Virus record (IMG/VR): IMGVR_UViG_3300032144_000012
Span: 1-57,283 of that record
Origin: a virus
Taxonomy: Duplodnaviria; Caudoviricetes
Length of the DNA stretch: 57,283 nucleotides
Direction: 5' to 3' (one strand)
The position numbers and the translations under genes were made by a program. Below are positions 1-57,283 of the stretch, one piece after another. The notes beneath the pieces were generated by a model. That model did no database searches. It was not told where the DNA came from and worked only from the letters and a program-made list of their open reading frames with translations. Numbering within the stretch: position 1 is the stretch's first letter; every line of letters begins with the position of its first letter.

Positions 1-870
1 CCGGACCTCTGCTACCACCACCGTGAGGCGAACCCGGGTCACGACCTGACGAAGCTCGACGAGCGGATCAAGGCGGTCGCGGAGGCTCGGGGTGGTGTCG
101 GCGAGTACGCGCCGGGACAGTTCGAGTCGATCGCGCGCCAGTGGGACCGGCCGAAGGCCGACAAGTCGTACCTGAACCGGGTGTGGCTGAACCAGTGGGT
201 GTCCGCTGAGGCACAGGCGTTCGACGTGAAGCGCTGGGGGGATCTCGCCCGTCCCGGGCGCATCCCGGCCGGCGAGCTCGTCACCGTCGGGTTCGACGGC
301 GCCCGGTTCCGGGACTCCACGGCGTTCGTCATCACCGACGTGGTCACCGGCACCCAAGAGCTCGCGGCGATCTGGCAGCGGCCCCTGGACGTGTCCGATG
401 AGGACGGGTGGGAGATCCCGGAGCGCGAGGTCACGGAGGCGTGGTGCGCGATCAAGGCCCGGTTCCAGGTGTGGAAGCTGTACGGCGACCCGCCGCACTG
501 GACCGAGACGATGGGCACGTGGGCCGGTGAGGACCCGGACGTCGTCGAGGAGTGGTGGACGAACCGCCCCCGCCCGATGGCGAGCGCCGTCCGGGAGTAC
601 CGGGAGGCGATGGGCGCCGGCCAGGTTGGCTGGTCCGAGGACGATCCGCTCGGCGAGGAGTTCGACACCCACGTCGGCAACGCGGGCCGCGCCTACATCA
701 ACGCGTGGGCGGACGACGGCAGCCAGTTGTTCATCCTGCAGAAGATCCACCCGGATCGGAAGTTCGACGCCGCGATGGCGGCGGTGCTCTCGTGGCAGGC
801 CCGGCTGGAGGCCCTCGCGAAGGGGGCGAAGAAGCGCGAGCCACCACAGGCGCCTCGCCGCTGGAGATGA
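1..870 (+). CDS. terL: Terminase large subunit, C-terminal nuclease domain (5' truncated by window edge)
   Basis: Frame open from base 1. Has GFDGARFRDSTA and KFDAAMAAVLSW RNase H-like terminase motifs and lies directly upstream of the portal gene. Confidence 0.9.
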   Translation, partial: PDLCYHHREANPGHDLTKLDERIKAVAEARGGVGEYAPGQFESIARQWDRPKADKSYLNRVWLNQWVSAEAQAFDVKRWGDLARPGRIPAGELVTVGFDGARFRDSTAFVITDVVTGTQELAAIWQRPLDVSDEDGWEIPEREVTEAWCAIKARFQVWKLYGDPPHWTETMGTWAGEDPDVVEEWWTNRPRPMASAVREYREAMGAGQVGWSEDDPLGEEFDTHVGNAGRAYINAWADDGSQLFILQKIHPDRKFDAAMAAVLSWQARLEALAKGAKKREPPQAPRRWR

Positions 871-886
871 CCTGAGGTGGTGACTC

Positions 887-2347
887 GTGGCGGAAACTGT
901 CGAGGTCGGCGACCGCGGGTCTGACGGATGGCTCCTCGACCAGCTCGGGAGGCAGCTGCTCGCTCAGGGTGGGCAGCAGGATCAGGTGAAGGCCCTGGAC
1001 GCCTACTTCACGGGCAACCCGCCGCTGCCGGGGTCGGCGCCGAAGGCCCGTGACGCGTACCGGCTGTTCCAGAAGGTGTCTCGGCTGAACCTGGCCGAGG
1101 CGATCGTGCTGTCACGGACGAACCGGATGCTCGTGACGGGTTTCCGGACCGGCGCCGACGGCGACGAGGCGGGCGACAAGGCCGCCCGGGACCTGTGGGC
1201 CGCGTCCGACCTCGACGTGGGGGCGGCGGACGTCCACCAGGCGATGCTCGCGCACGGACGGGCCTACGTGATCGTGGCCCCGGACGACGACGCGGGCGGG
1301 GCGCCGGTGGCGACGTTCGAGGACGCCCGGCAGGTCACCACCTTGAACGACCCGCGCCGCCCGGACCGGGTTCGGGCGGGCCTGAAGGTGTTCCGCGACG
1401 AGGCGGAGGGCCTCGACTTCGCGTACCTGTACCTACCTGGCCGTGTCCTGGTGGCGTCGAAGCAGATCCCGGTCGCTGGCGCTGACACGGCGCTGGGTGG
1501 GTTCCGCGCGGCGGACTGGACGTGGGAACCGGACCGGTTCGAGAAGTACGGCGAGGGCCTCGGTGACGTCGTCGGCGTGGTGCGGTTCCTCAACCGGGCC
1601 GCGATGGGCGAGTTCGAGGCGCACACGGACACCCTCGACCGGATCAACACGATGATCCTGCAGCGTGTCGTGACTGCGGTGATGCAGGCGTTCCGGCAGC
1701 GCGCAATCGAGGGGAAGCTCCCAGAGCACGACTCGCGCGGCAACCTGATCGACTACGCCGAGGTGTTCGCGTCCGGCCCCGATGCTCTGTGGGAGCTCGG
1801 GGAGGGCGCGAAGATCTGGGAGTCGGCGGCGCTGGACCTCACCCCCATGTTGTCGTCGGTCAAGGACGACATCATGCAGCTGGCGGCGGCCACGCAGACC
1901 CCCATGCACATGTTCACGCCCGACGCCGCTGCTGGGTCAGCGGAGGGCGCCTCCCTGATGCGCGAAGGCGTCGTGGCCACCACGAAGGACCGGATCAACC
2001 GGGCCACGTCGGGGTGGCGGCGGGTCATGTCGCTGATGTTCCGGATGGCCGGCGACGAGCAGCGCGCGAACCTGGCGGAGTTGGCTCCGATCTGGGCGCC
2101 GCCCGAGCAGTGGTCGATGGCCGAGCGCGCTGACGCGTCGTCGAAGGCGAAGGACGTGCCCTGGCGGTCGCGGATGCTGCACATCTGGGGCTTCCCGTCA
2201 GACCTGGTAGACCGGATGGAGACGGAGCGGGCGACGGACGCGTTCCTTGAGCAGGCGCTCGTCGCTGCCGCTTCACCGCCGCCATCCGCGGCCTCCGCGA
2301 CGACGGCGCCTGCTGCTGAGCCGGTGGGTAGCGGTGGCGGGGCCTGA
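887..2347 (+). CDS. Portal protein (SPP1 gp6-like)
   Basis: 486 aa after TerL. Has GEFEAHTDTLDRIN, AFRQRAI and SAEGA motifs typical of actinophage portals. Confidence 0.9.
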   Translation: MAETVEVGDRGSDGWLLDQLGRQLLAQGGQQDQVKALDAYFTGNPPLPGSAPKARDAYRLFQKVSRLNLAEAIVLSRTNRMLVTGFRTGADGDEAGDKAARDLWAASDLDVGAADVHQAMLAHGRAYVIVAPDDDAGGAPVATFEDARQVTTLNDPRRPDRVRAGLKVFRDEAEGLDFAYLYLPGRVLVASKQIPVAGADTALGGFRAADWTWEPDRFEKYGEGLGDVVGVVRFLNRAAMGEFEAHTDTLDRINTMILQRVVTAVMQAFRQRAIEGKLPEHDSRGNLIDYAEVFASGPDALWELGEGAKIWESAALDLTPMLSSVKDDIMQLAAATQTPMHMFTPDAAAGSAEGASLMREGVVATTKDRINRATSGWRRVMSLMFRMAGDEQRANLAELAPIWAPPEQWSMAERADASSKAKDVPWRSRMLHIWGFPSDLVDRMETERATDAFLEQALVAAASPPPSAASATTAPAAEPVGSGGGA

Positions 2348-3131
2348 CCGGCGGCTCATCCTCGCCGCGGTGGACGCTGAGGCGGCGTTGCAGGCGCGGA
2401 TCGGGAAGACGGTCCTTGACCTGCTCGCCGATCTGCTGAGGCGGACGCTGCGCGCGGGCGTCCCGCGGGAGCAGATCGCGCGTGACGCGGCCAGGGTGGT
2501 CACCGTCGGCCGGCGGCAGGCGTTCGGTGGTGCGGACGTGTACATGCGTCGCGCCCTGGACCTGCTCGACGTGCACTCCTCCGGTGGCGCGGGCAGCCCG
2601 ACGCCGACCCCGCGCGGCATCCCTGCGGTCGAGGAGTGGGTGCGGCCGATCGAGGAGTACCGGCACGCGCGGATCACCGGCCTGGACGCGCTTGAGGCGG
2701 AACTGCGGGCGATCACACGGGCTGAGGCGATGGCCGACCTCGACCTGGGGATGGCGCGCCGGGATGCCTACGCGGGGCGTCTCGCGTCTGCGGAGAACGT
2801 GACCGGCTGGCGGCGCATCATCCACCCGGAGCGTTCCGAGTCCGGCACGTGCGGCCTGTGTGTGGCCGCTGCTGACCGCCTGTACGGCAAGGGCGACCTG
2901 CTGCCGCTGCACGCGCGGTGCAAGTGCACCGTCCTGCCTGCCACGGCCGCGCTCGACCCGGGCCAGACGTTGAACGCCGACGAGATCGCCGCCCTGTACG
3001 AGTCGGCCGGGTCTACCGGCCGGCAGTCGCTCGCGAAGGTCCGGTTCGCAGTCCGCGAGCACGGCGAGATCGGCCCCCTGCTGGTGGACGCAGGAGACCG
3101 ATTCACCGGGCCCGAGGACATCGCGGCCTGA
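2334..3131 (+). CDS. Head morphogenesis protein (MuF-like / capsid maturation family)
   Basis: WRRIIHPE..GTCGLC..LLPLHARCKC motif; lies between portal and scaffold. GTG start overlaps the portal end. Confidence 0.75.
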   Translation: MAGPDRRLILAAVDAEAALQARIGKTVLDLLADLLRRTLRAGVPREQIARDAARVVTVGRRQAFGGADVYMRRALDLLDVHSSGGAGSPTPTPRGIPAVEEWVRPIEEYRHARITGLDALEAELRAITRAEAMADLDLGMARRDAYAGRLASAENVTGWRRIIHPERSESGTCGLCVAAADRLYGKGDLLPLHARCKCTVLPATAALDPGQTLNADEIAALYESAGSTGRQSLAKVRFAVREHGEIGPLLVDAGDRFTGPEDIAA

Positions 3132-3226
3132 CGCACATCTGAGCCACCCGACCCCGTGAGGGGCGCGGGTACTTCGGCACGCCCGGAAGGGGCGGCCGGT
3201 CACCATCCCGGAAGGGGAGTCCCCGC

Positions 3227-3805
3227 ATGTCCCGCATGCTCGCCCGCGTCACCCTGCCCGACCACACCCTCACCTCCGCGAATCCGTGGCTCCCGGAAGG
3301 GGACGACGGCGCCTCTGGCGGCGGGGGCGGCGACGGACAGCAGGACAACGGCGCCGACCACTGGAAGTCACAGGCGCGCACCTGGGAGTCCCGCGCCAAC
3401 GCCGACAAGGCGGCACGGGAGAAGGCTGAAGCGGAGCTCGCGAAGGTCCGCAAGGCCAACCAGTCCGCCGAGGAGAAGGCGCTGGAAGCGGCGCGCGACG
3501 AGGGGCGAAAGGCCGCTCTCGCGGAGGTCGCCACCGAGCGTGTCGCTACCCGCCTCGAAGCCGTCCTGTCCTCCGACCGGCGCGGTGTCAGCGAGCAGCA
3601 GCGGAAGGCGCTTCTCGCCCGGATCAACGTCACCTCGTTCCTCGACGCCGAAGGGCGTCTCGACGACAAGGCGATCACCGAGTGGGCCAACGAAGTGGCC
3701 CCCGAGCGGACCCGCGACTTCGGTCAGGGCCGCGACCGCGGCGGCAACGCCAAGACCACCGACATGAGCTCCCTCATCCGCGAGCAGGTCGCGAAGCGGC
3801 GGTAG
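3227..3805 (+). CDS. Capsid scaffolding protein
   Basis: Gly/Asp linker, WKSQARTWESRA motif and coiled coil; directly before the major capsid gene. Confidence 0.85.
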   Translation: MSRMLARVTLPDHTLTSANPWLPEGDDGASGGGGGDGQQDNGADHWKSQARTWESRANADKAAREKAEAELAKVRKANQSAEEKALEAARDEGRKAALAEVATERVATRLEAVLSSDRRGVSEQQRKALLARINVTSFLDAEGRLDDKAITEWANEVAPERTRDFGQGRDRGGNAKTTDMSSLIREQVAKRR

Positions 3806-3862
3806 CCGCCCACCACTGCGCGCCGGGACTCTCCCCTTACCGATCACAAGGAGTGATCCGCG

Positions 3863-4840
3863 ATGGCGTACGACAGCCTGACCGATCGGACTGACGCCCA
3901 GGCGCTCATCCCCGAAGAGGTCTCCCGCATCATGCTGGGCAAGGCGGTGGAGCAGTCCACCGTCCTCCAGATGTTCCGCCACGTCCCCGTCCGCAGCGCG
4001 CAGGTGCGGTTCCCGATCCTGTCCGCGCTGCCCTACGCCTACTGGGTCAGCGGCGACACCGGTCTCAAGCAGACCACCGACGCGGCCTGGACGAACAAGT
4101 ACCTGAACGTCGAGGAGATCGCGGCGATCCTGCCGATCCCGGACTCGGTCGTGGCCGACACCCAGGAGAACATCTGGGACTCGATCATGCCGCACCTCAC
4201 GGAGGCGTTCGCGCGTGTCCTCGACGAGGCTGTGTTCTTCGGTGTGAACGCGCCGTCGTCGTTCCCCGACGACATCCTCACCGCGGTCATCGCCGCGTCG
4301 AACACGGTCACCGAGGGCTCGCACAACGCCGCGGCCGGCGGGTTCTACGGCGACCTCGACGAGCTGTACGGCCTCGTGGAGGCCGACGGGTTCGAGGTGA
4401 CGGGCTTCGCGGCGGCGACGTCGGCGAAGTCGAAGCTGCGGGCGGCCCGCAACTCGCAGGGTGACCGTCTCGACGGGAACCGGGTGTCCGGTGACCTGCG
4501 GACCCTGGACGGCCTGCCGGTGAGCTACGGCATGAAGGGCCAGTTCCCGGTCGCCACGGTCAGCCAGAGCCCGAGCGACACCGACGGCGTCCGCCTGTTC
4601 GGCGGGGACTTCTCGGAGTTCGTCGTCGGCGTCCGGCAGGACATCACGATGAAGGTGCTCACCGAGGCCGTCATCCAGGACAACACGGGCGCGATCGTCT
4701 ACAACCTCGCCCAGCAGGACATGACGGCAGTGCGGCTCACGTTCCGGGTCGGCTGGCAGGTGTCGAACCGGATCAACTACTCGAACACGAACTCGTCGAC
4801 CCGGTACCCGGTCGGCGCGATCATCGTGACGGGCACCTGA
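3863..4840 (+). CDS. Major capsid protein (HK97 fold)
   Basis: ALIPEEVS start, GDFSEFVVGVRQDI and NLAQQDMTAVR motifs; AAGGAG RBS. Confidence 0.93.
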   Translation: MAYDSLTDRTDAQALIPEEVSRIMLGKAVEQSTVLQMFRHVPVRSAQVRFPILSALPYAYWVSGDTGLKQTTDAAWTNKYLNVEEIAAILPIPDSVVADTQENIWDSIMPHLTEAFARVLDEAVFFGVNAPSSFPDDILTAVIAASNTVTEGSHNAAAGGFYGDLDELYGLVEADGFEVTGFAAATSAKSKLRAARNSQGDRLDGNRVSGDLRTLDGLPVSYGMKGQFPVATVSQSPSDTDGVRLFGGDFSEFVVGVRQDITMKVLTEAVIQDNTGAIVYNLAQQDMTAVRLTFRVGWQVSNRINYSNTNSSTRYPVGAIIVTGT

Positions 4841-5133
4841 TGGCCGCGCGGAGGACGGCGGCCCCGAAGCCGCCCGAGGACACCAAGGCCGCTGACGAGG
4901 CCACCGAGTCCGTCGAGGAGGAGTCGGTCGAGGCCCCCGTCGAGGAGGAGGCCGCCGCCGAGGTCGATCAGGCTGAGGAGGCGGACGTCCCGGCATCCAC
5001 CGCGCGGGGCGCCTCCCGGCCCCTGCGGTTCGTCACCCCACAGGGTGTCCCCCTGAACATCCAGAGCAAGGGCGAGCCTGCCCGTCAGGTGCAGTCCGGT
5101 CTCGGCCGGCCGCTGCGATTCGGAGGTAAGTGA
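4840..5133 (+). CDS. Small acidic head-associated protein
   Basis: TGATG coupling to the capsid gene; low complexity. Confidence 0.55.
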   Translation: MAARRTAAPKPPEDTKAADEATESVEEESVEAPVEEEAAAEVDQAEEADVPASTARGASRPLRFVTPQGVPLNIQSKGEPARQVQSGLGRPLRFGGK

Positions 5134-5543
5134 TGTCCTCGGCCGCTCCGCTCACGCGGACCTTCCAGTTCGCTGCCCCCGCCGTCGGCACGGCGGGCAA
5201 CGACGACACCGCCCCCGCGTTCATCGCACCGTTCGCGTGCACGGTGACCGCCGTCGAGTTCGTCGCGAAGTCCACCCTGACGGGTGCAGCGACGAACTAC
5301 CGCTCGCACTCCCTGGTGAACAAGGGTGCTGCCGGTGCTGGAACGACCGTCGTCGCCACGCTGGCGTACGACTCGACCGGTGTCGTCGCGACCGCGCTCG
5401 ACGCGAAGGCGCTCACCCTGTCGGCGACCGCTGCGAACCTCGTCCTCGCCGAGGGTGACGTTCTGCAGTGGAAGTCGGACCACACCGCGTCGGGTCTCGC
5501 CGACCCGGGCGGAATCGTCCGCGTCACTGTCAGCCGGTCCTGA
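5133..5543 (+). CDS. Putative head decoration / virion beta-strand protein
   Basis: Ala/Thr/Val-rich; GGAGGT RBS; lies in the head module. Confidence 0.5.
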   Translation: MSSAAPLTRTFQFAAPAVGTAGNDDTAPAFIAPFACTVTAVEFVAKSTLTGAATNYRSHSLVNKGAAGAGTTVVATLAYDSTGVVATALDAKALTLSATAANLVLAEGDVLQWKSDHTASGLADPGGIVRVTVSRS

Positions 5544-5555
5544 TCGGGGCCGCTG

Positions 5556-6008
5556 ATGTCCGCGTGGGCGACCGTCGAAGACGTGCAGGACATGTACGAG
5601 TCGACGGTCCCCGCGCGGACTCAGGCGGTCCTGGACCGGGTGGAGCGGCGGCTCGCCCAGGCGGTCCCGGACATCTCGTCCAGGATCGAGCTCGACCCGG
5701 ACGAGGACGGCTACCTCGACGTGGACGCCGTAAGGGACGTGGTGGTCGACGCCACCATTCGGCTGTTGCAGAACCCGCGCGGGTTCACGTACGAGCGTGA
5801 CGGCGACTATGCGGTCGGATACAGCAAGCAGGGGTCGGGCTGGTTCACCGACGAGGAACTCTCCGTCCTGCGCCCGGTCGCGGCCGGCGGACCGCGGACG
5901 ATCGGTGTATCGCCCGGCCTGACTCCGCCCGCGTCGTGTCCGCCACCTCGGGATTCCACCGCCTGGACGGGTGATCGTCTCGCTGGGTCGCGCGGAGACC
6001 TTCCGTGA
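5556..6008 (+). CDS. Head-to-tail adaptor (Gp19/Gp15/Gp42-like)
   Basis: WATVEDV..VRDVVVDATIRLLQNPRG..E.DGDY..FTDEE pattern. Confidence 0.85.
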   Translation: MSAWATVEDVQDMYESTVPARTQAVLDRVERRLAQAVPDISSRIELDPDEDGYLDVDAVRDVVVDATIRLLQNPRGFTYERDGDYAVGYSKQGSGWFTDEELSVLRPVAAGGPRTIGVSPGLTPPASCPPPRDSTAWTGDRLAGSRGDLP

Positions 6009-6346
6009 GCCTGCTCGACAACCCGACCGATGTCCTGCAGGTGTACGTGGAGGTCGACGGCACCGACAGCGACGGCAACGTCGTGAAGGTGCCCGGCGGA
6101 ACGCCTGTCGAGGTGAAGGGCCGGGTGCAGCCGTTCCGGCCGAACTCGGAGTCGTCGACGGGTGGTCAGGTCACGACGACGACGTATCAGTACATCGGCC
6201 GGACGTGGCCGTCCGGCGCGTTCGCTGCCGTGCAGTGGGATGGCCGCTGGTGGGACGTGGACGGTGAGCCGATGTGGTCGCGGGGTTCTGAGGCGACCCG
6301 GCACGTGACGGTCCGGTTGAGGGCTCGCGGTCCGCTGGAGGTGTAG
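6005..6346 (+). CDS. Head-to-tail stopper
   Basis: MSLLD..DSDGN..VQP..WDGRWWDVDGEP..S.ATRH pattern; synteny. Confidence 0.85.
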   Translation: MSLLDNPTDVLQVYVEVDGTDSDGNVVKVPGGTPVEVKGRVQPFRPNSESSTGGQVTTTTYQYIGRTWPSGAFAAVQWDGRWWDVDGEPMWSRGSEATRHVTVRLRARGPLEV

Positions 6347-6350
6347 TCCG

Positions 6351-6650
6351 GTGGCGTCGGTAACCGAAAAGCTCGAGCTTCTGGTCGCGGGCATGCCTGG
6401 CGTGCGGAATGCGCGTGAGGAGCTCGCGGAGGAGCTGGGCCGGGAGGCGCAGTGGCGTCTCGGGCAGCACCGGGAGACCGGTGACGCGTCGATCGAGGTC
6501 GTGCATGACCGGCTCGACTCGTACGTGGTCCTCGATGATGACGCGTCGCTGTCGATCGAGTTCGGTCGTGGTGAGTTCACCCGCCCGGACGGTGTGAAGG
6601 TCGGCGCGATGGAGGGCCTGCACATCCTCCGTGACACTGCGGGCGGCTGA
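6351..6650 (+). CDS. Neck/tail completion protein (DUF5403-like)
   Basis: SIEFG..GAMEGLHIL motif; synteny. Confidence 0.7.
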   Translation: MASVTEKLELLVAGMPGVRNAREELAEELGREAQWRLGQHRETGDASIEVVHDRLDSYVVLDDDASLSIEFGRGEFTRPDGVKVGAMEGLHILRDTAGG

Positions 6651-6652
6651 CC

Positions 6653-7063
6653 GTGTGGGGTGACGCGCAGGCCGTGTGCCTGGCGTACGCGCGCACGTCG
6701 ATCCCGGAGGCGCCGGGCGGGTGGCGGGTGCAGTCGGAGTTGCCGGCCGACTGGATCGCACGGTCGGCTACGGGCTTGTTCGTGGTGCGCGTGTCGGGGT
6801 CTCCGTCGCCGCTGGACTCCCGCTTCGACTGGCTCGGTCAGGCGATCGATGTGGACGCGTACGTGCCCGCTGACGGTGGCCGCGCCAGCGCGTTGGAGGC
6901 GATCCACGCGTTCAAGACCGCCCTCGTCGAGGGCGCGCACGTCACGGGTGCGGGGCGGACGAACTCGCCGCCGGAGATCGTGACCGTCCCGTTCAAGTTC
7001 CCCACCACCCCGCCGGGCGTGGCCCGGTACGTAGCGGCGTTCCGCGCCGTGTTCACGGCCTGA
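6653..7063 (+). CDS. Tail terminator
   Basis: Size and position immediately before the major tail gene. Confidence 0.7.
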   Translation: MWGDAQAVCLAYARTSIPEAPGGWRVQSELPADWIARSATGLFVVRVSGSPSPLDSRFDWLGQAIDVDAYVPADGGRASALEAIHAFKTALVEGAHVTGAGRTNSPPEIVTVPFKFPTTPPGVARYVAAFRAVFTA

Positions 7064-7145
7064 CCCCCACCTTCTACCCCCTCACCGCCCGGTGCTGGGG
7101 GTCGCCCGCATGCCCCCGTTCACCCCCTCGGTCTGAGGAGTTCTC

Positions 7146-7727
7146 ATGTCGCTCGATTCCACGGCGGTCGTCCTCCCGGGCCGCGGCTACATCTTCATCC
7201 ACAACACGCCCGGTCAGGCGTCCCCGGCGACCACGGTGTCCGCGCTGGACGCGCTGGACCTGGAGGCGGCGACGATCGCGACGACGTGGCGGAACCTGGG
7301 CCACACGTCCCGGGAGAACTCCGTCACCCGGTTCCGGGACGGCGGCGACACCACCACGCTCGGTTCGTGGCAGGCGGACTCGCTGTTCGCGTCCACGGAG
7401 CCGGTGACGCAGGGCCTCACGTTCAACCCGCTCCAGTTCTCCAACGACGTCCTCCTCGCGTACGAGGGCGGCGGCGACATCACCGCGGAAGACCTGTTCG
7501 ACCTGCCGGATTCGCCGATCGCGCAGGAGAAGGCCCTGTTCCTGGTGATGGTGTCCGGTTCGACGCGGGTGGGTCTGTACGTGCCGAAGGTGGCGCTGTC
7601 GGCGGCGGACGGGTCGGAGGCTGACCCGTCAGCGCTGTACGAGTGGCCGCTGCGCGCGACGTTCCTGAAGATGACGTCCCTGCCGCTGGCGCAGTGGGTC
7701 CGGTCCGGGCTCGGTACGCCCGAGTAG
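7146..7727 (+). CDS. Major tail protein
   Basis: WRNLGHTSREN..GGD...LGSWQ motif; GAGGAG RBS. Confidence 0.88.
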   Translation: MSLDSTAVVLPGRGYIFIHNTPGQASPATTVSALDALDLEAATIATTWRNLGHTSRENSVTRFRDGGDTTTLGSWQADSLFASTEPVTQGLTFNPLQFSNDVLLAYEGGGDITAEDLFDLPDSPIAQEKALFLVMVSGSTRVGLYVPKVALSAADGSEADPSALYEWPLRATFLKMTSLPLAQWVRSGLGTPE

Positions 7728-7734
7728 TCCTCGC

Positions 7735-7774
7735 CACCCTCGGCCCGTCTCGTGCGGGCGACGGGCCGAGGGTG
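7735..7774 (+). terminator. 15-bp-stem hairpin after the major tail gene
   Basis: CACCCTCGGCCCGTC (7735-7749) pairs with GACGGGCCGAGGGTG (7760-7774); no U tract. Confidence 0.55.
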
Positions 7775-7807
7775 CCCGCACCAGCCCGCAGAAGGTGAGG
7801 GGTCCGC

Positions 7808-8200
7808 ATGCCCCCGAAGCAGAGCAAGGTCATCACGCAGGACGGCGAGCCGGTCGAGGCGCCGACCACGACGAAGCGGCAGGCGAAAGAGGTCGGCGCG
7901 GGTGTCGTGAAGCCCGGCGGGTCACCCGAGGTGGTGCCGTGGCGGCTGACCACCCGCCGCCAGAAGGCCGCTTGGGGTCCGGTCGTGGACTTCTTCAAGG
8001 GTGACGACGCGTCCATTACGGGCACGTGGCAGCTGTACTCGGACATCGTGGACGCCATCGTCGCGGTCTCCCTGGTCCCCATCGAGGGGAAGGGGTGGGG
8101 CGAGCAGGCGTCCGACGACGACCTGATGACGTTCGCCGGCTGGTACCTCGAAGGGATCAACGAGGCCGAGGGGGAAGCGACGGCCTCGCCGACTTCTTAG
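7808..8200 (+). CDS. Tail assembly chaperone (G)
   Basis: Between major tail and tape measure genes; ends just after a slippery site. Confidence 0.85.
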   Translation: MPPKQSKVITQDGEPVEAPTTTKRQAKEVGAGVVKPGGSPEVVPWRLTTRRQKAAWGPVVDFFKGDDASITGTWQLYSDIVDAIVAVSLVPIEGKGWGEQASDDDLMTFAGWYLEGINEAEGEATASPTS

Positions 8201-8592
8201 ACGAGTACGGCGAGGCCATCGAGGCCGACTTCCAGAGGTTCTATCGGGAGGACTCCCGGCACGTCCTTCTCGCCGACGGCGGACCGGGGCGGTTGACGCC
8301 CCGCCGGTTCTGGGTGCTCGTGTCTGGGCTCCCGCTGGACGGGGCGTTCGCCGCGCACCTGCGCGCCGCGGCCCGCACGGAGCAGGACGCGACCGGGCAG
8401 GAGCCGCCGATGTGGCGGGCCTACTTCGGTCGCACCCCGCTGTGGGAGCTCGTCGCGGACCTGTTCGACCTCACCCACCAGATCGCGGCCGGGAAGAAGC
8501 GGATCCAGCCGTACCCACGCGACCCGAAACCGCAGCAGCCGCAACAGCGGGTCCTGCGCATCGACGAGCTCACGGACGACATGTGGGGGTGA
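8170..8592 (+). CDS. Tail assembly chaperone extension (GT) via -1 frameshift
   Basis: GGGGGAA at 8170-8176; the -1 frame reads GSDGLADFLDEYGEAIEADFQRFY to the stop at 8592. Confidence 0.85.
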   Translation, partial: GGSDGLADFLDEYGEAIEADFQRFYREDSRHVLLADGGPGRLTPRRFWVLVSGLPLDGAFAAHLRAAARTEQDATGQEPPMWRAYFGRTPLWELVADLFDLTHQIAAGKKRIQPYPRDPKPQQPQQRVLRIDELTDDMWG

Positions 8593-8595
8593 GTC

Positions 8596-11500
8596 GTGGC
8601 GGGTCCTGGTGGTGTCGAGGCAGGCAGGGCGCACCTCAAGGTCGCCACCGACACCTCCTCGATCCCCGCGCACGTCCGGAAGGTCGCGGAGGAGATCGAG
8701 CGGAAGGTCAAGATCCGCCTCCCTGTCGGGCTTGACCGGGACTCGGTCCGCGAGGAGATCAACCGCTGGGCAGCGCAGATCAAGGAGCAGGCGCGGAAGA
8801 TCCCGGCCGCGAAGGTTCCGGTCGCGAAGCCGGAGATGGACGAGTGGTCGAAGCGGGTCCGCGCCGACGTCCTGAAGCTGCAGCGATCCATCGACGTCAC
8901 CCTCCCCGTCACCGCCGAGGCCGAGCAGCTGCGGCGGGACGTCGCGTCGAAGGTCCGCGCCGTCGAGGCCGGCCTGAACGTCGGCGTCCCCGTCGAGCTC
9001 GAAGGAGCGGCATCGTTCCGCAGGGAGACCCTCGACATCGTCGCCGAGATCGAGGCGATCGCCAAGGCATCGCACCCGGTCGTGGAGATCGAGACCGACG
9101 TCGACCGGGACTCGGCACGGAAGACGGCGACGGCGATCGGCCGCCAAGTGTCGTCGGTGCGGGACCTGACGACGGTGTCCTCTCAGCTGGCCCTGTCCGC
9201 GGGTAAGGCTGGTGCCGCGCTGGCGACGTTCGGGCCGCCGCTGATCATCGCGGCCGGTGCTGCCGCTGCCATCGCTCCCGCGCTGCTCACCGCTGTCCCC
9301 GCCGTCGCTGGATTGGGTGCGGGGCTGGGCGTGGTCGCTCTGGCGACGCAGGGCATCGGCGACGCGCTGAAGCTGGCGTTCGACCCGGAGAAGACGAAGG
9401 AGTACCAGGCGGCGCTGGAGCGGCTGTCACCGGCAGCCCGGGGTGTCGTGACGGCGGTCGTCGCCCTGAAGAAGCCGTTCAAGGACTTGCAGCAGACGGT
9501 GCAGGAGACCCTGCTGCAGGGGGTTGGCCCGGCGCTGCAGCGCACCGGAAAGCGGATCATCACATCGCTGACCCCGACGCTCACTCAGGTATCGGAGAAG
9601 CTGAACTCGGCCGCGAAGGGCATGCTCCAATTCGTCGGGTCCGGGCGCACATTGAAGCTCGTCGACCAGCTGATCCGCCGATCGACACTGGCCCTGCAAC
9701 CGTTGGGTGGGGCGTTCAAGTCGGTGACGACCGCCCTGCTGCAGATCGGTGTCGCGGCCGGGCCGGCGCTGAAGATTCTCTCTACGGCCCTCGCCGGGGC
9801 GGCGTCCCGTTTCGCGGCGTGGGTCGCGCAGGCGTCGAAGTCCGGGCAGTTGACGAAGCTGATCTCGTCTGCCGCGACCCTGCTCGTCAGGGTCCTCGGG
9901 AGCATGGGCCGGTGGATCGGCCAGGTGGTGGGCCTGCTGATCAGCATCGGCCCCGCGGCCGTGGACGTGTTCACCGCAGTGGTCGACGCGGCAGCCGGTC
10001 TCCTCGGCTGGTTCCGCAAGCTCGGACCCGTCATCTCGAAGAACAAGGCCATCTTCGCCGCCGCCGGGATCGCCCTGCTCACGCTGGTGTCCCCGGCCTA
10101 CGCCGTCGTCGCGGCGGTGATCGCGACCATCGTCGCGTTCCAGAAGTTCGGGCCGCAGATCATGGCCGCGATCGAGCCGTTCGTTGCGGGGTTCTCCCAG
10201 GCGTGGACGGTCCTCGTGGGCGCGTTCCAGACGGCCCTGCCGATCGTGCAGCAGGCCATCACCTACGTGGTGACGTCGCTGCAGTCCCTCGCCCCGCAGG
10301 TGCAGGCCGTCGCGGGCGCGTTCATCAACTTCTTCCGGTCGATGGCGCCGATCGTGCAGCAGATCGTGGCCGTGTTCGTGGAGAAGTGGCCGGAGATCCA
10401 GGCCACCGTGAAGTCCGTCTTCGACTCGGTGGTGTCGATCGTCCGGTCGTCCCTGTCGATCGCGGCTACGTACATCCGGACGGTGACGACGGCGATCACG
10501 ACCCTGTGGAACTCGGGGTTCGGCAAGGTGATCATCGGGATCACGAAGGGCGCCCTGACCCTGGTCCTCGGCGTCATTCGGGGCGCGTTCCAGGTCATCG
10601 CTGGCCTGTTCCAGACCGTCGCGTCCGTGCTGAAGGGCGACTGGAAGGGCGCCTGGGACGGGATCAAGCGGATCGTGTCCGGCGCGAAGACCGCGATCGT
10701 CGCCGTCGTCAAGGGCATGTGGGAGGGGATCAAGGGGGTCTTCGCGGGCGCGAAGGACTTCCTCTACAACATCGGCCGCGACATCGTCGCTGGCCTCAAG
10801 AACGGGATCATCGCCGAGAAGGACCGGGCCGTGCAGGCCGCCAAGGACGTGGCGGCCGGGGTCAAGGACGCCGTCGCCGGGTTCTTGCTGATCAAGTCCC
10901 CGTCGAAGGTGATGGTGAAGCTGGGCAAGTGGATCGTCGTTGGTCTCGCGCAGGGCATCACGAAGTCCCGCTCGTCGCTGCAGTCGGCGCTGAAGCAGAT
11001 CACGAACCTCGTGCTGAAGTCCGGGGACAAGGCCGCGATCCACGCCGTCCGCGCCGTGGACGACGCGCTGCTGCGGCGGGCGAAGGTCCGTGACGCGCTC
11101 GTCGGTCGGCTGGAGAGAGCGCAGAAGAAGCTGACCGACCTGCAGAAGCAGGCCCGGGACTACGCCGCGCAGACCAAGGCGAACGTCGTCGAGGGCGCCA
11201 ACATCACCACCCTCAAGGACGTCTTCGGGCAGACCAGCCTCAAGTCGATCACGGGCGGGCTGCAGGCGGCGGTGTCGAAGGCCCGCACGTTCGCGTCCGT
11301 CATCACCCGGCTGAAGACCCTCGGGTTGAAGGGGACGGCGCTGGACCAGCTGATCCAGGCCGGCCCGGAGAACGGGCTCGCGGCGGCGCAGGCGATCCTC
11401 GCCGGCGGCCGTGCGGCGATCGCGCAGGTGAACCGGCTGCAGAAGCAGCTGGCGGACGCCGGCGGGCTGGTCGGGAAGATCGGCGCGAAAACCCTGTACG

Positions 11501-11913
11501 GGTCCGGCATCGAGGCAGCCAAGGGCCTCGTGGACGGCATCAAGGACCGCATCGGCGACATCACCGACGTGATGCGGCGGATCGCCCGGGAGATGGTCCG
11601 CACCATCCGCCGCGAGCTCAAGATCAAGTCGCCGTCACGGGTGATGCGCGAGCAGGGCCGCTGGGTGCCACAGGGCCTCGCCCTGGGCATCCGTGACGAC
11701 GCCGGGTTCGTGACGTCGGCGATGTCCGGGCTGGTGCCTCGGCAGGTCCGTGCCCCCCGGTTCTCTGGGTCTGGCGGCGGCGGGGGCGTGGCTGCGGGCG
11801 GGGTGAACCTGTTCCCCGGCGCGACGATCGTCGCGGCGGACCCGAACGAGGCCGCGGACGTGTTCGGCCGGCGCCTGTCGTCGCTCACGTCGGCCGTGAA
11901 TCTCGCCGTCTGA
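8596..11913 (+). CDS. Tape measure protein
   Basis: 1105 aa, Ala-rich helical, periodic aromatic repeats, two IKSPS(K/R)VM motifs. Confidence 0.95.
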   Translation: MAGPGGVEAGRAHLKVATDTSSIPAHVRKVAEEIERKVKIRLPVGLDRDSVREEINRWAAQIKEQARKIPAAKVPVAKPEMDEWSKRVRADVLKLQRSIDVTLPVTAEAEQLRRDVASKVRAVEAGLNVGVPVELEGAASFRRETLDIVAEIEAIAKASHPVVEIETDVDRDSARKTATAIGRQVSSVRDLTTVSSQLALSAGKAGAALATFGPPLIIAAGAAAAIAPALLTAVPAVAGLGAGLGVVALATQGIGDALKLAFDPEKTKEYQAALERLSPAARGVVTAVVALKKPFKDLQQTVQETLLQGVGPALQRTGKRIITSLTPTLTQVSEKLNSAAKGMLQFVGSGRTLKLVDQLIRRSTLALQPLGGAFKSVTTALLQIGVAAGPALKILSTALAGAASRFAAWVAQASKSGQLTKLISSAATLLVRVLGSMGRWIGQVVGLLISIGPAAVDVFTAVVDAAAGLLGWFRKLGPVISKNKAIFAAAGIALLTLVSPAYAVVAAVIATIVAFQKFGPQIMAAIEPFVAGFSQAWTVLVGAFQTALPIVQQAITYVVTSLQSLAPQVQAVAGAFINFFRSMAPIVQQIVAVFVEKWPEIQATVKSVFDSVVSIVRSSLSIAATYIRTVTTAITTLWNSGFGKVIIGITKGALTLVLGVIRGAFQVIAGLFQTVASVLKGDWKGAWDGIKRIVSGAKTAIVAVVKGMWEGIKGVFAGAKDFLYNIGRDIVAGLKNGIIAEKDRAVQAAKDVAAGVKDAVAGFLLIKSPSKVMVKLGKWIVVGLAQGITKSRSSLQSALKQITNLVLKSGDKAAIHAVRAVDDALLRRAKVRDALVGRLERAQKKLTDLQKQARDYAAQTKANVVEGANITTLKDVFGQTSLKSITGGLQAAVSKARTFASVITRLKTLGLKGTALDQLIQAGPENGLAAAQAILAGGRAAIAQVNRLQKQLADAGGLVGKIGAKTLYGSGIEAAKGLVDGIKDRIGDITDVMRRIAREMVRTIRRELKIKSPSRVMREQGRWVPQGLALGIRDDAGFVTSAMSGLVPRQVRAPRFSGSGGGGGVAAGGVNLFPGATIVAADPNEAADVFGRRLSSLTSAVNLAV

Positions 11914-11928
11914 CCCGGGAGGCGTCGC

Positions 11929-12897
11929 ATGCCCATCCGGTTGCAGCTCGGCGACCTCGCGCCGACCCTCCCGTCGCCGGATTCCTGGCCCGGCACTGGG
12001 ATGGTGTGGGTGGGGGCGGACGGGTCTCGGTGGGACCTGCTGGACCCGGCGACGGGCGTCGTCCTGCGCGGGCAGGGCGGCGGGCTGGAGAAGCCCCGCC
12101 ATGACCGGTGGACGTCCACCGCGCCGGGCCTGCACGGCTCGCAGCATCGCGGGTCGCGGGTCCGGGAGCGGGATGACGTGACGTGGCAGGTGCACGTCGT
12201 GAACCGTGGCGGGGCGGCGGCGTTCGACGGGACGCAGCGGGCATGGCTGCGATCGATGCACCGCGACGTCGAGGGCGTGTGGGAGGTCACCGTCCTGGGC
12301 CGGAAGCGGCGGCTGCGGCTGCGGCACGCCGAGGACGAGCCGGACTTCGCCCGCGACCCACTGTCCCGTGCGGGTGCGGGGTATGTGCCGTACCTGCACC
12401 GGTTCACGGCGTCTCAGCCGTTCTGGGAGGGCGACGTCGTCTCGCGGGTGTTCAAGGCGGCCGACCCGCACGAGTTCTTCATGCTCGACGAGCAGACCGA
12501 CGACGGCGTGTTCACCGGCGGCCTGTTCTGGATCGGCGAGTCCGCCACCGTCGACACCGCCTCCCTCACGAACCCTGGTGAGGAGGAGGCGTGGCCGGTG
12601 TGGCGGATCAACGGCCCGTGCCTGACCGCCGAGGTGGGCGTGGACGGCCGCGTGGTCGAGGTGCCGTTCGAGCTCGAGGACGGCGAGTGGTTGGAGATCG
12701 ACACCCGCAAGGACCGGCAGACCGTTCTGGATCAGGACGGCGTGGACCGGATCGCGGACCTCGGTGAGGTGAACTTCACCCCGATCCCGGCAGGTGGGCG
12801 GGTCACGTTGGACGTGTCGGTGTCCGGCACCGAGCCTGGCACCGACTTCTACGTGTCGTGCTCGATCACGCCCCTGTACGGGAGCGCGTGGTCGTGA
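11929..12897 (+). CDS. Distal tail (Dit-like) minor tail protein
   Basis: First gene after TMP; QPFWEG and NPGEEEAWPVWRINGP motifs. Confidence 0.85.
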   Translation: MPIRLQLGDLAPTLPSPDSWPGTGMVWVGADGSRWDLLDPATGVVLRGQGGGLEKPRHDRWTSTAPGLHGSQHRGSRVRERDDVTWQVHVVNRGGAAAFDGTQRAWLRSMHRDVEGVWEVTVLGRKRRLRLRHAEDEPDFARDPLSRAGAGYVPYLHRFTASQPFWEGDVVSRVFKAADPHEFFMLDEQTDDGVFTGGLFWIGESATVDTASLTNPGEEEAWPVWRINGPCLTAEVGVDGRVVEVPFELEDGEWLEIDTRKDRQTVLDQDGVDRIADLGEVNFTPIPAGGRVTLDVSVSGTEPGTDFYVSCSITPLYGSAWS

Positions 12898-14039
12898 GGG
12901 TCGACGTCACGCTGTTCGACCACGAGTTCACGAAGATCGGCTTCGGTGACGGGTTCGAGCAGTTGGAGGTCACGGACCGGCTGAACGCAGTCGGCGAGTG
13001 CGTGATCGCATTGCCGACGACGAATCCCGACGGCGACGCGAACGAGCATGCGGCGAAGCTCCTGACCCCGGGGACGCGGGTCGTGGTGGACGTCACCCCG
13101 GATGGCGCGTCGAAGTTCCAGCTGTTCTCGGGGCCCGTGCAACGCATCGCCGCGTCGGGTCCGGCGGCGACCGCTGCCGTGCAGGCGACTTGCCGGTCGG
13201 ACTGGGCCCTGTTCGAGCGGGTCCTCGGCTGGTCAGTCCCCGCGTCGGCGATCACCGCACAGTCGGGCGCCGAGTTCTGGACGGCCACCGGCCCGGCGGA
13301 GACCGTGATCAAGGATCTCGTGGCGGCGAACGTCGTGGACCGGCTCGGGCTGCCCGTGAACGTCGCTACCGACCTGGGTCGCGGCTCGACGGTGACGGCG
13401 TCGATCCGATTCACACCCCTGGCCGACACGATCGCCGAGCTCGCCGCGCAAGGCGGCATCGGAGTCACGGTCACCCAAGGCGTGGGCGGGCTCGTCGTGG
13501 ACGTGTTCGAGGGCGTCGACCGGACGGCGCGCCTGTTCGACGAGTCCAACGGCGTCGTCACCTCCTGGGCGTGGTCCACGGTCGGACCAGCGGCGACCCG
13601 GCTTGTCGCTGGCGGTCCGGGTGAGGGCACGGCGCGGGAGTTCCGCACGGCCGTCAACGCCGGCCGGGAGACGACCGAGCGGGACGTGATCGAGACGTTC
13701 GTCGACATCACCGACGCGACGTCCGGATCGGACCTCGCGTCGAAGGGCGCTGCGGCGCTGGTCGGGATGGGCCGCACGTCGAGCCTGACTGTCGATCTCG
13801 GCGAGACCGCAGCGTCCCGGTATGGCAAGTCGTTCAAGGTCGGCGATCTCCTGCGGCTGGGCTACCTCGGCGCCGAGGTGACCGACGTGCTCCGCGAAGC
13901 GAAGCTCACGTTCACCGCCGCCGACGGCCCGGTGATCACCCCCACGGTCGGCGACCCCCTCACCGGAACCCCAGAGAAGGCCCTCGTCAAGCAGCTCGCG
14001 GCGATGGCCGCGAACGTCCGCAAGCTGAAAGCGAGGTGA
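12894..14039 (+). CDS. Minor tail / baseplate hub protein (Gp37-like)
   Basis: GPAETVIKDLV..GGPGEGTAR..YGKSFKVGD motifs; GTGA overlap. Confidence 0.82.
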   Translation: MRVDVTLFDHEFTKIGFGDGFEQLEVTDRLNAVGECVIALPTTNPDGDANEHAAKLLTPGTRVVVDVTPDGASKFQLFSGPVQRIAASGPAATAAVQATCRSDWALFERVLGWSVPASAITAQSGAEFWTATGPAETVIKDLVAANVVDRLGLPVNVATDLGRGSTVTASIRFTPLADTIAELAAQGGIGVTVTQGVGGLVVDVFEGVDRTARLFDESNGVVTSWAWSTVGPAATRLVAGGPGEGTAREFRTAVNAGRETTERDVIETFVDITDATSGSDLASKGAAALVGMGRTSSLTVDLGETAASRYGKSFKVGDLLRLGYLGAEVTDVLREAKLTFTAADGPVITPTVGDPLTGTPEKALVKQLAAMAANVRKLKAR

Positions 14040-14043
14040 TCCG

Positions 14044-15042
14044 GTGGCCGAGTCCAGCTTTCCGTGGGTCGGTGGCGGTGTCGTTGACGCGGGCGGGTGG
14101 CGTGGCCGCGCCGGGACCGTCGGCGACGGCACGATGGGCGACGCCACCGGTACCGCGTTCAACCCGACCTGCACGGGCTCGGACAAGGTCGTCACCGTAG
14201 CTCCCGGCATCGCGAACGTGCAGCACGCCACATACGTGTCGACCGCGGCGGTCAACCACAACATCGGAGCTGTCGGGTCCGCACCGTCGTCCGGTCAGTA
14301 CCGGTGGGACTACATCGTCATCCGGTACGACGCCACCGAGCTTCTGGTCGCGGACCGCGTCCAGCAGGTCATCAAGCCCGGCACGCCGTCCACCACGCCC
14401 GCCTTCCCGGCGCTCACGCAGGACCCCGACGGGGTGTGGGAGCACCCGCTCATCTCGGTGAAGCGGGGCCCGGGGGACGTGTCCGTGACGTCGGCGATGA
14501 TCGCGAAGGTCGGGCCGTGGGTCGCGCAGACCGTCTACGTGCCCGGCGCAGGTGAACTCCCCGACGGCCTGTACGACGCCGGGATCGCCGCCACCTACAA
14601 CAACCTGTACCACCGCGGCCCGGACGGCTACACCAGCATCCTCGACCCGGCATGGACGGCACTGACGCCGGCGGCGGGGATCTCGCAGTACGGGCCTGCG
14701 ATGCAGTGGCGGATCCAGGCCGGGCAGATCCACGTCGTGGGCACGTTCCGGCTGACCGCGGCTGCGTTCACCGCGAACGCGTGGACGGCGGTCGCGAACC
14801 TTCCGGCGGCCTGGTACACGGCTGGTCTGCGGACCGGTGTCGGTGGGTTCCCGCCGATCAAGCCGATCACGCTGACCGAGGACTTCGCCAGCGGGCAGCT
14901 GCCGGTGGCGATCCAGGCGGACCTGATGTTCATGCTCAACTCCGGCGGCGGCGTCATGTACGTGCGCCCGCGGGCGACCGGCGGCCGTCACGGCTACGTC
15001 GACTGGTGGCTGGGTCCAATCGCTGACCCGCGCCTGGCCTGA
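14044..15042 (+). CDS. Minor tail protein (baseplate/fiber)
   Basis: SFPW start, R.DYIVIRYD..GTP..P.LTQ..GVWE.PL motif. Confidence 0.78.
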   Translation: MAESSFPWVGGGVVDAGGWRGRAGTVGDGTMGDATGTAFNPTCTGSDKVVTVAPGIANVQHATYVSTAAVNHNIGAVGSAPSSGQYRWDYIVIRYDATELLVADRVQQVIKPGTPSTTPAFPALTQDPDGVWEHPLISVKRGPGDVSVTSAMIAKVGPWVAQTVYVPGAGELPDGLYDAGIAATYNNLYHRGPDGYTSILDPAWTALTPAAGISQYGPAMQWRIQAGQIHVVGTFRLTAAAFTANAWTAVANLPAAWYTAGLRTGVGGFPPIKPITLTEDFASGQLPVAIQADLMFMLNSGGGVMYVRPRATGGRHGYVDWWLGPIADPRLA

Positions 15043-15108
15043 CCTCTCCTCTCACCCCCTTCACCCCGCCCCGGTGGGGCGATTCCCGCGCGCCCGTGGA
15101 GGTCCCCC

Positions 15109-15681
15109 ATGCCTCAGTTCGGCACCGACATCACCCCCGGATTCATCGTGGAGGTCCCCGACCCGTCGGAGTCTGTCGACGGGGAAGGCAACACGCGGAC
15201 CCTGCGCCCGCCCGCCGGTACCGAGGTGCCCGTCAAGGACTACGCCACGGGCGACCCGCTCGACCCGATCGTTCTCGACGAGGACGGGCACTGGACGTAC
15301 GAGACGACGTCGGCGACACAGATCCTCGCCAACATCACCCCGGCCGGGCCGGGCGAGAAGTGGGTCGGGCCGATCTGGTCGAAGCAGGCGAAGGACAACT
15401 CGGCCGGCGCGGGTGTGAACGCGTCGGCGGCGCTCAACGCCGCGAACGAGGCCCGGCAGGTCGCCGACGCCGCCGCGGCGGCGGTCGCGTCCGGCGGTGG
15501 GGGTGGCGGCGGGTCCGGCGCGCAGATCATCAAGGAGGTCGTCGGGTCGCCCGGTGTCTACCCGGCACCCACGTCGTCCGGCCCGCGCTGGTTCTACGGC
15601 CAGTACGAGCCGACCCTGGCGCAGGGGTTCCGTGACATCGCCTACGGGGACATGTGGTGGCCCGTGGTGGTGTCACCGTAG
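15109..15681 (+). CDS. Tail-tip accessory protein
   Basis: N-terminal beta domain, Ala coil, poly-Gly linker, GDMWW end; GGAGGT RBS. Confidence 0.6.
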   Translation: MPQFGTDITPGFIVEVPDPSESVDGEGNTRTLRPPAGTEVPVKDYATGDPLDPIVLDEDGHWTYETTSATQILANITPAGPGEKWVGPIWSKQAKDNSAGAGVNASAALNAANEARQVADAAAAAVASGGGGGGGSGAQIIKEVVGSPGVYPAPTSSGPRWFYGQYEPTLAQGFRDIAYGDMWWPVVVSP

Positions 15682-17354
15682 TGGCCCGCACCGTCGAGTC
15701 CCCCTGGTTCCGCATGGGGGACAAGCTGCGCCGCAACGGGTCCTCGCCGCGTGACCCGTACACACCCCCGTCGGCGCCGGTGAACTCCACGCCGTGGCTG
15801 CCGTTCGACCTGAACGTCTACCTCGCCGACATGCGCGCCAGCGCGTACAAGGCGTACCTGCACGGCTTCCTCACCTTCCCCCTTGGCGGCGACGGGTGGC
15901 CGTTCCCGAACAGCCCGACGTGGGACCTGGACCGGCTCCCCACTGGCACGGTGAAGCTGGCGAACGGGGACTCGCTGCTCCGCGACGTCCTATACGACCC
16001 GTACCGGTCGCAGCGGCCCATCCCCTCCCAAGGCGGCGTGCCGCCCGAGGTCATCGGCCGCGTCTGGGACTGCCAGCAGGCATCCAGGGCTGGGTGGGAC
16101 GGCGAGTTCCCCGACGTCCTGAACCTCAGCATCGACGCTGAAGGCAACCGTGACGACCGGTGGGGGCAACTGCTCGACCTCGTCTGGGCCGCCAACCTCG
16201 CCACCAACGGTGGTGACCCGTACGACATCCTCCCCATGCTCGACGGGAACACGTCCGTCTCTCGGCTGACGAACCGCGCCCAGCTGATCACGCGCCTCGG
16301 GAACCTCTGGTCCGACCCCCGGATCTACAAGGAGGGTGGCGCCGCTCAGATCGGCGTCTACATGCCCGAGGCCGGTGGGCCGGCCAGCAAGACCGGCACC
16401 GTCGCAGAAGTCGTCGACCAGTGGGCCGGCCTGCAGTCCGGGATGGCCTCGATCGGCAAGCCCATCGAGTTCACGATGTGCCCGCAGCGAGGCAACCAGG
16501 ACTCGGCCACCCCGAGCGTCCCCGGCTGGGCGGGCACGACCCTCGTCGGACAGCAGGGGTACGGGGCGGCCCTCGCGCCGTTCGCGAAGCGCATGTCCCG
16601 GTGGGGGTCCCGCAACCCGGTCGAGACGCTGAACACGAACGCGCAGAACGCGGGCGCCGCCGCCTACTCGCGCAACGTCCTCGGCCGGCCGTGGATGGCG
16701 CCGGTCAGCGTCCGGGACTCCCGGCCCAACCAGTCGAAGTACGAGGAGTGCCGAGGCTGGGACCAGCTGCGGGCGTCGTTCAAGGTCGCCACCGACAACG
16801 GGGCGGTGTGGATTCAGGCGCCGACTCGGTCCGACATGGCCGAGCACGCGCACATGGCGCCGTCCCGCAACCACGGGTGGACGTCGTACGACATCTCGTC
16901 CTACTACCTCGTGCAGTACAAGCTGCGGGTCTGGCCGACGATCCTGACCGACACCGTCTACATCACGCACCGGGTGCACCGCACCAGCGGCGTCACCATC
17001 ACCACATCGGGCCTGACGATGCCCACCAAGCAGGGCTCGACCGGCGCGGCGGACATCGTCGAGGCGTTCGTGTTCCTCACCGACCCGACCGACGTCACCG
17101 TCGAGATCACCTCCGGCGGCGTCACCCGAACCTTCATCCCCGAGGACCGGTACCGGGTGTACGGCGGTGAGGGCGTGTACGCCTTCACGGTCGACCTGAA
17201 CCCGGGCCCGGCACCGTCGGCGCGGATCCTGCGCGACGGCCGCCTGATCGCGTCCGTCGTGTCCCAGTTCCCCGTCGTCACGTCGACCATCGCGCCCGAC
17301 ATGGACTACAGGTCCGCGTCGTCGGGGCGCCAAGTGCAGGGAGCCCCGGCATGA
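15681..17354 (+). CDS. GH71-like (alpha-1,3-glucanase-like) glycoside hydrolase
   Basis: QASRAGWDG..D, WMAPVSVRDSRPNQ..Y.E, WIQAPTRSDMAE..APS..HGW..DISSYY..K and D.VYITHR resemble actinobacterial GH71 proteins. Confidence 0.65.
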   Translation: MARTVESPWFRMGDKLRRNGSSPRDPYTPPSAPVNSTPWLPFDLNVYLADMRASAYKAYLHGFLTFPLGGDGWPFPNSPTWDLDRLPTGTVKLANGDSLLRDVLYDPYRSQRPIPSQGGVPPEVIGRVWDCQQASRAGWDGEFPDVLNLSIDAEGNRDDRWGQLLDLVWAANLATNGGDPYDILPMLDGNTSVSRLTNRAQLITRLGNLWSDPRIYKEGGAAQIGVYMPEAGGPASKTGTVAEVVDQWAGLQSGMASIGKPIEFTMCPQRGNQDSATPSVPGWAGTTLVGQQGYGAALAPFAKRMSRWGSRNPVETLNTNAQNAGAAAYSRNVLGRPWMAPVSVRDSRPNQSKYEECRGWDQLRASFKVATDNGAVWIQAPTRSDMAEHAHMAPSRNHGWTSYDISSYYLVQYKLRVWPTILTDTVYITHRVHRTSGVTITTSGLTMPTKQGSTGAADIVEAFVFLTDPTDVTVEITSGGVTRTFIPEDRYRVYGGEGVYAFTVDLNPGPAPSARILRDGRLIASVVSQFPVVTSTIAPDMDYRSASSGRQVQGAPA

Positions 17355-18721
17355 GCATCACGACGCCCGTCACTCCCACCGAGGTCAACCAGGGGTCCTC
17401 GAACACGTCGCGGGTCATCAACATGCCCGCGTCGTTGGCCGACGGCGACGGCGCCGTCCTGGCCGTGATGACCGCCACCAACGTGGTCCCCACCCTCACC
17501 GCGGCGGGCCTGTCCCGCACCTGGACTCTCGAGGCCAGCGTCGCCGTGTCCGGCAAGGCGCTGCACGTGTGGTCCGTCACGGACCTGGAGGTGGCGGACT
17601 CCAGCGAGCCCGTCACGATCGCCACCGGGTCCACGTCGTGCAAGGTGTCCGCGATCGTCGAACCGATCCGTGGGTGCAGCCTCGTAGACATCATCGGTGC
17701 CGTCGCCACCAAGAACGGCACCCCGTCCGCGCTGAACCCGACGACACCGCTGCTGACCACCACCTACCCCGACAGTGGCATCCTCTACATCGTCGGCATG
17801 CGGGACAACGACACCGGCAGTGGCGGCACCCCGATCACGTCGATCAGCCCCGCGACCGGGCAGGGCATCACCGAGGACGCCGACGCCTACACCACCGGCA
17901 CCGCGTCCCTGTCCGGGCTGTGCGTCGCCCGAGACTGGACCCCGCGCGCCAGCGGCTACAACGTGCCCGCCGCGACGTTCGACGCCGACCACGCCGCCGT
18001 GTACTGCGCCGTCACCATCGAGATCCGCCCCGGCAACTCCGCGCCCGTCGCGTACGCCGGCCCCGACGTCGAGGTCGACGCCGGTGACATCGCCTACATC
18101 ACGGGCGCTACCGCCACCGACTCCGACGGCACCGTCGAGGACATTGAGTGGACGGTCCTGTCGTCGCCGTCCGGGTCCGGTGTGGACACCAGCGACCTGG
18201 TGAACCCCACCATCATCTCCCCGTCGCTGGACACCACCCTGCCGGGCGCGTACGTCCTGCAGGTGGAGGTCACCGACGACCTCGGCGCGGTCCACACGGA
18301 CACCATGACGATCTGGGCGGTCACCGAAACGCCCCGGATCCGGAACGTCACCGCGGCCGGCGGGTGGACAGCGGTCGGCGCCGCGTCGATCGTCGCCGCC
18401 CTCGCTGACGACAACCCCGCCACGTATGCGCAGTCGAGCGGGAACCCCGTCAACGACATCCTCGTCGGCGAGCTCGACCCGATCCCCGCCGGGGCCAAGT
18501 CGTTCACCACCACCCTCGTGAACGACGTCGATACGCCCCTGCTCGACGCGACGCTGGAACTGCTCAACCGGGACACGGGGACCCTGGTCGCGACCCAAGA
18601 CGTCGAAGGCATCGACACTACGGAAGTCGAAGTCGAGTGGGTCCTCGACGCCCCCGAGAACGGGGCTGTCCTGGACTCGCACAAGCTGAACGTCCGGATC
18701 ACCGCGAACACGGCGGCGTGA
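17351..18721 (+). CDS. Virion protein with PKD/Ig-like domain
   Basis: NSAPVAYAGPD..ATDSDG..W..G.Y...VTDD.G PKD-like motif; Thr-rich. Confidence 0.65.
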   Translation: MSITTPVTPTEVNQGSSNTSRVINMPASLADGDGAVLAVMTATNVVPTLTAAGLSRTWTLEASVAVSGKALHVWSVTDLEVADSSEPVTIATGSTSCKVSAIVEPIRGCSLVDIIGAVATKNGTPSALNPTTPLLTTTYPDSGILYIVGMRDNDTGSGGTPITSISPATGQGITEDADAYTTGTASLSGLCVARDWTPRASGYNVPAATFDADHAAVYCAVTIEIRPGNSAPVAYAGPDVEVDAGDIAYITGATATDSDGTVEDIEWTVLSSPSGSGVDTSDLVNPTIISPSLDTTLPGAYVLQVEVTDDLGAVHTDTMTIWAVTETPRIRNVTAAGGWTAVGAASIVAALADDNPATYAQSSGNPVNDILVGELDPIPAGAKSFTTTLVNDVDTPLLDATLELLNRDTGTLVATQDVEGIDTTEVEVEWVLDAPENGAVLDSHKLNVRITANTAA

Positions 18722-18722
18722 C

Positions 18723-19229
18723 GTGGTCGCACACCTGAGGGTCCTCGACTTCGCCGGGGCCACCCCGTCGGTCGCGCACCTGCGGATCCTGGACTTCGTG
18801 GGCGCTGTCGCCCCACGAGCTCACCTGCGGATCCTGGACTTCGTCGGCGACGTCGTCATCACCCTCGCCGCGAACGCCGGCGCGGACGTCACCGTCCCCG
18901 CGCTGTCCACGGTCCGGCTCAACGGATCCGCGTCGTCCGGGCGCCCCGACCGGTTCCACTGGGTGCAGACCGGCGGCACCGGGCCCATCGTGGCGCTACA
19001 GCCGTCCGCGGACGCCATGATCGTGTCGTTCACGGCCCCCGCCCTCCCGTTCGGCTGCACCCTCGAGTTCACGCTGTACGTGGCGGAGGAGTCCGGGGAG
19101 TTCGTCGCGTCCCCGGACGTGGTGACGGTGACGGTCGTCGGCCACCCGGTGTTCGTGAAGTTCGGCGGGCAGCTGCGGGCGCTGTCGCTGGACGCGATGC
19201 CGCGCCTGCTCGGGCTGGACGCGGCATGA
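18723..19229 (+). CDS. Virion protein with three N-terminal 15-aa repeats and a PKD-like domain
   Basis: AHLR(V/I)LDF(A/V)G occurs three times, followed by ANAGADVTV..LNGSASS..W.Q. Confidence 0.6.
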   Translation: MVAHLRVLDFAGATPSVAHLRILDFVGAVAPRAHLRILDFVGDVVITLAANAGADVTVPALSTVRLNGSASSGRPDRFHWVQTGGTGPIVALQPSADAMIVSFTAPALPFGCTLEFTLYVAEESGEFVASPDVVTVTVVGHPVFVKFGGQLRALSLDAMPRLLGLDAA

Positions 19230-19363
19230 GCCCGATGAGCGTGCGCCCCGCGGCGCCGTCGTGGTGGCTGCGGCTGCGGATGCAGCTGCGGCCCGAGACC
19301 CGCCGCCAGATCCTCGCCGAACTCGCCGAGCATGGTGTCGACGTCAAGGGGTGGCCGAAGTGA
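19226..19363 (+). CDS. Small hypothetical protein (45 aa)
   Basis: ATGA and GTGA overlaps on both sides. Confidence 0.5.
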   Translation: MSPMSVRPAAPSWWLRLRMQLRPETRRQILAELAEHGVDVKGWPK

Positions 19364-20916
19364 CCGCACCCGTAGCGCACTACGCCGCGGGTGACCTGAC
19401 GTCGGCGTTCTCCCAGACGGCGGTCGCGAACATCACCGTCAACAAGCCTGCGAACCTCGCGAACGGTGACCTGCTCGTCGTCGTGGTCGGGTTCCAGTCG
19501 AACTCGGCCGCGGCGACACCCGGCGCGCCGGCTGGGTTCACGCGCCGGGGGCCCGTCTACAACACGTCTGGGGACGTGAACCGGCGGCCGTGCGGGATCT
19601 ACACGAGGCCGATCACGAACCTCGCCTCCGAGGCCGCCACGTACCAGTTCACCACCAGCAACACCACGGGCCGCGCGGCGATCGTGGCTTTCCGGGTCAC
19701 AGGAGCAGACCTGGCCGACCCTGTGGACGTGGCGTCCTCGGCTTGGTTCGCCACGTCGAACTCCGCAGCGCAGGCCCGAACGCTGGCGGGGATCGTCGCG
19801 ACCGCTGAGGCGCTGCTGCTGGCATTCGTGTGGTGGCAGACGAACTCCGCGACGGCCCTGTCGACGACGTGGACGGCTCCCGCCATCGAGGTCGCGGACA
19901 TCGCCACGAACACGGGAGCGGCGACCACACACAGCGTCCTGACGGTCGCCGAGGACACCGTCGCGGCAGGTGCGACCGGGGACCGGACGGCGACCCTGTC
20001 CGGCGCGTCCACCGTGGCGAACGGCAACGGGTACCTCGTGGCGCTCGCCCCCGCACCAGCGCCCGCCGCGTCGGACATGCGGTGCATCGCGCACCGCGGG
20101 ATCTCCTCCAGCCAGGACGAAACCGATGAGGAATCGGTCGCCGGCCTCACGGACCTGATGGCCGCCTATCCGTGGGTGAACGGTGTCGAGGTCGACGCCC
20201 GCCTGTCTCTCGACGGGACGCCGTGGCTCATGCATGACGAGACGTTCGAGCGGGTGTTCCCGTCGGCGCCGAACGCCGCCACCGAGGGCGTCGAGGACTG
20301 CACCGACGCCGAGCTTGAGTCGATCGGCGTCACCCGGCTGGACGACTTCCTTGAGGCGTGCCTGCCGTACCACTTCGACACGGTGATGGTGCAGCACTAC
20401 ACCGCGGCCAGTGAGGCTGCGCTGACCGCGATCGTCGCGGCCTGCCAGGCGTCCGGCATGGCAGACCGCATCATGATCATGACGTCCACCAGCACCACGC
20501 CGAGCACGGCGATGGCGTCCCTGCGTGCTCTCGGGTGGACGGGGGACGACCGGCGGATCGGCATGTTCGGTGCCACCGCCGGGACGTGGTCAACGTACTC
20601 CGCCGCGGCTGCCACGAACGAGCTTCATGTCGCGTTCGCGCCGCCCACCGCGTACGACTCCAACCGGACCCTCGCCGCGACTCTCGCCGCCGCCACGCCG
20701 CCGGTCGAGTGCGGCGCGTCGACCGAGAGCGACATCTTCACCCTGCAGCACGCCGAGACCGACGGGTGCCTGTACGCCCTCACCGACGACCCCGGCAACT
20801 ACGCCTATTCGTTCGTGGCGCCCACCAACGAGCCGCTTCCGGCCGCCGCCACGACGACAACGCGAAGGAACTTCGCGGACTCCGCGTTCACCATCGCCCC
20901 CGACTTCGCGATCTGA
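19360..20916 (+). CDS. Virion-type beta domain fused to glycerophosphodiester phosphodiesterase (GDPD)
   Basis: CIAHRG..E..GVEVDARLSLDG..LMHDETF.R is the GDPD signature. Confidence 0.8.
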   Translation: MTAPVAHYAAGDLTSAFSQTAVANITVNKPANLANGDLLVVVVGFQSNSAAATPGAPAGFTRRGPVYNTSGDVNRRPCGIYTRPITNLASEAATYQFTTSNTTGRAAIVAFRVTGADLADPVDVASSAWFATSNSAAQARTLAGIVATAEALLLAFVWWQTNSATALSTTWTAPAIEVADIATNTGAATTHSVLTVAEDTVAAGATGDRTATLSGASTVANGNGYLVALAPAPAPAASDMRCIAHRGISSSQDETDEESVAGLTDLMAAYPWVNGVEVDARLSLDGTPWLMHDETFERVFPSAPNAATEGVEDCTDAELESIGVTRLDDFLEACLPYHFDTVMVQHYTAASEAALTAIVAACQASGMADRIMIMTSTSTTPSTAMASLRALGWTGDDRRIGMFGATAGTWSTYSAAAATNELHVAFAPPTAYDSNRTLAATLAAATPPVECGASTESDIFTLQHAETDGCLYALTDDPGNYAYSFVAPTNEPLPAAATTTTRRNFADSAFTIAPDFAI

Positions 20917-20926
20917 GGAGACCACC

Positions 20927-21208
20927 GTGCCTAACCACACCGAGGTCGTCACCGTCACCGACGAGGTGACCATCGTGACCGGGGACCGGGTTACCGACGG
21001 CTACGAGCAGTCGGTCAGTGTCGAGTGGCTGTCCGGGGACGACGTGTTCGTCGGTGGGGAGGACGTCGCGGCGACCGGCACCGAGCACCTCGGCCGCAAG
21101 CTGAACGCCGACCGCACCGAGTTCCAGGTGAAGACCGACGGCCAGCTTGGCGTGATCTGCGCGGACGGTGAGACGGCGAGCGTGCACATTTTCCGCACCC
21201 ACAACTGA
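20927..21208 (+). CDS. Hypothetical virion protein
   Basis: GAGGAG RBS, GTG start, GC3-rich codons. Confidence 0.6.
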   Translation: MPNHTEVVTVTDEVTIVTGDRVTDGYEQSVSVEWLSGDDVFVGGEDVAATGTEHLGRKLNADRTEFQVKTDGQLGVICADGETASVHIFRTHN

Positions 21209-21209
21209 C

Positions 21210-22142
21210 GTGACCCTCTACCTCCCGCGGTCGGCGTGGACGACGGTCCCGAAGCCGGACGCCCTCACCTCGCTCGACCCGGACGACGTCGAAGGGCTCG
21301 CGGTCCACTGGCCGGGCACGACCACCAGCGTCATCGGTGAGCGGACCCGGGAGGGGATTGCGAACCTCCTGGAGGGATACCGGCGGTTCCACGTGTCCGG
21401 CCGTGGCTGGACGGACATCGCCTACCAGGTCGCGATCGACCAGGCCGGGCGGGTGTGGGACCTCCGCGGCATCGAGCACCGTTCCGCGGCGAACGGCGAC
21501 ACCGGCCCCAACCAGCGCTGGGGGGCGCTGCTCCTGCTCCTGGGCGCCGACGAGCGACCCTCCGCTGCCATGGTCGCCGCGGTCCGGGCCTGGCGCGACG
21601 AGAAGTGGCTCAACCGCTACCCCAAGGCGACGCGCGTCGTCCGACACAAGGACGTCCGACCCGATGGCACCGACTGCCCCGGCCCGCACGCCGGCGCGCT
21701 CGTGCTGAACGGCACCTTCACGAAGCAGGAGGACGACGACGTGGACTGGAACCAGAAGGTCAAGCTCGACCAACTCCAGGCGGACACGCTGAACCTGACC
21801 CGGCCGACGGACAAGCACTTCGCGGCGGGCGACGAGGTTGAGGTCGGCTGGCTGATCACGTGGGGCGGGGCCCGCGGCGCGCAGATCTACGACGCCGTGA
21901 AGGACCTCAAGGCGTCGGCCGCCGCGGCGCAGGAGAACACGGCCGGAGCCAGGACAGCGGCGCAGTCCGCCGCCGCCGCCGCGCAGGCCGCCGCCGCTGC
22001 TGCCGGGCGGGCGGAGGCCGCCATCAAGGGCTCCGGTCCGCTGAGCGTCAGCGACGCGCAGCTGGCCACCCTCGCGGGCCTGCTCGCGCCGGCCGTGGCC
22101 GCGGCCCTCGGCGAGGACTTCGCCCGCAGGCTCCAGAGCTGA
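21210..22142 (+). CDS. Endolysin, N-acetylmuramoyl-L-alanine amidase (Amidase_2-like)
   Basis: VHWPG..RFH...GWTDIAY..RG..SAANG..HKD..T.CPG Zn-amidase motifs. Confidence 0.88.
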   Translation: MTLYLPRSAWTTVPKPDALTSLDPDDVEGLAVHWPGTTTSVIGERTREGIANLLEGYRRFHVSGRGWTDIAYQVAIDQAGRVWDLRGIEHRSAANGDTGPNQRWGALLLLLGADERPSAAMVAAVRAWRDEKWLNRYPKATRVVRHKDVRPDGTDCPGPHAGALVLNGTFTKQEDDDVDWNQKVKLDQLQADTLNLTRPTDKHFAAGDEVEVGWLITWGGARGAQIYDAVKDLKASAAAAQENTAGARTAAQSAAAAAQAAAAAAGRAEAAIKGSGPLSVSDAQLATLAGLLAPAVAAALGEDFARRLQS

Positions 22143-22145
22143 CCG

Positions 22146-22490
22146 ATGCTCGTCTGGCTGCCGCTGCTGGCTGCCGACCCGATCACGGACGGTGCGTCGA
22201 CGATCGTCGAGCAGGGCCCGTGGGCGGCGGCCGTCGTCATCGTGTCCTTGGTCGCGGGGCGCCTCGTCTGGAAGGTCATCGAGCGCGGGTGGGCGCAGCA
22301 TGACGCCGCGATCGAGCAGCTCAGGGAGACGATCCGGCTCACTCGCGAGGACCGGGACCGGGAGTCGGCCCGCGCCGACGCCGCGGAGGCGCGGCGGGCG
22401 GAGCTTGAGCGTGACTACCGGGAGAAGGTTGTCCCGGTCCTCACCGACGTCTACCGGGTCCTCGCGGACCTGGCCCGAAGGCAGGGGTAG
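22146..22490 (+). CDS. Membrane protein of the lysis cassette (holin-like)
   Basis: N-terminal TM helix plus coiled coil; follows the endolysin. Confidence 0.6.
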   Translation: MLVWLPLLAADPITDGASTIVEQGPWAAAVVIVSLVAGRLVWKVIERGWAQHDAAIEQLRETIRLTREDRDRESARADAAEARRAELERDYREKVVPVLTDVYRVLADLARRQG

Positions 22491-22494
22491 CGCC

Positions 22495-22638
22495 ATGCCG
22501 CACGGCGACGACCGCGGCCGGGACGTGCTGGAGGAGGTCGCCTCTCTGGTGACGCGGATCGAGGCACTCGTGAGTGAGCTACGCCGGGTCCTCGACGCGG
22601 AGCCACCGACTGATGAGGAGGGGGTGCCGGGTGAGTGA
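22495..22638 (+). CDS. Small hypothetical protein
   Basis: 47-aa coiled-coil ORF filling the gap between lysis genes. Confidence 0.45.
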   Translation: MPHGDDRGRDVLEEVASLVTRIEALVSELRRVLDAEPPTDEEGVPGE

Positions 22639-23095
22639 CGACACCGAGCAGCACGTGATCGACTCGATCCGGACGCTTTCCACGGAGACGGGTGAGTTGC
22701 GGGCGGACCTGCGGGCGTACAACGCCGCGCAGGAGGCTCGCGCACAGGCTCAGGCGAGGGCTCAGCGGCGGCGGGACCGGATCGGTATCGCCGCGATTGT
22801 CGTGGGCTTGTTCCTGATCGGTGGTCTCGCGCAGGCCGCGTTCGACGCTCGCGCGACGAGCGAGCGGTTCCAGCAGGTGACCGCGCAGAACCAGGCCGAC
22901 ATCGCCGCTTCTCAGCGGAAGTGGTGCCCGGTGTTGGGTGCGCTCACGTCTGGCCCGTCGTCGGGCACTGCGCGCGGGGAGTGGCTGCGTGACGTGTTCT
23001 CGCACCTGTTCGTCGACTACGGGTGCACCCCGGCTGACATCCAGTCCATCCCGGACGTGCCGACGCCGTCGCCGTCCCCGACGCAGACCCCCTGA
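22631..23095 (+). CDS. Single-TM membrane protein of the lysis cassette
   Basis: TM IGIAAIVVGLFLIGGLA; C-terminal Cys pair. Confidence 0.6.
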   Translation: MSDDTEQHVIDSIRTLSTETGELRADLRAYNAAQEARAQAQARAQRRRDRIGIAAIVVGLFLIGGLAQAAFDARATSERFQQVTAQNQADIAASQRKWCPVLGALTSGPSSGTARGEWLRDVFSHLFVDYGCTPADIQSIPDVPTPSPSPTQTP

Positions 23096-23152
23096 CTCCC
23101 GACGCCACCCGGCGGCCGGGCGACACCGCACGCCCCCTCAAGGAGACAGCCG

Positions 23153-23812
23153 ATGACGAGTCCCGGCAACGACGGCTGGATCCGCACCACCTGGCCGGAG
23201 GGCTTCCTTGACCCGGCCAGCGGATGGGAGCTGCGCGACATCCCCGGCAGCTCAAGCGGCTGGGTCCGCGCCGAGTGGCCGGAGGACTTCGATCCGGCGC
23301 TGCCGTTCGAACTGCGACCCCTGACGCCCGCCGACGTCCCCACCCAGCGCATCACCCACTCCGACTACTCCGAAACCCGCGCATCGAAGGAGAACCCCGT
23401 GTCCAAGCTCGCCGACGGCTCGTTCTGGGCCGACACCCTGTCCCGCGCCGGACGTCAGGCGCTGCAGGCCGCGATCCCCACCCTGCTGATCGTCGCGGGC
23501 GGTTCGGTGAACGGCCTGAACGTGGCGGATGCGCTGACCGCGGTCGGTGTGGCCGCCGCCGTCACGGTCCTCAAGGCGCTCGCCGGGTGGACGTCGAGCT
23601 CGGGCGCATCACTGAAGACTCAGGCGTTCGAGCGGGCCGTGTCCGCCGCCGCTGGTACCGGGCTGGGCATGCTGGCCGTGACGACATGGTCGGACGTGGT
23701 CGCGACGGACTGGGCCGCGGTGGGCATCGCGGCTCTGGGTGCCGCCGCGCTGTCGGTGACACAGCTTTTCGTGGACCCGCCGAAGGCTTCGAGTTTCGCT
23801 CTCGCCGCCTGA
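23153..23812 (+). CDS. Holin (two tandem r1t-like units) with N-terminal extension
   Basis: FWADTLSRA.RQALQA and FERAV.AAA..DW..V units; second RBS/start at 23399. Confidence 0.75.
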   Translation: MTSPGNDGWIRTTWPEGFLDPASGWELRDIPGSSSGWVRAEWPEDFDPALPFELRPLTPADVPTQRITHSDYSETRASKENPVSKLADGSFWADTLSRAGRQALQAAIPTLLIVAGGSVNGLNVADALTAVGVAAAVTVLKALAGWTSSSGASLKTQAFERAVSAAAGTGLGMLAVTTWSDVVATDWAAVGIAALGAAALSVTQLFVDPPKASSFALAA

Positions 23813-23826
23813 CACGTCCCGGCCCG

Positions 23827-23873
23827 GCCGCCCTCACTCCTCGTCAGAGGGGTGGGGGCGGCTTTCGTCGTTT
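23827..23873 (+). terminator. Intrinsic terminator ending the late operon
   Basis: GCCGCCCTCACTCCTC-GTCA-GAGGGGTGGGGGCGGC followed by TTTCGTCGTTT. Confidence 0.85.
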
Positions 23874-24082
23874 GCGCGCGTCCGCCAGTGCACTTCCCCG
23901 TCCACGTCCTCACGCACGAGCAGGGCGTCCCGCAGTTCGTCCTCCCATGGCAGTGGCGCACCCCACCTAGCGTCAGGGCACGCCCCGGCCAGCTCGGCGG
24001 CGGGGAGCCCGCAGAACCGGCAGAAGCGGCCCGCCGCGCGCGCGACCGGGACGTGAGGTCTGGGGCGGGGCGACTGGTCCAC
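23834..24082 (-). CDS. Hypothetical protein (CxxC)
   Basis: 82-aa ORF downstream of the GntR gene on the same strand. Confidence 0.45.
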   Translation of the reverse strand: MDQSPRPRPHVPVARAAGRFCRFCGLPAAELAGACPDARWGAPLPWEDELRDALLVREDVDGEVHWRTRANDESRPHPSDEE

Positions 24083-24112
24083 CCCGCCAGGATGACGGGA
24101 GGGGGTGACAGT

Positions 24113-24466
24113 TCAGGCGGGGTCGGGTTTGGCCCGGTACTGAGCTTCGAGGGCAGCGATCCGGCGCTCATGGTCGGCGACCTGAGCCGGGAGGCTTGCG
24201 GCATCCCCGCCCGCGATGAAGTGCCCGATGTCCGGCACCTTCACGATCCACCCCTCACCAGTGAGCTCGTCCAGGACGCGGCGGGCCGTGGTAGTGGACA
24301 CGTCCTCGGCGGCCATCAACCCGCGTACTGAGGGCGCCGGCTTTCCGGGCGAGTAGTCGCCGTCGGCGCGGTCCGCATCGACACGGATGCGGTCGATGAT
24401 CCGGTCCGCGATCTCGCGCCACTTCGCCACGCGCTCAGTGTGCCAGCCCGGCAGTCCGATTCTCAT
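24113..24466 (-). CDS. GntR-family repressor (KorA/TraR-like)
   Basis: WREIADRI..G.Y.PG...PSVR.L....VS..TARR.L..L..EG.I....G.F winged HTH; divergent from the transfer genes. Confidence 0.85.
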   Translation of the reverse strand: MRIGLPGWHTERVAKWREIADRIIDRIRVDADRADGDYSPGKPAPSVRGLMAAEDVSTTTARRVLDELTGEGWIVKVPDIGHFIAGGDAASLPAQVADHERRIAALEAQYRAKPDPA

Positions 24467-25229
24467 CACGGCACGAGTGTAGTGGACCCGTGCGCGCACG
24501 GTGTGTGTATGCTGAGGGACGTGACGAATCACCCGACCCACGTTGAGGGAGTCCCTCAGATGAGGGCGCTCCCATGGCCGGTCTGGCTGGGCATCGGTGT
24601 CTCCCTCATCGCCGCCGCGGTCGGGTCATGGGCGGGCCTCCAGTTCCTCGCGTCCGCCACCGGCTGGCTCTGGTGGTCCTCCCACCTGCTCCCCGCATCC
24701 GTGGACATCGGCGGCGTCTCCGCTGGCTGGGTGTGGTTGCGGGGCGTCGTCACCCCTCACGCCCGGCAGTACGCCCGGCGTCTCACGTTCTTCGCGGCGA
24801 CCCTCAGCCTCGGCGGGAACGCCGTCAGCCACCTGGTTGCTGAGGGGGTCCTCGACGGTGGCGCGTGGCCCCTCATCGTCGCCGTCGGTGCCATCCCCGC
24901 CGTGATGCTCGTGGCCCTCGTCCACCTCGCCGCGCTCGTCACCGAAATCCCTCACCGGCCGGAGTCGACAGCCGTGGAACCGACCGCTCCCGCCCCTCAG
25001 GTGAGGGCGCTGGCGTCGACGCCCACACCCTCGGCCGCTCCGGCGGTGAAGCCCTCACCCGCCGCCCGGGCGAATCGGCAAGGAGGGACCCGCCAGGCGA
25101 TCGTCCTCGACATCCTCACCCGGGCGAGTGCACCCGATGAGGTCCCTCAGCCCGCACAGATCCGTTCCGACTGGAACGTCTCCCAGGCCACCGCCGAGAG
25201 GGTCCGGGCCGAAGTGCTCGCTGCCCTCA
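24252..25229. repeat. Cluster of CCCTCA/TGAGGG hexamers
   Basis: 17 copies counted by eye in about 1 kb, several arranged as inverted pairs. Confidence 0.75.
24467..24520. promoter_or_regulatory. Divergent promoters with palindromic operator
   Basis: Leftward -10 TACACT (24481-24476), rightward -10 TATGCT (24508-24513), and perfect palindrome CCGTGCGCGCACGG (24488-24501). Confidence 0.6.
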
Positions 25230-25258
25230 ACACCACCCCCACCACCCAGGAGGCATGA
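24560..25258 (+). CDS. DUF2637/Spd-like membrane protein with C-terminal HTH
   Basis: About four TM helices, SW..L...A..G..LP.SVD and SLGGNA.H motifs, Pro/Ala linker, IRSDWNVSQATAERVR HTH. Alternative start at GTG 24521. Confidence 0.78.
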   Translation: MRALPWPVWLGIGVSLIAAAVGSWAGLQFLASATGWLWWSSHLLPASVDIGGVSAGWVWLRGVVTPHARQYARRLTFFAATLSLGGNAVSHLVAEGVLDGGAWPLIVAVGAIPAVMLVALVHLAALVTEIPHRPESTAVEPTAPAPQVRALASTPTPSAAPAVKPSPAARANRQGGTRQAIVLDILTRASAPDEVPQPAQIRSDWNVSQATAERVRAEVLAALNTTPTTQEA

Positions 25259-25377
25259 CCGTGACCGACCCCACCCCCACCCGCACGGAGCCGACCGGCT
25301 TCGACAAGGCGCTCACCCTGATCGCCGCCGTGCTGATCGGCGCCGCCATTGGTGTCGTGATCGGCAACCTCTGGTGA
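25255..25377 (+). CDS. Small single-TM protein (Spd-like)
   Basis: 40 aa with TM ALTLIAAVLIGAAIGVVIG; translationally coupled. Confidence 0.6.
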   Translation: MTVTDPTPTRTEPTGFDKALTLIAAVLIGAAIGVVIGNLW

Positions 25378-25565
25378 ACGAGTTCCAGATCTTCAACGGC
25401 GACACCCCGGTCGAGAAGTTCGAACACACGACCGACCCGTACAACGCCAAACAGTGCGTTGACCTGCTGAAACGCTACGCCGACGCCAACGGCATCGACC
25501 GAGCCAAGGCCAAGGTCGTCACCTACCAGAACGGGCGGAAAGCCCGCACCTTCCGCGCCATGTGA
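25374..25565 (+). CDS. Small hypothetical protein
   Basis: GTGA overlap; GC3-rich codons. Confidence 0.6.
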   Translation: MNEFQIFNGDTPVEKFEHTTDPYNAKQCVDLLKRYADANGIDRAKAKVVTYQNGRKARTFRAM

Positions 25566-25570
25566 GCCAG

Positions 25571-25646
25571 GTGGGCACTGGGCACTGGGCACTCGGGAAC
25601 GGTGCCCTACGCGCGCAGGCGCGCGCGCGAGACCCGCAGTGCCCAC
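25571..25646. repeat. GGGCACT tandem and inverted repeats (candidate clt)
   Basis: GGGCACT x3 at 25573-25593; inverted copies GTGCCC at 25602 and AGTGCCCAC at 25638-25646. Confidence 0.6.
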
Positions 25647-25696
25647 AAACGCACCGTCCAGCACCACCCGTCAACACCAGAAGGGGAGTGGTCACC

Positions 25697-26158
25697 GTGG
25701 CATCGGGGGCGCTCTGGTTCGTGCTGTTCCTCCTCGGCTGCGGCCTGCTCGCCGCGACGCCGCGTCTCGGTTGGGCGACCGGCCGGGCGATCTCCCTGCG
25801 CCTCGCCATGCTCGTGTTCGTCGCCGCCGGAACCGTCGGCCTGTCCGGGCTCCTCGGCGACTTCCTCGACTGGGCGGTCACCTCGATCACGACGTGGGGG
25901 AACAACGCCGCTGTCGCCACGGTCGGCGCCGCCGTCATGTGGGTGGTGTGGCTGTCGCTGTGCGTGGTCTGGGCCGCCGGGTTCCTCCCGACGAAGGTCA
26001 TCCGGTTCGACCCGAACGACCTGCTGGCAGCGACCGGCCTGATCCTGCCCGCGGTCGCGGAGGCGATCCCCGGCGCGGCGGGGGACTTCTTCACCAACCT
26101 GTTCGACGCGATCGGCGAGTTCTTCGTCGACCTCGTCACCAGCTGGTTCGGGGGCTGA
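25697..26158 (+). CDS. Multi-TM membrane protein (Spd-like)
   Basis: Three to four hydrophobic helices; lies in the transfer operon. Confidence 0.6.
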   Translation: MASGALWFVLFLLGCGLLAATPRLGWATGRAISLRLAMLVFVAAGTVGLSGLLGDFLDWAVTSITTWGNNAAVATVGAAVMWVVWLSLCVVWAAGFLPTKVIRFDPNDLLAATGLILPAVAEAIPGAAGDFFTNLFDAIGEFFVDLVTSWFGG

Positions 26159-26160
26159 CC

Positions 26161-27012
26161 GTGGACCTCGTCATCGCCACCATCGTCGTCCTGTACCTCA
26201 CTGGCGGGTTCGACAGGTACACCCTGCGCGCGACCCGCGGCGCGGCCGGGTTCGTCTCGGCTGGCGCGAAGGGCGCCGCCCGGCACGTGAAGGCCGAACG
26301 CGCGAAGACCGCGAAGCAGCGCGCCCGGGAACGCGACAGGCGACACGCCCGCATGTGGGCGTCCGGGTTCTGGGGCCGCGTCGGCGTCTGCGCCGAGAAG
26401 GGTGCGTGGATCGCGGGCCGCTGGACCGCGAACGGCGTCCGCACCGCGTGGGCCGGGGCGACCGCGGCACCCGAGGGCTACACGAAGGCCGCAGACGCCG
26501 CCGTCCAGCGCAAGGCCGAGCGGAAGGCCAAGCGCGCCGAAGCGAAGAAGCGCCGGCGCGAATCAGCGGACGCCCGGTTCCTGATGGGCGACGCCGAGCC
26601 ATTCATCCCTGACACCTCCGCCGCGACCGCGGCCGAGGACGCCACCCCGGAGGAGAACCCCGTGACCGACACCACCGACATCCGCGTGAGCGAACTGACG
26701 AACGTCGGCGACCTCATCGCCTGCACCCAGCGGCTCATCTCCCACGTCGAGGCGCTGAGCGACGACACCTACCAATACATCATGGCCGCCAGCGGTCTGC
26801 CTGAGGCGCTCAGCGAGGCCGGCTTCTCGACGCGGCTCATCGCGGGCGCTGTGGAGAGCGTGCAGGAGGCGCTCCTCGACATGCGCCCACTGCTGGCCGC
26901 CCAGGAAGCCCTCAGCTCGCTGCTGGCTGCCGCGAAGGCCGCGGCTGACATCGGTGACGCCGTGGAGGCGCAGGCCGCGTCGGGCGACGCCCAGAGGTTC
27001 GTGACGGCCTGA
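26161..27012 (+). CDS. TraA-like accessory protein upstream of TraB
   Basis: N-terminal TM, basic middle, acidic helical C-domain with its own RBS/GTG at 26662. The name is assigned by position only. Confidence 0.5.
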   Translation: MDLVIATIVVLYLTGGFDRYTLRATRGAAGFVSAGAKGAARHVKAERAKTAKQRARERDRRHARMWASGFWGRVGVCAEKGAWIAGRWTANGVRTAWAGATAAPEGYTKAADAAVQRKAERKAKRAEAKKRRRESADARFLMGDAEPFIPDTSAATAAEDATPEENPVTDTTDIRVSELTNVGDLIACTQRLISHVEALSDDTYQYIMAASGLPEALSEAGFSTRLIAGAVESVQEALLDMRPLLAAQEALSSLLAAAKAAADIGDAVEAQAASGDAQRFVTA

Positions 27013-27013
27013 C

Positions 27014-28837
27014 ATGACACAGACGACCGCCGCCCCTAGGCAGGCCGAGGTTCGGGAGCCTTCCGCGTTCGCGATGCTCCCGGCGACCGTGGCCGCGCTG
27101 GCGTGGCGCACCCGCTGGCACACCGCACCTGTCACCGCCGGTGCCGTGGTGTGGGTGGCCGGATGCGCCACGCCAGAGGTCGCGGCGCTCGTCATGTCGG
27201 TGGTGTCCGGGCTCGCGTACCGCGCGGCCCGGCACCCCCGCCCCCGGAAGCGGAAGTACCTGTCCGAGCGGGAGCGGTACACCCTCGCCCTGTGGGGGAC
27301 CGCCTGCACGGCGTGGGCGGTCGCCGTCTCCGCCTTGGCACCGGAGCCGCTCTGGTCCGCTGCCGCCCTGGCCGCCCTGACCGCCTTCCCCGCGGTCAGG
27401 TGGGTCACGTCCCGTCGGGTCCGCGCCCGGAAGGTCAGCCGGGACGCCGCTAGGTACGTGACGGCGTGGGACAAGGTCGTCGCCGTCATCGGACACCTGG
27501 AGGTCCGCGCATCCCACGTCCTGCGCGACACCATCGTCGTGCCCGGTGACGGTGCCGTCAGCTTCGTCGTCCAACTCCGCACGCACGCCGAGAACGTCGC
27601 GACAGCCGAAGTGCGCAAGGCCATCGAATTGCTCTTGGACCTCCCGCACGGGGCGCTCACCCTCGCGATCGTCGGCGACAGCGTGAAGCTGCTGCGGGTC
27701 ACGATCAGCCCGAAGCACCACCTCGCCGCCGCGCCTGTGCCCTACTCCGGGCCCAAGGTCCAGCCGGACGGGCGCATCCTCATCGCCCGCACCCCCGACG
27801 GCCGGCGGGTCGGCCCGCGCGTGTTCGACAAGGACGGCGTGAAGCACATGTGGATCAACGGGGGGACGGGGACGGGGAAGTCCACTACCGCTGCGATCAC
27901 GCTCATGGCCCCCGTCATCGACGGCCACGAGTTGCTGATCTACCTCGACGGGAACGGTGGAACCTCTCTGTCCCCGGAACTCGAGCCGCTCATGACCGTG
28001 ATCGCCGAAACGCCGGAGGAGTGGCGCGCGGCGATCGATGCGTTCGGCGCCCTGCTCGACTACCGAGCGGCGACCCGGAGGCGGATCACGAGTTGGCGCG
28101 GCAAGGGCAACGAGCCGTACCTCGCCGTCCGGCTGGTCATCGAGGAGGCCCCGGAGGTCTCCCCGCAGGTCTCAGGCCGCCACCACCAGACCGTCGCACG
28201 CGCCGGACGGGTCGGCCGCAAGCTCGGCCTCGGCACCACTCAGATCAGCCAGGGCACGAACGCCGACCAGCTCGTCGGCGGCACCGCGTGGCGAATGAAC
28301 GCCACACAGACGATCATCCACCGGCCCGGCGACAGCCAGAACGCGAACAAGGCAGCAGCCAGCGCGAACACCGGCCACCTCCGCGGCGTGGACCCGATGC
28401 GCTTACCCCCCGAGGAGGGCTGGGTCGCGCTGATCGACAACGGCGTAGTAGTTCACCAGGCGCGCGTCGAGTACGCAGAGCCCCAGGAGCGAGCCGCATA
28501 CACGGCCGGGTTCACCACGCCGCAGTTCACGGACGGCGAGCGGGCCGTGGTCGAGACGATCCTCAACGCCGAGCCGGAACCCAGCGAGGAGTCGGTGGCC
28601 GAGCAGAAGACGACCCGGGAACGTCTCGTGGACGTCCTGCGCGCGCACAAGCGCATCACCCTCGGCGGGATCGCCGGGCCGGGCGGCAGCGAACGCCCTC
28701 ACGCCGAGTGCGACGCGGACGGCTGCCCCGGCTGGAACGTGTCCCGCACCCAGACATCTAGGCACCTGATCGCCCTCCAGTCCGAGGGCGTCGTCTCACA
28801 GGAGGACAAGCAATGGTTCGTCGTCTCGCCGTCGTAG
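27014..28837 (+). CDS. traB: FtsK/SpoIIIE-like conjugative DNA translocase (TraB-like)
   Basis: N-terminal TMs, Walker A GGTGTGKS, Walker B LVIEEA, R.GRKLG...ISQ, C-terminal wHTH-like domain. Confidence 0.8.
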   Translation: MTQTTAAPRQAEVREPSAFAMLPATVAALAWRTRWHTAPVTAGAVVWVAGCATPEVAALVMSVVSGLAYRAARHPRPRKRKYLSERERYTLALWGTACTAWAVAVSALAPEPLWSAAALAALTAFPAVRWVTSRRVRARKVSRDAARYVTAWDKVVAVIGHLEVRASHVLRDTIVVPGDGAVSFVVQLRTHAENVATAEVRKAIELLLDLPHGALTLAIVGDSVKLLRVTISPKHHLAAAPVPYSGPKVQPDGRILIARTPDGRRVGPRVFDKDGVKHMWINGGTGTGKSTTAAITLMAPVIDGHELLIYLDGNGGTSLSPELEPLMTVIAETPEEWRAAIDAFGALLDYRAATRRRITSWRGKGNEPYLAVRLVIEEAPEVSPQVSGRHHQTVARAGRVGRKLGLGTTQISQGTNADQLVGGTAWRMNATQTIIHRPGDSQNANKAAASANTGHLRGVDPMRLPPEEGWVALIDNGVVVHQARVEYAEPQERAAYTAGFTTPQFTDGERAVVETILNAEPEPSEESVAEQKTTRERLVDVLRAHKRITLGGIAGPGGSERPHAECDADGCPGWNVSRTQTSRHLIALQSEGVVSQEDKQWFVVSPS

Positions 28838-29052
28838 GCGCATCCCTCATCGCAGCGGTCGCGGCGTGGCCGGTGGTGTGGTCCCTGGCTGGGGTGACCC
28901 TCGCGTCGGGCGCCGGCCCGGCCGGGCAGATCCCCGCGACCATCGGGATCCTCGGCGGCATCGCCCTCCTCGCGGGGTTCATCGCCGGACTGGTCGTGCC
29001 GTACTGCGTGACCAAGCGCCCGGTGCCCGACGTGGCGGAGATCGGCTCGTGA
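28813..29052 (+). CDS. Two-TM membrane protein
   Basis: Hydrophobic; GGAGGA RBS. Confidence 0.55.
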   Translation: MVRRLAVVGASLIAAVAAWPVVWSLAGVTLASGAGPAGQIPATIGILGGIALLAGFIAGLVVPYCVTKRPVPDVAEIGS

Positions 29053-29294
29053 ACGACGGCCGCGCCTTCTACGTGGAACGTCCGACGTGCGCCTGGTGCG
29101 AGCGCGAGGGCGTGGAGCAGTGCGCGCACGGCGACTGGTGCTGCCCTGACCACGTCCATGACCACGACGCGCAGGTCGACGAGGTCATCGCCCGAGGCAT
29201 GCGCTCGGAACAGTTCGTCGACCGGGTCATCCTCGTCGCCGCGATCGGCGTCGTCGTGCTCCTGGCGTTCGCGTTGAAGGCGGTGCTCGAGTGA
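29049..29294 (+). CDS. Cys-rich protein with C-terminal TM
   Basis: CxxC..C..CC..H; GTGA coupling. Confidence 0.55.
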   Translation: MNDGRAFYVERPTCAWCEREGVEQCAHGDWCCPDHVHDHDAQVDEVIARGMRSEQFVDRVILVAAIGVVVLLAFALKAVLE

Positions 29295-29440
29295 GCGAGC
29301 CCCTGGACGCTGTCGCGGTCGCGTACGAGGCGGTGCGCGCCGCTGAGCCCACCGAGTACGTGACGGACCCGGTCGAGGTGGCCGCCCTGATCGCCGCGTC
29401 ACCCTTTGCTCCCCGCCGGCGCCCGTGGTGGCGTAGGTGA
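29291..29440 (+). CDS. Small hypothetical protein
   Basis: GTGA overlaps at both ends. Confidence 0.5.
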   Translation: MSEPLDAVAVAYEAVRAAEPTEYVTDPVEVAALIAASPFAPRRRPWWRR

Positions 29441-30003
29441 ACGGGAAGGGCCACTACGCCCTCGGCGCGTCCGCCGGCCTGGTGTACGCGCAGCTGGCGC
29501 CGGTGACGTGGTGGCAGGGCATCCTGGCCGTCCCGGTCGCGGCGGGAGTGTCGTACGCCGCCGTGTCCCCGGACATCGACCAGTCGAAGCTCTGGCGCTG
29601 GCTGGACAAGCCCGTACCGGACGAGGCCCTCGGCAACGGCGGCCCCATGCAGCACCGGGGGGTTTCGCACTGGTGGGGGATCTTCGCTGCCCTGACGTGG
29701 GTGTGGTGGACGGCGACACCCCGCGACCTGTGGTTCGGGCTGCTGTTCGCCGTCCTCGGCGCCGTCATGGCGGGCTGGTGGTCGCACCTGGCCGCCGATG
29801 CCGTCGTCGGGCGTGCCGGTCAGGGCCGCCGCGCGGGGGTTCCGCTGCTGCCGTGGTGGGCGCACATCGGGCTCGGGTTCAAGTGCGGCGGGCCCGTCGA
29901 GCGAGCCCTCACCTACGTCGTGCCGGTAGCCGTCCTGGCCTGGTCGATCTGGCACGCCCCAATCGCCCACGACGCGTGGGCATTCACCACAGGAGGAATC
30001 TGA
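29437..30003 (+). CDS. Membrane-bound metal-dependent hydrolase (YdjM/DUF457-like)
   Basis: H near N-terminus, PDID, HRGVSH, SHL.AD and G.PLL.P motifs. Confidence 0.82.
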   Translation: MNGKGHYALGASAGLVYAQLAPVTWWQGILAVPVAAGVSYAAVSPDIDQSKLWRWLDKPVPDEALGNGGPMQHRGVSHWWGIFAALTWVWWTATPRDLWFGLLFAVLGAVMAGWWSHLAADAVVGRAGQGRRAGVPLLPWWAHIGLGFKCGGPVERALTYVVPVAVLAWSIWHAPIAHDAWAFTTGGI

Positions 30004-30149
30004 TGGGTCCGAGCAAGCGCAAGCAGCAGTCCAAGGCCGCGGAGAAGTGGATGCTGAACACGTTCCTCACGACCGACGAGGCGAAGGCCGGCGGGGTGGT
30101 GCGCCGCGCGAAGCGGTCGAAGCTCAAGCCCTCGCGCGGCAAGCGGTAG
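30003..30149 (+). CDS. Small basic protein
   Basis: AGGAGG RBS; TGATG overlap. Confidence 0.5.
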   Translation: MGPSKRKQQSKAAEKWMLNTFLTTDEAKAGGVVRRAKRSKLKPSRGKR

Positions 30150-30210
30150 TGACGGCGTGGCGGACCCTGCCGATCGAGCAGGCGTGGACACTGGTCGCAG
30201 GAGGGAACTG

Positions 30211-30609
30211 ATGGCCGAGTACATCGTCAAGCCGAGCCGCGACGAGGACTTCTACGTCAGCTGGTCGACCGAGGTGGACGCCCCGACGGCTTGCGGTCCG
30301 CGCGTCTGGCTGTCTCAGCACCTCGGCGGCAAAGCGGGAGCGGCTGAACGCTTCGACCGAGCTGATCTGCACGGCTCAAGCTGCCGGGTGCGGTCCGAGG
30401 AAACTGGCCACTCCTGGTACGGCTGGGGGGACGATGACTTCCTCGTGATGGAGGTCGAGATCGCCAACCGCAGGTTCGACGGTGCGTACCGGTGCCCTCG
30501 GTCGAATCTCCGTGCGATGTGCGAACGTATGCTTGCCGACGAGGACGCCGACGTGTCGGATCTGCTCGTGTTCGAGGCGTACGAGGACGAGACAGCGGGT
30601 GGCTCCTGA
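30211..30609 (+). CDS. Hypothetical protein
   Basis: GGAGGG RBS; 132 aa. Confidence 0.6.
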   Translation: MAEYIVKPSRDEDFYVSWSTEVDAPTACGPRVWLSQHLGGKAGAAERFDRADLHGSSCRVRSEETGHSWYGWGDDDFLVMEVEIANRRFDGAYRCPRSNLRAMCERMLADEDADVSDLLVFEAYEDETAGGS

Positions 30610-30953
30610 TGGACGGGATGACCGACGAGCGCCTCGCGGAGATCGCCACGCGGCGTGCAGCAGTGAGCGGCACGTGGCACCACGAACACGACAGCGACCA
30701 CCCCGAGCACGGTTGTGTCCATATCGGCAACTACGGCTGGACCGCTGGCTGGATGTCGTGCGGCGCGCAGGCCAGCCCGCACTACGACGAGGACACCGAG
30801 CAGGGCCACGCCGATGCCGAGTTCATCGCTCACGCACCGGAGGACGTGGAGTTGCTGCATGCCGAGGTGCTCCGCCTCCGCGCCGAACTCGCCCGGCGCG
30901 AGAACGCCGAGTGGTGGGACGTCGATGCCTACGGTGGCGGCGGTGACGCCTGA
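30609..30953 (+). CDS. Ead/Ea22-like phage protein
   Basis: ERLAEI..DAEFIAHAPEDV..L.AEV.RLRAE motif. Confidence 0.65.
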   Translation: MDGMTDERLAEIATRRAAVSGTWHHEHDSDHPEHGCVHIGNYGWTAGWMSCGAQASPHYDEDTEQGHADAEFIAHAPEDVELLHAEVLRLRAELARRENAEWWDVDAYGGGGDA

Positions 30954-31198
30954 TGCCCGAGCTGACCGGCGAGCCGTTCGCCGAAATGCGCCGCTGGAGG
31001 CGCCTCACGCCAGAGGAGGTGCAGGACTTGCCGACCGGCGCGCCCGTGAGAGTCACGGGCGCAATCAACCTCACGGGCGTCGTCGAGCAGGCCGGTTCGG
31101 TGGTGCGGGTCAGACACGCAGGCGGGGTGTCCAACGTCGCGAACCTCGACGGGCAGGGCCCCCTCGCCCGCGCCTTCTACACCCGGAGGGACGCCTGA
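30953..31198 (+). CDS. Hypothetical protein
   Basis: TGATG coupling. Confidence 0.5.
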   Translation: MPELTGEPFAEMRRWRRLTPEEVQDLPTGAPVRVTGAINLTGVVEQAGSVVRVRHAGGVSNVANLDGQGPLARAFYTRRDA

Positions 31199-31482
31199 TG
31201 CCCGCCTACGGCACGCCGCTGCGCGACCTCATCCACTTCGAGCACCAGCCCGACGGCACCAGCCGCGTCGCGCCGGGACCAGAACCGGTGCGGATCCCCG
31301 AGACGCTCCAGCCCGCCCGCGACTATTACCCGTTCCCCGTCTTCATGCCCGGCATGAACGACCTGCCACCGCACGAGGTGCTCGTCGCCGAGCTCGCCCG
31401 CCTCAAGGCCGAGCGTCGTGCCCAGCGTCGTGAGCGCGCCACCCGCCGCCGTCTCCTGCGCCCCGCAAGAGTAACCCCGTGA
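31198..31482 (+). CDS. Hypothetical protein
   Basis: GGAGG RBS; TGATG coupling. Confidence 0.5.
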   Translation: MPAYGTPLRDLIHFEHQPDGTSRVAPGPEPVRIPETLQPARDYYPFPVFMPGMNDLPPHEVLVAELARLKAERRAQRRERATRRRLLRPARVTP

Positions 31483-31805
31483 GTCCGCTCACCTGGCTCC
31501 GTCGCCGTCCCGCGCCCGCGCCTGCTGGCCCGTGGTGGACCCGCATCGGCGAAGACGTCACCCTCACCGAAGCGGAGGCCGCCGCGGCGCCACTCGGAAC
31601 CAGGGTCCAGCTCGCTGCCGCCGACGGGCACGTAATGGCCGTCGTCCGAGACGACCTCCCAGGCTTCTACCCATGGTCGGTGGAGAACTCGCGCTGGTAC
31701 ACCAACTCGCGTGGCGAGGAGGTCCGCGACGCCGCATGCACGGACTACACCCTCAGCGTTGCGCGGCGGGTCACGGTCCTGAGCCCTGTGCGGGTGACAT
31801 GGTGA
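31479..31805 (+). CDS. Hypothetical protein
   Basis: GTGA coupling. Confidence 0.5.
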   Translation: MSPLTWLRRRPAPAPAGPWWTRIGEDVTLTEAEAAAAPLGTRVQLAAADGHVMAVVRDDLPGFYPWSVENSRWYTNSRGEEVRDAACTDYTLSVARRVTVLSPVRVTW

Positions 31806-31951
31806 CCGAGATCCGCACCGCCAGCTGCTGCGGCGGCCACCACTACTCGTGCTGCGCGAGCTTCGACGACGGGCCGCCGATCGTGTGCTGCGGCCGATGC
31901 CCATGCGCGCCCAACGAGGACATCCCCGGAACTGTCGGACCCCCCGCGTAG
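31802..31951 (+). CDS. Small Cys-rich protein
   Basis: CC..HH..CC..CCxxCxC in 49 aa. Confidence 0.45.
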   Translation: MTEIRTASCCGGHHYSCCASFDDGPPIVCCGRCPCAPNEDIPGTVGPPA

Positions 31952-32127
31952 ACTCGGACACCCGGTGGCGGCTTCGCACGGCGGCCTGACGCAGGGGGCC
32001 GCGCCGGACCAGCCGCGGCGGGCATGTGGACCGCTACCGGAGCCCCTGCCCGTCGTTACCGGGCGGGGGCTTCGTGCTACTCGAAAGGTCGGCTTTACAG
32101 TCGCGGCGGATGGGTCGACTCGCTCGG

Positions 32128-32442
32128 TCACCGGTAGACGGTGGTCTCCTTGTCCTTCGAGAACCGGTTGATGAGGATCGCAATCGGCCACCCCGTGACC
32201 GCCCAGAGACCGCAGGTGCAGACGCTCGCGATCAGGTGGAACGTGTGGTTCGTCTTCCGCCGCGACTTCGTCACCGCCCTCGACGGCCCCGCCTGCACCA
32301 CCACCTGCTGAGGCACCGAGTCCTCCACCCACAGCGGCCAGCCGTGCGGCGGGTCACCCCACGCCGGGTCCGGCTTCCAGTCCGCCGGCGGCGTCCACCC
32401 CTTCGGCGGCGCGGGCCAGTTCGGTGGCGGGTTGAAACGCAT
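32128..32442 (-). CDS. Membrane protein with Pro/Trp-rich N-terminus (possible superinfection-exclusion protein)
   Basis: RFNPPPNWP.PP.GW.PP..W.PDP.W motif plus NH.FHL..TCGLW TM; co-oriented with integrase and repressor. Confidence 0.7.
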   Translation of the reverse strand: MRFNPPPNWPAPPKGWTPPADWKPDPAWGDPPHGWPLWVEDSVPQQVVVQAGPSRAVTKSRRKTNHTFHLIASVCTCGLWAVTGWPIAILINRFSKDKETTVYR

Positions 32443-32558
32443 CGCGGCCCCCTGAGACCTCGGGCGCCGTCCTGGCGCCGGCCGGGCACCGGTCTACCTC
32501 ATCCGTGCTTCCGGTGTGACGTGAATGGGGAAGAACGGGGCGAACGGGGGATGTGAGC

Positions 32559-33443
32559 TCAGGCCAGCACCGGGAGGACGGACACGGCCGCGTGCGCCCG
32601 CGCGGGCTGCACGTACACGTACTTCTGCGTCGTCGCGAGCGATGCGTGCCCGAGAAGGACCTGCACCACGCGGATGTCGGCGCCGTTCTCGACCATCGTC
32701 GTCGCGAACCACCTGCGGAGGCTGTGACACGTCCCAGGGACCGCGGCACGGTCCATGGCCCGGCTCAGGCCGATGATGACGCTCTTGACGTTCACGGGGC
32801 GCGCGGTCGCCTGACGCGAGGGGAACCAGTAGCCGCGGTCGGGTGCGGACAGGCGGGCGTACTCGAGGATCAGGTCGTGGACGGGCACGTATCGGGTCTT
32901 GTCGCCCTTGCCGATCACTTCCATGACGCCCGCGTGGTGGTCGATGTCTTCGGCGCGGACCTTCGCGATCTCGTGGGCGCGTAGGCCGGCGTAGGCGCCG
33001 AGCAGGGCCATGCCGCGGGTGCGGGTGCGGATCTGGGAGGTGAGGAGGGCTTGGATGTGCGCGTTGAGGATGGGGCGCATCTGTCCGTTGGGCACCTTGG
33101 GGGACGTGATGCCGTCCATGGGGTTGTCGGCCCTGATGCCTTGCCCGACGAGGTAGGAGTGCCACGCCCGGAGCCCGAAGTAGTAGGTGGACCGGCTGTT
33201 CTTGGACAGGTCGGGGCGGGCGAGGTACATGAGGATGTCGTCTTCGTCGAGGTGGAAGACGTCGAGTCCTTCGACGGTGGCGAGGCGCCGGATCTGTCTG
33301 GGGCGTTCGGTGGCGGTGGTCTCGGCCAGTCCGGCTGCTCGCATGCGTGTGGTCCAGCGGCGGAGCTGTGGTTCGAGGTGGAGGGCCGGGAGCGGCGACG
33401 GTGACGCTGTGTAGACCTCTGCGGTTCTCTGAGTCATCCCCAT
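32559..33443 (-). CDS. int: Tyrosine integrase/recombinase (short, no arm-binding domain)
   Basis: AGLRAHE, GKGDK.R, HSLRR, LLGH and TT.KY catalytic motifs. Confidence 0.92.
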   Translation of the reverse strand: MGMTQRTAEVYTASPSPLPALHLEPQLRRWTTRMRAAGLAETTATERPRQIRRLATVEGLDVFHLDEDDILMYLARPDLSKNSRSTYYFGLRAWHSYLVGQGIRADNPMDGITSPKVPNGQMRPILNAHIQALLTSQIRTRTRGMALLGAYAGLRAHEIAKVRAEDIDHHAGVMEVIGKGDKTRYVPVHDLILEYARLSAPDRGYWFPSRQATARPVNVKSVIIGLSRAMDRAAVPGTCHSLRRWFATTMVENGADIRVVQVLLGHASLATTQKYVYVQPARAHAAVSVLPVLA

Positions 33444-33518
33444 AAGTCGGTGTCCCGTAACGGGCGTGATCGACTCAAGTGGTGCACTCGTCAATCATCC
33501 GTTCGGGGGATTGATCAA

Positions 33519-33953
33519 CTAGGCCGCACGCCGCGTATGCGTAGATTCACCCAGTGTGCGCAGGTGAACGCGGTTGTAACGGGAGGTAACCGCTCGGTTG
33601 CGGGAGCCGCAAATGGCGTGGACCTTCGGAGTCGTAGGTCTACGTTCCTCAAGCTTACGTCCTCGACGGGGGCGAACCGTCGGCGACTGCGGAGGCTCCG
33701 GGAGCGAAGTAGACCGCAACTCGCCGACCTTCGGCGGCTCCCCGACGAAGACGGCGATACGGACGCCCAGCGCTTGGGCGAGGACGTTGAGCTCGTCCAG
33801 CGCGTAGGGCGTTTCGCCGCTGACCCGTCGGCTCATCGCCTGGGGGGAGATGCCGAGCAGCGTGGCGACGTCGGACTGGCTGAGGCCGCGGAGGTTGACC
33901 CACCGCTTGACCTCGCGAGCGACGCCGGCTGAGAAGTCCTCTGAATCGGTCAT
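33519..33953 (-). CDS. Immunity repressor (Xre HTH) with extended C-terminal tail
   Basis: LSQSDVATLLGISPQAMSRRVSG HTH; divergent from the Cro-like gene. Confidence 0.85.
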   Translation of the reverse strand: MTDSEDFSAGVAREVKRWVNLRGLSQSDVATLLGISPQAMSRRVSGETPYALDELNVLAQALGVRIAVFVGEPPKVGELRSTSLPEPPQSPTVRPRRGRKLEERRPTTPKVHAICGSRNRAVTSRYNRVHLRTLGESTHTRRAA

Positions 33954-34067
33954 GTTGAAACCCTAGCCGCCTACTGAGAGTGAGATCAACGTAGGCGGGA
34001 AAAAATCACGCTAAGCATGCGTCGAACTCCTTGACGTAACTCCCGCTAAGCGGGAGGATCTACAGCT
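33954..34067. promoter_or_regulatory. Lysis/lysogeny switch region
   Basis: TTGACG (34031); palindrome CTCCCGC-TAA-GCGGGAG (34040-34056); inverted CCGCCTAC/GTAGGCGG (33967-33998); CGCTAAGC twice. Confidence 0.7.
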
Positions 34068-34310
34068 ATGAGGGAGTCGCACCCCGGTTACCGGGCCAAC
34101 ATCAAGGCCGAGATGGCTCGCCGCGACCTGACGCTCGCTGACATCGCGCAGGTGCTGGGGATCTCGGTCCAGTCGACCAGTCAGCGTCTTCTCGGAAAGA
34201 CGCCGCTCCGGGTGGACGAGCTGCTCACGCTCGCCGCCTACTTCGGGGTCACCGCGTCCGAACTGCTCGGACCCGTCGCCACCGCCGCGCCGGAGCGGGT
34301 GGCCTCGTGA
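34068..34310 (+). CDS. Cro-like HTH protein
   Basis: IKAEMARRDLT..IA..LGIS..S.RL.G HTH. Confidence 0.85.
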   Translation: MRESHPGYRANIKAEMARRDLTLADIAQVLGISVQSTSQRLLGKTPLRVDELLTLAAYFGVTASELLGPVATAAPERVAS

Positions 34311-34465
34311 CCGCCCCGATGCAGACCCAGTTGGCCCCGCAGCCGAGCCTCCCGACGTGGCGCCGGATCGCGATCGCAGCGACCAGCATCGCCGCGAACC
34401 TCGTGTACGCCGTCGTCCTCCTGTCCGCCGGGTACGGCGTCCTCGCGTGGGGGATGACCCGGTGA
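34307..34465 (+). CDS. Small membrane protein
   Basis: GTGA overlaps; hydrophobic. Confidence 0.5.
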   Translation: MTAPMQTQLAPQPSLPTWRRIAIAATSIAANLVYAVVLLSAGYGVLAWGMTR

Positions 34466-34752
34466 CCGCCGTCGTCGTCCCGGCCGTGATCGGCGCCGAC
34501 TTCGACGCGCTGATCGTGAAGGCGATCGGTCGCCCCGAGGGCCACCCGACCCGACACGCCGCCGACAAGGCCGCCGCGCGGATCGCCGGCGAACTCGACC
34601 GCCTCCCGATCGGCGCGACCGTCACCGACCACGAAGGCACCACGTGGACCCGCGCCGGGGTCGTGAACTGGTCGGCCCCCGGCGAGCAGGACCACACCAG
34701 CCAGGCCCTCGCGTGGTCCGCCCCGTTCAGCGTGGCCGGGGGTGCCAAATGA
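34462..34752 (+). CDS. Hypothetical protein
   Basis: LPIGATVTD..G..W motif; coupled. Confidence 0.55.
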   Translation: MTAVVVPAVIGADFDALIVKAIGRPEGHPTRHAADKAAARIAGELDRLPIGATVTDHEGTTWTRAGVVNWSAPGEQDHTSQALAWSAPFSVAGGAK

Positions 34753-35033
34753 CCGCCGACGTGGCCGCTGACTACGCGCGACTCGTGGACCTCTCCCAGG
34801 AGCGGGAAGCGGACCGGCTCATCGCCGCGATCGAGAACGCGCCGACGTACGAGCGGTTCGCGGACGCCCTGACGGACGCCCTCACATACGCGATGTCGCT
34901 GTCCGACCGCCGCCACCTGTCGGCCGGCGCGCTGCCCCTGCTGCGGCGCATCGACGCGGCGGCCCGCGCGTGGCAGAGCAACACGCACCGGGAGGCCCTC
35001 GCCGTGCTCGCGGCGGACCTGACCGGCCCCTAG
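34749..35033 (+). CDS. Hypothetical protein
   Basis: ATGA coupling. Confidence 0.55.
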   Translation: MTADVAADYARLVDLSQEREADRLIAAIENAPTYERFADALTDALTYAMSLSDRRHLSAGALPLLRRIDAAARAWQSNTHREALAVLAADLTGP

Positions 35034-35091
35034 GTAACCGGCACCCGACCGTGGCTCTGGAGGGCGGCGGCGGGTGCCGGGATCAAGCCCC

Positions 35092-35137
35092 AGAAAAGGA
35101 ACAGCCCCGACCGCCTGGCAAGGCGTGTGGTCGGGGC
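35092..35137 (-). terminator. Hairpin with upstream A-rich tract (minus-strand terminator)
   Basis: GCCCCGACC (35104-35112) pairs with GGTCGGGGC (35129-35137), preceded by AGAAAAGGAACA. Confidence 0.5.
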
Positions 35138-35159
35138 CACCCGAGAGGAAGTGTCTCAG

Positions 35160-35483
35160 ATGGACACCAGCCCCACCACCCAACAGGCCGAGCCGGACTG
35201 GCTCGACCGCGCCGAGGAGACCTGGGCGAAGATCCGCACCCTCGGCGTCGTGAAGGCCCCCGACGTCTTGGCCGTGTCGCTGGCGCGGTCCTCCAGCAGC
35301 ATCCGGATCGTCCTGTCACCCGACGCGGATTCGTCCCTGGCCGCCGTGCGGCTCGGGCTCGGCAACCACCTCGCGACGACCCTGGACAACGGCTCGATCC
35401 ACCACGACTGGTCGCGGGTGATCGACGGCGTCGACGTCCACGTCGTCACCGTGATCCGCGAGCGCGAGGCGGTGGCGTCATGA
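35160..35483 (+). CDS. Hypothetical protein
   Basis: GAGG RBS; ORF. Confidence 0.55.
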   Translation: MDTSPTTQQAEPDWLDRAEETWAKIRTLGVVKAPDVLAVSLARSSSSIRIVLSPDADSSLAAVRLGLGNHLATTLDNGSIHHDWSRVIDGVDVHVVTVIREREAVAS

Positions 35484-35812
35484 CGCTCGCGGGCACCGTC
35501 CACGCGCCGGGCACCAAGAACAGCCCGATCACCGACAGCCAGCTCCTCGCCGACATCCACGTCGAAGCCGCAGGAGTCGCCGACGTCGCCGGGATCCGGT
35601 GGGTCGAGCACGTCCGCGACGTCAAGGCAGGCCGGGTCCACACCCACTCGGTCATCCGAATCGAGGCGAACGGCCCCGAAGGCGCCGACGCCATCGCCGA
35701 GCACCTGTTCGGGCACACCGGCCGCGTCGGGCACTGGCGCCTCCACCACATCGGGATCCCCGACACGGACCTGCGCGACATCACCGTCACCGTCGAGGAC
35801 GGCCCCCGATGA
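35480..35812 (+). CDS. Hypothetical protein
   Basis: ATGA coupling. Confidence 0.55.
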   Translation: MTLAGTVHAPGTKNSPITDSQLLADIHVEAAGVADVAGIRWVEHVRDVKAGRVHTHSVIRIEANGPEGADAIAEHLFGHTGRVGHWRLHHIGIPDTDLRDITVTVEDGPR

Positions 35813-36165
35813 GCGCCGCGACCCTCGCCCGCCTCGCCGCGAAGTACGAGCAGACCCGCGGCGTCACCACCACCATCGTCGGCGACACCCTCACCGTCTA
35901 CCTCGACGACGCCTGCCCCGGCTGCGCCCGAATGATCCTCCGCGACCACCTGCCCACCGCGTCGGTCCTCGACTACATCGGCGCCGGGATGGTCCGCGTC
36001 ACCTGGCCCGTCCTCGTCGACGACGTCCATGTCGAGTTCACCGACACCGACGACCTGAACGAGTGGATGCACCGCGTCAACGACATCCGCAAGCTCCCGG
36101 ACGCCGAACTCGCCGAGTACGCCTACGACGACACCGGCGCCGAGGACTGCGAGGTGCCCGCATGA
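35809..36165 (+). CDS. Hypothetical protein
   Basis: ATGA coupling. Confidence 0.55.
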   Translation: MSAATLARLAAKYEQTRGVTTTIVGDTLTVYLDDACPGCARMILRDHLPTASVLDYIGAGMVRVTWPVLVDDVHVEFTDTDDLNEWMHRVNDIRKLPDAELAEYAYDDTGAEDCEVPA

Positions 36166-36320
36166 CCTGGGACGAGCCCGACTGGGCCAACGAGCCCGAC
36201 TGGGAGGCCATCGCCGCCGAGCGCGCCGAGAACACCTACCCGCCCGACTACTCGAAGGTCCGAACCCTCTACGGCTACGGCTTCGGCGACGAAGACGCGA
36301 TCTGGGGGCGGGGACTGTGA
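36162..36320 (+). CDS. Small acidic protein
   Basis: ATGA/GTGA coupling; EPDW occurs twice. Confidence 0.5.
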   Translation: MTWDEPDWANEPDWEAIAAERAENTYPPDYSKVRTLYGYGFGDEDAIWGRGL

Positions 36321-37120
36321 CCGCCACGAAGCCCGCGATCCGGCGCGTCGACACCGCCCGCGGCCACTACTACATCGACGAGACCGGCGCCCGCGTCCCC
36401 GGCGTCACCACCATCATCGGCGACGGCATCCCCAAGCCCGCCCTCATCAACTGGGCAGCCGAGGCCACCGCCGACTACGCGGTGAACGAGTGGGACGCCC
36501 TGTCCGACATGCCACCGGCGACCCGCGTGAAGACGCTGTACAAGGCCCGGTACGCCGTGAAGGACGCCGCCGCGAACAAGGGCACCGCCGTCCACAGCTT
36601 CGGCGAGGAACTCGCCCACGGCCGGGAAGTCGTCGTCCCCGACGAACTCGCCGGGTACGTCGAGGCGTACGCCCGGTTCCTCGACGAGCACGAGGTCGAG
36701 CCCGTCGCCGTCGAGTTCTCCGTGTTCCACCCCGAGCAGCGCTACGCGGGGACCGCGGACCTGTGCGCGGACCTCACCGTCGAAGGCCGGCGGGTCCGCG
36801 GGCTCCTCGACATCAAGACGAACCGGTCCGGGATCTTCGGCGAGACCGCGCTGCAGATCGCCGCCTACCGGTACGCCCCGAAGTGGGTCCTCGCCGACGG
36901 CAAGGAGATCGACCGCCTCGACGTCGAGTGGACCGGCGCGATCCACGTCCGCGGCGACGGCTACTCCCTGATCCCCGTCACCGCTGGCCCCGACGAGTAC
37001 CGGGCGTTCCTGTACGCCCAGCAGGTCGCGCAGTGGACCAAGACGTCCCGCGACCTCGTCGGCGACCCCGTCATCTCCCCGGAAGCTTCCGCATACCGCC
37101 TCGTCAGGAGCCAGTCGTGA
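36317..37120 (+). CDS. PD-(D/E)XK exonuclease (Cas4/RecE-like)
   Basis: PGVTTI..KPAL..W, GTAVH, E, YAGTAD, LDIKT and LQIAAY motifs. Confidence 0.85.
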   Translation: MTATKPAIRRVDTARGHYYIDETGARVPGVTTIIGDGIPKPALINWAAEATADYAVNEWDALSDMPPATRVKTLYKARYAVKDAAANKGTAVHSFGEELAHGREVVVPDELAGYVEAYARFLDEHEVEPVAVEFSVFHPEQRYAGTADLCADLTVEGRRVRGLLDIKTNRSGIFGETALQIAAYRYAPKWVLADGKEIDRLDVEWTGAIHVRGDGYSLIPVTAGPDEYRAFLYAQQVAQWTKTSRDLVGDPVISPEASAYRLVRSQS

Positions 37121-38049
37121 CCGTCGCCACTATCCACCAGCACCCGGCCACCGACGTCGCCGTCCACCCCGGCGCCGTGTCGCTCGTCGCGTGGGCGCAG
37201 GAAGCCGACGCCGCATCGCACCTCGCCGACACCCTCTGCCGGTCCATGTTCGTCCCGGCGCAGTTCCGGGGGAAGCCCGTCGAGGCGACCGCCGCCATCC
37301 TCGCCGGGTCCGAGATCGGCCTCTCGCCGATGGCTGCCCTGCAGGCGTTCGACATCATCGACGGGCGCGCCGCCCCCCGCGCCATCACCCACCGGGCCGT
37401 CGCCCAGGCCAACGGCCACGAGATCGTCATGGCCGAGTCCACGGACGAGAAGTGCGTGATGCGCGGACGTCGTCGCGGCAACGAGGAGTGGCAGCAGGTC
37501 ACGTGGACCATGACCCGCGCGCGCAAACTCGGCCTCGCCGACAAGCGCAACTGGAAGAGTCAGCCGCAGGCCATGCTCGTGGCCCGCGCCACCTCCGAGA
37601 TCGCCCGGCTCGTCGCCTCCGACGCCCTCATGGGTATCCCGTACTCCGTCGAGGAACTGCGCGACGACGAGGCCAGCGAAGAGGCTCCCGCACGGCGCTC
37701 AGTGGGCAGTAAGCCCCGCGCGAAGGCGCCCGCCCCGGCCCTGCCCGACGAGACGCCGGCCGACGCCGAAGAGGCGCCCGCGACCGCCACGCCGTCCGAT
37801 CTCCGTCGGCTCGGGTCGGCGATGACCGAGGCCGGGATCACGGCGAAGGATGCCCGCCTCGCCGTTGCCCGCGAGGTCATCGGTCGGGACATCGCCGCCG
37901 CGCAGGAGATGACCGCAGACGAGGTCGACCGCGTCATCGAGGCGCTGGAGCAGCCCGTCGCGGAAGCCGAGATGCTGCCGGTGCAGGACCCGCCCGAGTT
38001 CGACGCGTCCGTCATGGACGGCTTCGGCCAGGGCGGAGGCGAAGCATGA
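37117..38049 (+). CDS. RecT-like ssDNA annealing protein
   Basis: FVP.QFRGKP..AIL.G.EIGL.PM.AL..I.G and W..QP..ML.ARA motifs; paired with the exonuclease. Confidence 0.75.
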   Translation: MTVATIHQHPATDVAVHPGAVSLVAWAQEADAASHLADTLCRSMFVPAQFRGKPVEATAAILAGSEIGLSPMAALQAFDIIDGRAAPRAITHRAVAQANGHEIVMAESTDEKCVMRGRRRGNEEWQQVTWTMTRARKLGLADKRNWKSQPQAMLVARATSEIARLVASDALMGIPYSVEELRDDEASEEAPARRSVGSKPRAKAPAPALPDETPADAEEAPATATPSDLRRLGSAMTEAGITAKDARLAVAREVIGRDIAAAQEMTADEVDRVIEALEQPVAEAEMLPVQDPPEFDASVMDGFGQGGGEA

Positions 38050-38339
38050 GCACCAAGTGCCGTGAGATCGGCTGCGCGCCGATCAGGGTCGGTCAGCGCG
38101 CCCAGCACTGCACCGGATGGGTCGGACCCGGAAGCACGGGCGACCCGTGCCACCAGACGTTCAGCGGGACCAGCCTCGGCGACGCACACCGCGTCGGAGA
38201 CATCACCGACGGCACCCGGCGGTGCTTGAGCGTCGAGGAGATGGCCGACCGGGGATGGCACCGGAGCGACAACGGCGTGTGGCACTGGCCCGCGCCTGAA
38301 GGCGGGTTCCCCGACGTGGAGCCGTGGGGTGCAGCGTGA
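38046..38339 (+). CDS. Phage Zn-binding protein (FDXHR-like)
   Basis: HC..CHQTFS....DAHRVG..RRC motif. Confidence 0.6.
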   Translation: MSTKCREIGCAPIRVGQRAQHCTGWVGPGSTGDPCHQTFSGTSLGDAHRVGDITDGTRRCLSVEEMADRGWHRSDNGVWHWPAPEGGFPDVEPWGAA

Positions 38340-38773
38340 CCCCCATCAAGGTCGGCGACTACACCGTCGAGGAAACCTACGACGGCGGCTTCTACGCCGT
38401 CCTCGACTCACACGGAGACCGAATCAGCAAGGTCGTCCACGTCGCCGACGGCGAGAACCCCATGTGGGTCGCGACGGCCTTCTGCTTCGCCACCATCCCC
38501 ATGGCGCTCCGGGTCGCCGCTGAGGCAGCCGGGATCGAACGGCAGCGGGTCGAGGCGACTCTGATGACGACGGAGCACATGGGCTTCGACGGCCGCCCCG
38601 GCGAGGCGTACGACGTCCTCCAGTTCGTCACCACGGATAGCGCCGGATACCTCGCGTTCCACGACGCCCTGCCGTCCGCGCTCACCCACGCTACGGACGT
38701 CGCCCGCGCCCGGTACGCCGACGACGAGCGGATCAGCACCGGGCAGGCCGCGACCGTCGGAGGTGCAGCGTGA
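38336..38773 (+). CDS. Hypothetical protein
   Basis: GTGA coupling. Confidence 0.55.
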   Translation: MTPIKVGDYTVEETYDGGFYAVLDSHGDRISKVVHVADGENPMWVATAFCFATIPMALRVAAEAAGIERQRVEATLMTTEHMGFDGRPGEAYDVLQFVTTDSAGYLAFHDALPSALTHATDVARARYADDERISTGQAATVGGAA

Positions 38774-39309
38774 GCCTCGTCACCGTCACCCTCGACATCA
38801 ACGGCGAGCAGGTCACCGCCGAGGACGCCTCCTGGTACCTCGTCGCCCCATGCGGCTGCACCCGCGGTGCCTGCGTCGTCGCCATGCCCTACGGCGGCGA
38901 ACACGTCCTCACCGAGGACGCCGCGTTCACCGAGCTCTACGGCAACGCGGAATTGCGCCGTCGCGACGTGGCCGCCGGATATAAGGCCGTCCTCGGCAAG
39001 CGCAGCGAGGCCGTTGAACGGCTCACCAGCGAGTGCCCGCACGATCCGCACTACGGCGTCCCCGCAGTCCCCATCCCCGACGGGTACGCGTGGGCCGAGC
39101 GCTACGGCTCCAACCGGGTCCATCTCGTCCCCGCCGACTACGTGGACGCCCTCCGCGTGGAGGGGGGACGCAGGGACCCCGTCGCGTCCCTCTGCTTCAC
39201 GGGCGAACCCACCCCAGGCGACAAGCACTTCTGGCGCAAGCCCTACGAGCGGGTCACCTGCCGGCGCTGCGAGAAGGTCGCCGTCAAGCTCGCCGGAGGT
39301 GCGGCGTGA
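38770..39309 (+). CDS. Hypothetical Cys-containing protein
   Basis: GTGA coupling; GGAGGT RBS. Confidence 0.55.
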   Translation: MSLVTVTLDINGEQVTAEDASWYLVAPCGCTRGACVVAMPYGGEHVLTEDAAFTELYGNAELRRRDVAAGYKAVLGKRSEAVERLTSECPHDPHYGVPAVPIPDGYAWAERYGSNRVHLVPADYVDALRVEGGRRDPVASLCFTGEPTPGDKHFWRKPYERVTCRRCEKVAVKLAGGAA

Positions 39310-39632
39310 AGCGCTCCGAACTCATCCGCCAAGCCAGACGGCACCTCCTCGCCAACGGCTGGAACCGGCAGCAGATCGCCGGGATCCTCACCACCCTCGC
39401 GCCCGCCTTCGACGCCTACGACCGCGACCGCGACGTCCACGCACTCACCACCGCCGCCAAGACCTGGCGCACCCGATCCGCCAACCCGCGGACCGACCTC
39501 GTGCGGAGCAGGCGCCTGCGCGTCGCAGCCGACATCGCCGAAGAACGCGCCGCCGACATCGCCACCAAGAACGCCGTCAAGCGCGCAGCGACCACCGCAT
39601 GGAACACCCGGAACGGGGGCAACCAGCCGTGA
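39306..39632 (+). CDS. Hypothetical protein
   Basis: GTGA coupling. Confidence 0.55.
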   Translation: MKRSELIRQARRHLLANGWNRQQIAGILTTLAPAFDAYDRDRDVHALTTAAKTWRTRSANPRTDLVRSRRLRVAADIAEERAADIATKNAVKRAATTAWNTRNGGNQP

Positions 39633-39973
39633 ACTTCACCTGCGACATGCAGCACACCAGCCAGATCCCGGCGCCAACGATCGCCCTCGCCGACCTCGCC
39701 GGCGGATGGCACGCCATCTGGAAGTGCCCCATCTGCTCACGGGTCTGCGCCTCCCCGATCCCCGAGTCGACACGGCTCCACCTCGCCGCCCTGGGCGCGC
39801 ACACCTCAACCGACGCCATCGCATCCGGCGCCGCAAACACCTACGCGGTCGCCCGCCTCGGGAAGCTGACGAGCGCGCAGATCGACCTCTGGGCGGACGT
39901 GCTCGGAAGCGAGGACGCCGACACCCTCATCCGGGCATGGGCGAACAACCCGGGCACGGAGGTGGCCCGATGA
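39629..39973 (+). CDS. Hypothetical protein (CxxC)
   Basis: GTGA coupling. Confidence 0.55.
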   Translation: MNFTCDMQHTSQIPAPTIALADLAGGWHAIWKCPICSRVCASPIPESTRLHLAALGAHTSTDAIASGAANTYAVARLGKLTSAQIDLWADVLGSEDADTLIRAWANNPGTEVAR

Positions 39974-40242
39974 GAGCGAACGCCATGACCTACCCCGAGT
40001 GGATGGAGTCCGGCTCCTGCGCCAGCAGCGACGGAGACGCCTGGTTCGCCGACAAGGGGCAGGGCGACCTCACCCGGCTCGCGAAACGCATCTGCGCAGA
40101 GTGCCCGGTCAAGCAACTCTGCCTCGCCTACGCCGTCGAGGAACGGATCACCGAAGGCATCTGGGGAGGCGTTTCGCCCCGCCCCCGCCGCCGCATGTGG
40201 GTCACCGCAGGCGAGGTCCACATGGCGGGTGAGGCAGCGTGA
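39970..40242 (+). CDS. whiB: WhiB-family transcription factor
   Basis: W...C..WF..AKRICAECPV...CL.YA..GIWGG. Confidence 0.92.
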   Translation: MRANAMTYPEWMESGSCASSDGDAWFADKGQGDLTRLAKRICAECPVKQLCLAYAVEERITEGIWGGVSPRPRRRMWVTAGEVHMAGEAA

Positions 40243-40622
40243 TCCGCGCCCCCCGCCTCGCCGAGAACCTCGGCATCAGCTACCGGCAGCTGGACCACTG
40301 GCGCCGCAAGGGCTACGTCCCCGCCTCCCACTACGCCAAGGGCGGCGGCATGGTCAGCCCCCGACGCATCACCGGCCGCCAGGACGGCGACGCGTACGGA
40401 TCCGGCTGGCACATGCTGTACGACGACGAAGCGCAGTCCGTCGCCCGCCGGTTCGCCGAGCTGCGGCAGGCGGGGTTCGACGCGTCGACCGCCGACTACA
40501 TCCGCCGCCGCATGGACGGCGAGACCCCAGCCGACCGCCCCAGGGACCTGCGCATCGCCGCCGCGACCGGCGTCGTCCTCGCCGCCATCGAACCCGCCGC
40601 ACGAGAGGCGGTCCCCGCGTGA
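40239..40622 (+). CDS. MerR-like HTH DNA-binding protein
   Basis: LGISYRQLDHW.RKG.V..GSG....Y motif. Confidence 0.75.
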   Translation: MIRAPRLAENLGISYRQLDHWRRKGYVPASHYAKGGGMVSPRRITGRQDGDAYGSGWHMLYDDEAQSVARRFAELRQAGFDASTADYIRRRMDGETPADRPRDLRIAAATGVVLAAIEPAAREAVPA

Positions 40623-41098
40623 GCGCCAACCACGACGCCCCCGACGAGACGTGGATGCTCGGCGCCCCCTGCGCCGAGAACTCGGACCTGTTCTTCCCCT
40701 ACGGCTACTCCGGCAAGTACCGGCAGCAGATCGAACAGGCCAAGGACGAGTGCCTCGGGTGCGACCGCCTCACCGCATGCCGTGAGGCGATCCTCCGCCT
40801 CCCCACCTACCAGGACCGGCACGGCATCTACGCCGCCCTCACCCCCGACGAGCGCAAAGCCCTCCGCAAGGACCGCGACACGCAGGCGAGAGACGCGGCT
40901 GCCCCGGAAGGGACGTCGGCCCCCAAGCCGCCAGCGGCCCGCCAGCGCGTCGACGACCGCCCCGAACGGACCTGGGACGACTGCGGCACCCCCGCCGCCA
41001 AGTCCCGCCACGGACGGCGCCTGGAACCCGCCTGCGCCACCTGCGTCGCCGCCGAAACCAGCAAGCGCCGCGCCAAGCGCGAGGAGGCCGCCGCGTGA
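40619..41098 (+). CDS. Second WhiB-like protein with C-terminal Zn-finger-like tail
   Basis: W...C..DLFFP..AKDECLGC....C..GIYAALTPDER, then CGT....RH...EP.C..C. Confidence 0.8.
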   Translation: MSANHDAPDETWMLGAPCAENSDLFFPYGYSGKYRQQIEQAKDECLGCDRLTACREAILRLPTYQDRHGIYAALTPDERKALRKDRDTQARDAAAPEGTSAPKPPAARQRVDDRPERTWDDCGTPAAKSRHGRRLEPACATCVAAETSKRRAKREEAAA

Positions 41099-41484
41099 CC
41101 CGCACCCGCAAGACCGCCAAGGACGCCGGCACCCGCATGGAAACCCTCGTCGCCGGCTACCTCGCCGAGCACGTCGACGACCGCATCGAACGGCGCCGCC
41201 TCACCGGCAGCAAAGACCGCGGCGACCTGTCCGGGCTCCGCCACATGGGCGGCCGGCTCGTCGCCCAGGTCAAGGACTACGGCGGCCAGGTCCAGGTCGG
41301 GCCGTGGCTCAACGAGGTCGAGGTCCAGCGCGGCAACGACGATGCGCTGGCCGGCTTCGTGATCGCCAAGCGCCGCGGGACCACCGACCCCGGCGACCAG
41401 ATCGTCCTCATGACCCTGCGGGACCTCGTCGCCCTGCTCACCGGCAGCCGCCCCGACGAGGACGACGCGGAGGTGGCGTCATGA
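41095..41484 (+). CDS. Holliday junction resolvase (PD-(D/E)XK type)
   Basis: K..GT.ME..V..YL..ERR...G..DRGD..QVK..W..E motif. Confidence 0.8.
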   Translation: MTRTRKTAKDAGTRMETLVAGYLAEHVDDRIERRRLTGSKDRGDLSGLRHMGGRLVAQVKDYGGQVQVGPWLNEVEVQRGNDDALAGFVIAKRRGTTDPGDQIVLMTLRDLVALLTGSRPDEDDAEVAS

Positions 41485-41819
41485 AGTCCTGCCCGCACTG
41501 CGACACCCGCATCCAGGTCACCCCCGAACACGTCGAGGAGTGCTCCCAGAACGCCGCCCGCTGGGCCCGCGTCGAAGCCATGGCCGACACCGCCACCCAG
41601 CACACCCCACACGCACCCGTCACCCCGACGCACACCACCGGGCTCTACGCCACCCTCCGGTCACACCCCCGGTCGCAGTCGGACGACCAGGCCGAGGCCA
41701 CCGTCCAGGCCCTCCTCGACCTCGGCTGGCGGCCCTGCCTCCGCGTCCCCGACACCACACCCGAACCGGCCCTTGTCGGCGCCGTACAGGACGCCCTCGA
41801 CCTCGGAGGCGTGTCGTGA
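41481..41819 (+). CDS. Hypothetical protein
   Basis: CPHC; coupled. Confidence 0.5.
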   Translation: MKSCPHCDTRIQVTPEHVEECSQNAARWARVEAMADTATQHTPHAPVTPTHTTGLYATLRSHPRSQSDDQAEATVQALLDLGWRPCLRVPDTTPEPALVGAVQDALDLGGVS

Positions 41820-42640
41820 AGCCCCCGTTCCCGTACTTCGGCGGCAAGATGCGCCTCGCCGACACCCTCATCCGGCTGATGCCCCCGCACCAGCACTACG
41901 TCGAGCCGTTCGCCGGCTCCCTCGCCGTTCTGCTCGCCAAGCCGCCCGTCCCGCACGAGACCGTCAACGACCTCGACGGCGACCTCGTCACCTTCTGGCG
42001 GGTCCTGCGGGAGCAGCCCGACGACCTGGAACGTCTGGGCGCGCTGACCCCACACTCTCGGGCAGAACACGCCGCGTGCGCAGAACCGGGTGCTGCGCCC
42101 ACCGATCTCGAGCGCGCCCGGCGGGTCTGGGTCAGGCTCAGCCAGGGCAGGGGTGGACTCATGTCCTCCGGGTGGAGGCACTACCAGCAGCCCTCAGGGA
42201 CTCTCGGGATGCCCGGATACCTGCACGGGTACGTCGGCCGGATCACACCCGCAGCTGAGCGTCTCGCCCGCGTCACCCTCGAATGCCGCCCCGCTGTCGA
42301 GGTCGTCAACGACTACGGCCGCCACGACGGCGTCCTCCTGTACGTCGACCCGCCGTACCTCGCGTCAACCCGCTCCAGCGGCGTCTACGGCGTCGAGATG
42401 GGCGGCGAAGACCAGCACCGGGAGCTCGCCGCCGCGCTGCGGGAGTGCACCGCCGCAGTCCTGCTGTCCGGCTACCCCTCACCCCTGTACGACGACCTGT
42501 ACGACGGCTGGCACCGCGTCGACATTCCCACCGCCACCGGGCAGGGCGGCGCCTGGGAAGACCGCACCGAGGTCGTCTGGTCCAACCGGCCCATCGGCGA
42601 GCCCGACCTCTTCACCCACCTCGCCGAGGTGACCGCGTGA
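41816..42640 (+). CDS. DNA adenine methyltransferase (Dam/D12 class)
   Basis: YFGGK, YVEPFAGS, ND and YVDPPY motifs. Confidence 0.93.
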   Translation: MKPPFPYFGGKMRLADTLIRLMPPHQHYVEPFAGSLAVLLAKPPVPHETVNDLDGDLVTFWRVLREQPDDLERLGALTPHSRAEHAACAEPGAAPTDLERARRVWVRLSQGRGGLMSSGWRHYQQPSGTLGMPGYLHGYVGRITPAAERLARVTLECRPAVEVVNDYGRHDGVLLYVDPPYLASTRSSGVYGVEMGGEDQHRELAAALRECTAAVLLSGYPSPLYDDLYDGWHRVDIPTATGQGGAWEDRTEVVWSNRPIGEPDLFTHLAEVTA

Positions 42641-42795
42641 ACGCCGTCGAGTTCGAAGCGCTCTGCCCCCACAGGCGCCTCGTGGTCTGGCGCGCCACCG
42701 GCGGCGGAGGCGTCACCGCCCACTCCGAACCCCGATGCCCCGCCTGGCACGACGGCAGGGCACGACTCATCGACCTCATCTGGGGGTACCAGTGA
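42637..42795 (+). CDS. Small hypothetical protein
   Basis: GTGA overlaps at both ends. Confidence 0.45.
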   Translation: MNAVEFEALCPHRRLVVWRATGGGGVTAHSEPRCPAWHDGRARLIDLIWGYQ

Positions 42796-44216
42796 CCGCC
42801 CTCCAGCACGTCTCTCTGTTCAGCGGAGTCGGCGGCATCGACCTCGCCATGCACCGCGCCGGGATCCAGACCGTCGCAGCCGTCGAGATCGACCGGGCCG
42901 CCCGCGGAGTCCTCGCCGACCAGTTCCCCCTCGTCAACCTGTTCACCGACGTCAGAGAGGTCACCGGTGACAAGCTCCGCCGTCTCGGACTCAAACCACG
43001 CAACACCATCGTCTCCGCCGGCTTCCCATGCCAAGACCTCTCCGTGGCGGGCCGTCGTCGGGGCATGGGTGAAGGCACACGCTCCGGGCTCTACTGGGAA
43101 GTCGACCGCATCCTGGCCGATTTCGCTCCCGCCTGGGTCGTGCTCGAGAACGTCCCTGGCCTCCTGTCGGCGTCCTGCGCCTGCCCTGGAGACGGCACGT
43201 GCGTGGAGCGAGCCCTCGCTGTTCGATGCGACGGAGAGACCCACGGAGTCCCTGGCGGAGCCTGCTGGGGACAGTGCATCCCCCGCCACGGCGGCGTCAT
43301 GGGTGCCGTCGTTGGGAGCCTGGGAGAACGCGGGTATGGGTTCGCCTACCGAGTGCTGGACGCTCGACACTTCGGAGTGCCCCAGCGGCGCCGCCGCGTC
43401 GTCATTGTCGGACGTCTTGGAGACGACGGGCGAGCACCTGCGCGCGTACTTCTTGAGCCCGAAGGCGTGCGCGGGAATCCTGCGCAGGGCATCACGCCGA
43501 GGACGCTCACTGCCGCCCGCGCTGGAGGCAGCACTGCGTCGAGTCGCGTCACGTCAGCCCTGACCACCAGGTCCACGACAGCCCTCGATGACCAGGGCAT
43601 CGCACAGCTCGTCGTCGGCGTCCTCGGTCAGCACTCGCACGCCCTCACCGCCGAAGGGCACGACGCATCCGAGGACGGCGCCGGTCGGGGCACGCCCATC
43701 GTCACCGTCGCCTTCGACCCGAAAGCGGGCGGAGACCGGACCTCGTCCGGCGCGTTCGAGGTCGGCACCGGCATCACACCGACGCTCAGCGGCGCCCGCT
43801 CACCCGCCGTCCTCTACGCCGCAGACATCGCCAACGCCCTCGACACCGCCCAGGGCGGGCCCGACGACAACAACTCCGCCCAGGGCGGGCACCTCGTCGC
43901 GTTCGCCGAGAACCAGAGAGGCGAACTCGTGGAATCGGCCACGGTCGGCGCACTCGCGCAGGGCGGAGGGAAACCCGGACAGGGGTACCCGGCCGTCCAC
44001 GACGGAACCATCGTCCGCCGGCTCACCCCGCTCGAATGCGAGCGCCTCCAGGGCTTCCCCGACGGCCACACCGACACCAGCTGGGGACGACCCCAGGCCG
44101 ACTCGCCCCGAGGCAAGCAGATGGGCAACGCCGTCGCCGTCCCCGTCTTCGAGTGGGTCGCGCGTCGAATCGACGCCGTCCACCGCCACCTGCTCACCGC
44201 GAAGGACGTGGCCTGA
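42792..44216 (+). CDS. C5 cytosine DNA methyltransferase
   Basis: LFSGVGG, GFPCQD, ENVPG, PQRRRR, RRLTPLECERLQGFP and QMGNAV motifs. Confidence 0.95.
   Translation: MTALQHVSLFSGVGGIDLAMHRAGIQTVAAVEIDRAARGVLADQFPLVNLFTDVREVTGDKLRRLGLKPRNTIVSAGFPCQDLSVAGRRRGMGEGTRSGLYWEVDRILADFAPAWVVLENVPGLLSASCACPGDGTCVERALAVRCDGETHGVPGGACWGQCIPRHGGVMGAVVGSLGERGYGFAYRVLDARHFGVPQRRRRVVIVGRLGDDGRAPARVLLEPEGVRGNPAQGITPRTLTAARAGGSTASSRVTSALTTRSTTALDDQGIAQLVVGVLGQHSHALTAEGHDASEDGAGRGTPIVTVAFDPKAGGDRTSSGAFEVGTGITPTLSGARSPAVLYAADIANALDTAQGGPDDNNSAQGGHLVAFAENQRGELVESATVGALAQGGGKPGQGYPAVHDGTIVRRLTPLECERLQGFPDGHTDTSWGRPQADSPRGKQMGNAVAVPVFEWVARRIDAVHRHLLTAKDVA
43336..43563 (+). CDS. Overlapping alternate-frame ORF inside the C5 methylase (beta-subunit-like; frame open from 42967)
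   Basis: GM...CWT....E.PS....SLSDVLE....YFLSPKACAGILRRASRRG..LP; GGAG 9 nt before ATG 43336. Confidence 0.6.
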   Translation: MGSPTECWTLDTSECPSGAAASSLSDVLETTGEHLRAYFLSPKACAGILRRASRRGRSLPPALEAALRRVASRQP

Positions 44217-44689
44217 TGCCTTGGTTCAAGGTCGACGACTCCTTCGGGGACCACCCGAAGGTCCGTCGCATCCCTCGCCGGCAGCGCGCCGCGGCCATCG
44301 GCCTGTGGACACTCGCCGGCTCGTGGGCCGCTCGGTACCTCACTGACGGAGAGATTCCCGACTACATGGTCGAAGAATTCGGGGGCTCTCGCAGGGATGC
44401 TGACGCACTCGTGAAGGTCGGCCTGTGGGAGAAGACAGAGGACGGCTACCAGTTCCACGACTGGACGGCGTGGCAGTACCCCGAGAGACGGAAGATCCCG
44501 AGAGTCGTGCGCGCCGCCGTCTATGCGCGCGACGGATTCGCTTGCCTCCGCTGCGGCTCCGTGGACGACCTGAGTATCGACCACATCTTTCCGTGGTCAC
44601 TCGGTGGATCCGACGAGCCAGACAACCTCCAGACCCTCTGCCTGCGCTGCAACAGGGCGAAGTCGGACCGGATCGAGGACGGCGACTGA
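44216..44689 (+). CDS. Replication-initiator-like N-domain fused to HNH endonuclease
   Basis: WFKVDD...HPK..TDG..LV..GLW..FHDW followed by RD...C..C..DHI.P...GG....NL..LC..CN. Confidence 0.8.
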   Translation: MPWFKVDDSFGDHPKVRRIPRRQRAAAIGLWTLAGSWAARYLTDGEIPDYMVEEFGGSRRDADALVKVGLWEKTEDGYQFHDWTAWQYPERRKIPRVVRAAVYARDGFACLRCGSVDDLSIDHIFPWSLGGSDEPDNLQTLCLRCNRAKSDRIEDGD

Positions 44690-45459
44690 TGACCCCTCGT
44701 GACCCGCGGAACTTCATCCGCGTCCACAACAACCTCCCCGACCACCCGAAGGTCGAGGTGCTCTCCGACGCAGCGTTCCGGCTGCTGATCGAGACGTGGT
44801 GCTGGTGCGACCGCAACCGGACCGACGGCTACGTGCCGGCCGCGTCATGGGCCCGCCGAGGTGCTGCGAAGGCGCGGCGGGAGCTCGTGGCGGTGGGCCT
44901 GGCGCACGAGGTCGAGGGCGGCGTGCAGATGCACGACTACACCGACCATCAGCGCTCACGTGCGGAGATGGAAGCGGTGTCCGCGAAGAACTCCGCGAAC
45001 GGCGCCAAGGGTGGACGTCCCCGCAAGAACCGAACCGATACCGAGGCGAAACCCAGTGGGTTATCGAGTGGCTTGCCAACTGGTATCGCTGACGAAAACC
45101 AAGAGGAAGAAGAAGAGAAAGAGGAAGAAAATACAAACCCCCAACTCGTCGTCGTCTGTCGTCTCACCAACCCCCACGGGTCACCCGACGACGACGAGAA
45201 GCTGATCCGCGGCTGGTCGAGGAAGTACCCCGCCGTCGACCTCGAAACCGAGGCCGACGCGTTCATCGAGCACAACCGATCCAAGGCGCCCGACAACCCG
45301 TCCGGAGCGTGGATCGGCTGGCTGCGCCGCAAGCAGTCCGAAGCCGTGACGTCGCTGACCGTCGTCGGCGAATGCCCGGATCACCCCGGCCACATCGCCA
45401 CCAACTGCGGTGGCTGCCGCGCGGACCGGCTCGCCGGCGAAGGGCGGGAGGCGTCGTGA
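44689..45459 (+). CDS. Putative replication initiator
   Basis: F.RV....DHPK..TDG.V..ELV..GL..MHDY..HQ; repetitive linker; C-terminal C..H..C..C. Confidence 0.7.
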   Translation: MTPRDPRNFIRVHNNLPDHPKVEVLSDAAFRLLIETWCWCDRNRTDGYVPAASWARRGAAKARRELVAVGLAHEVEGGVQMHDYTDHQRSRAEMEAVSAKNSANGAKGGRPRKNRTDTEAKPSGLSSGLPTGIADENQEEEEEKEEENTNPQLVVVCRLTNPHGSPDDDEKLIRGWSRKYPAVDLETEADAFIEHNRSKAPDNPSGAWIGWLRRKQSEAVTSLTVVGECPDHPGHIATNCGGCRADRLAGEGREAS

Positions 45460-45863
45460 AGCTCCCGATTAACCTCGCCGCGACCCGGCCCACGACGGAC
45501 GCCCTGCGCCTGGTCGAGATGGTCCGCGACGGCAACCACGCCCGGATCGACGAGTTCCTGTGGCACATCGACCGTGACGACCTGGAACTCCTGGCCGTGA
45601 TGCTCGCGGCGATGCTGCCCGGTGATGTGCACCCGCCGACCGCGATGCGGTGGGCGAAGACCCCGGCTTGGGACTGGCCAGTTGAGGTGCTGGTCGCCGA
45701 GTGCCGCCGGTTCGATGACGGCGACCGGGACGCCACGGCGGTCGCGGCGGCACGGCAGGTCGAGGCGCTCGCCGAGCAGTCCGAGGACCGTCACCGGTCC
45801 TGGCTGGAATCACGCCGCGCCGCGGTGACGAACGACCCGAACCGGATGCAGGGGGTGGCGTGA
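45456..45863 (+). CDS. Hypothetical protein
   Basis: GTGA coupling. Confidence 0.55.
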   Translation: MKLPINLAATRPTTDALRLVEMVRDGNHARIDEFLWHIDRDDLELLAVMLAAMLPGDVHPPTAMRWAKTPAWDWPVEVLVAECRRFDDGDRDATAVAAARQVEALAEQSEDRHRSWLESRRAAVTNDPNRMQGVA

Positions 45864-46093
45864 TGCAGCGCAGCGTCTCCCCGAACTGTCTCCAGGCCGG
45901 ACCCGTCGTTCCGGGCCGGGATCTGGGTGAGAGCCACGCGTTGTGCACGAGCTGCGGGTGCCCGTGCCACGACACGACGCGGGCGCCGGCGGGGTTCAAG
46001 GCGACGTTCGAGCAGGCGCGGCGTGAGGCGGAGGAGAAGCGCGCGGCGGAACTCGACGCGGTCCGGGCCGAGTGGGGCGGTGAGTCCGCATGA
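45860..46093 (+). CDS. Hypothetical Cys-rich protein
   Basis: C..H..C..C.C.CH; coupled. Confidence 0.5.
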   Translation: MMQRSVSPNCLQAGPVVPGRDLGESHALCTSCGCPCHDTTRAPAGFKATFEQARREAEEKRAAELDAVRAEWGGESA

Positions 46094-46443
46094 CCGCAAC
46101 CGCCGCCGCCCGGCCCGCCGCGCGGCCCTCAGCGCCGTTCAGGGCCCAGAGCGTGTTTGGGGCTGTCTCCGCCCCGGAGAGGGCCGCAGAATCGCCCACA
46201 GCGCTTGAGGCGATCGAGCACCTCGACTGGGAACCGGCCTGCGAGATCCGGGAGGGATACCCCGAGCAGGAGTGCGGCCGGACGCCCGTGACCCACCGGT
46301 TCGTCCCGGAGCCGTCCTGCGGGCACATGCTCCCGTTCCTGACGTGCAAGCCGCACACCGAGCTGTTGGACGACGGGCGCCCGGTGGAAGCGCAATGCCG
46401 CGAGTGCGGCGCCCTCGTGCAGTTCAAGGCGGTGCCGCTGTGA
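46090..46443 (+). CDS. Hypothetical Zn-ribbon-like protein
   Basis: Multiple Cys; coupled. Confidence 0.55.
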   Translation: MTATAAARPAARPSAPFRAQSVFGAVSAPERAAESPTALEAIEHLDWEPACEIREGYPEQECGRTPVTHRFVPEPSCGHMLPFLTCKPHTELLDDGRPVEAQCRECGALVQFKAVPL

Positions 46444-46670
46444 GCGCGTGCGAGGCGGGCCTGGTGGCTCACTGTCCGGTACCGGCGGTCATGAAGCTGG
46501 AGTTGATCTGCGAGTCGTGCGGGGCGTTCCGCAGCGCGGCGGCCTGCCAGGGTCACGCTGACGCCATCACGAGGTTCGCCGATGCGTGGGCGTTCTACCG
46601 GCCCCGGGAGGCTGGGCTGTTCTGCCCTCAGTGCGATGACCGCACCAAGCTCACGCGGGTGCCGCTGTGA
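46440..46670 (+). CDS. Hypothetical Zn-ribbon-like protein
   Basis: CxxC motifs; coupled. Confidence 0.55.
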   Translation: MSACEAGLVAHCPVPAVMKLELICESCGAFRSAAACQGHADAITRFADAWAFYRPREAGLFCPQCDDRTKLTRVPL

Positions 46671-46912
46671 CCGGGCTGCGGACGCCGAAGGGGCGGCCGG
46701 TTTTCATCTGCGGTGGTGACGACCGCCCAGGGCCCCGCGACACCTGCCCTGACCCGCTGCACGACTGGCCGCTCCCTGCCGGGTACGTGGACGCCGCGCA
46801 GGCTGCAGCTTCTCGCCTGAGTCGGGGCTGGGCGAACCGCCGATGCGGCAAGTGCGGCCTCTACGGGTGGGCGCCCGGCCGGATCGTTACCGAGAAGCGG
46901 GTGCCGCTATGA
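46667..46912 (+). CDS. Hypothetical protein
   Basis: C..H..CGKCGLY; coupled. Confidence 0.55.
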   Translation: MTGLRTPKGRPVFICGGDDRPGPRDTCPDPLHDWPLPAGYVDAAQAAASRLSRGWANRRCGKCGLYGWAPGRIVTEKRVPL

Positions 46913-47118
46913 GCATCATCCGCCGCCCCCGCCCGTCACCCCCACCGCGGTCACGTGAGGCCGTGGAGGCGGACATCACCGAGGCGCTCGACACGGCACG
47001 GATGTGGGACGCGACCCCCGGGGATGAGGCGCCCGCGTTGGCGGCTGCTGCTCGTGGCCGGATGGACCGCGGCCTGGACGAGTGGCCGCTGGTTCAGGCG
47101 TCGGGGGTGGACCGGTGA
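46909..47118 (+). CDS. Hypothetical protein
   Basis: ATGA coupling. Confidence 0.45.
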   Translation: MSIIRRPRPSPPPRSREAVEADITEALDTARMWDATPGDEAPALAAAARGRMDRGLDEWPLVQASGVDR

Positions 47119-47345
47119 GCGCGCTTCGCGGCGCGTTCCTCGCGGTCGGCCGCGGCCAGCCACCGCTTCCGCGTCTCGGCGTCCACTCGGGCGGCAGCCA
47201 CGGCGAAGGACCGACCCCAGGCAGACGGGTCGACGCCGTCCTCGCCCGCAGCCTCAAGGACGGCCTCGTGCTCGCCCGCGGTGTACCGGAACCGCGTCTC
47301 GTGGATGCGCGGGTCCTTCGCCTTGGGCCGTCCTCCTGGGCTCAT
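47094..47345 (-). CDS. Ribbon-helix-helix (MobC/CopG-like) DNA-binding protein
   Basis: GRPK....RFRYT..E...V..AA...G...S.W.R; -10 TATACT 7 nt upstream (leaderless). Confidence 0.7.
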   Translation of the reverse strand: MSPGGRPKAKDPRIHETRFRYTAGEHEAVLEAAGEDGVDPSAWGRSFAVAAARVDAETRKRWLAAADREERAAKRAHRSTPDA

Positions 47346-47440
47346 GCGGCCGAGTATAGCGTCCACGGGAATCTATCGACACGGGACAGTTGTGCGTCCA
47401 CGAGAACTCGGGTAGCGTTCCGATTGTCAGTCCACGAAAA
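47346..47440. promoter_or_regulatory. Divergent promoters with three GTCCACG sites
   Basis: Rightward TTGTGC-17-TAGCGT (47390-47418), leftward TATACT; GTCCACG at 47361, 47396 and 47430. Confidence 0.6.
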
Positions 47441-47501
47441 CCCTCGGCCGGGGTGGAGCTTGGGAAGGCGCCACCCCGGCCCCGACCAGCGGAGGAACCC
47501 C

Positions 47502-47732
47502 GTGGTCACCGAGATGATCCGCACCTCTCGAATCGCGCCAGGGACAGTGCTGGTCGACCCGAGCGGTACGCCGCACGCGGTGGCTCGGATCGAGCCCTAC
47601 GACGGGATGCTTCCCGACCTGATCCTCGGGATCGCGGTGTGTTCCGACGGGTACCGACAGGCCGTCACACGCGAGGGGCACGTTCGGGTGATGAGCCCCC
47701 CGTCCGCCCCCAACCCGGAGGAGTCCCGGTGA
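47502..47732 (+). CDS. Hypothetical protein
   Basis: GGAGGA RBS. Confidence 0.55.
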   Translation: MVTEMIRTSRIAPGTVLVDPSGTPHAVARIEPYDGMLPDLILGIAVCSDGYRQAVTREGHVRVMSPPSAPNPEESR

Positions 47733-48082
47733 GCCAGCCCACGGGTAGTTCGGTGTTCGTCGATCGGTTCTACGAGATGGACCCCGAGTTCGAGGATCTC
47801 CTCAGCGGTCGTGACCTCAAGGACGGCATGGTCGTCCTGATCGAGGACTACATGCTGCGCGGCGACCCTGAGCATCTGGGCTCGGATAACCGGTACGAGC
47901 AGGCCCGGATCCGCGAGACGAACCGCTGGTGCACCGTCACAAACGTCCGGCTCACGTACGGCCAGTACCCGTGCGTGACGTTCTTCGCGGTCTACGCCGA
48001 CGGGACGAAGCGAAAGCGCATGTACGCCCAGGAGTACGCGTGGATCGTGAAGCTCGACAGCATCCCGGAGGAGTCCCGGTGA
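47729..48082 (+). CDS. Hypothetical protein
   Basis: Flanked by a 19-bp direct repeat that carries the RBS. Confidence 0.6.
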   Translation: MSQPTGSSVFVDRFYEMDPEFEDLLSGRDLKDGMVVLIEDYMLRGDPEHLGSDNRYEQARIRETNRWCTVTNVRLTYGQYPCVTFFAVYADGTKRKRMYAQEYAWIVKLDSIPEESR

Positions 48083-48327
48083 CCGCCCCGAAGGACCTGA
48101 TCACCACCGTCGAGGACGCGGATGCCGCCGTCATCGGGACCATCGCCCTGAATCGCGATCGGTCGCACGTGTGGCAGAAGACCGGCCGCAAGCACTCGTC
48201 GTGGGAGTCGCTGACGGGTGGCGGCCACACCTTCACGTCGGCGTTCGTCCACCACGAGGGGCCGCTGGTCGTGATCGGCAACATTCGCAACCCGTTCGCT
48301 GCCGAGGCCGACGGGAGCGACTCGTGA
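48079..48327 (+). CDS. Hypothetical protein
   Basis: GTGA coupling. Confidence 0.55.
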   Translation: MTAPKDLITTVEDADAAVIGTIALNRDRSHVWQKTGRKHSSWESLTGGGHTFTSAFVHHEGPLVVIGNIRNPFAAEADGSDS

Positions 48328-48560
48328 GCGACTTCACCGTAGGCACCTGGGTCATCTACACGTGGGACAACGGCTACCACCTGCGGTCGGTGTATGAGAC
48401 CGCTGAGAAGGCGGTCCGAGCGTGCGACTTCGGCGGGGAGGCGATCGTGTTCCTCCGCTACGGGCAGGACATGGAAGAGGCCGTCCGGTGGCAGCGCGGC
48501 GACAAGGCCGCAACCCCCGTCCCCGCCCCGTCCACCACCGACCAGCAGGGGAGGCCGTGA
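48324..48560 (+). CDS. Hypothetical protein
   Basis: GTGA coupling. Confidence 0.5.
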   Translation: MSDFTVGTWVIYTWDNGYHLRSVYETAEKAVRACDFGGEAIVFLRYGQDMEEAVRWQRGDKAATPVPAPSTTDQQGRP

Positions 48561-48883
48561 TGGCCCGCTTCTTGTTGCAGATCACCGAGGCGAACCACGA
48601 CGAGAACGAGTTCTTCACCCTCGGCGGAGCCGGGTTCGACACCGAGGCCGAGCGCGCCGCCAACCTCTCGCGGATCCCGCGGATCGACCCGAGCCATTCC
48701 TGCGAGGACCCCGCCGTGCCCCGGTGCTACATCGTGGACGTCCTGGACCCGGACGGCTTCTCGATCGTCGACAACATCGAGGTGTCCGAGCAGACCGCGC
48801 ACGAACTGCTCGGGGTCGACGACTTCGAGCCGCTCCGCGCTGGCGAGCGGGCGATGTTTGCGGCACTGGCGGCGGTCTCGTGA
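48560..48883 (+). CDS. Hypothetical acidic protein
   Basis: GGAGG RBS; coupled. Confidence 0.55.
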   Translation: MARFLLQITEANHDENEFFTLGGAGFDTEAERAANLSRIPRIDPSHSCEDPAVPRCYIVDVLDPDGFSIVDNIEVSEQTAHELLGVDDFEPLRAGERAMFAALAAVS

Positions 48884-49065
48884 TGGCCGGCGCGTACGAC
48901 GAACCGGCGGTCCGGGCGGCGATCATCGCGGAGACGCGCAAGGAAACCTGCCTGGACTGCGACCACCTCGTCGCCGAGTGCGTGTGCATGGTCGAGTGCG
49001 TGGAGTGCGGGACGTTCGTCCCCTCGCGCGGCACCCTCGACTGCGCGTGCTGGGGCGCATCGTGA
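48883..49065 (+). CDS. Small Cys-rich protein
   Basis: CxxC..CxC..CxxC..CxC. Confidence 0.5.
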   Translation: MAGAYDEPAVRAAIIAETRKETCLDCDHLVAECVCMVECVECGTFVPSRGTLDCACWGAS

Positions 49066-49532
49066 GCCGGGTCCGCACCTCGTGCGCGCACTGCGCCGCC
49101 CGCGCCCCCAAGCGCATCTCCTGGGGCGAGGCGATGGACTGGGTCCAGGAGCACGCCAAGCGGAGCCCCGGCCACGAACCGGAGGGAGAGCTGCGCAGGT
49201 GGTTCTCGACGGTCGAGACTTTCCGCAGCTTCACGAGGCCCTCGTTCTCCTTCACGGCGACCGAGCCGGGCGTGTACGTCGCGGACGTCGTTGGTGGTCA
49301 AGTCCAGGGCCCGTCGGGTCCGGTGCCCGTGGAGTGGGACGGCCCGGGGCCGGGTGACGTGGTCGAAGGCGTGGAGGTCTACCCGTTCCACCGCTCTTAC
49401 CCGGGCCTCCCGGACCTGTTCCACGTCAGGTGCGAGGAGCACGGCCCGATCTTCGGGTGCGAGCCGTGGGGCGAGGCACAGGAGCTTCGGGCGAAGCACA
49501 TCCGCGAGACGCACCGGGCGGTGTCCTCGTGA
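49062..49532 (+). CDS. Hypothetical protein
   Basis: GTGA coupling. Confidence 0.5.
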   Translation: MSRVRTSCAHCAARAPKRISWGEAMDWVQEHAKRSPGHEPEGELRRWFSTVETFRSFTRPSFSFTATEPGVYVADVVGGQVQGPSGPVPVEWDGPGPGDVVEGVEVYPFHRSYPGLPDLFHVRCEEHGPIFGCEPWGEAQELRAKHIRETHRAVSS

Positions 49533-49780
49533 CCGCCCTGTCCCCGGCTCGTCGTGCCGCGCTGGAGGCCGTCCGGGACGGGCGGGTGGAGTTCCACCGC
49601 CGCATGCAGTGGGCGGGACAGGCGTGGAAGGTCGACGGTCACGTCGTCTCACCGTTGGACCTGCGCGCCCTACTCGACGCAGGGCTGATCGCCATTGACG
49701 ACGACCACGAGTCGCGTCTCAGCAACTCGTGGTTGACCCCTGCGGGGGAGAAGGCCCTCACGGGCGAGGAGGAGAAGTGA
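49529..49780 (+). CDS. Small winged-helix-like protein
   Basis: LS.AR..AL..L..LL.AGLI..LT.AG..AL pattern. Confidence 0.5.
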   Translation: MTALSPARRAALEAVRDGRVEFHRRMQWAGQAWKVDGHVVSPLDLRALLDAGLIAIDDDHESRLSNSWLTPAGEKALTGEEEK

Positions 49781-50109
49781 GCAGCAACAGCAAGGGTCCC
49801 GCGATCTACGCCGAGTCGGTGGTCGAGCTGGTCCAGCGAGGCATCGACATCGGCGAGAACGGGACTGCGGCCGACTACACCGCGACCGGCATCGTCGCGG
49901 CCCGCCTGAATGGCCTCGGCCGCCCCCTGAAGTTGGCGACGCCGCTGCCGGACCGTGACGCGCTGGTGGCGTCGATCCTCGCGGCGCGCTTCCCCGGTGA
50001 CCTCGGCGAGCCGCCCGGCCCGGTCCTCGGCCCGACCGACGGCCACTCGACGCGGGTGGCGGGCCTGATCGCCGACCAGATCCTCGCCGACGCGGGGGTG
50101 TCCCGGTGA
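49777..50109 (+). CDS. Hypothetical protein
   Basis: GTGA coupling. Confidence 0.5.
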   Translation: MSSNSKGPAIYAESVVELVQRGIDIGENGTAADYTATGIVAARLNGLGRPLKLATPLPDRDALVASILAARFPGDLGEPPGPVLGPTDGHSTRVAGLIADQILADAGVSR

Positions 50110-50306
50110 CCGCGCACCCGAAGGACCGGTTCTTCGTCGCCCGCTGCTACGGCGTCCTCGGCGTCGCCTACTGGGTGGACGACCTCCACTGCTACCGGTA
50201 CCACCGCACGGAGACCCTGCCGGGCGCGGGGTGGATCCCGGTCTCGCCGTCTCAGATCGAGTACGTGTCCGATCTTCCAGGGAACCCGACGGCGGTGTCC
50301 CGGTGA
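50106..50306 (+). CDS. Hypothetical protein
   Basis: GTGA coupling. Confidence 0.5.
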   Translation: MTAHPKDRFFVARCYGVLGVAYWVDDLHCYRYHRTETLPGAGWIPVSPSQIEYVSDLPGNPTAVSR

Positions 50307-50434
50307 CCCGCCTGGAGATCCGCGCCTGCTGGGTCGAGATGGCTCGACGGCGCCCCCCGGTCGCGACCCGGCGTCCCGATGAGGAGCAGCGGCTTCGCGG
50401 TCTCGCGCTCTGGGTGGCGGGGGTGTCCCGGTGA
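50303..50434 (+). CDS. Small hypothetical protein
   Basis: GTGA coupling. Confidence 0.4.
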   Translation: MTRLEIRACWVEMARRRPPVATRRPDEEQRLRGLALWVAGVSR

Positions 50435-51015
50435 CGGCCCCGCTGGGTGCAGAGCGCCTGGAGGCGATCCGGCGCGAGCGTCTCCGTACCCGATTCTGGG
50501 CGCGAGTGGACGCGTCAGGTGAGTGCTGGACCTGGTTGGGCACCATAAGGGATGGGTACGGCTACATCAGTATCGGCACGACCAACCATCGCGCCCACCG
50601 CCTTCTGTGGGAGTCCATTCACGGACCCACTCCGGAGGGGCTGGTCCTGGACCACCTCTGTAGGCGCCGCGACTGTGTACGCCCGGACCACCTTGAACTC
50701 GTGACCAACCACGAGAACGTCCTCCGGGGCGTGGGCATCTCGGCAGAGAACGCCCGCAAAGAGTTCTGCGCGAACGGTCACCCGTTCGATACCGCCAACA
50801 CCCGCATAGAGCTCCGCAACGACGGCCGGAGAAAGCGAAGGTGTCGGGCATGTTCTCGCGATAAGACGGCTCGGTATCGCGCAAGCAAGGCGTCCTGCCC
50901 CGGGTGCGGCATCGAGCTCAGCAAGCGGGCGCTCCCGGATCACCGGAGATCGATGCACCCCGAAAGCCAGGCCGCTGCGCTCGGCCTGGACGTCGAGGCG
51001 GGTGAGCCTCGGTGA
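50431..51015 (+). CDS. HNH homing endonuclease (His-Cys type)
   Basis: RFW..V..CW.W.G..GYG..AHR..DHLC....CV.PDHL..N; C..GH..R.C..C. Confidence 0.88.
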   Translation: MTAPLGAERLEAIRRERLRTRFWARVDASGECWTWLGTIRDGYGYISIGTTNHRAHRLLWESIHGPTPEGLVLDHLCRRRDCVRPDHLELVTNHENVLRGVGISAENARKEFCANGHPFDTANTRIELRNDGRRKRRCRACSRDKTARYRASKASCPGCGIELSKRALPDHRRSMHPESQAAALGLDVEAGEPR

Positions 51016-51395
51016 CGGTCTACGTGGACGACATGTGCGTCCCCGCCGAGGTCCCGAACGGGAAGCGCGTCGTCCGGGGTCGCTGGTCGCACCTGATGGC
51101 CGACACCAGCGAGGAACTCCGAGAGTTCGCCGCCCGCCTCGGGCTGCGACCGGAGTGGATCCAGAAGCCCGGCACCCCGATCGAGCACTTCGATGTCACG
51201 GCAGCGAAGCGTGCCCGCGCCCTCCTGCTCGGCGCGGTCCCGATCGCCTACGGACCGTCCGAGGGCGGCGTGTTGTCGTGGGCGAAGCGTGTGGGTGTCC
51301 CGTTCGATCTGGAGTTGGTCCGTTCCGACCGGGACGCGTTCATGGCGCGCATCTGGGCTGCGGAGGACGCGCGGAAGGCGGGTGAGTCCCGGTGA
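51012..51395 (+). CDS. DUF4031-family protein
   Basis: MTVYVDD..WSHLMAD..EL..FA..LG....W.Q..HFDV. Confidence 0.85.
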   Translation: MTVYVDDMCVPAEVPNGKRVVRGRWSHLMADTSEELREFAARLGLRPEWIQKPGTPIEHFDVTAAKRARALLLGAVPIAYGPSEGGVLSWAKRVGVPFDLELVRSDRDAFMARIWAAEDARKAGESR

Positions 51396-51664
51396 CGGAG
51401 AAGCGCGGCGGCTGCCACGTGACCCATGCGAGCGACGGCACCCCGATCCGTGTCCAGGGCTCCATCGATCAGCCAGCGTTGGACGCGCTGGCCGCCGCCG
51501 TGAAGGCCTACCAGGCGTCTCGGTGCAAGCACGAAGGACCACACCAGATGCCGGAGATCGCGCAGAAGATCCACGGGCGTCGCGGTTACGTGTGCGAGCT
51601 CGACGCGGGGCACGAGGGCTTGCACCGGTGGGCCGCTCTGACGTGGGCAGGTGAGTCCGGGTGA
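51392..51664 (+). CDS. Hypothetical protein
   Basis: C.L..GH.G.H motif; coupled. Confidence 0.5.
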   Translation: MTEKRGGCHVTHASDGTPIRVQGSIDQPALDALAAAVKAYQASRCKHEGPHQMPEIAQKIHGRRGYVCELDAGHEGLHRWAALTWAGESG

Positions 51665-51873
51665 GCGAGTCGAATATGACGAAGCAACGGATGGTCGCCG
51701 CGGACGCACTGCGCGGGCATCCCGTGGGGACGCAGGTCAGGGATTGCCTCGGGGTGACTTGGACGAAGACCGGCCCCGACCTGTGGGCGGCTCCCGGCGA
51801 GCGTGACCTGAGGTCCGGTTCGCTTTCCTACGGCAGCCCGGTCGTGGTCGAGGTGGTCCCCGATGCTGGCTGA
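51661..51873 (+). CDS. Hypothetical protein
   Basis: PVGTQVRD..G.TWTK motif. Confidence 0.5.
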   Translation: MSESNMTKQRMVAADALRGHPVGTQVRDCLGVTWTKTGPDLWAAPGERDLRSGSLSYGSPVVVEVVPDAG

Positions 51874-52300
51874 CGACACCGCCGTGCAGGTGCTCACCGT
51901 CCACCGGTCGGCGCGCACCCCCGGCCAGGACGAGTACACGTGCGTGGCTCCCGGCTGCGGGTGGGCGTTCCAACGGGGAGACCAGACCGTCGTCGAGTTC
52001 GTGACGGAGATGCAGGCAGCGTTCGCCCGCCACCTGATCGAGCAGCTGGCCGCGGCCCGGGTGCCCCCGACGTTGGAGCCGCCCCTAGTGGATGAGGGCC
52101 TGCGCAGCCCGCACGTCGTGGCGTGGCTCGCGCAGGACCGCGACCAGCAACGCCGCGCCGAGCGCGAGCGGATCGCCTCAGACATCGACGCGTCCTGGGC
52201 CGACCCGATGGGCCAGTGGGACGCGAACCAGGCACGGGCTGCCTCAGCAGCCAAGGCCCTCGCCGCCCGAATCGCGAGGAAGGAGCCCGACCGTGGCTGA
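51863..52300 (+). CDS. Hypothetical protein
   Basis: GAGGTGG RBS; ORF. Confidence 0.5.
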   Translation: MLADDTAVQVLTVHRSARTPGQDEYTCVAPGCGWAFQRGDQTVVEFVTEMQAAFARHLIEQLAAARVPPTLEPPLVDEGLRSPHVVAWLAQDRDQQRRAERERIASDIDASWADPMGQWDANQARAASAAKALAARIARKEPDRG

Positions 52301-52817
52301 TGAGGTCACCGAGGAGTGGCTGGCGCAGGTCGACGCCGACGCCACCACCGTCCGGGACGGGTGGGCGCGGGACGTGGTGCCCAAGCTGACCGCCGAGATC
52401 CGCCGGCTGTGGGCCGAGGTGGACATGGTGGCGGACCGAGCGGCTCGCGCCATAGTCCAGATGGGCGCCGCCCAGCGTTCCGAGTTGGTGGAATTCCGCC
52501 CCGTCGGGTGGGCGTCCCTCGTCGCCGAGGACGACGGCAGTTTCACGATGGGCTCGCTGCTGACGGCTGAGGACAAGGAACGACTGTCCGGCGCGCCGTG
52601 GCGGAAGTTCCACGAGGTGTTCGTCCGGGACGTCCCCGAACTCGGTGACGAGGCCGCGCAGGCGCAGCACTACGCGGACACGGTCGCGCGGAACCGGACG
52701 CCTGCTGAGGTGGCAGCTGCTCGTGCCGCGGCCCGGAGGATGTTCGGCCAACCCCTGTTGGAACCCGCCGCCGAACCTCCTACCGAACCCGGCCCCGAGT
52801 TGGAGCGAGAAGCGTGA
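52293..52817 (+). CDS. Hypothetical protein
   Basis: AAGGAG RBS; P.L.AEIRRL motif. Confidence 0.55.
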   Translation: MADEVTEEWLAQVDADATTVRDGWARDVVPKLTAEIRRLWAEVDMVADRAARAIVQMGAAQRSELVEFRPVGWASLVAEDDGSFTMGSLLTAEDKERLSGAPWRKFHEVFVRDVPELGDEAAQAQHYADTVARNRTPAEVAAARAAARRMFGQPLLEPAAEPPTEPGPELEREA

Positions 52818-53119
52818 ACGTCACGAAGGTCGAGCGGACGCACCGCAGCTTCGTCTGCCCCGTTGAGTGGGCCCACGGCCAGCAGGTTTACCCCGGTGAC
52901 CCGTCGGTCGTGGTGACGCTGTTCCCTAACGAGTCGGACGTGGCCCGCGATGCCGGCCACCCGGTGCGGCTGCGGGTGTGCTCGCAGTGCGGCGACCTCA
53001 ACGTGCACGAGTACCGCGAGATCCTGGACGGCGAGGAGGAGCGCCTGCGCTTCCCGCGGCTGCCGTCCACGTCCGACCTGCTCGCCTGGGCCCAGGCCCG
53101 CCGGGACGGTGCCGCGTGA
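52814..53119 (+). CDS. Hypothetical protein
   Basis: GTGA coupling; CxxC. Confidence 0.5.
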   Translation: MNVTKVERTHRSFVCPVEWAHGQQVYPGDPSVVVTLFPNESDVARDAGHPVRLRVCSQCGDLNVHEYREILDGEEERLRFPRLPSTSDLLAWAQARRDGAA

Positions 53120-53556
53120 AGGCGATCACCGTGCGGCAGCCGTGGGCGTGGGCGATCGTGGACGGCCACAAGGACGTCGAGAACCGCACCCGGAACATCG
53201 CCGGGAAGTACCGGGGACCGCTGCTGATCCACGCGGGAGCAGCCTGGGACAAGACGGCGTTCGACCACCCGGTGCTCGCGAGGCTCCTGGCGAAGCACCT
53301 GGGCGTTACAGCGAACAACTACGTCGGCTCGTCACTACCCACCCGTTGCTTCGTCGGCCTCGTCACCCTCGAAAGCGTGCACTGGCCGACCGCTGGCTCG
53401 TGCTCGCCGTGGGCGATGCCGGACCACTTCCACCTCGTGCTCGGGGAGGGGCGGGAGTTCCACGGCGACGAGCGGGTGCCTGCCCGGGGCGCGCTCGGGC
53501 TGTGGACGCCGCCCGCCGAGGTGCTCGCCCAACTGCCGTTCGGCGGTGGCTCGTGA
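53116..53556 (+). CDS. ASCH domain protein
   Basis: KAITVRQPWAWAI..G.K.VENR..RG.L.IHAG..RG..GLW. Confidence 0.9.
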   Translation: MKAITVRQPWAWAIVDGHKDVENRTRNIAGKYRGPLLIHAGAAWDKTAFDHPVLARLLAKHLGVTANNYVGSSLPTRCFVGLVTLESVHWPTAGSCSPWAMPDHFHLVLGEGREFHGDERVPARGALGLWTPPAEVLAQLPFGGGS

Positions 53557-53765
53557 AGTGCCCCGCGTCGATCTGGTTCGACGTCGCCCCCTTCATCGAG
53601 GTCCCGTGCGCTCGGGTCGCAGGCCACGACGGTCCGCACGAGGTGATCCGGGACGTCTACAACCAGCCCAGCCAGTACAGCGACGAGAACCCATTCGGCC
53701 GCGGGCGGACCCGGACGCCCGTCGCCTTCACGTGGAGCGATGCACTGGCAGGCGGTAGCGCGTGA
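53553..53765 (+). CDS. Hypothetical protein
   Basis: C....GH.G.H; coupled. Confidence 0.45.
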   Translation: MKCPASIWFDVAPFIEVPCARVAGHDGPHEVIRDVYNQPSQYSDENPFGRGRTRTPVAFTWSDALAGGSA

Positions 53766-53944
53766 GCGGCCCACCGGAGGACGTGCGCGCCGCGTGGGCA
53801 GCGTCCTACGCCTCCGCCCAGGCCAGCCGTGAGCCCGCTGCGGTCGACAACGACCCGGAGCAGGTCCGACGCCACCAGATCGCCGAGGAACTCGACCGGG
53901 CCGGCATGAACGCCGCTGCCGCGCTCGTGCGGGGTGACGTCTGA
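53762..53944 (+). CDS. Hypothetical protein
   Basis: Coupled. Confidence 0.45.
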   Translation: MSGPPEDVRAAWAASYASAQASREPAAVDNDPEQVRRHQIAEELDRAGMNAAAALVRGDV

Positions 53945-54285
53945 TGCCGCAGCCGACCAGCATCTACCCGCGCGACATCGCCACCCTGGGCTGCCCAACG
54001 TGCGGTCACCGACCGCACGGGGAGCGGTGGTGCTTCGACGATGTCGAGGCCACCGACGGCTGGCCGATGCGGTGCCCCTGCAGGAACACCACATGGCTCG
54101 GCACCGAGCCCGCGCGGGAACCGTGGCACCCGAAGCCACGCCCCACCGTCCGGATCCGGATCACCTTCGACGCGAGCCAGTTCATCGCCGCAATGCAGAG
54201 GGTCGATGCAGCTGCACAACGCGCAGGCGCGGCGTTCGCCCGGGTGGCGCAGGAGATCGCGGCGAGCATGGAGCGCGAACGGTGA
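53944..54285 (+). CDS. Hypothetical protein
   Basis: TGATG coupling; Cys motifs. Confidence 0.5.
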   Translation: MPQPTSIYPRDIATLGCPTCGHRPHGERWCFDDVEATDGWPMRCPCRNTTWLGTEPAREPWHPKPRPTVRIRITFDASQFIAAMQRVDAAAQRAGAAFARVAQEIAASMERER

Positions 54286-54695
54286 CGGCCCCGCCGAAGC
54301 GCTGGACCGAGGCCTCCGGGTACGCCATCGTCGCCCGTCGCTCGGGCGGCCGGTGCGAACCCCGCCTACCTGGCTGCGCCGGCGAACGCGTCCAGACCCA
54401 CCACCGCGTCAACCGGTCCCAGGGCACCAACAACCAGCCCGCGAACCTGATCGGCGTCTGCGTCCACTGCCACCAGTGGATCGGCGCCCACTCCGCCCTG
54501 GCTGGAGCGCTCGGCCTGCACCTCCGCGAAGACCAGGACCCCACGACCGAGCCCGCGTTCCTCCACCCGAACGAGTGGTGGCCGGGCTGGTGGCTCCTCA
54601 CCGACGACGGGCTGTTCGTGCCCGCCGAACGGTGGGCCGACCAGGACGACGCCACGCCCGACTCGACCATCCCTGCACCCCAGATCGGAGCATGA
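54282..54695 (+). CDS. HNH-family nuclease
   Basis: RS.GRCE..C..HHR..RSQG....NL...C..CH..I. Confidence 0.78.
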   Translation: MTAPPKRWTEASGYAIVARRSGGRCEPRLPGCAGERVQTHHRVNRSQGTNNQPANLIGVCVHCHQWIGAHSALAGALGLHLREDQDPTTEPAFLHPNEWWPGWWLLTDDGLFVPAERWADQDDATPDSTIPAPQIGA

Positions 54696-54698
54696 CGC

Positions 54699-54947
54699 GT
54701 GACGATCCTCGCCTCCAGCCAGTCCCTGCTCGACGCACTGCGCGAGCTGGCCGAGATGACCCGCGAGCGTGACCGGGCCCGTGAGGTGGCGGTCGCGTTG
54801 GAGCAGGAGAACGAGATTCTGCGGAAGGCGCTGACTGACGCAGTCGAGGCTCTGCGCGAGGACGACGACGACTCGTTCAGCCGAACCGTCCAAGCGATCA
54901 TTCTCGAGAACGCCCTCGACTTCGCCGACGGGGAGGACGCGGCGTGA
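54699..54947 (+). CDS. Hypothetical coiled-coil protein
   Basis: ERDRAR..AVALEQE. Confidence 0.5.
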   Translation: MTILASSQSLLDALRELAEMTRERDRAREVAVALEQENEILRKALTDAVEALREDDDDSFSRTVQAIILENALDFADGEDAA

Positions 54948-55273
54948 TGGGCGCGGTCACCAGTCGTTCCTCGGTCGACGTCTTGAAGGACGCCCAGCGC
55001 TCGCGAAGGGGATTCGAGCCGGTCGACGCCCTGCTGCTGGTCGTCACCTTCATCATCGTGGTCCTGCTGTCCTTCGCTGCCCGGCCCCGTCAGCCCGACT
55101 ACGACCCGTACGCGACGGAGATGATGCAGCGTCCGGCGACCCGCGAGGAACTCTGCTCACTGCTCTCCGTGCTGCGGGATTGGCCCCGGGCCGTCTCGGA
55201 GCGGGGGAAGGCCGTTCAAGCGCAGGTGGCTGAGGCGTGGCAGACAGCTGAGTGCGCGGAGGTGTCCAAGTGA
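54944..55273 (+). CDS. Single-TM protein
   Basis: TM LLLVVTFIIVVLLSF. Confidence 0.5.
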   Translation: MMGAVTSRSSVDVLKDAQRSRRGFEPVDALLLVVTFIIVVLLSFAARPRQPDYDPYATEMMQRPATREELCSLLSVLRDWPRAVSERGKAVQAQVAEAWQTAECAEVSK

Positions 55274-55383
55274 CCCCGCATCCTGTCGCCGCGACCGTCG
55301 TGGCTGTCGTCGTCCTGGCCGTGTCCGCCGTGGTGGGTGCCCTGCTGGGGCGGGCAGTGATCGAGGCGGCGAGGGGACGGTGA
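55270..55383 (+). CDS. Small TM peptide
   Basis: GTGA overlaps; hydrophobic. Confidence 0.45.
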   Translation: MTPHPVAATVVAVVVLAVSAVVGALLGRAVIEAARGR

Positions 55384-55832
55384 GCGTGGACCTGGAGCGG
55401 GTGGCGTCCGTAGCGGCCCGTGAGGTTGAGCGACAGATCAAGGTCGTCGCCGAACGACCAGCCGCGACCGAGTGCCTGCTGATCGCTCACGCCTCGGTGC
55501 TTGAATCCGCTCACCGCCTGCCGACACTCGACGACGTTCGCTGGCTCGGCGCGATGATCGAACCGGACAAGGCGCGCACGTTCCGCGTCGGCCCAGCCGT
55601 GTTCCCGTCCGGGGGGACGGCGAACGACCACGAACTGATCGTGCCGAACCTCACCCGCATGTTCGACCTGCTCGACGCCGACACCGACACCGACCAGTTC
55701 GTGAAGGCGTTCCTCGACGTCCACCCGTTCCGTGACGGCAACGGCCGCACGGCGTGGGTCCTCTACAACTGGCTGCGCGGCACGCTCGGCCAGCCCGATC
55801 CCTTGCCCGACTACTACGGAGGCAACCCGTGA
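55380..55832 (+). CDS. Fic/Doc domain protein
   Basis: VHPFRDGNGRTA signature. Confidence 0.88.
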   Translation: MSVDLERVASVAAREVERQIKVVAERPAATECLLIAHASVLESAHRLPTLDDVRWLGAMIEPDKARTFRVGPAVFPSGGTANDHELIVPNLTRMFDLLDADTDTDQFVKAFLDVHPFRDGNGRTAWVLYNWLRGTLGQPDPLPDYYGGNP

Positions 55833-56110
55833 CCGCCGCGACGAGACTTCGGTCCATCATGCTGGTCACGGCTACCGGCGATCGCATCCAGATCGACACC
55901 ATCCGCAGCGGGTGCGGAACCCACTGGGCGACGTTCGTCCGCCTCTGGTCAGGCGGCACGACCGGCAAGCCGTACATCCAGCGGTGGCCGGACGAAGACG
56001 CGGCCCTCGATGGTCACTACGACGTCGCTCGCCACGTCCGGGAGCGGATGCAGTCGGGAGAGCCGCTCGACGGGTACATCCCGGGTGACAATAACCCTGT
56101 GACCTCGTAA
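55829..56110 (+). CDS. Hypothetical protein
   Basis: GGAGG RBS; GTGA coupling. Confidence 0.5.
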   Translation: MTAATRLRSIMLVTATGDRIQIDTIRSGCGTHWATFVRLWSGGTTGKPYIQRWPDEDAALDGHYDVARHVRERMQSGEPLDGYIPGDNNPVTS

Positions 56111-56148
56111 AACACGAACCGCCCCACCCCCGGCCAGGGGAGGGGCGG
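56109..56148. terminator. Hairpin/terminator
   Basis: CCGCCCCACCCC (56119-56130) pairs with GGGGAGGGGCGG (56137-56148); A-rich on the left. Confidence 0.55.
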
Positions 56149-56232
56149 AACGTACAGGAGGGCGGCACCCCGGAGGGTGTGGCAGTCGCGTGGACCGCGA
56201 CCCCACGATAACCGCCGGGACCGGGAGCCACC

Positions 56233-56829
56233 GTGAACGACGCGACACCCATGGACTGCGCCGACGCCTCAAGTAGCCAGTCCGATCCGAGCAGCCCCAT
56301 AAAGGCGCAAGCGCACCCCGGCAGGAAGCGCGGCGCCGACCCGAACCCAATCCACCCCCCAGGCCCCGCGCCGGACGCGCTGCTGAGTCTGGTCGACACC
56401 TGGCCGACACGGTTCACGTCGAAGTTCGAGATCACCCCCGAATGCTGGGTCTGGACCGCATGCAGGGACTCGTACGGCTACGGCAGGTACGGGCGCCCCG
56501 GTGGTCGAGGCACAGGTCTAGCGCACCGCTACGTGTATGAACTGGCATACGGGGAGCCACCGACACCTGGTCTCGTGATGGACCACCTGTGCCGGAACCC
56601 CTCGTGTGTGCGCCCGGACCACCTCGACCTCGTCCCACAGGGCACCAACGTGGAGCGCGGGGCAGTCGGGAACTCCTCGGGCCTCTGTAGGTCCGGACGG
56701 CATCCATGGGTGGCGGAGAACATCGTCGTGGACGGAGCGGCGAGACGCTGTCGGCCCTGCCGCAATGAGTGGTATCGCGACCGGGAACGGCGCCGCCGAG
56801 CCGCTGCGACGGAAGGGCGGGCTGCCTGA
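56233..56829 (+). CDS. HNH homing endonuclease (His-Cys type)
   Basis: CWVW..GYG..AHR..DHLCRN..CV.PDHL..N; start uncertain. Confidence 0.85.
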   Translation: MNDATPMDCADASSSQSDPSSPIKAQAHPGRKRGADPNPIHPPGPAPDALLSLVDTWPTRFTSKFEITPECWVWTACRDSYGYGRYGRPGGRGTGLAHRYVYELAYGEPPTPGLVMDHLCRNPSCVRPDHLDLVPQGTNVERGAVGNSSGLCRSGRHPWVAENIVVDGAARRCRPCRNEWYRDRERRRRAAATEGRAA

Positions 56830-57283
56830 TGGCCCAGCAATGCGCCGCGAACTCCAAGAGCACGGGCAAGCAGTGCGCCCGGAAGGCCATCGAAGGCGGC
56901 TTCACGTGCCGCGTCCACGGGTCCGGCACGAAAGCTGCGAAGGAAGCCGCCGCCCGCCGCCTCCAGCTAGCCGAAGCCGAACGGGCCGTCGTCTCCTTCG
57001 GCGCCCGCACCGACATCACCCCCGCCGAGGCCCTCCTCGAACAGGTCCAGTGGTGCCACGGGCACGTCGTGTGGCTGCGGGGCATGGTTCAGGCCCTCGA
57101 AGCCGAACAGTTGGCCGGCGGGGTCACGAAGCGCGCCGAGAAGGACGCACCCCTCGGCGTCGAGACGACGGAGACGTGGGAGGCCCGCCCCTCGGTGTGG
57201 CACGTCCTGTACGCCGAGTGGTCGGACCGGCTCGTCGCCGTGTGCGCTGCGGCGCTCAAGGCTGGTGTCGAACAGCGGAAGAT
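56829..57283 (+). CDS. Probable terminase small subunit-like protein (3' truncated)
   Basis: C.A..K.TG..C.......C..HG N-terminal motif (HGGxSTG-like) plus helical body; lies after an HNH at the end of the early arm. Confidence 0.5.
   Translation, partial: MAQQCAANSKSTGKQCARKAIEGGFTCRVHGSGTKAAKEAAARRLQLAEAERAVVSFGARTDITPAEALLEQVQWCHGHVVWLRGMVQALEAEQLAGGVTKRAEKDAPLGVETTETWEARPSVWHVLYAEWSDRLVAVCAAALKAGVEQRK

Follow-up and report, generated by a model that had tools for sequence, protein, structure and literature searches.

A temperate actinophage from soil carries 17 exact copies of the hexamer CCCTCA/TGAGGG over 1 kb, most of them written through the gene of a DUF2637-like membrane protein with a predicted C-terminal helix-turn-helix (HTH), and codon-aware tests support selection on these hexamers at the DNA level. 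Our best reading is that they form a putative cis-acting binding array of the clt/sps kind, whose most likely role would be the docking of the DNA at the membrane beside a DNA pump. We tentatively favour a more specific proposal, held at somewhat under an even chance, in which the hexamers are selected protein-binding sites forming the cis locus of a plasmid-type, TraB/Spd-like module for double-strand DNA transfer and putatively read by the HTH encoded in the same gene. The earlier note on this DNA had proposed a centromere-like or TraB-loading array; the selection, the predicted HTH, the TraB-type pump and the SpdA2/sps precedent on which it drew have stood, while its details on SpdA2 and TraB have not, and the phage nature of the DNA had escaped it.

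The hexamer array and its surroundings

The window, that is, the whole stretch of DNA analysed (positions 1-57,283; 57,283 nt), is the entire virus record IMGVR_UViG_3300032144_000012 (Caudoviricetes), a soil temperate actinophage that is 83% complete and encodes a tyrosine integrase, a CI/Cro-like switch and both N6-adenine and C5-cytosine methyltransferases; none of its genes was recognised as serving replication or partition. One soil-metagenome DNA run, which may be the source, contains the array-bearing stretch; among the contigs of that run only the source contig and no sequence variant of the stretch appeared, and no RNA sequencing run with it is listed. The array and the genes around it are as follows.

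24252..25229: array of 17 exact CCCTCA/TGAGGG hexamers, 11 on the + strand and 6 on the - strand
24113..24466, - strand: short regulator of the GntR family with 117 aa, consisting of a winged helix and a short helix at the C-terminus, encoded divergently to the operon
24467..24559, no strand: divergent intergenic/promoter region with 3 copies (24513, 24544 and 24553)
24560..25258, + strand: membrane-HTH gene, 232 aa, with 12 array copies that fill all but three of its 15 encodable positions
25255..25377, + strand: 40-aa ORF that overlaps the stop codon before it; a hydrophobic stretch hints at one transmembrane (TM) segment
25374..25565, + strand: 63-aa ORF without family match
25688..26158, + strand: hydrophobic protein of 156 aa that seems to have several TM segments, without family match
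26161..27012, + strand: 283-aa protein without family match above cut-off, hydrophobic in one N-terminal segment, basic in a stretch rich in Lys, Arg and Ala, and acidic at the C-terminus
27014..28837, + strand: FtsK/SpoIIIE-type DNA translocase of TraB architecture, last gene of the operon

All the copies listed in the earlier note were recovered, with starts at 24252, 24329, 24513, 24544, 24553, 24561, 24603, 24754, 24801, 24841, 24870, 24949, 24994, 25002, 25052, 25144 and 25224. They group into three sub-clusters at 24513-24608 (5 sites), 24754-24875 (4) and 24949-25057 (4), the copies at 24252, 24329, 25144 and 25224 being isolated. The first two had been assigned to the leader of the membrane-HTH gene but fall inside the GntR gene, where they occupy 2 of the 3 encodable positions, and the copy at 24561 overlaps the start codon of the membrane-HTH gene, since the ATG is at 24560. 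The end of the array coincides with the stop codon of this gene, and the downstream operon genes use 0/2, 0/0 and 0/1 of their encodable positions. A simple sigma-70/consensus scan found no promoter or terminator.

Over the whole window CCCTCA/TGAGGG occurs 56 times, against 33.0 +/- 5.9 in 100 dinucleotide shuffles (maximum 49; 0/100 reach 56). The 39 copies beyond the array correspond to 0.69 per kb, so that about 0.7 copies are expected in the 978 bp of the array, which makes the earlier estimate of roughly one per kb by chance a fair one and the enrichment of the array about 25-fold over 1 kb. The k-mer enrichment check that had been proposed gave a clear outcome: when all words of 5 to 8 letters are scanned without bias, CCCTCA ranks first in the 57-kb genome with 17 copies in 1 kb (Poisson p 2.9e-18), the runner-up hexamer without overlap to CCCTCA reaches 3.2e-07, and the array is the sole significant short-repeat cluster of the phage genome. 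Enrichment is confined to the exact hexamer, with 15 single-mismatch variants versus 11.7 expected.

Two other descriptions of the array were examined and rejected: a longer motif around CCCTCA, in view of flanks without preference and of one-mismatch variants that are not enriched, and an origin by tandem duplication. As a separate observation, the 39 background copies are strand-skewed (30 on the + strand, 9 on the - strand), which we tentatively attribute to coding-strand codon effects and leave out of the argument.

Codon-aware tests and possible conservation of the word

In the membrane-HTH gene (24560-25258) the 12 copies observed compare with 2.52 +/- 1.37 after synonymous shuffling (maximum 8) and with 0.91 +/- 0.89 after resampling from the phage codon usage (maximum 5), and 0/5000 sequences reach 12 in either version; the enrichment thus survives the codon-aware shuffle that had been named beforehand as the test to refute it. 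The word is realised at 12 of the 15 encodable positions of this gene, against 14 of 173 in the 21 other genes taken as reference (Fisher p 1.2e-9), and the protein itself offers 15 such positions, against 6.8 +/- 2.5 in residue shuffles (0/500). The earlier description of different frames and rare codons is borne out, as the 12 in-gene copies are spread across all three frames and their codons include CCT four times (every CCT of the gene), AGG twice, and TCA and GCT once each. The word is written against codon preference, on both strands and at 80% of the positions that the protein permits.

Three relatives of the membrane-HTH protein were found, 69% (P0003), 55% (P0004) and 36% (P0005) identical to it. 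In ranks that are derived from the protein sequences only, are partly inherited through homology and cover the membrane protein, not GntR or the pump, CCCTCA comes first of 2020 encodable hexamers in P0003 (22 positions versus 7.8), sixth of 1948 in P0004 and 1717th of 2010 in P0005, whose HTH is different. The HTH helices are conserved in P0003 and P0004, and 12 of the 22 encodable positions in P0003 and 11 of the 15 in P0004 are not common with the window protein. This is an indirect indication that the hexamer may be conserved in relatives of the membrane-HTH gene. Searches with the protein, its alignment, P0003 and P0005 yielded no homologous locus in viral, genome and metagenome contigs, and tblastn of the protein yielded no match in phages or plasmids.

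The gene order, with a divergent GntR gene followed by DUF2637 and FtsK-like genes, also occurs in the plasmids pMR2 and pNA4-1, and pMR2 has a GACCCG(G) cluster inside its DUF2637 gene. The latter may be a peptide repeat, because 6 of the 8 in-gene copies lie in one frame (Asp-Pro); in the plasmid comparisons the arrays of pMR2 and L005 are weak analogies, as they are mostly in one frame, in the manner of peptide repeats. When searched in plasmids, the pMR2 DUF2637 protein matched nothing but itself.

Candidate readers of the word

The module carries three HTH candidates within 5 kb, namely the membrane protein, the pump and GntR. We favour them as readers of the word in this order, the first tentatively, the second as somewhat unlikely and the third as unlikely.

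The 232-aa protein begins with four TM helices, continues with a linker rich in Pro and Ala, and has an HTH of three helices at its C-terminus. The HTH claimed in the earlier note is indeed predicted, at residues ~175-225 with a pLDDT of ~90; the model of the whole protein is of poor quality (mean pLDDT 53.5), and a fold search with it returned no match at E <= 0.001. The DUF2637 label stands for a probable likeness and not for a Pfam assignment, since the score for PF10935 is 15.6 bits (E 0.015), below the gathering cut-off of 22.8, as are those of P0003 (16.4) and P0005 (16.5); a six-frame search gave 16 bits (E 2.9e-4). DUF2637 is carried by 27 of the 30 Atlas clusters nearest to the protein by features, several DUF2637 clusters have an HTH at the C-terminus (HTH_23, present in 69-85% of their members), and residues 2-135 give a TM-score of 0.53 to a 98%-DUF2637 cluster, in a part where our own model is poor. 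PHROGs and NCBIfam gave no match for this protein, the pump or their neighbours.

According to the proposal that we favour, each hexamer would be bound by a single HTH, that at the C-terminus of the four-TM protein made from the same gene, held at the cytoplasmic face on a flexible Pro/Ala linker of ~50 aa; because of this linker, many membrane-anchored copies could bind sites of irregular spacing and either orientation. The CCCTCA-N2-TGAGGG pairs would be occupied by two HTHs, and autoregulation would follow from the site pair that lies on the ribosome site and start codon of the gene itself. The outcome would be a stretch of phage DNA pinned to the membrane near the FtsK/TraB-like pump encoded 1.8 kb downstream, with the pinned array acting as a functional equivalent of clt and merging the roles of SpdA2/sps and SpdB2, which are separate in Streptomyces plasmids. 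Points against reading by the gene's own HTH are the DUF2637 score below cut-off, the poor model of the whole protein, the many sites without a partner half-site, the site length of 6 bp, which is very little for an HTH, and the densest part of the array, which lies exactly where an operator for GntR (TraR/KorA-type) would be expected.

The arrangement of the sites bears on all three candidates. The three palindromes described earlier are present at 24544-24558, 24553-24566 and 24994-25007, and CCCTCA-N2-TGAGGG occurs twice (P ~0.002 for 17 sites placed at random). The following composite units were distinguished.

24544..24566: composite palindrome TGAGGG-AGT-CCCTCA-GA-TGAGGG, which extends over the start codon of the membrane-HTH gene (ATG, 24560) and over its Shine-Dalgarno-like sequence, GAGGGAG
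24994..25011: the 18-nt unit CCCTCAGRTGAGGGCGCT for the second time, with 94% identity to 24553-24570, where the membrane-HTH gene encodes the linker
25138..25149: near-palindrome TGAGGT-CCCTCA, left half with one mismatch, as read from the sequence

The first of these is likely the strongest putative operator of the array. Palindromic pairing suggests reading by a dimeric or monomeric HTH rather than a set of direct repeats, and 11 of the 17 sites are without a partner half-site.

The pump is the strongest competitor. The array might be clt proper, a loading site read by the C-terminal winged helix of the pump (27014-28837), which as a hexamer would assemble on the site clusters and translocate the phage DNA; we consider this somewhat unlikely. 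A pump with a sequence-reading winged helix needs a target, and the array, being the sole significant short-repeat cluster and situated in the pump's own operon, fits this reading equally well. The TraB-type pump announced in the earlier note is supported by its FtsK fold and architecture: the model (pLDDT 87.8) starts with helices (22-133), which are followed by a motor domain and, at the C-terminus, by a winged helix made up of helices 525-590 and strands 594-603; the Walker A motif is GGTGTGKS, and Foldseek matches the FtsK motors 6t8o and 2iut and TcpA 6o1x with E 1e-12 to 1e-14. Its own Pfam FtsK_SpoIIIE score is 18.9, under the cut-off of 24, and this family is matched by 11 of 35 members of the pump family at E <= 0.001. 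An exhaustive protein search with the pump gave 104 representatives; many homologs have C-terminal winged helices with IclR/MarR-type matches, and none was found in the phages, plasmids or viral contigs searched.

TraB proteins are described as recognising clustered short repeats through their winged helix, for instance the 8-bp GACCCGGA in clusters of four on pSVH1 and the 7-bp TGACACC in four copies on pWTY27 (PMC4447253, PMC5133688, PMC3583192, in the parts consulted), and 9-bp repeats are described for the clt of pJV1. The array resembles such loci in being a cluster of a short word near or in transfer genes, together with an FtsK-like winged-helix pump and a divergent GntR gene, and its three sub-clusters have 4-5 sites per ~100 bp; the GACCCG(G) cluster of pMR2 also speaks for clt proper, but may be a peptide repeat. 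The earlier note spoke of clustered short repeats bound by TraB; the TraB sites in these sources are direct repeats (8 bp on pSVH1; 7-9 bp overall, 4-9 copies in 50-200 bp), whereas the words of the array are 6 bp long, 17 in number over 1 kb, in both orientations with palindromes, and written through a whole coding sequence, in a phage. Moreover, clt proper leaves the end of the array at the membrane gene's stop codon without a reason, and the recognition helix of P0006, the closest pump homolog, differs from that of the pump. The pSVH1 word GACCCGGA has 13 copies in the phage window, dispersed and without clustering.

In an unlikely alternative of the Kil-Kor kind, the array would be an operator array, with the short GntR repressor (24113-24466) binding the palindromes at the divergent promoter and the extra half-sites through the first gene helping it to silence a toxic transfer operon during lysogeny. 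The GntR winged helix scores 36.2 bits in Pfam, over the cut-off of 27, and its divergent pairing with the membrane-HTH gene, with symmetric repeats between them, recalls korA/tra of pIJ101 and traR/spdB3 of pSVH1. Site density peaks in the intergenic region (4 in 54 bp), the ribosome site and ATG lie under the palindrome, the two-fold symmetry of the 14-bp unit would suit a dimer, and the GntR gene itself uses most of its encodable positions. However, few operators suffice for a repressor, as against 12 sites that fill 80% of the possible positions along a coding stretch of 700 bp, and 11 of the sites are lone half-sites. Many GntR operators typically have a GT...AC core, which the CCCTCA word is without. 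On pSVH1, TraR is described as binding repeats upstream of the first spd gene (PMC4447253, in the parts consulted).

It is improbable that the words have nothing to do with docking and instead serve an enzyme of exact specificity (modification, restriction, BREX-type or a phage methyltransferase) or arise as a by-product of protein constraint. The restriction of the enrichment to the exact hexamer and the two methyltransferases of the phage are compatible with an enzyme, but clustered nuclease sites would harm the phage and a methylation word tied to one gene has no known reason; likewise, the membrane-HTH protein is rich in compatible peptides, but a by-product cannot account for rare codons at 12 of 15 compatible positions, nor for copies in non-coding DNA or in a gene on the opposite strand. 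A role at the RNA level, with CCCUCA and UGAGGG pairing in the mRNA, e.g. hiding the ribosome site and AUG and tuning translation or stability, is the least probable of all: the leader can fold such that UGAGGG-AGU-CCCUCA masks the Shine-Dalgarno-like sequence and GAUGAGGG pairs with CCCUCAUC at 24603, but folding is ordinary for the leader (z = -1.22; 17/200 shuffles fold as well) and for the whole mRNA (z = -0.42; 8/20 shuffles), the + strand RNA has 11 CCCUCA versus 6 UGAGGG over the array region, the array reaches into the antisense GntR gene, and Rfam gave no family at threshold, only a sub-threshold chance match.

Relation to plasmid transfer systems

A further step, which we regard as doubtful, is that the temperate phage has a conjugation-type route leading from the array-bound membrane protein through the TraB-like pump to virion-free DNA transfer. 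The phage DNA would be locked to the membrane where the membrane protein is being made and handed to the pump, and thus the phage genome could pass as naked double-strand DNA, without a virion, between hyphal compartments or cells. DUF2637-HTH proteins are common in actinomycete integrative elements, and we know of no role for the widespread DUF2637 membrane proteins beside TraB-like pumps; if this route were real, they would take the place of the DNA receptors with sequence specificity that have been missing from that transfer system. For pSAM2-type integrative elements, no clt is described in the parts of PMC9513070 consulted. As a candidate pairing of site and binder the locus is unusually clean, with an exact six-letter word in 17 copies. 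Here an integrating temperate phage carries a TraB-type transfer module together with what is probably its cis site, which bears on the mixing of phage and conjugative lifestyles in mycelial actinomycetes.

Specific sites inside the binder's own gene do have the precedent that the earlier note invoked, since SpdA2 of pIJ101 is described as binding palindromes within spdA2 that can be removed by synonymous recoding (PMC4170104, in the parts consulted). SpdA2 was, however, wrongly taken for a membrane protein: the same paper describes a DNA-binding protein of 135 aa whose binding region is N-terminal. In both systems the sites lie in a gene, that of the sequence-specific binder in the transfer/stability region of pIJ101 and that of the membrane-HTH protein here. 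They differ in that sps is a palindrome of 12 bp, CGTCACGTGACG, with an optional T at its centre and 1-3 copies, as against 17 hexamers, and in that SpdA proteins have 117-163 aa, a conserved N-terminal binding region and no membrane part, as against 232 aa, four TM helices and a C-terminal HTH. The sps sites were recovered in pIJ101 by our scan; in the window the sps word CGTCACGTGACG has 0 exact copies and 5 within two mismatches versus 13.4 expected, none of them in the array.

SpdB2 of pSVH1, of which homologues are reported on actinophages, is described as an integral membrane protein that binds DNA non-specifically (PMC4447253, in the parts consulted). Compared by description only, it resembles the phage protein in its four TM helices and its place in a transfer operon, and binds double-strand DNA and interacts with TraB; it is unlike the phage protein in its non-specific binding, its 409 aa and its coiled coil. 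The Streptomyces plasmid-phage pZL12, whose conjugal transfer is reported to need a major tra gene (PMC3583192, PMC4487206, in the parts consulted), is likewise an actinophage-type element with a conjugal transfer gene, but is described as an autonomously replicating plasmid-prophage with ParAB, whereas the phage studied here has a tyrosine integrase and a CI/Cro-like switch. On pIJ101, SpdB has no DUF2637 match, and Tra has an FtsK_SpoIIIE match and a C-terminal MarR_2 match, an architecture as in the phage pump.

A selected hexamer array over the first gene of a TraB-type operon

The phage carries a plasmid-type module, placed between its lysis and integration genes, in which a selected array of exact CCCTCA/TGAGGG hexamers covers the regulatory region and the first gene of a TraB-type operon.

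Genes of the module, in order
24113-24466 (-): short GntR gene, divergent from the operon (36.2 bits)
24560-25258 (+): array-bearing gene, encoding a membrane protein with a C-terminal HTH
Next: two small ORFs
From 25688: gene of a hydrophobic 156-aa protein
Next: gene of a 283-aa protein with one hydrophobic segment and a basic stretch
27014-28837 (+): gene of the FtsK-like protein (607 aa), the putative pump

Location of the array copies
3' half of the GntR gene: 2 copies
93-bp divergent intergenic region: 3 copies
Overlapping the ATG at 24560: 1 copy
Inside 24560-25258: 11 further copies, the last one 30 bp ahead of the stop
24553 and 24994: CCCTCA-N2-TGAGGG, two copies
24544: TGAGGG-N3-CCCTCA, one copy
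24544-24566: composite palindrome spanning the Shine-Dalgarno-like GAGGGAG and the start codon

All 17 copies claimed by the earlier note were recovered at their starts, with 11 CCCTCA and 6 TGAGGG on the + strand and irregular gaps of 8 to 184 bp. The two CCCTCA-N2-TGAGGG palindromes would arise by random placement of 17 sites with P of about 0.002, and no further exact copies of the array palindromes occur elsewhere in the genome. The whole 57,283-bp window holds 56 copies of the hexamer, a number reached in 0/100 dinucleotide shuffles (33.0 +/- 5.9); the background outside 24252-25229 amounts to 39 copies, or 0.69 per kb. Furthermore, an unbiased scan of the whole genome, scoring each 5- to 8-mer by its densest 1-kb window, placed CCCTCA far ahead of all others (p 2.9e-18), and the next-ranked words either overlap it (GAGGGA, CCTCAG, TCCCTCA) or fall in the peptide repeats of the tape-measure gene. 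Single-mismatch variants stay at background level (15 versus 11.7 expected), so that all six letters matter. The copies have only the hexamer in common, except for one 18-nt unit occurring twice. A tandem-repeat origin was rejected, none being found beneath the array.

Other repeats were noted outside the array. A tandem repeat of TGGGCAC (3.1 units, 25572-25593) lies a short way upstream of the gene for the 156-aa hydrophobic protein and is followed by a G/C-only palindrome and an inverted GGGCACT (25638-25644); these repeats might serve the operon as a further operator or as an internal terminator. At 34870-34884, to the right of the CI/Cro-like pair in the early region, TGACGGACGCCCTCA reproduces TGAGGG-N3-CCCTCA with one mismatch and may be a chance match, 3.4 copies being expected when up to two mismatches are allowed.

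Codon-aware evidence and protein relatives

The proposal that the array reflects selection at the DNA level withstood codon-aware shuffling. Indeed, the array-bearing gene holds 12 copies, versus 2.52 +/- 1.37 (maximum 8) when its synonymous codons are shuffled within the gene and 0.91 +/- 0.89 (maximum 5) when codons are redrawn from phage usage, as defined by 12 confident ORFs picked by third-position GC; 0/5000 replicates reached 12 in either model. As the earlier note had also claimed, the copies lie in different reading frames, all three being occupied. They account for 4/4 of the CCT, 2/3 of the AGG, 1/2 of the TCA and 1/5 of the GCT codons of the gene. Of the 15 positions at which the protein could be encoded with the hexamer, 12 are realised (80%), versus 14/173 (8.1%) in 21 other genes including that of GntR (2/3) (Fisher p 1.2e-9); the three ORFs that follow in the operon use 0/3 of theirs. 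These 15 positions exceed the 6.8 +/- 2.5 found in shuffles of the protein's own residues (0/500), an excess indicating that the DNA word probably left its mark on the protein sequence as well.

Only three relatives of this protein were found, namely P0003 (69% identity), P0004 (55%) and P0005 (36%), and conservation of the word was judged from their protein sequences alone. Encodable positions number 22 in P0003 (8.3 +/- 2.7 in residue shuffles, 0/500), 15 in P0004 (7.5 +/- 2.6, 4/500) and 5 in P0005 (7.5). In rankings of about 2000 canonical hexamers, CCCTCA comes first for P0003, third for the window protein, sixth for P0004 and 1717th for P0005. For 12 of P0003's 22 positions and 11 of P0004's 15, the window protein has no counterpart. 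Six of those 12 fall in an N-terminal extension of P0003, probably a translated leader, and one of the six is a peptide, PS + PEG, compatible with CCCTCA-CC-TGAGGG. This suggests that close relatives may keep the same word while single sites turn over, the signal being partly inherited via homology.

Word clusters in plasmids

The succession GntR, DUF2637, FtsK-like is also found in the AICE pMR2 and in plasmid pNA4-1. As a control, scanning pIJ101 recovered both experimentally shown sps palindromes (PMC4170104). Of the 28 GACCCG copies in pMR2, 11 lie at 3976-4714, each on the + strand; this GACCCG(G) cluster, which resembles the pSVH1 TraB word, takes in the DUF2637 gene's 3' half plus the following two small ORFs, with 6/8 in-gene copies in one frame as Asp-Pro. 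Around the start of the 623-aa DUF2637 gene of pNA4-1, CCGTTTCG occurs seven times (2651-2967), three copies being intergenic and four recurring every 21 bp at the gene's 5' end; inverted copies lie within 21-bp repeats near its 3' end (4290-4479). The S. cellulosae plasmid has 34 CCGTACG copies (16 CCGTACGG) at 4676-5652, within the 3' end of the gene (608 aa) that occupies the DUF2637 position, and this cluster looks like a peptide repeat, nearly all copies being in one frame. These cases show that short-word clusters at this position are not rare; those of the plasmids are weaker than the window array.

Candidate readers and phage context

The array would act as a protein-docking locus, and we tentatively favour as its reader the HTH of the array-bearing gene's own product. 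In this protein, four hydrophobic helices at the N-terminus are followed by a Pro/Ala-rich linker and by a three-helix C-terminus modelled with confidence, which the positive-inside rule would place in the cytoplasm. Its DUF2637 match is below cut-off; by features, 27 of its 30 nearest Atlas clusters carry DUF2637, several with an added C-terminal HTH. The preference for this HTH rests on the coincidence of the array with the gene, on lone, irregularly spaced sites of either orientation that suit single HTHs on flexible tethers, on paired sites that suit two HTHs, on the conservation of the HTH helices in P0003 and P0004, where the word seems to be retained, and on the direct precedent of SpdA2/sps.

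The TraB-like winged helix of the pump is a less probable reader. In the pump model (pLDDT 87.8), helices at the N-terminus precede a motor domain and a winged helix at the C-terminus, the same parts as in pIJ101 Tra; its structural matches include FtsK motors and TcpA, with E about 1e-13. A word-index search with this protein returned no match, not even the query itself, whereas an exhaustive one yielded 104 representatives at E <= 0.001; the word-index blank is thus not evidence of novelty. In an alignment of the window protein with 34 of the 104 (P0007-P0040, leaving out the partial P0006 and weaker matches), Pfam FtsK_SpoIIIE is found in 11/35 and winged-helix families in 10 or 11/35. GntR, whose gene bears two copies, is less probable still; both readings are live and compatible with one another. 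Neither the known pSVH1 word nor that of sps is employed in the window array. An RNA-level role is weak: the leader of the array-bearing gene folds with z = -1.22 and the entire message with z = -0.42, and no Rfam family was found.

By analogy, the array may work like clt and sps, from which it differs in the defining word length, orientation and copy number and in the type of protein. In open-access literature text, we found no report of a DUF2637 gene bearing a hexamer array or of an integrating phage with a clt. The plasmid-phage pZL12 reportedly offers a precedent for a phage with Tra-dependent transfer (PMC3583192), and SpdB2 homologues are mentioned on actinophages (PMC4447253).

The window is the entire virus record, linear, with a CheckV completeness of 83%, and its sequence is present in one soil-metagenome run. 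Its structural arm has a portal at most 39% identical to Gordonia phage portals, lysis is represented by a holin-like gene, and lysogeny by a tyrosine integrase and a CI/Cro-like pair. Two adjoining genes encode DNA methyltransferases, a D12-class N6-adenine enzyme (41540-42640) and a C5-cytosine enzyme (42735-44216). Between pump and integrase lies a gene for a YdjM-family inner-membrane protein (29437-30003, 43.3 bits).
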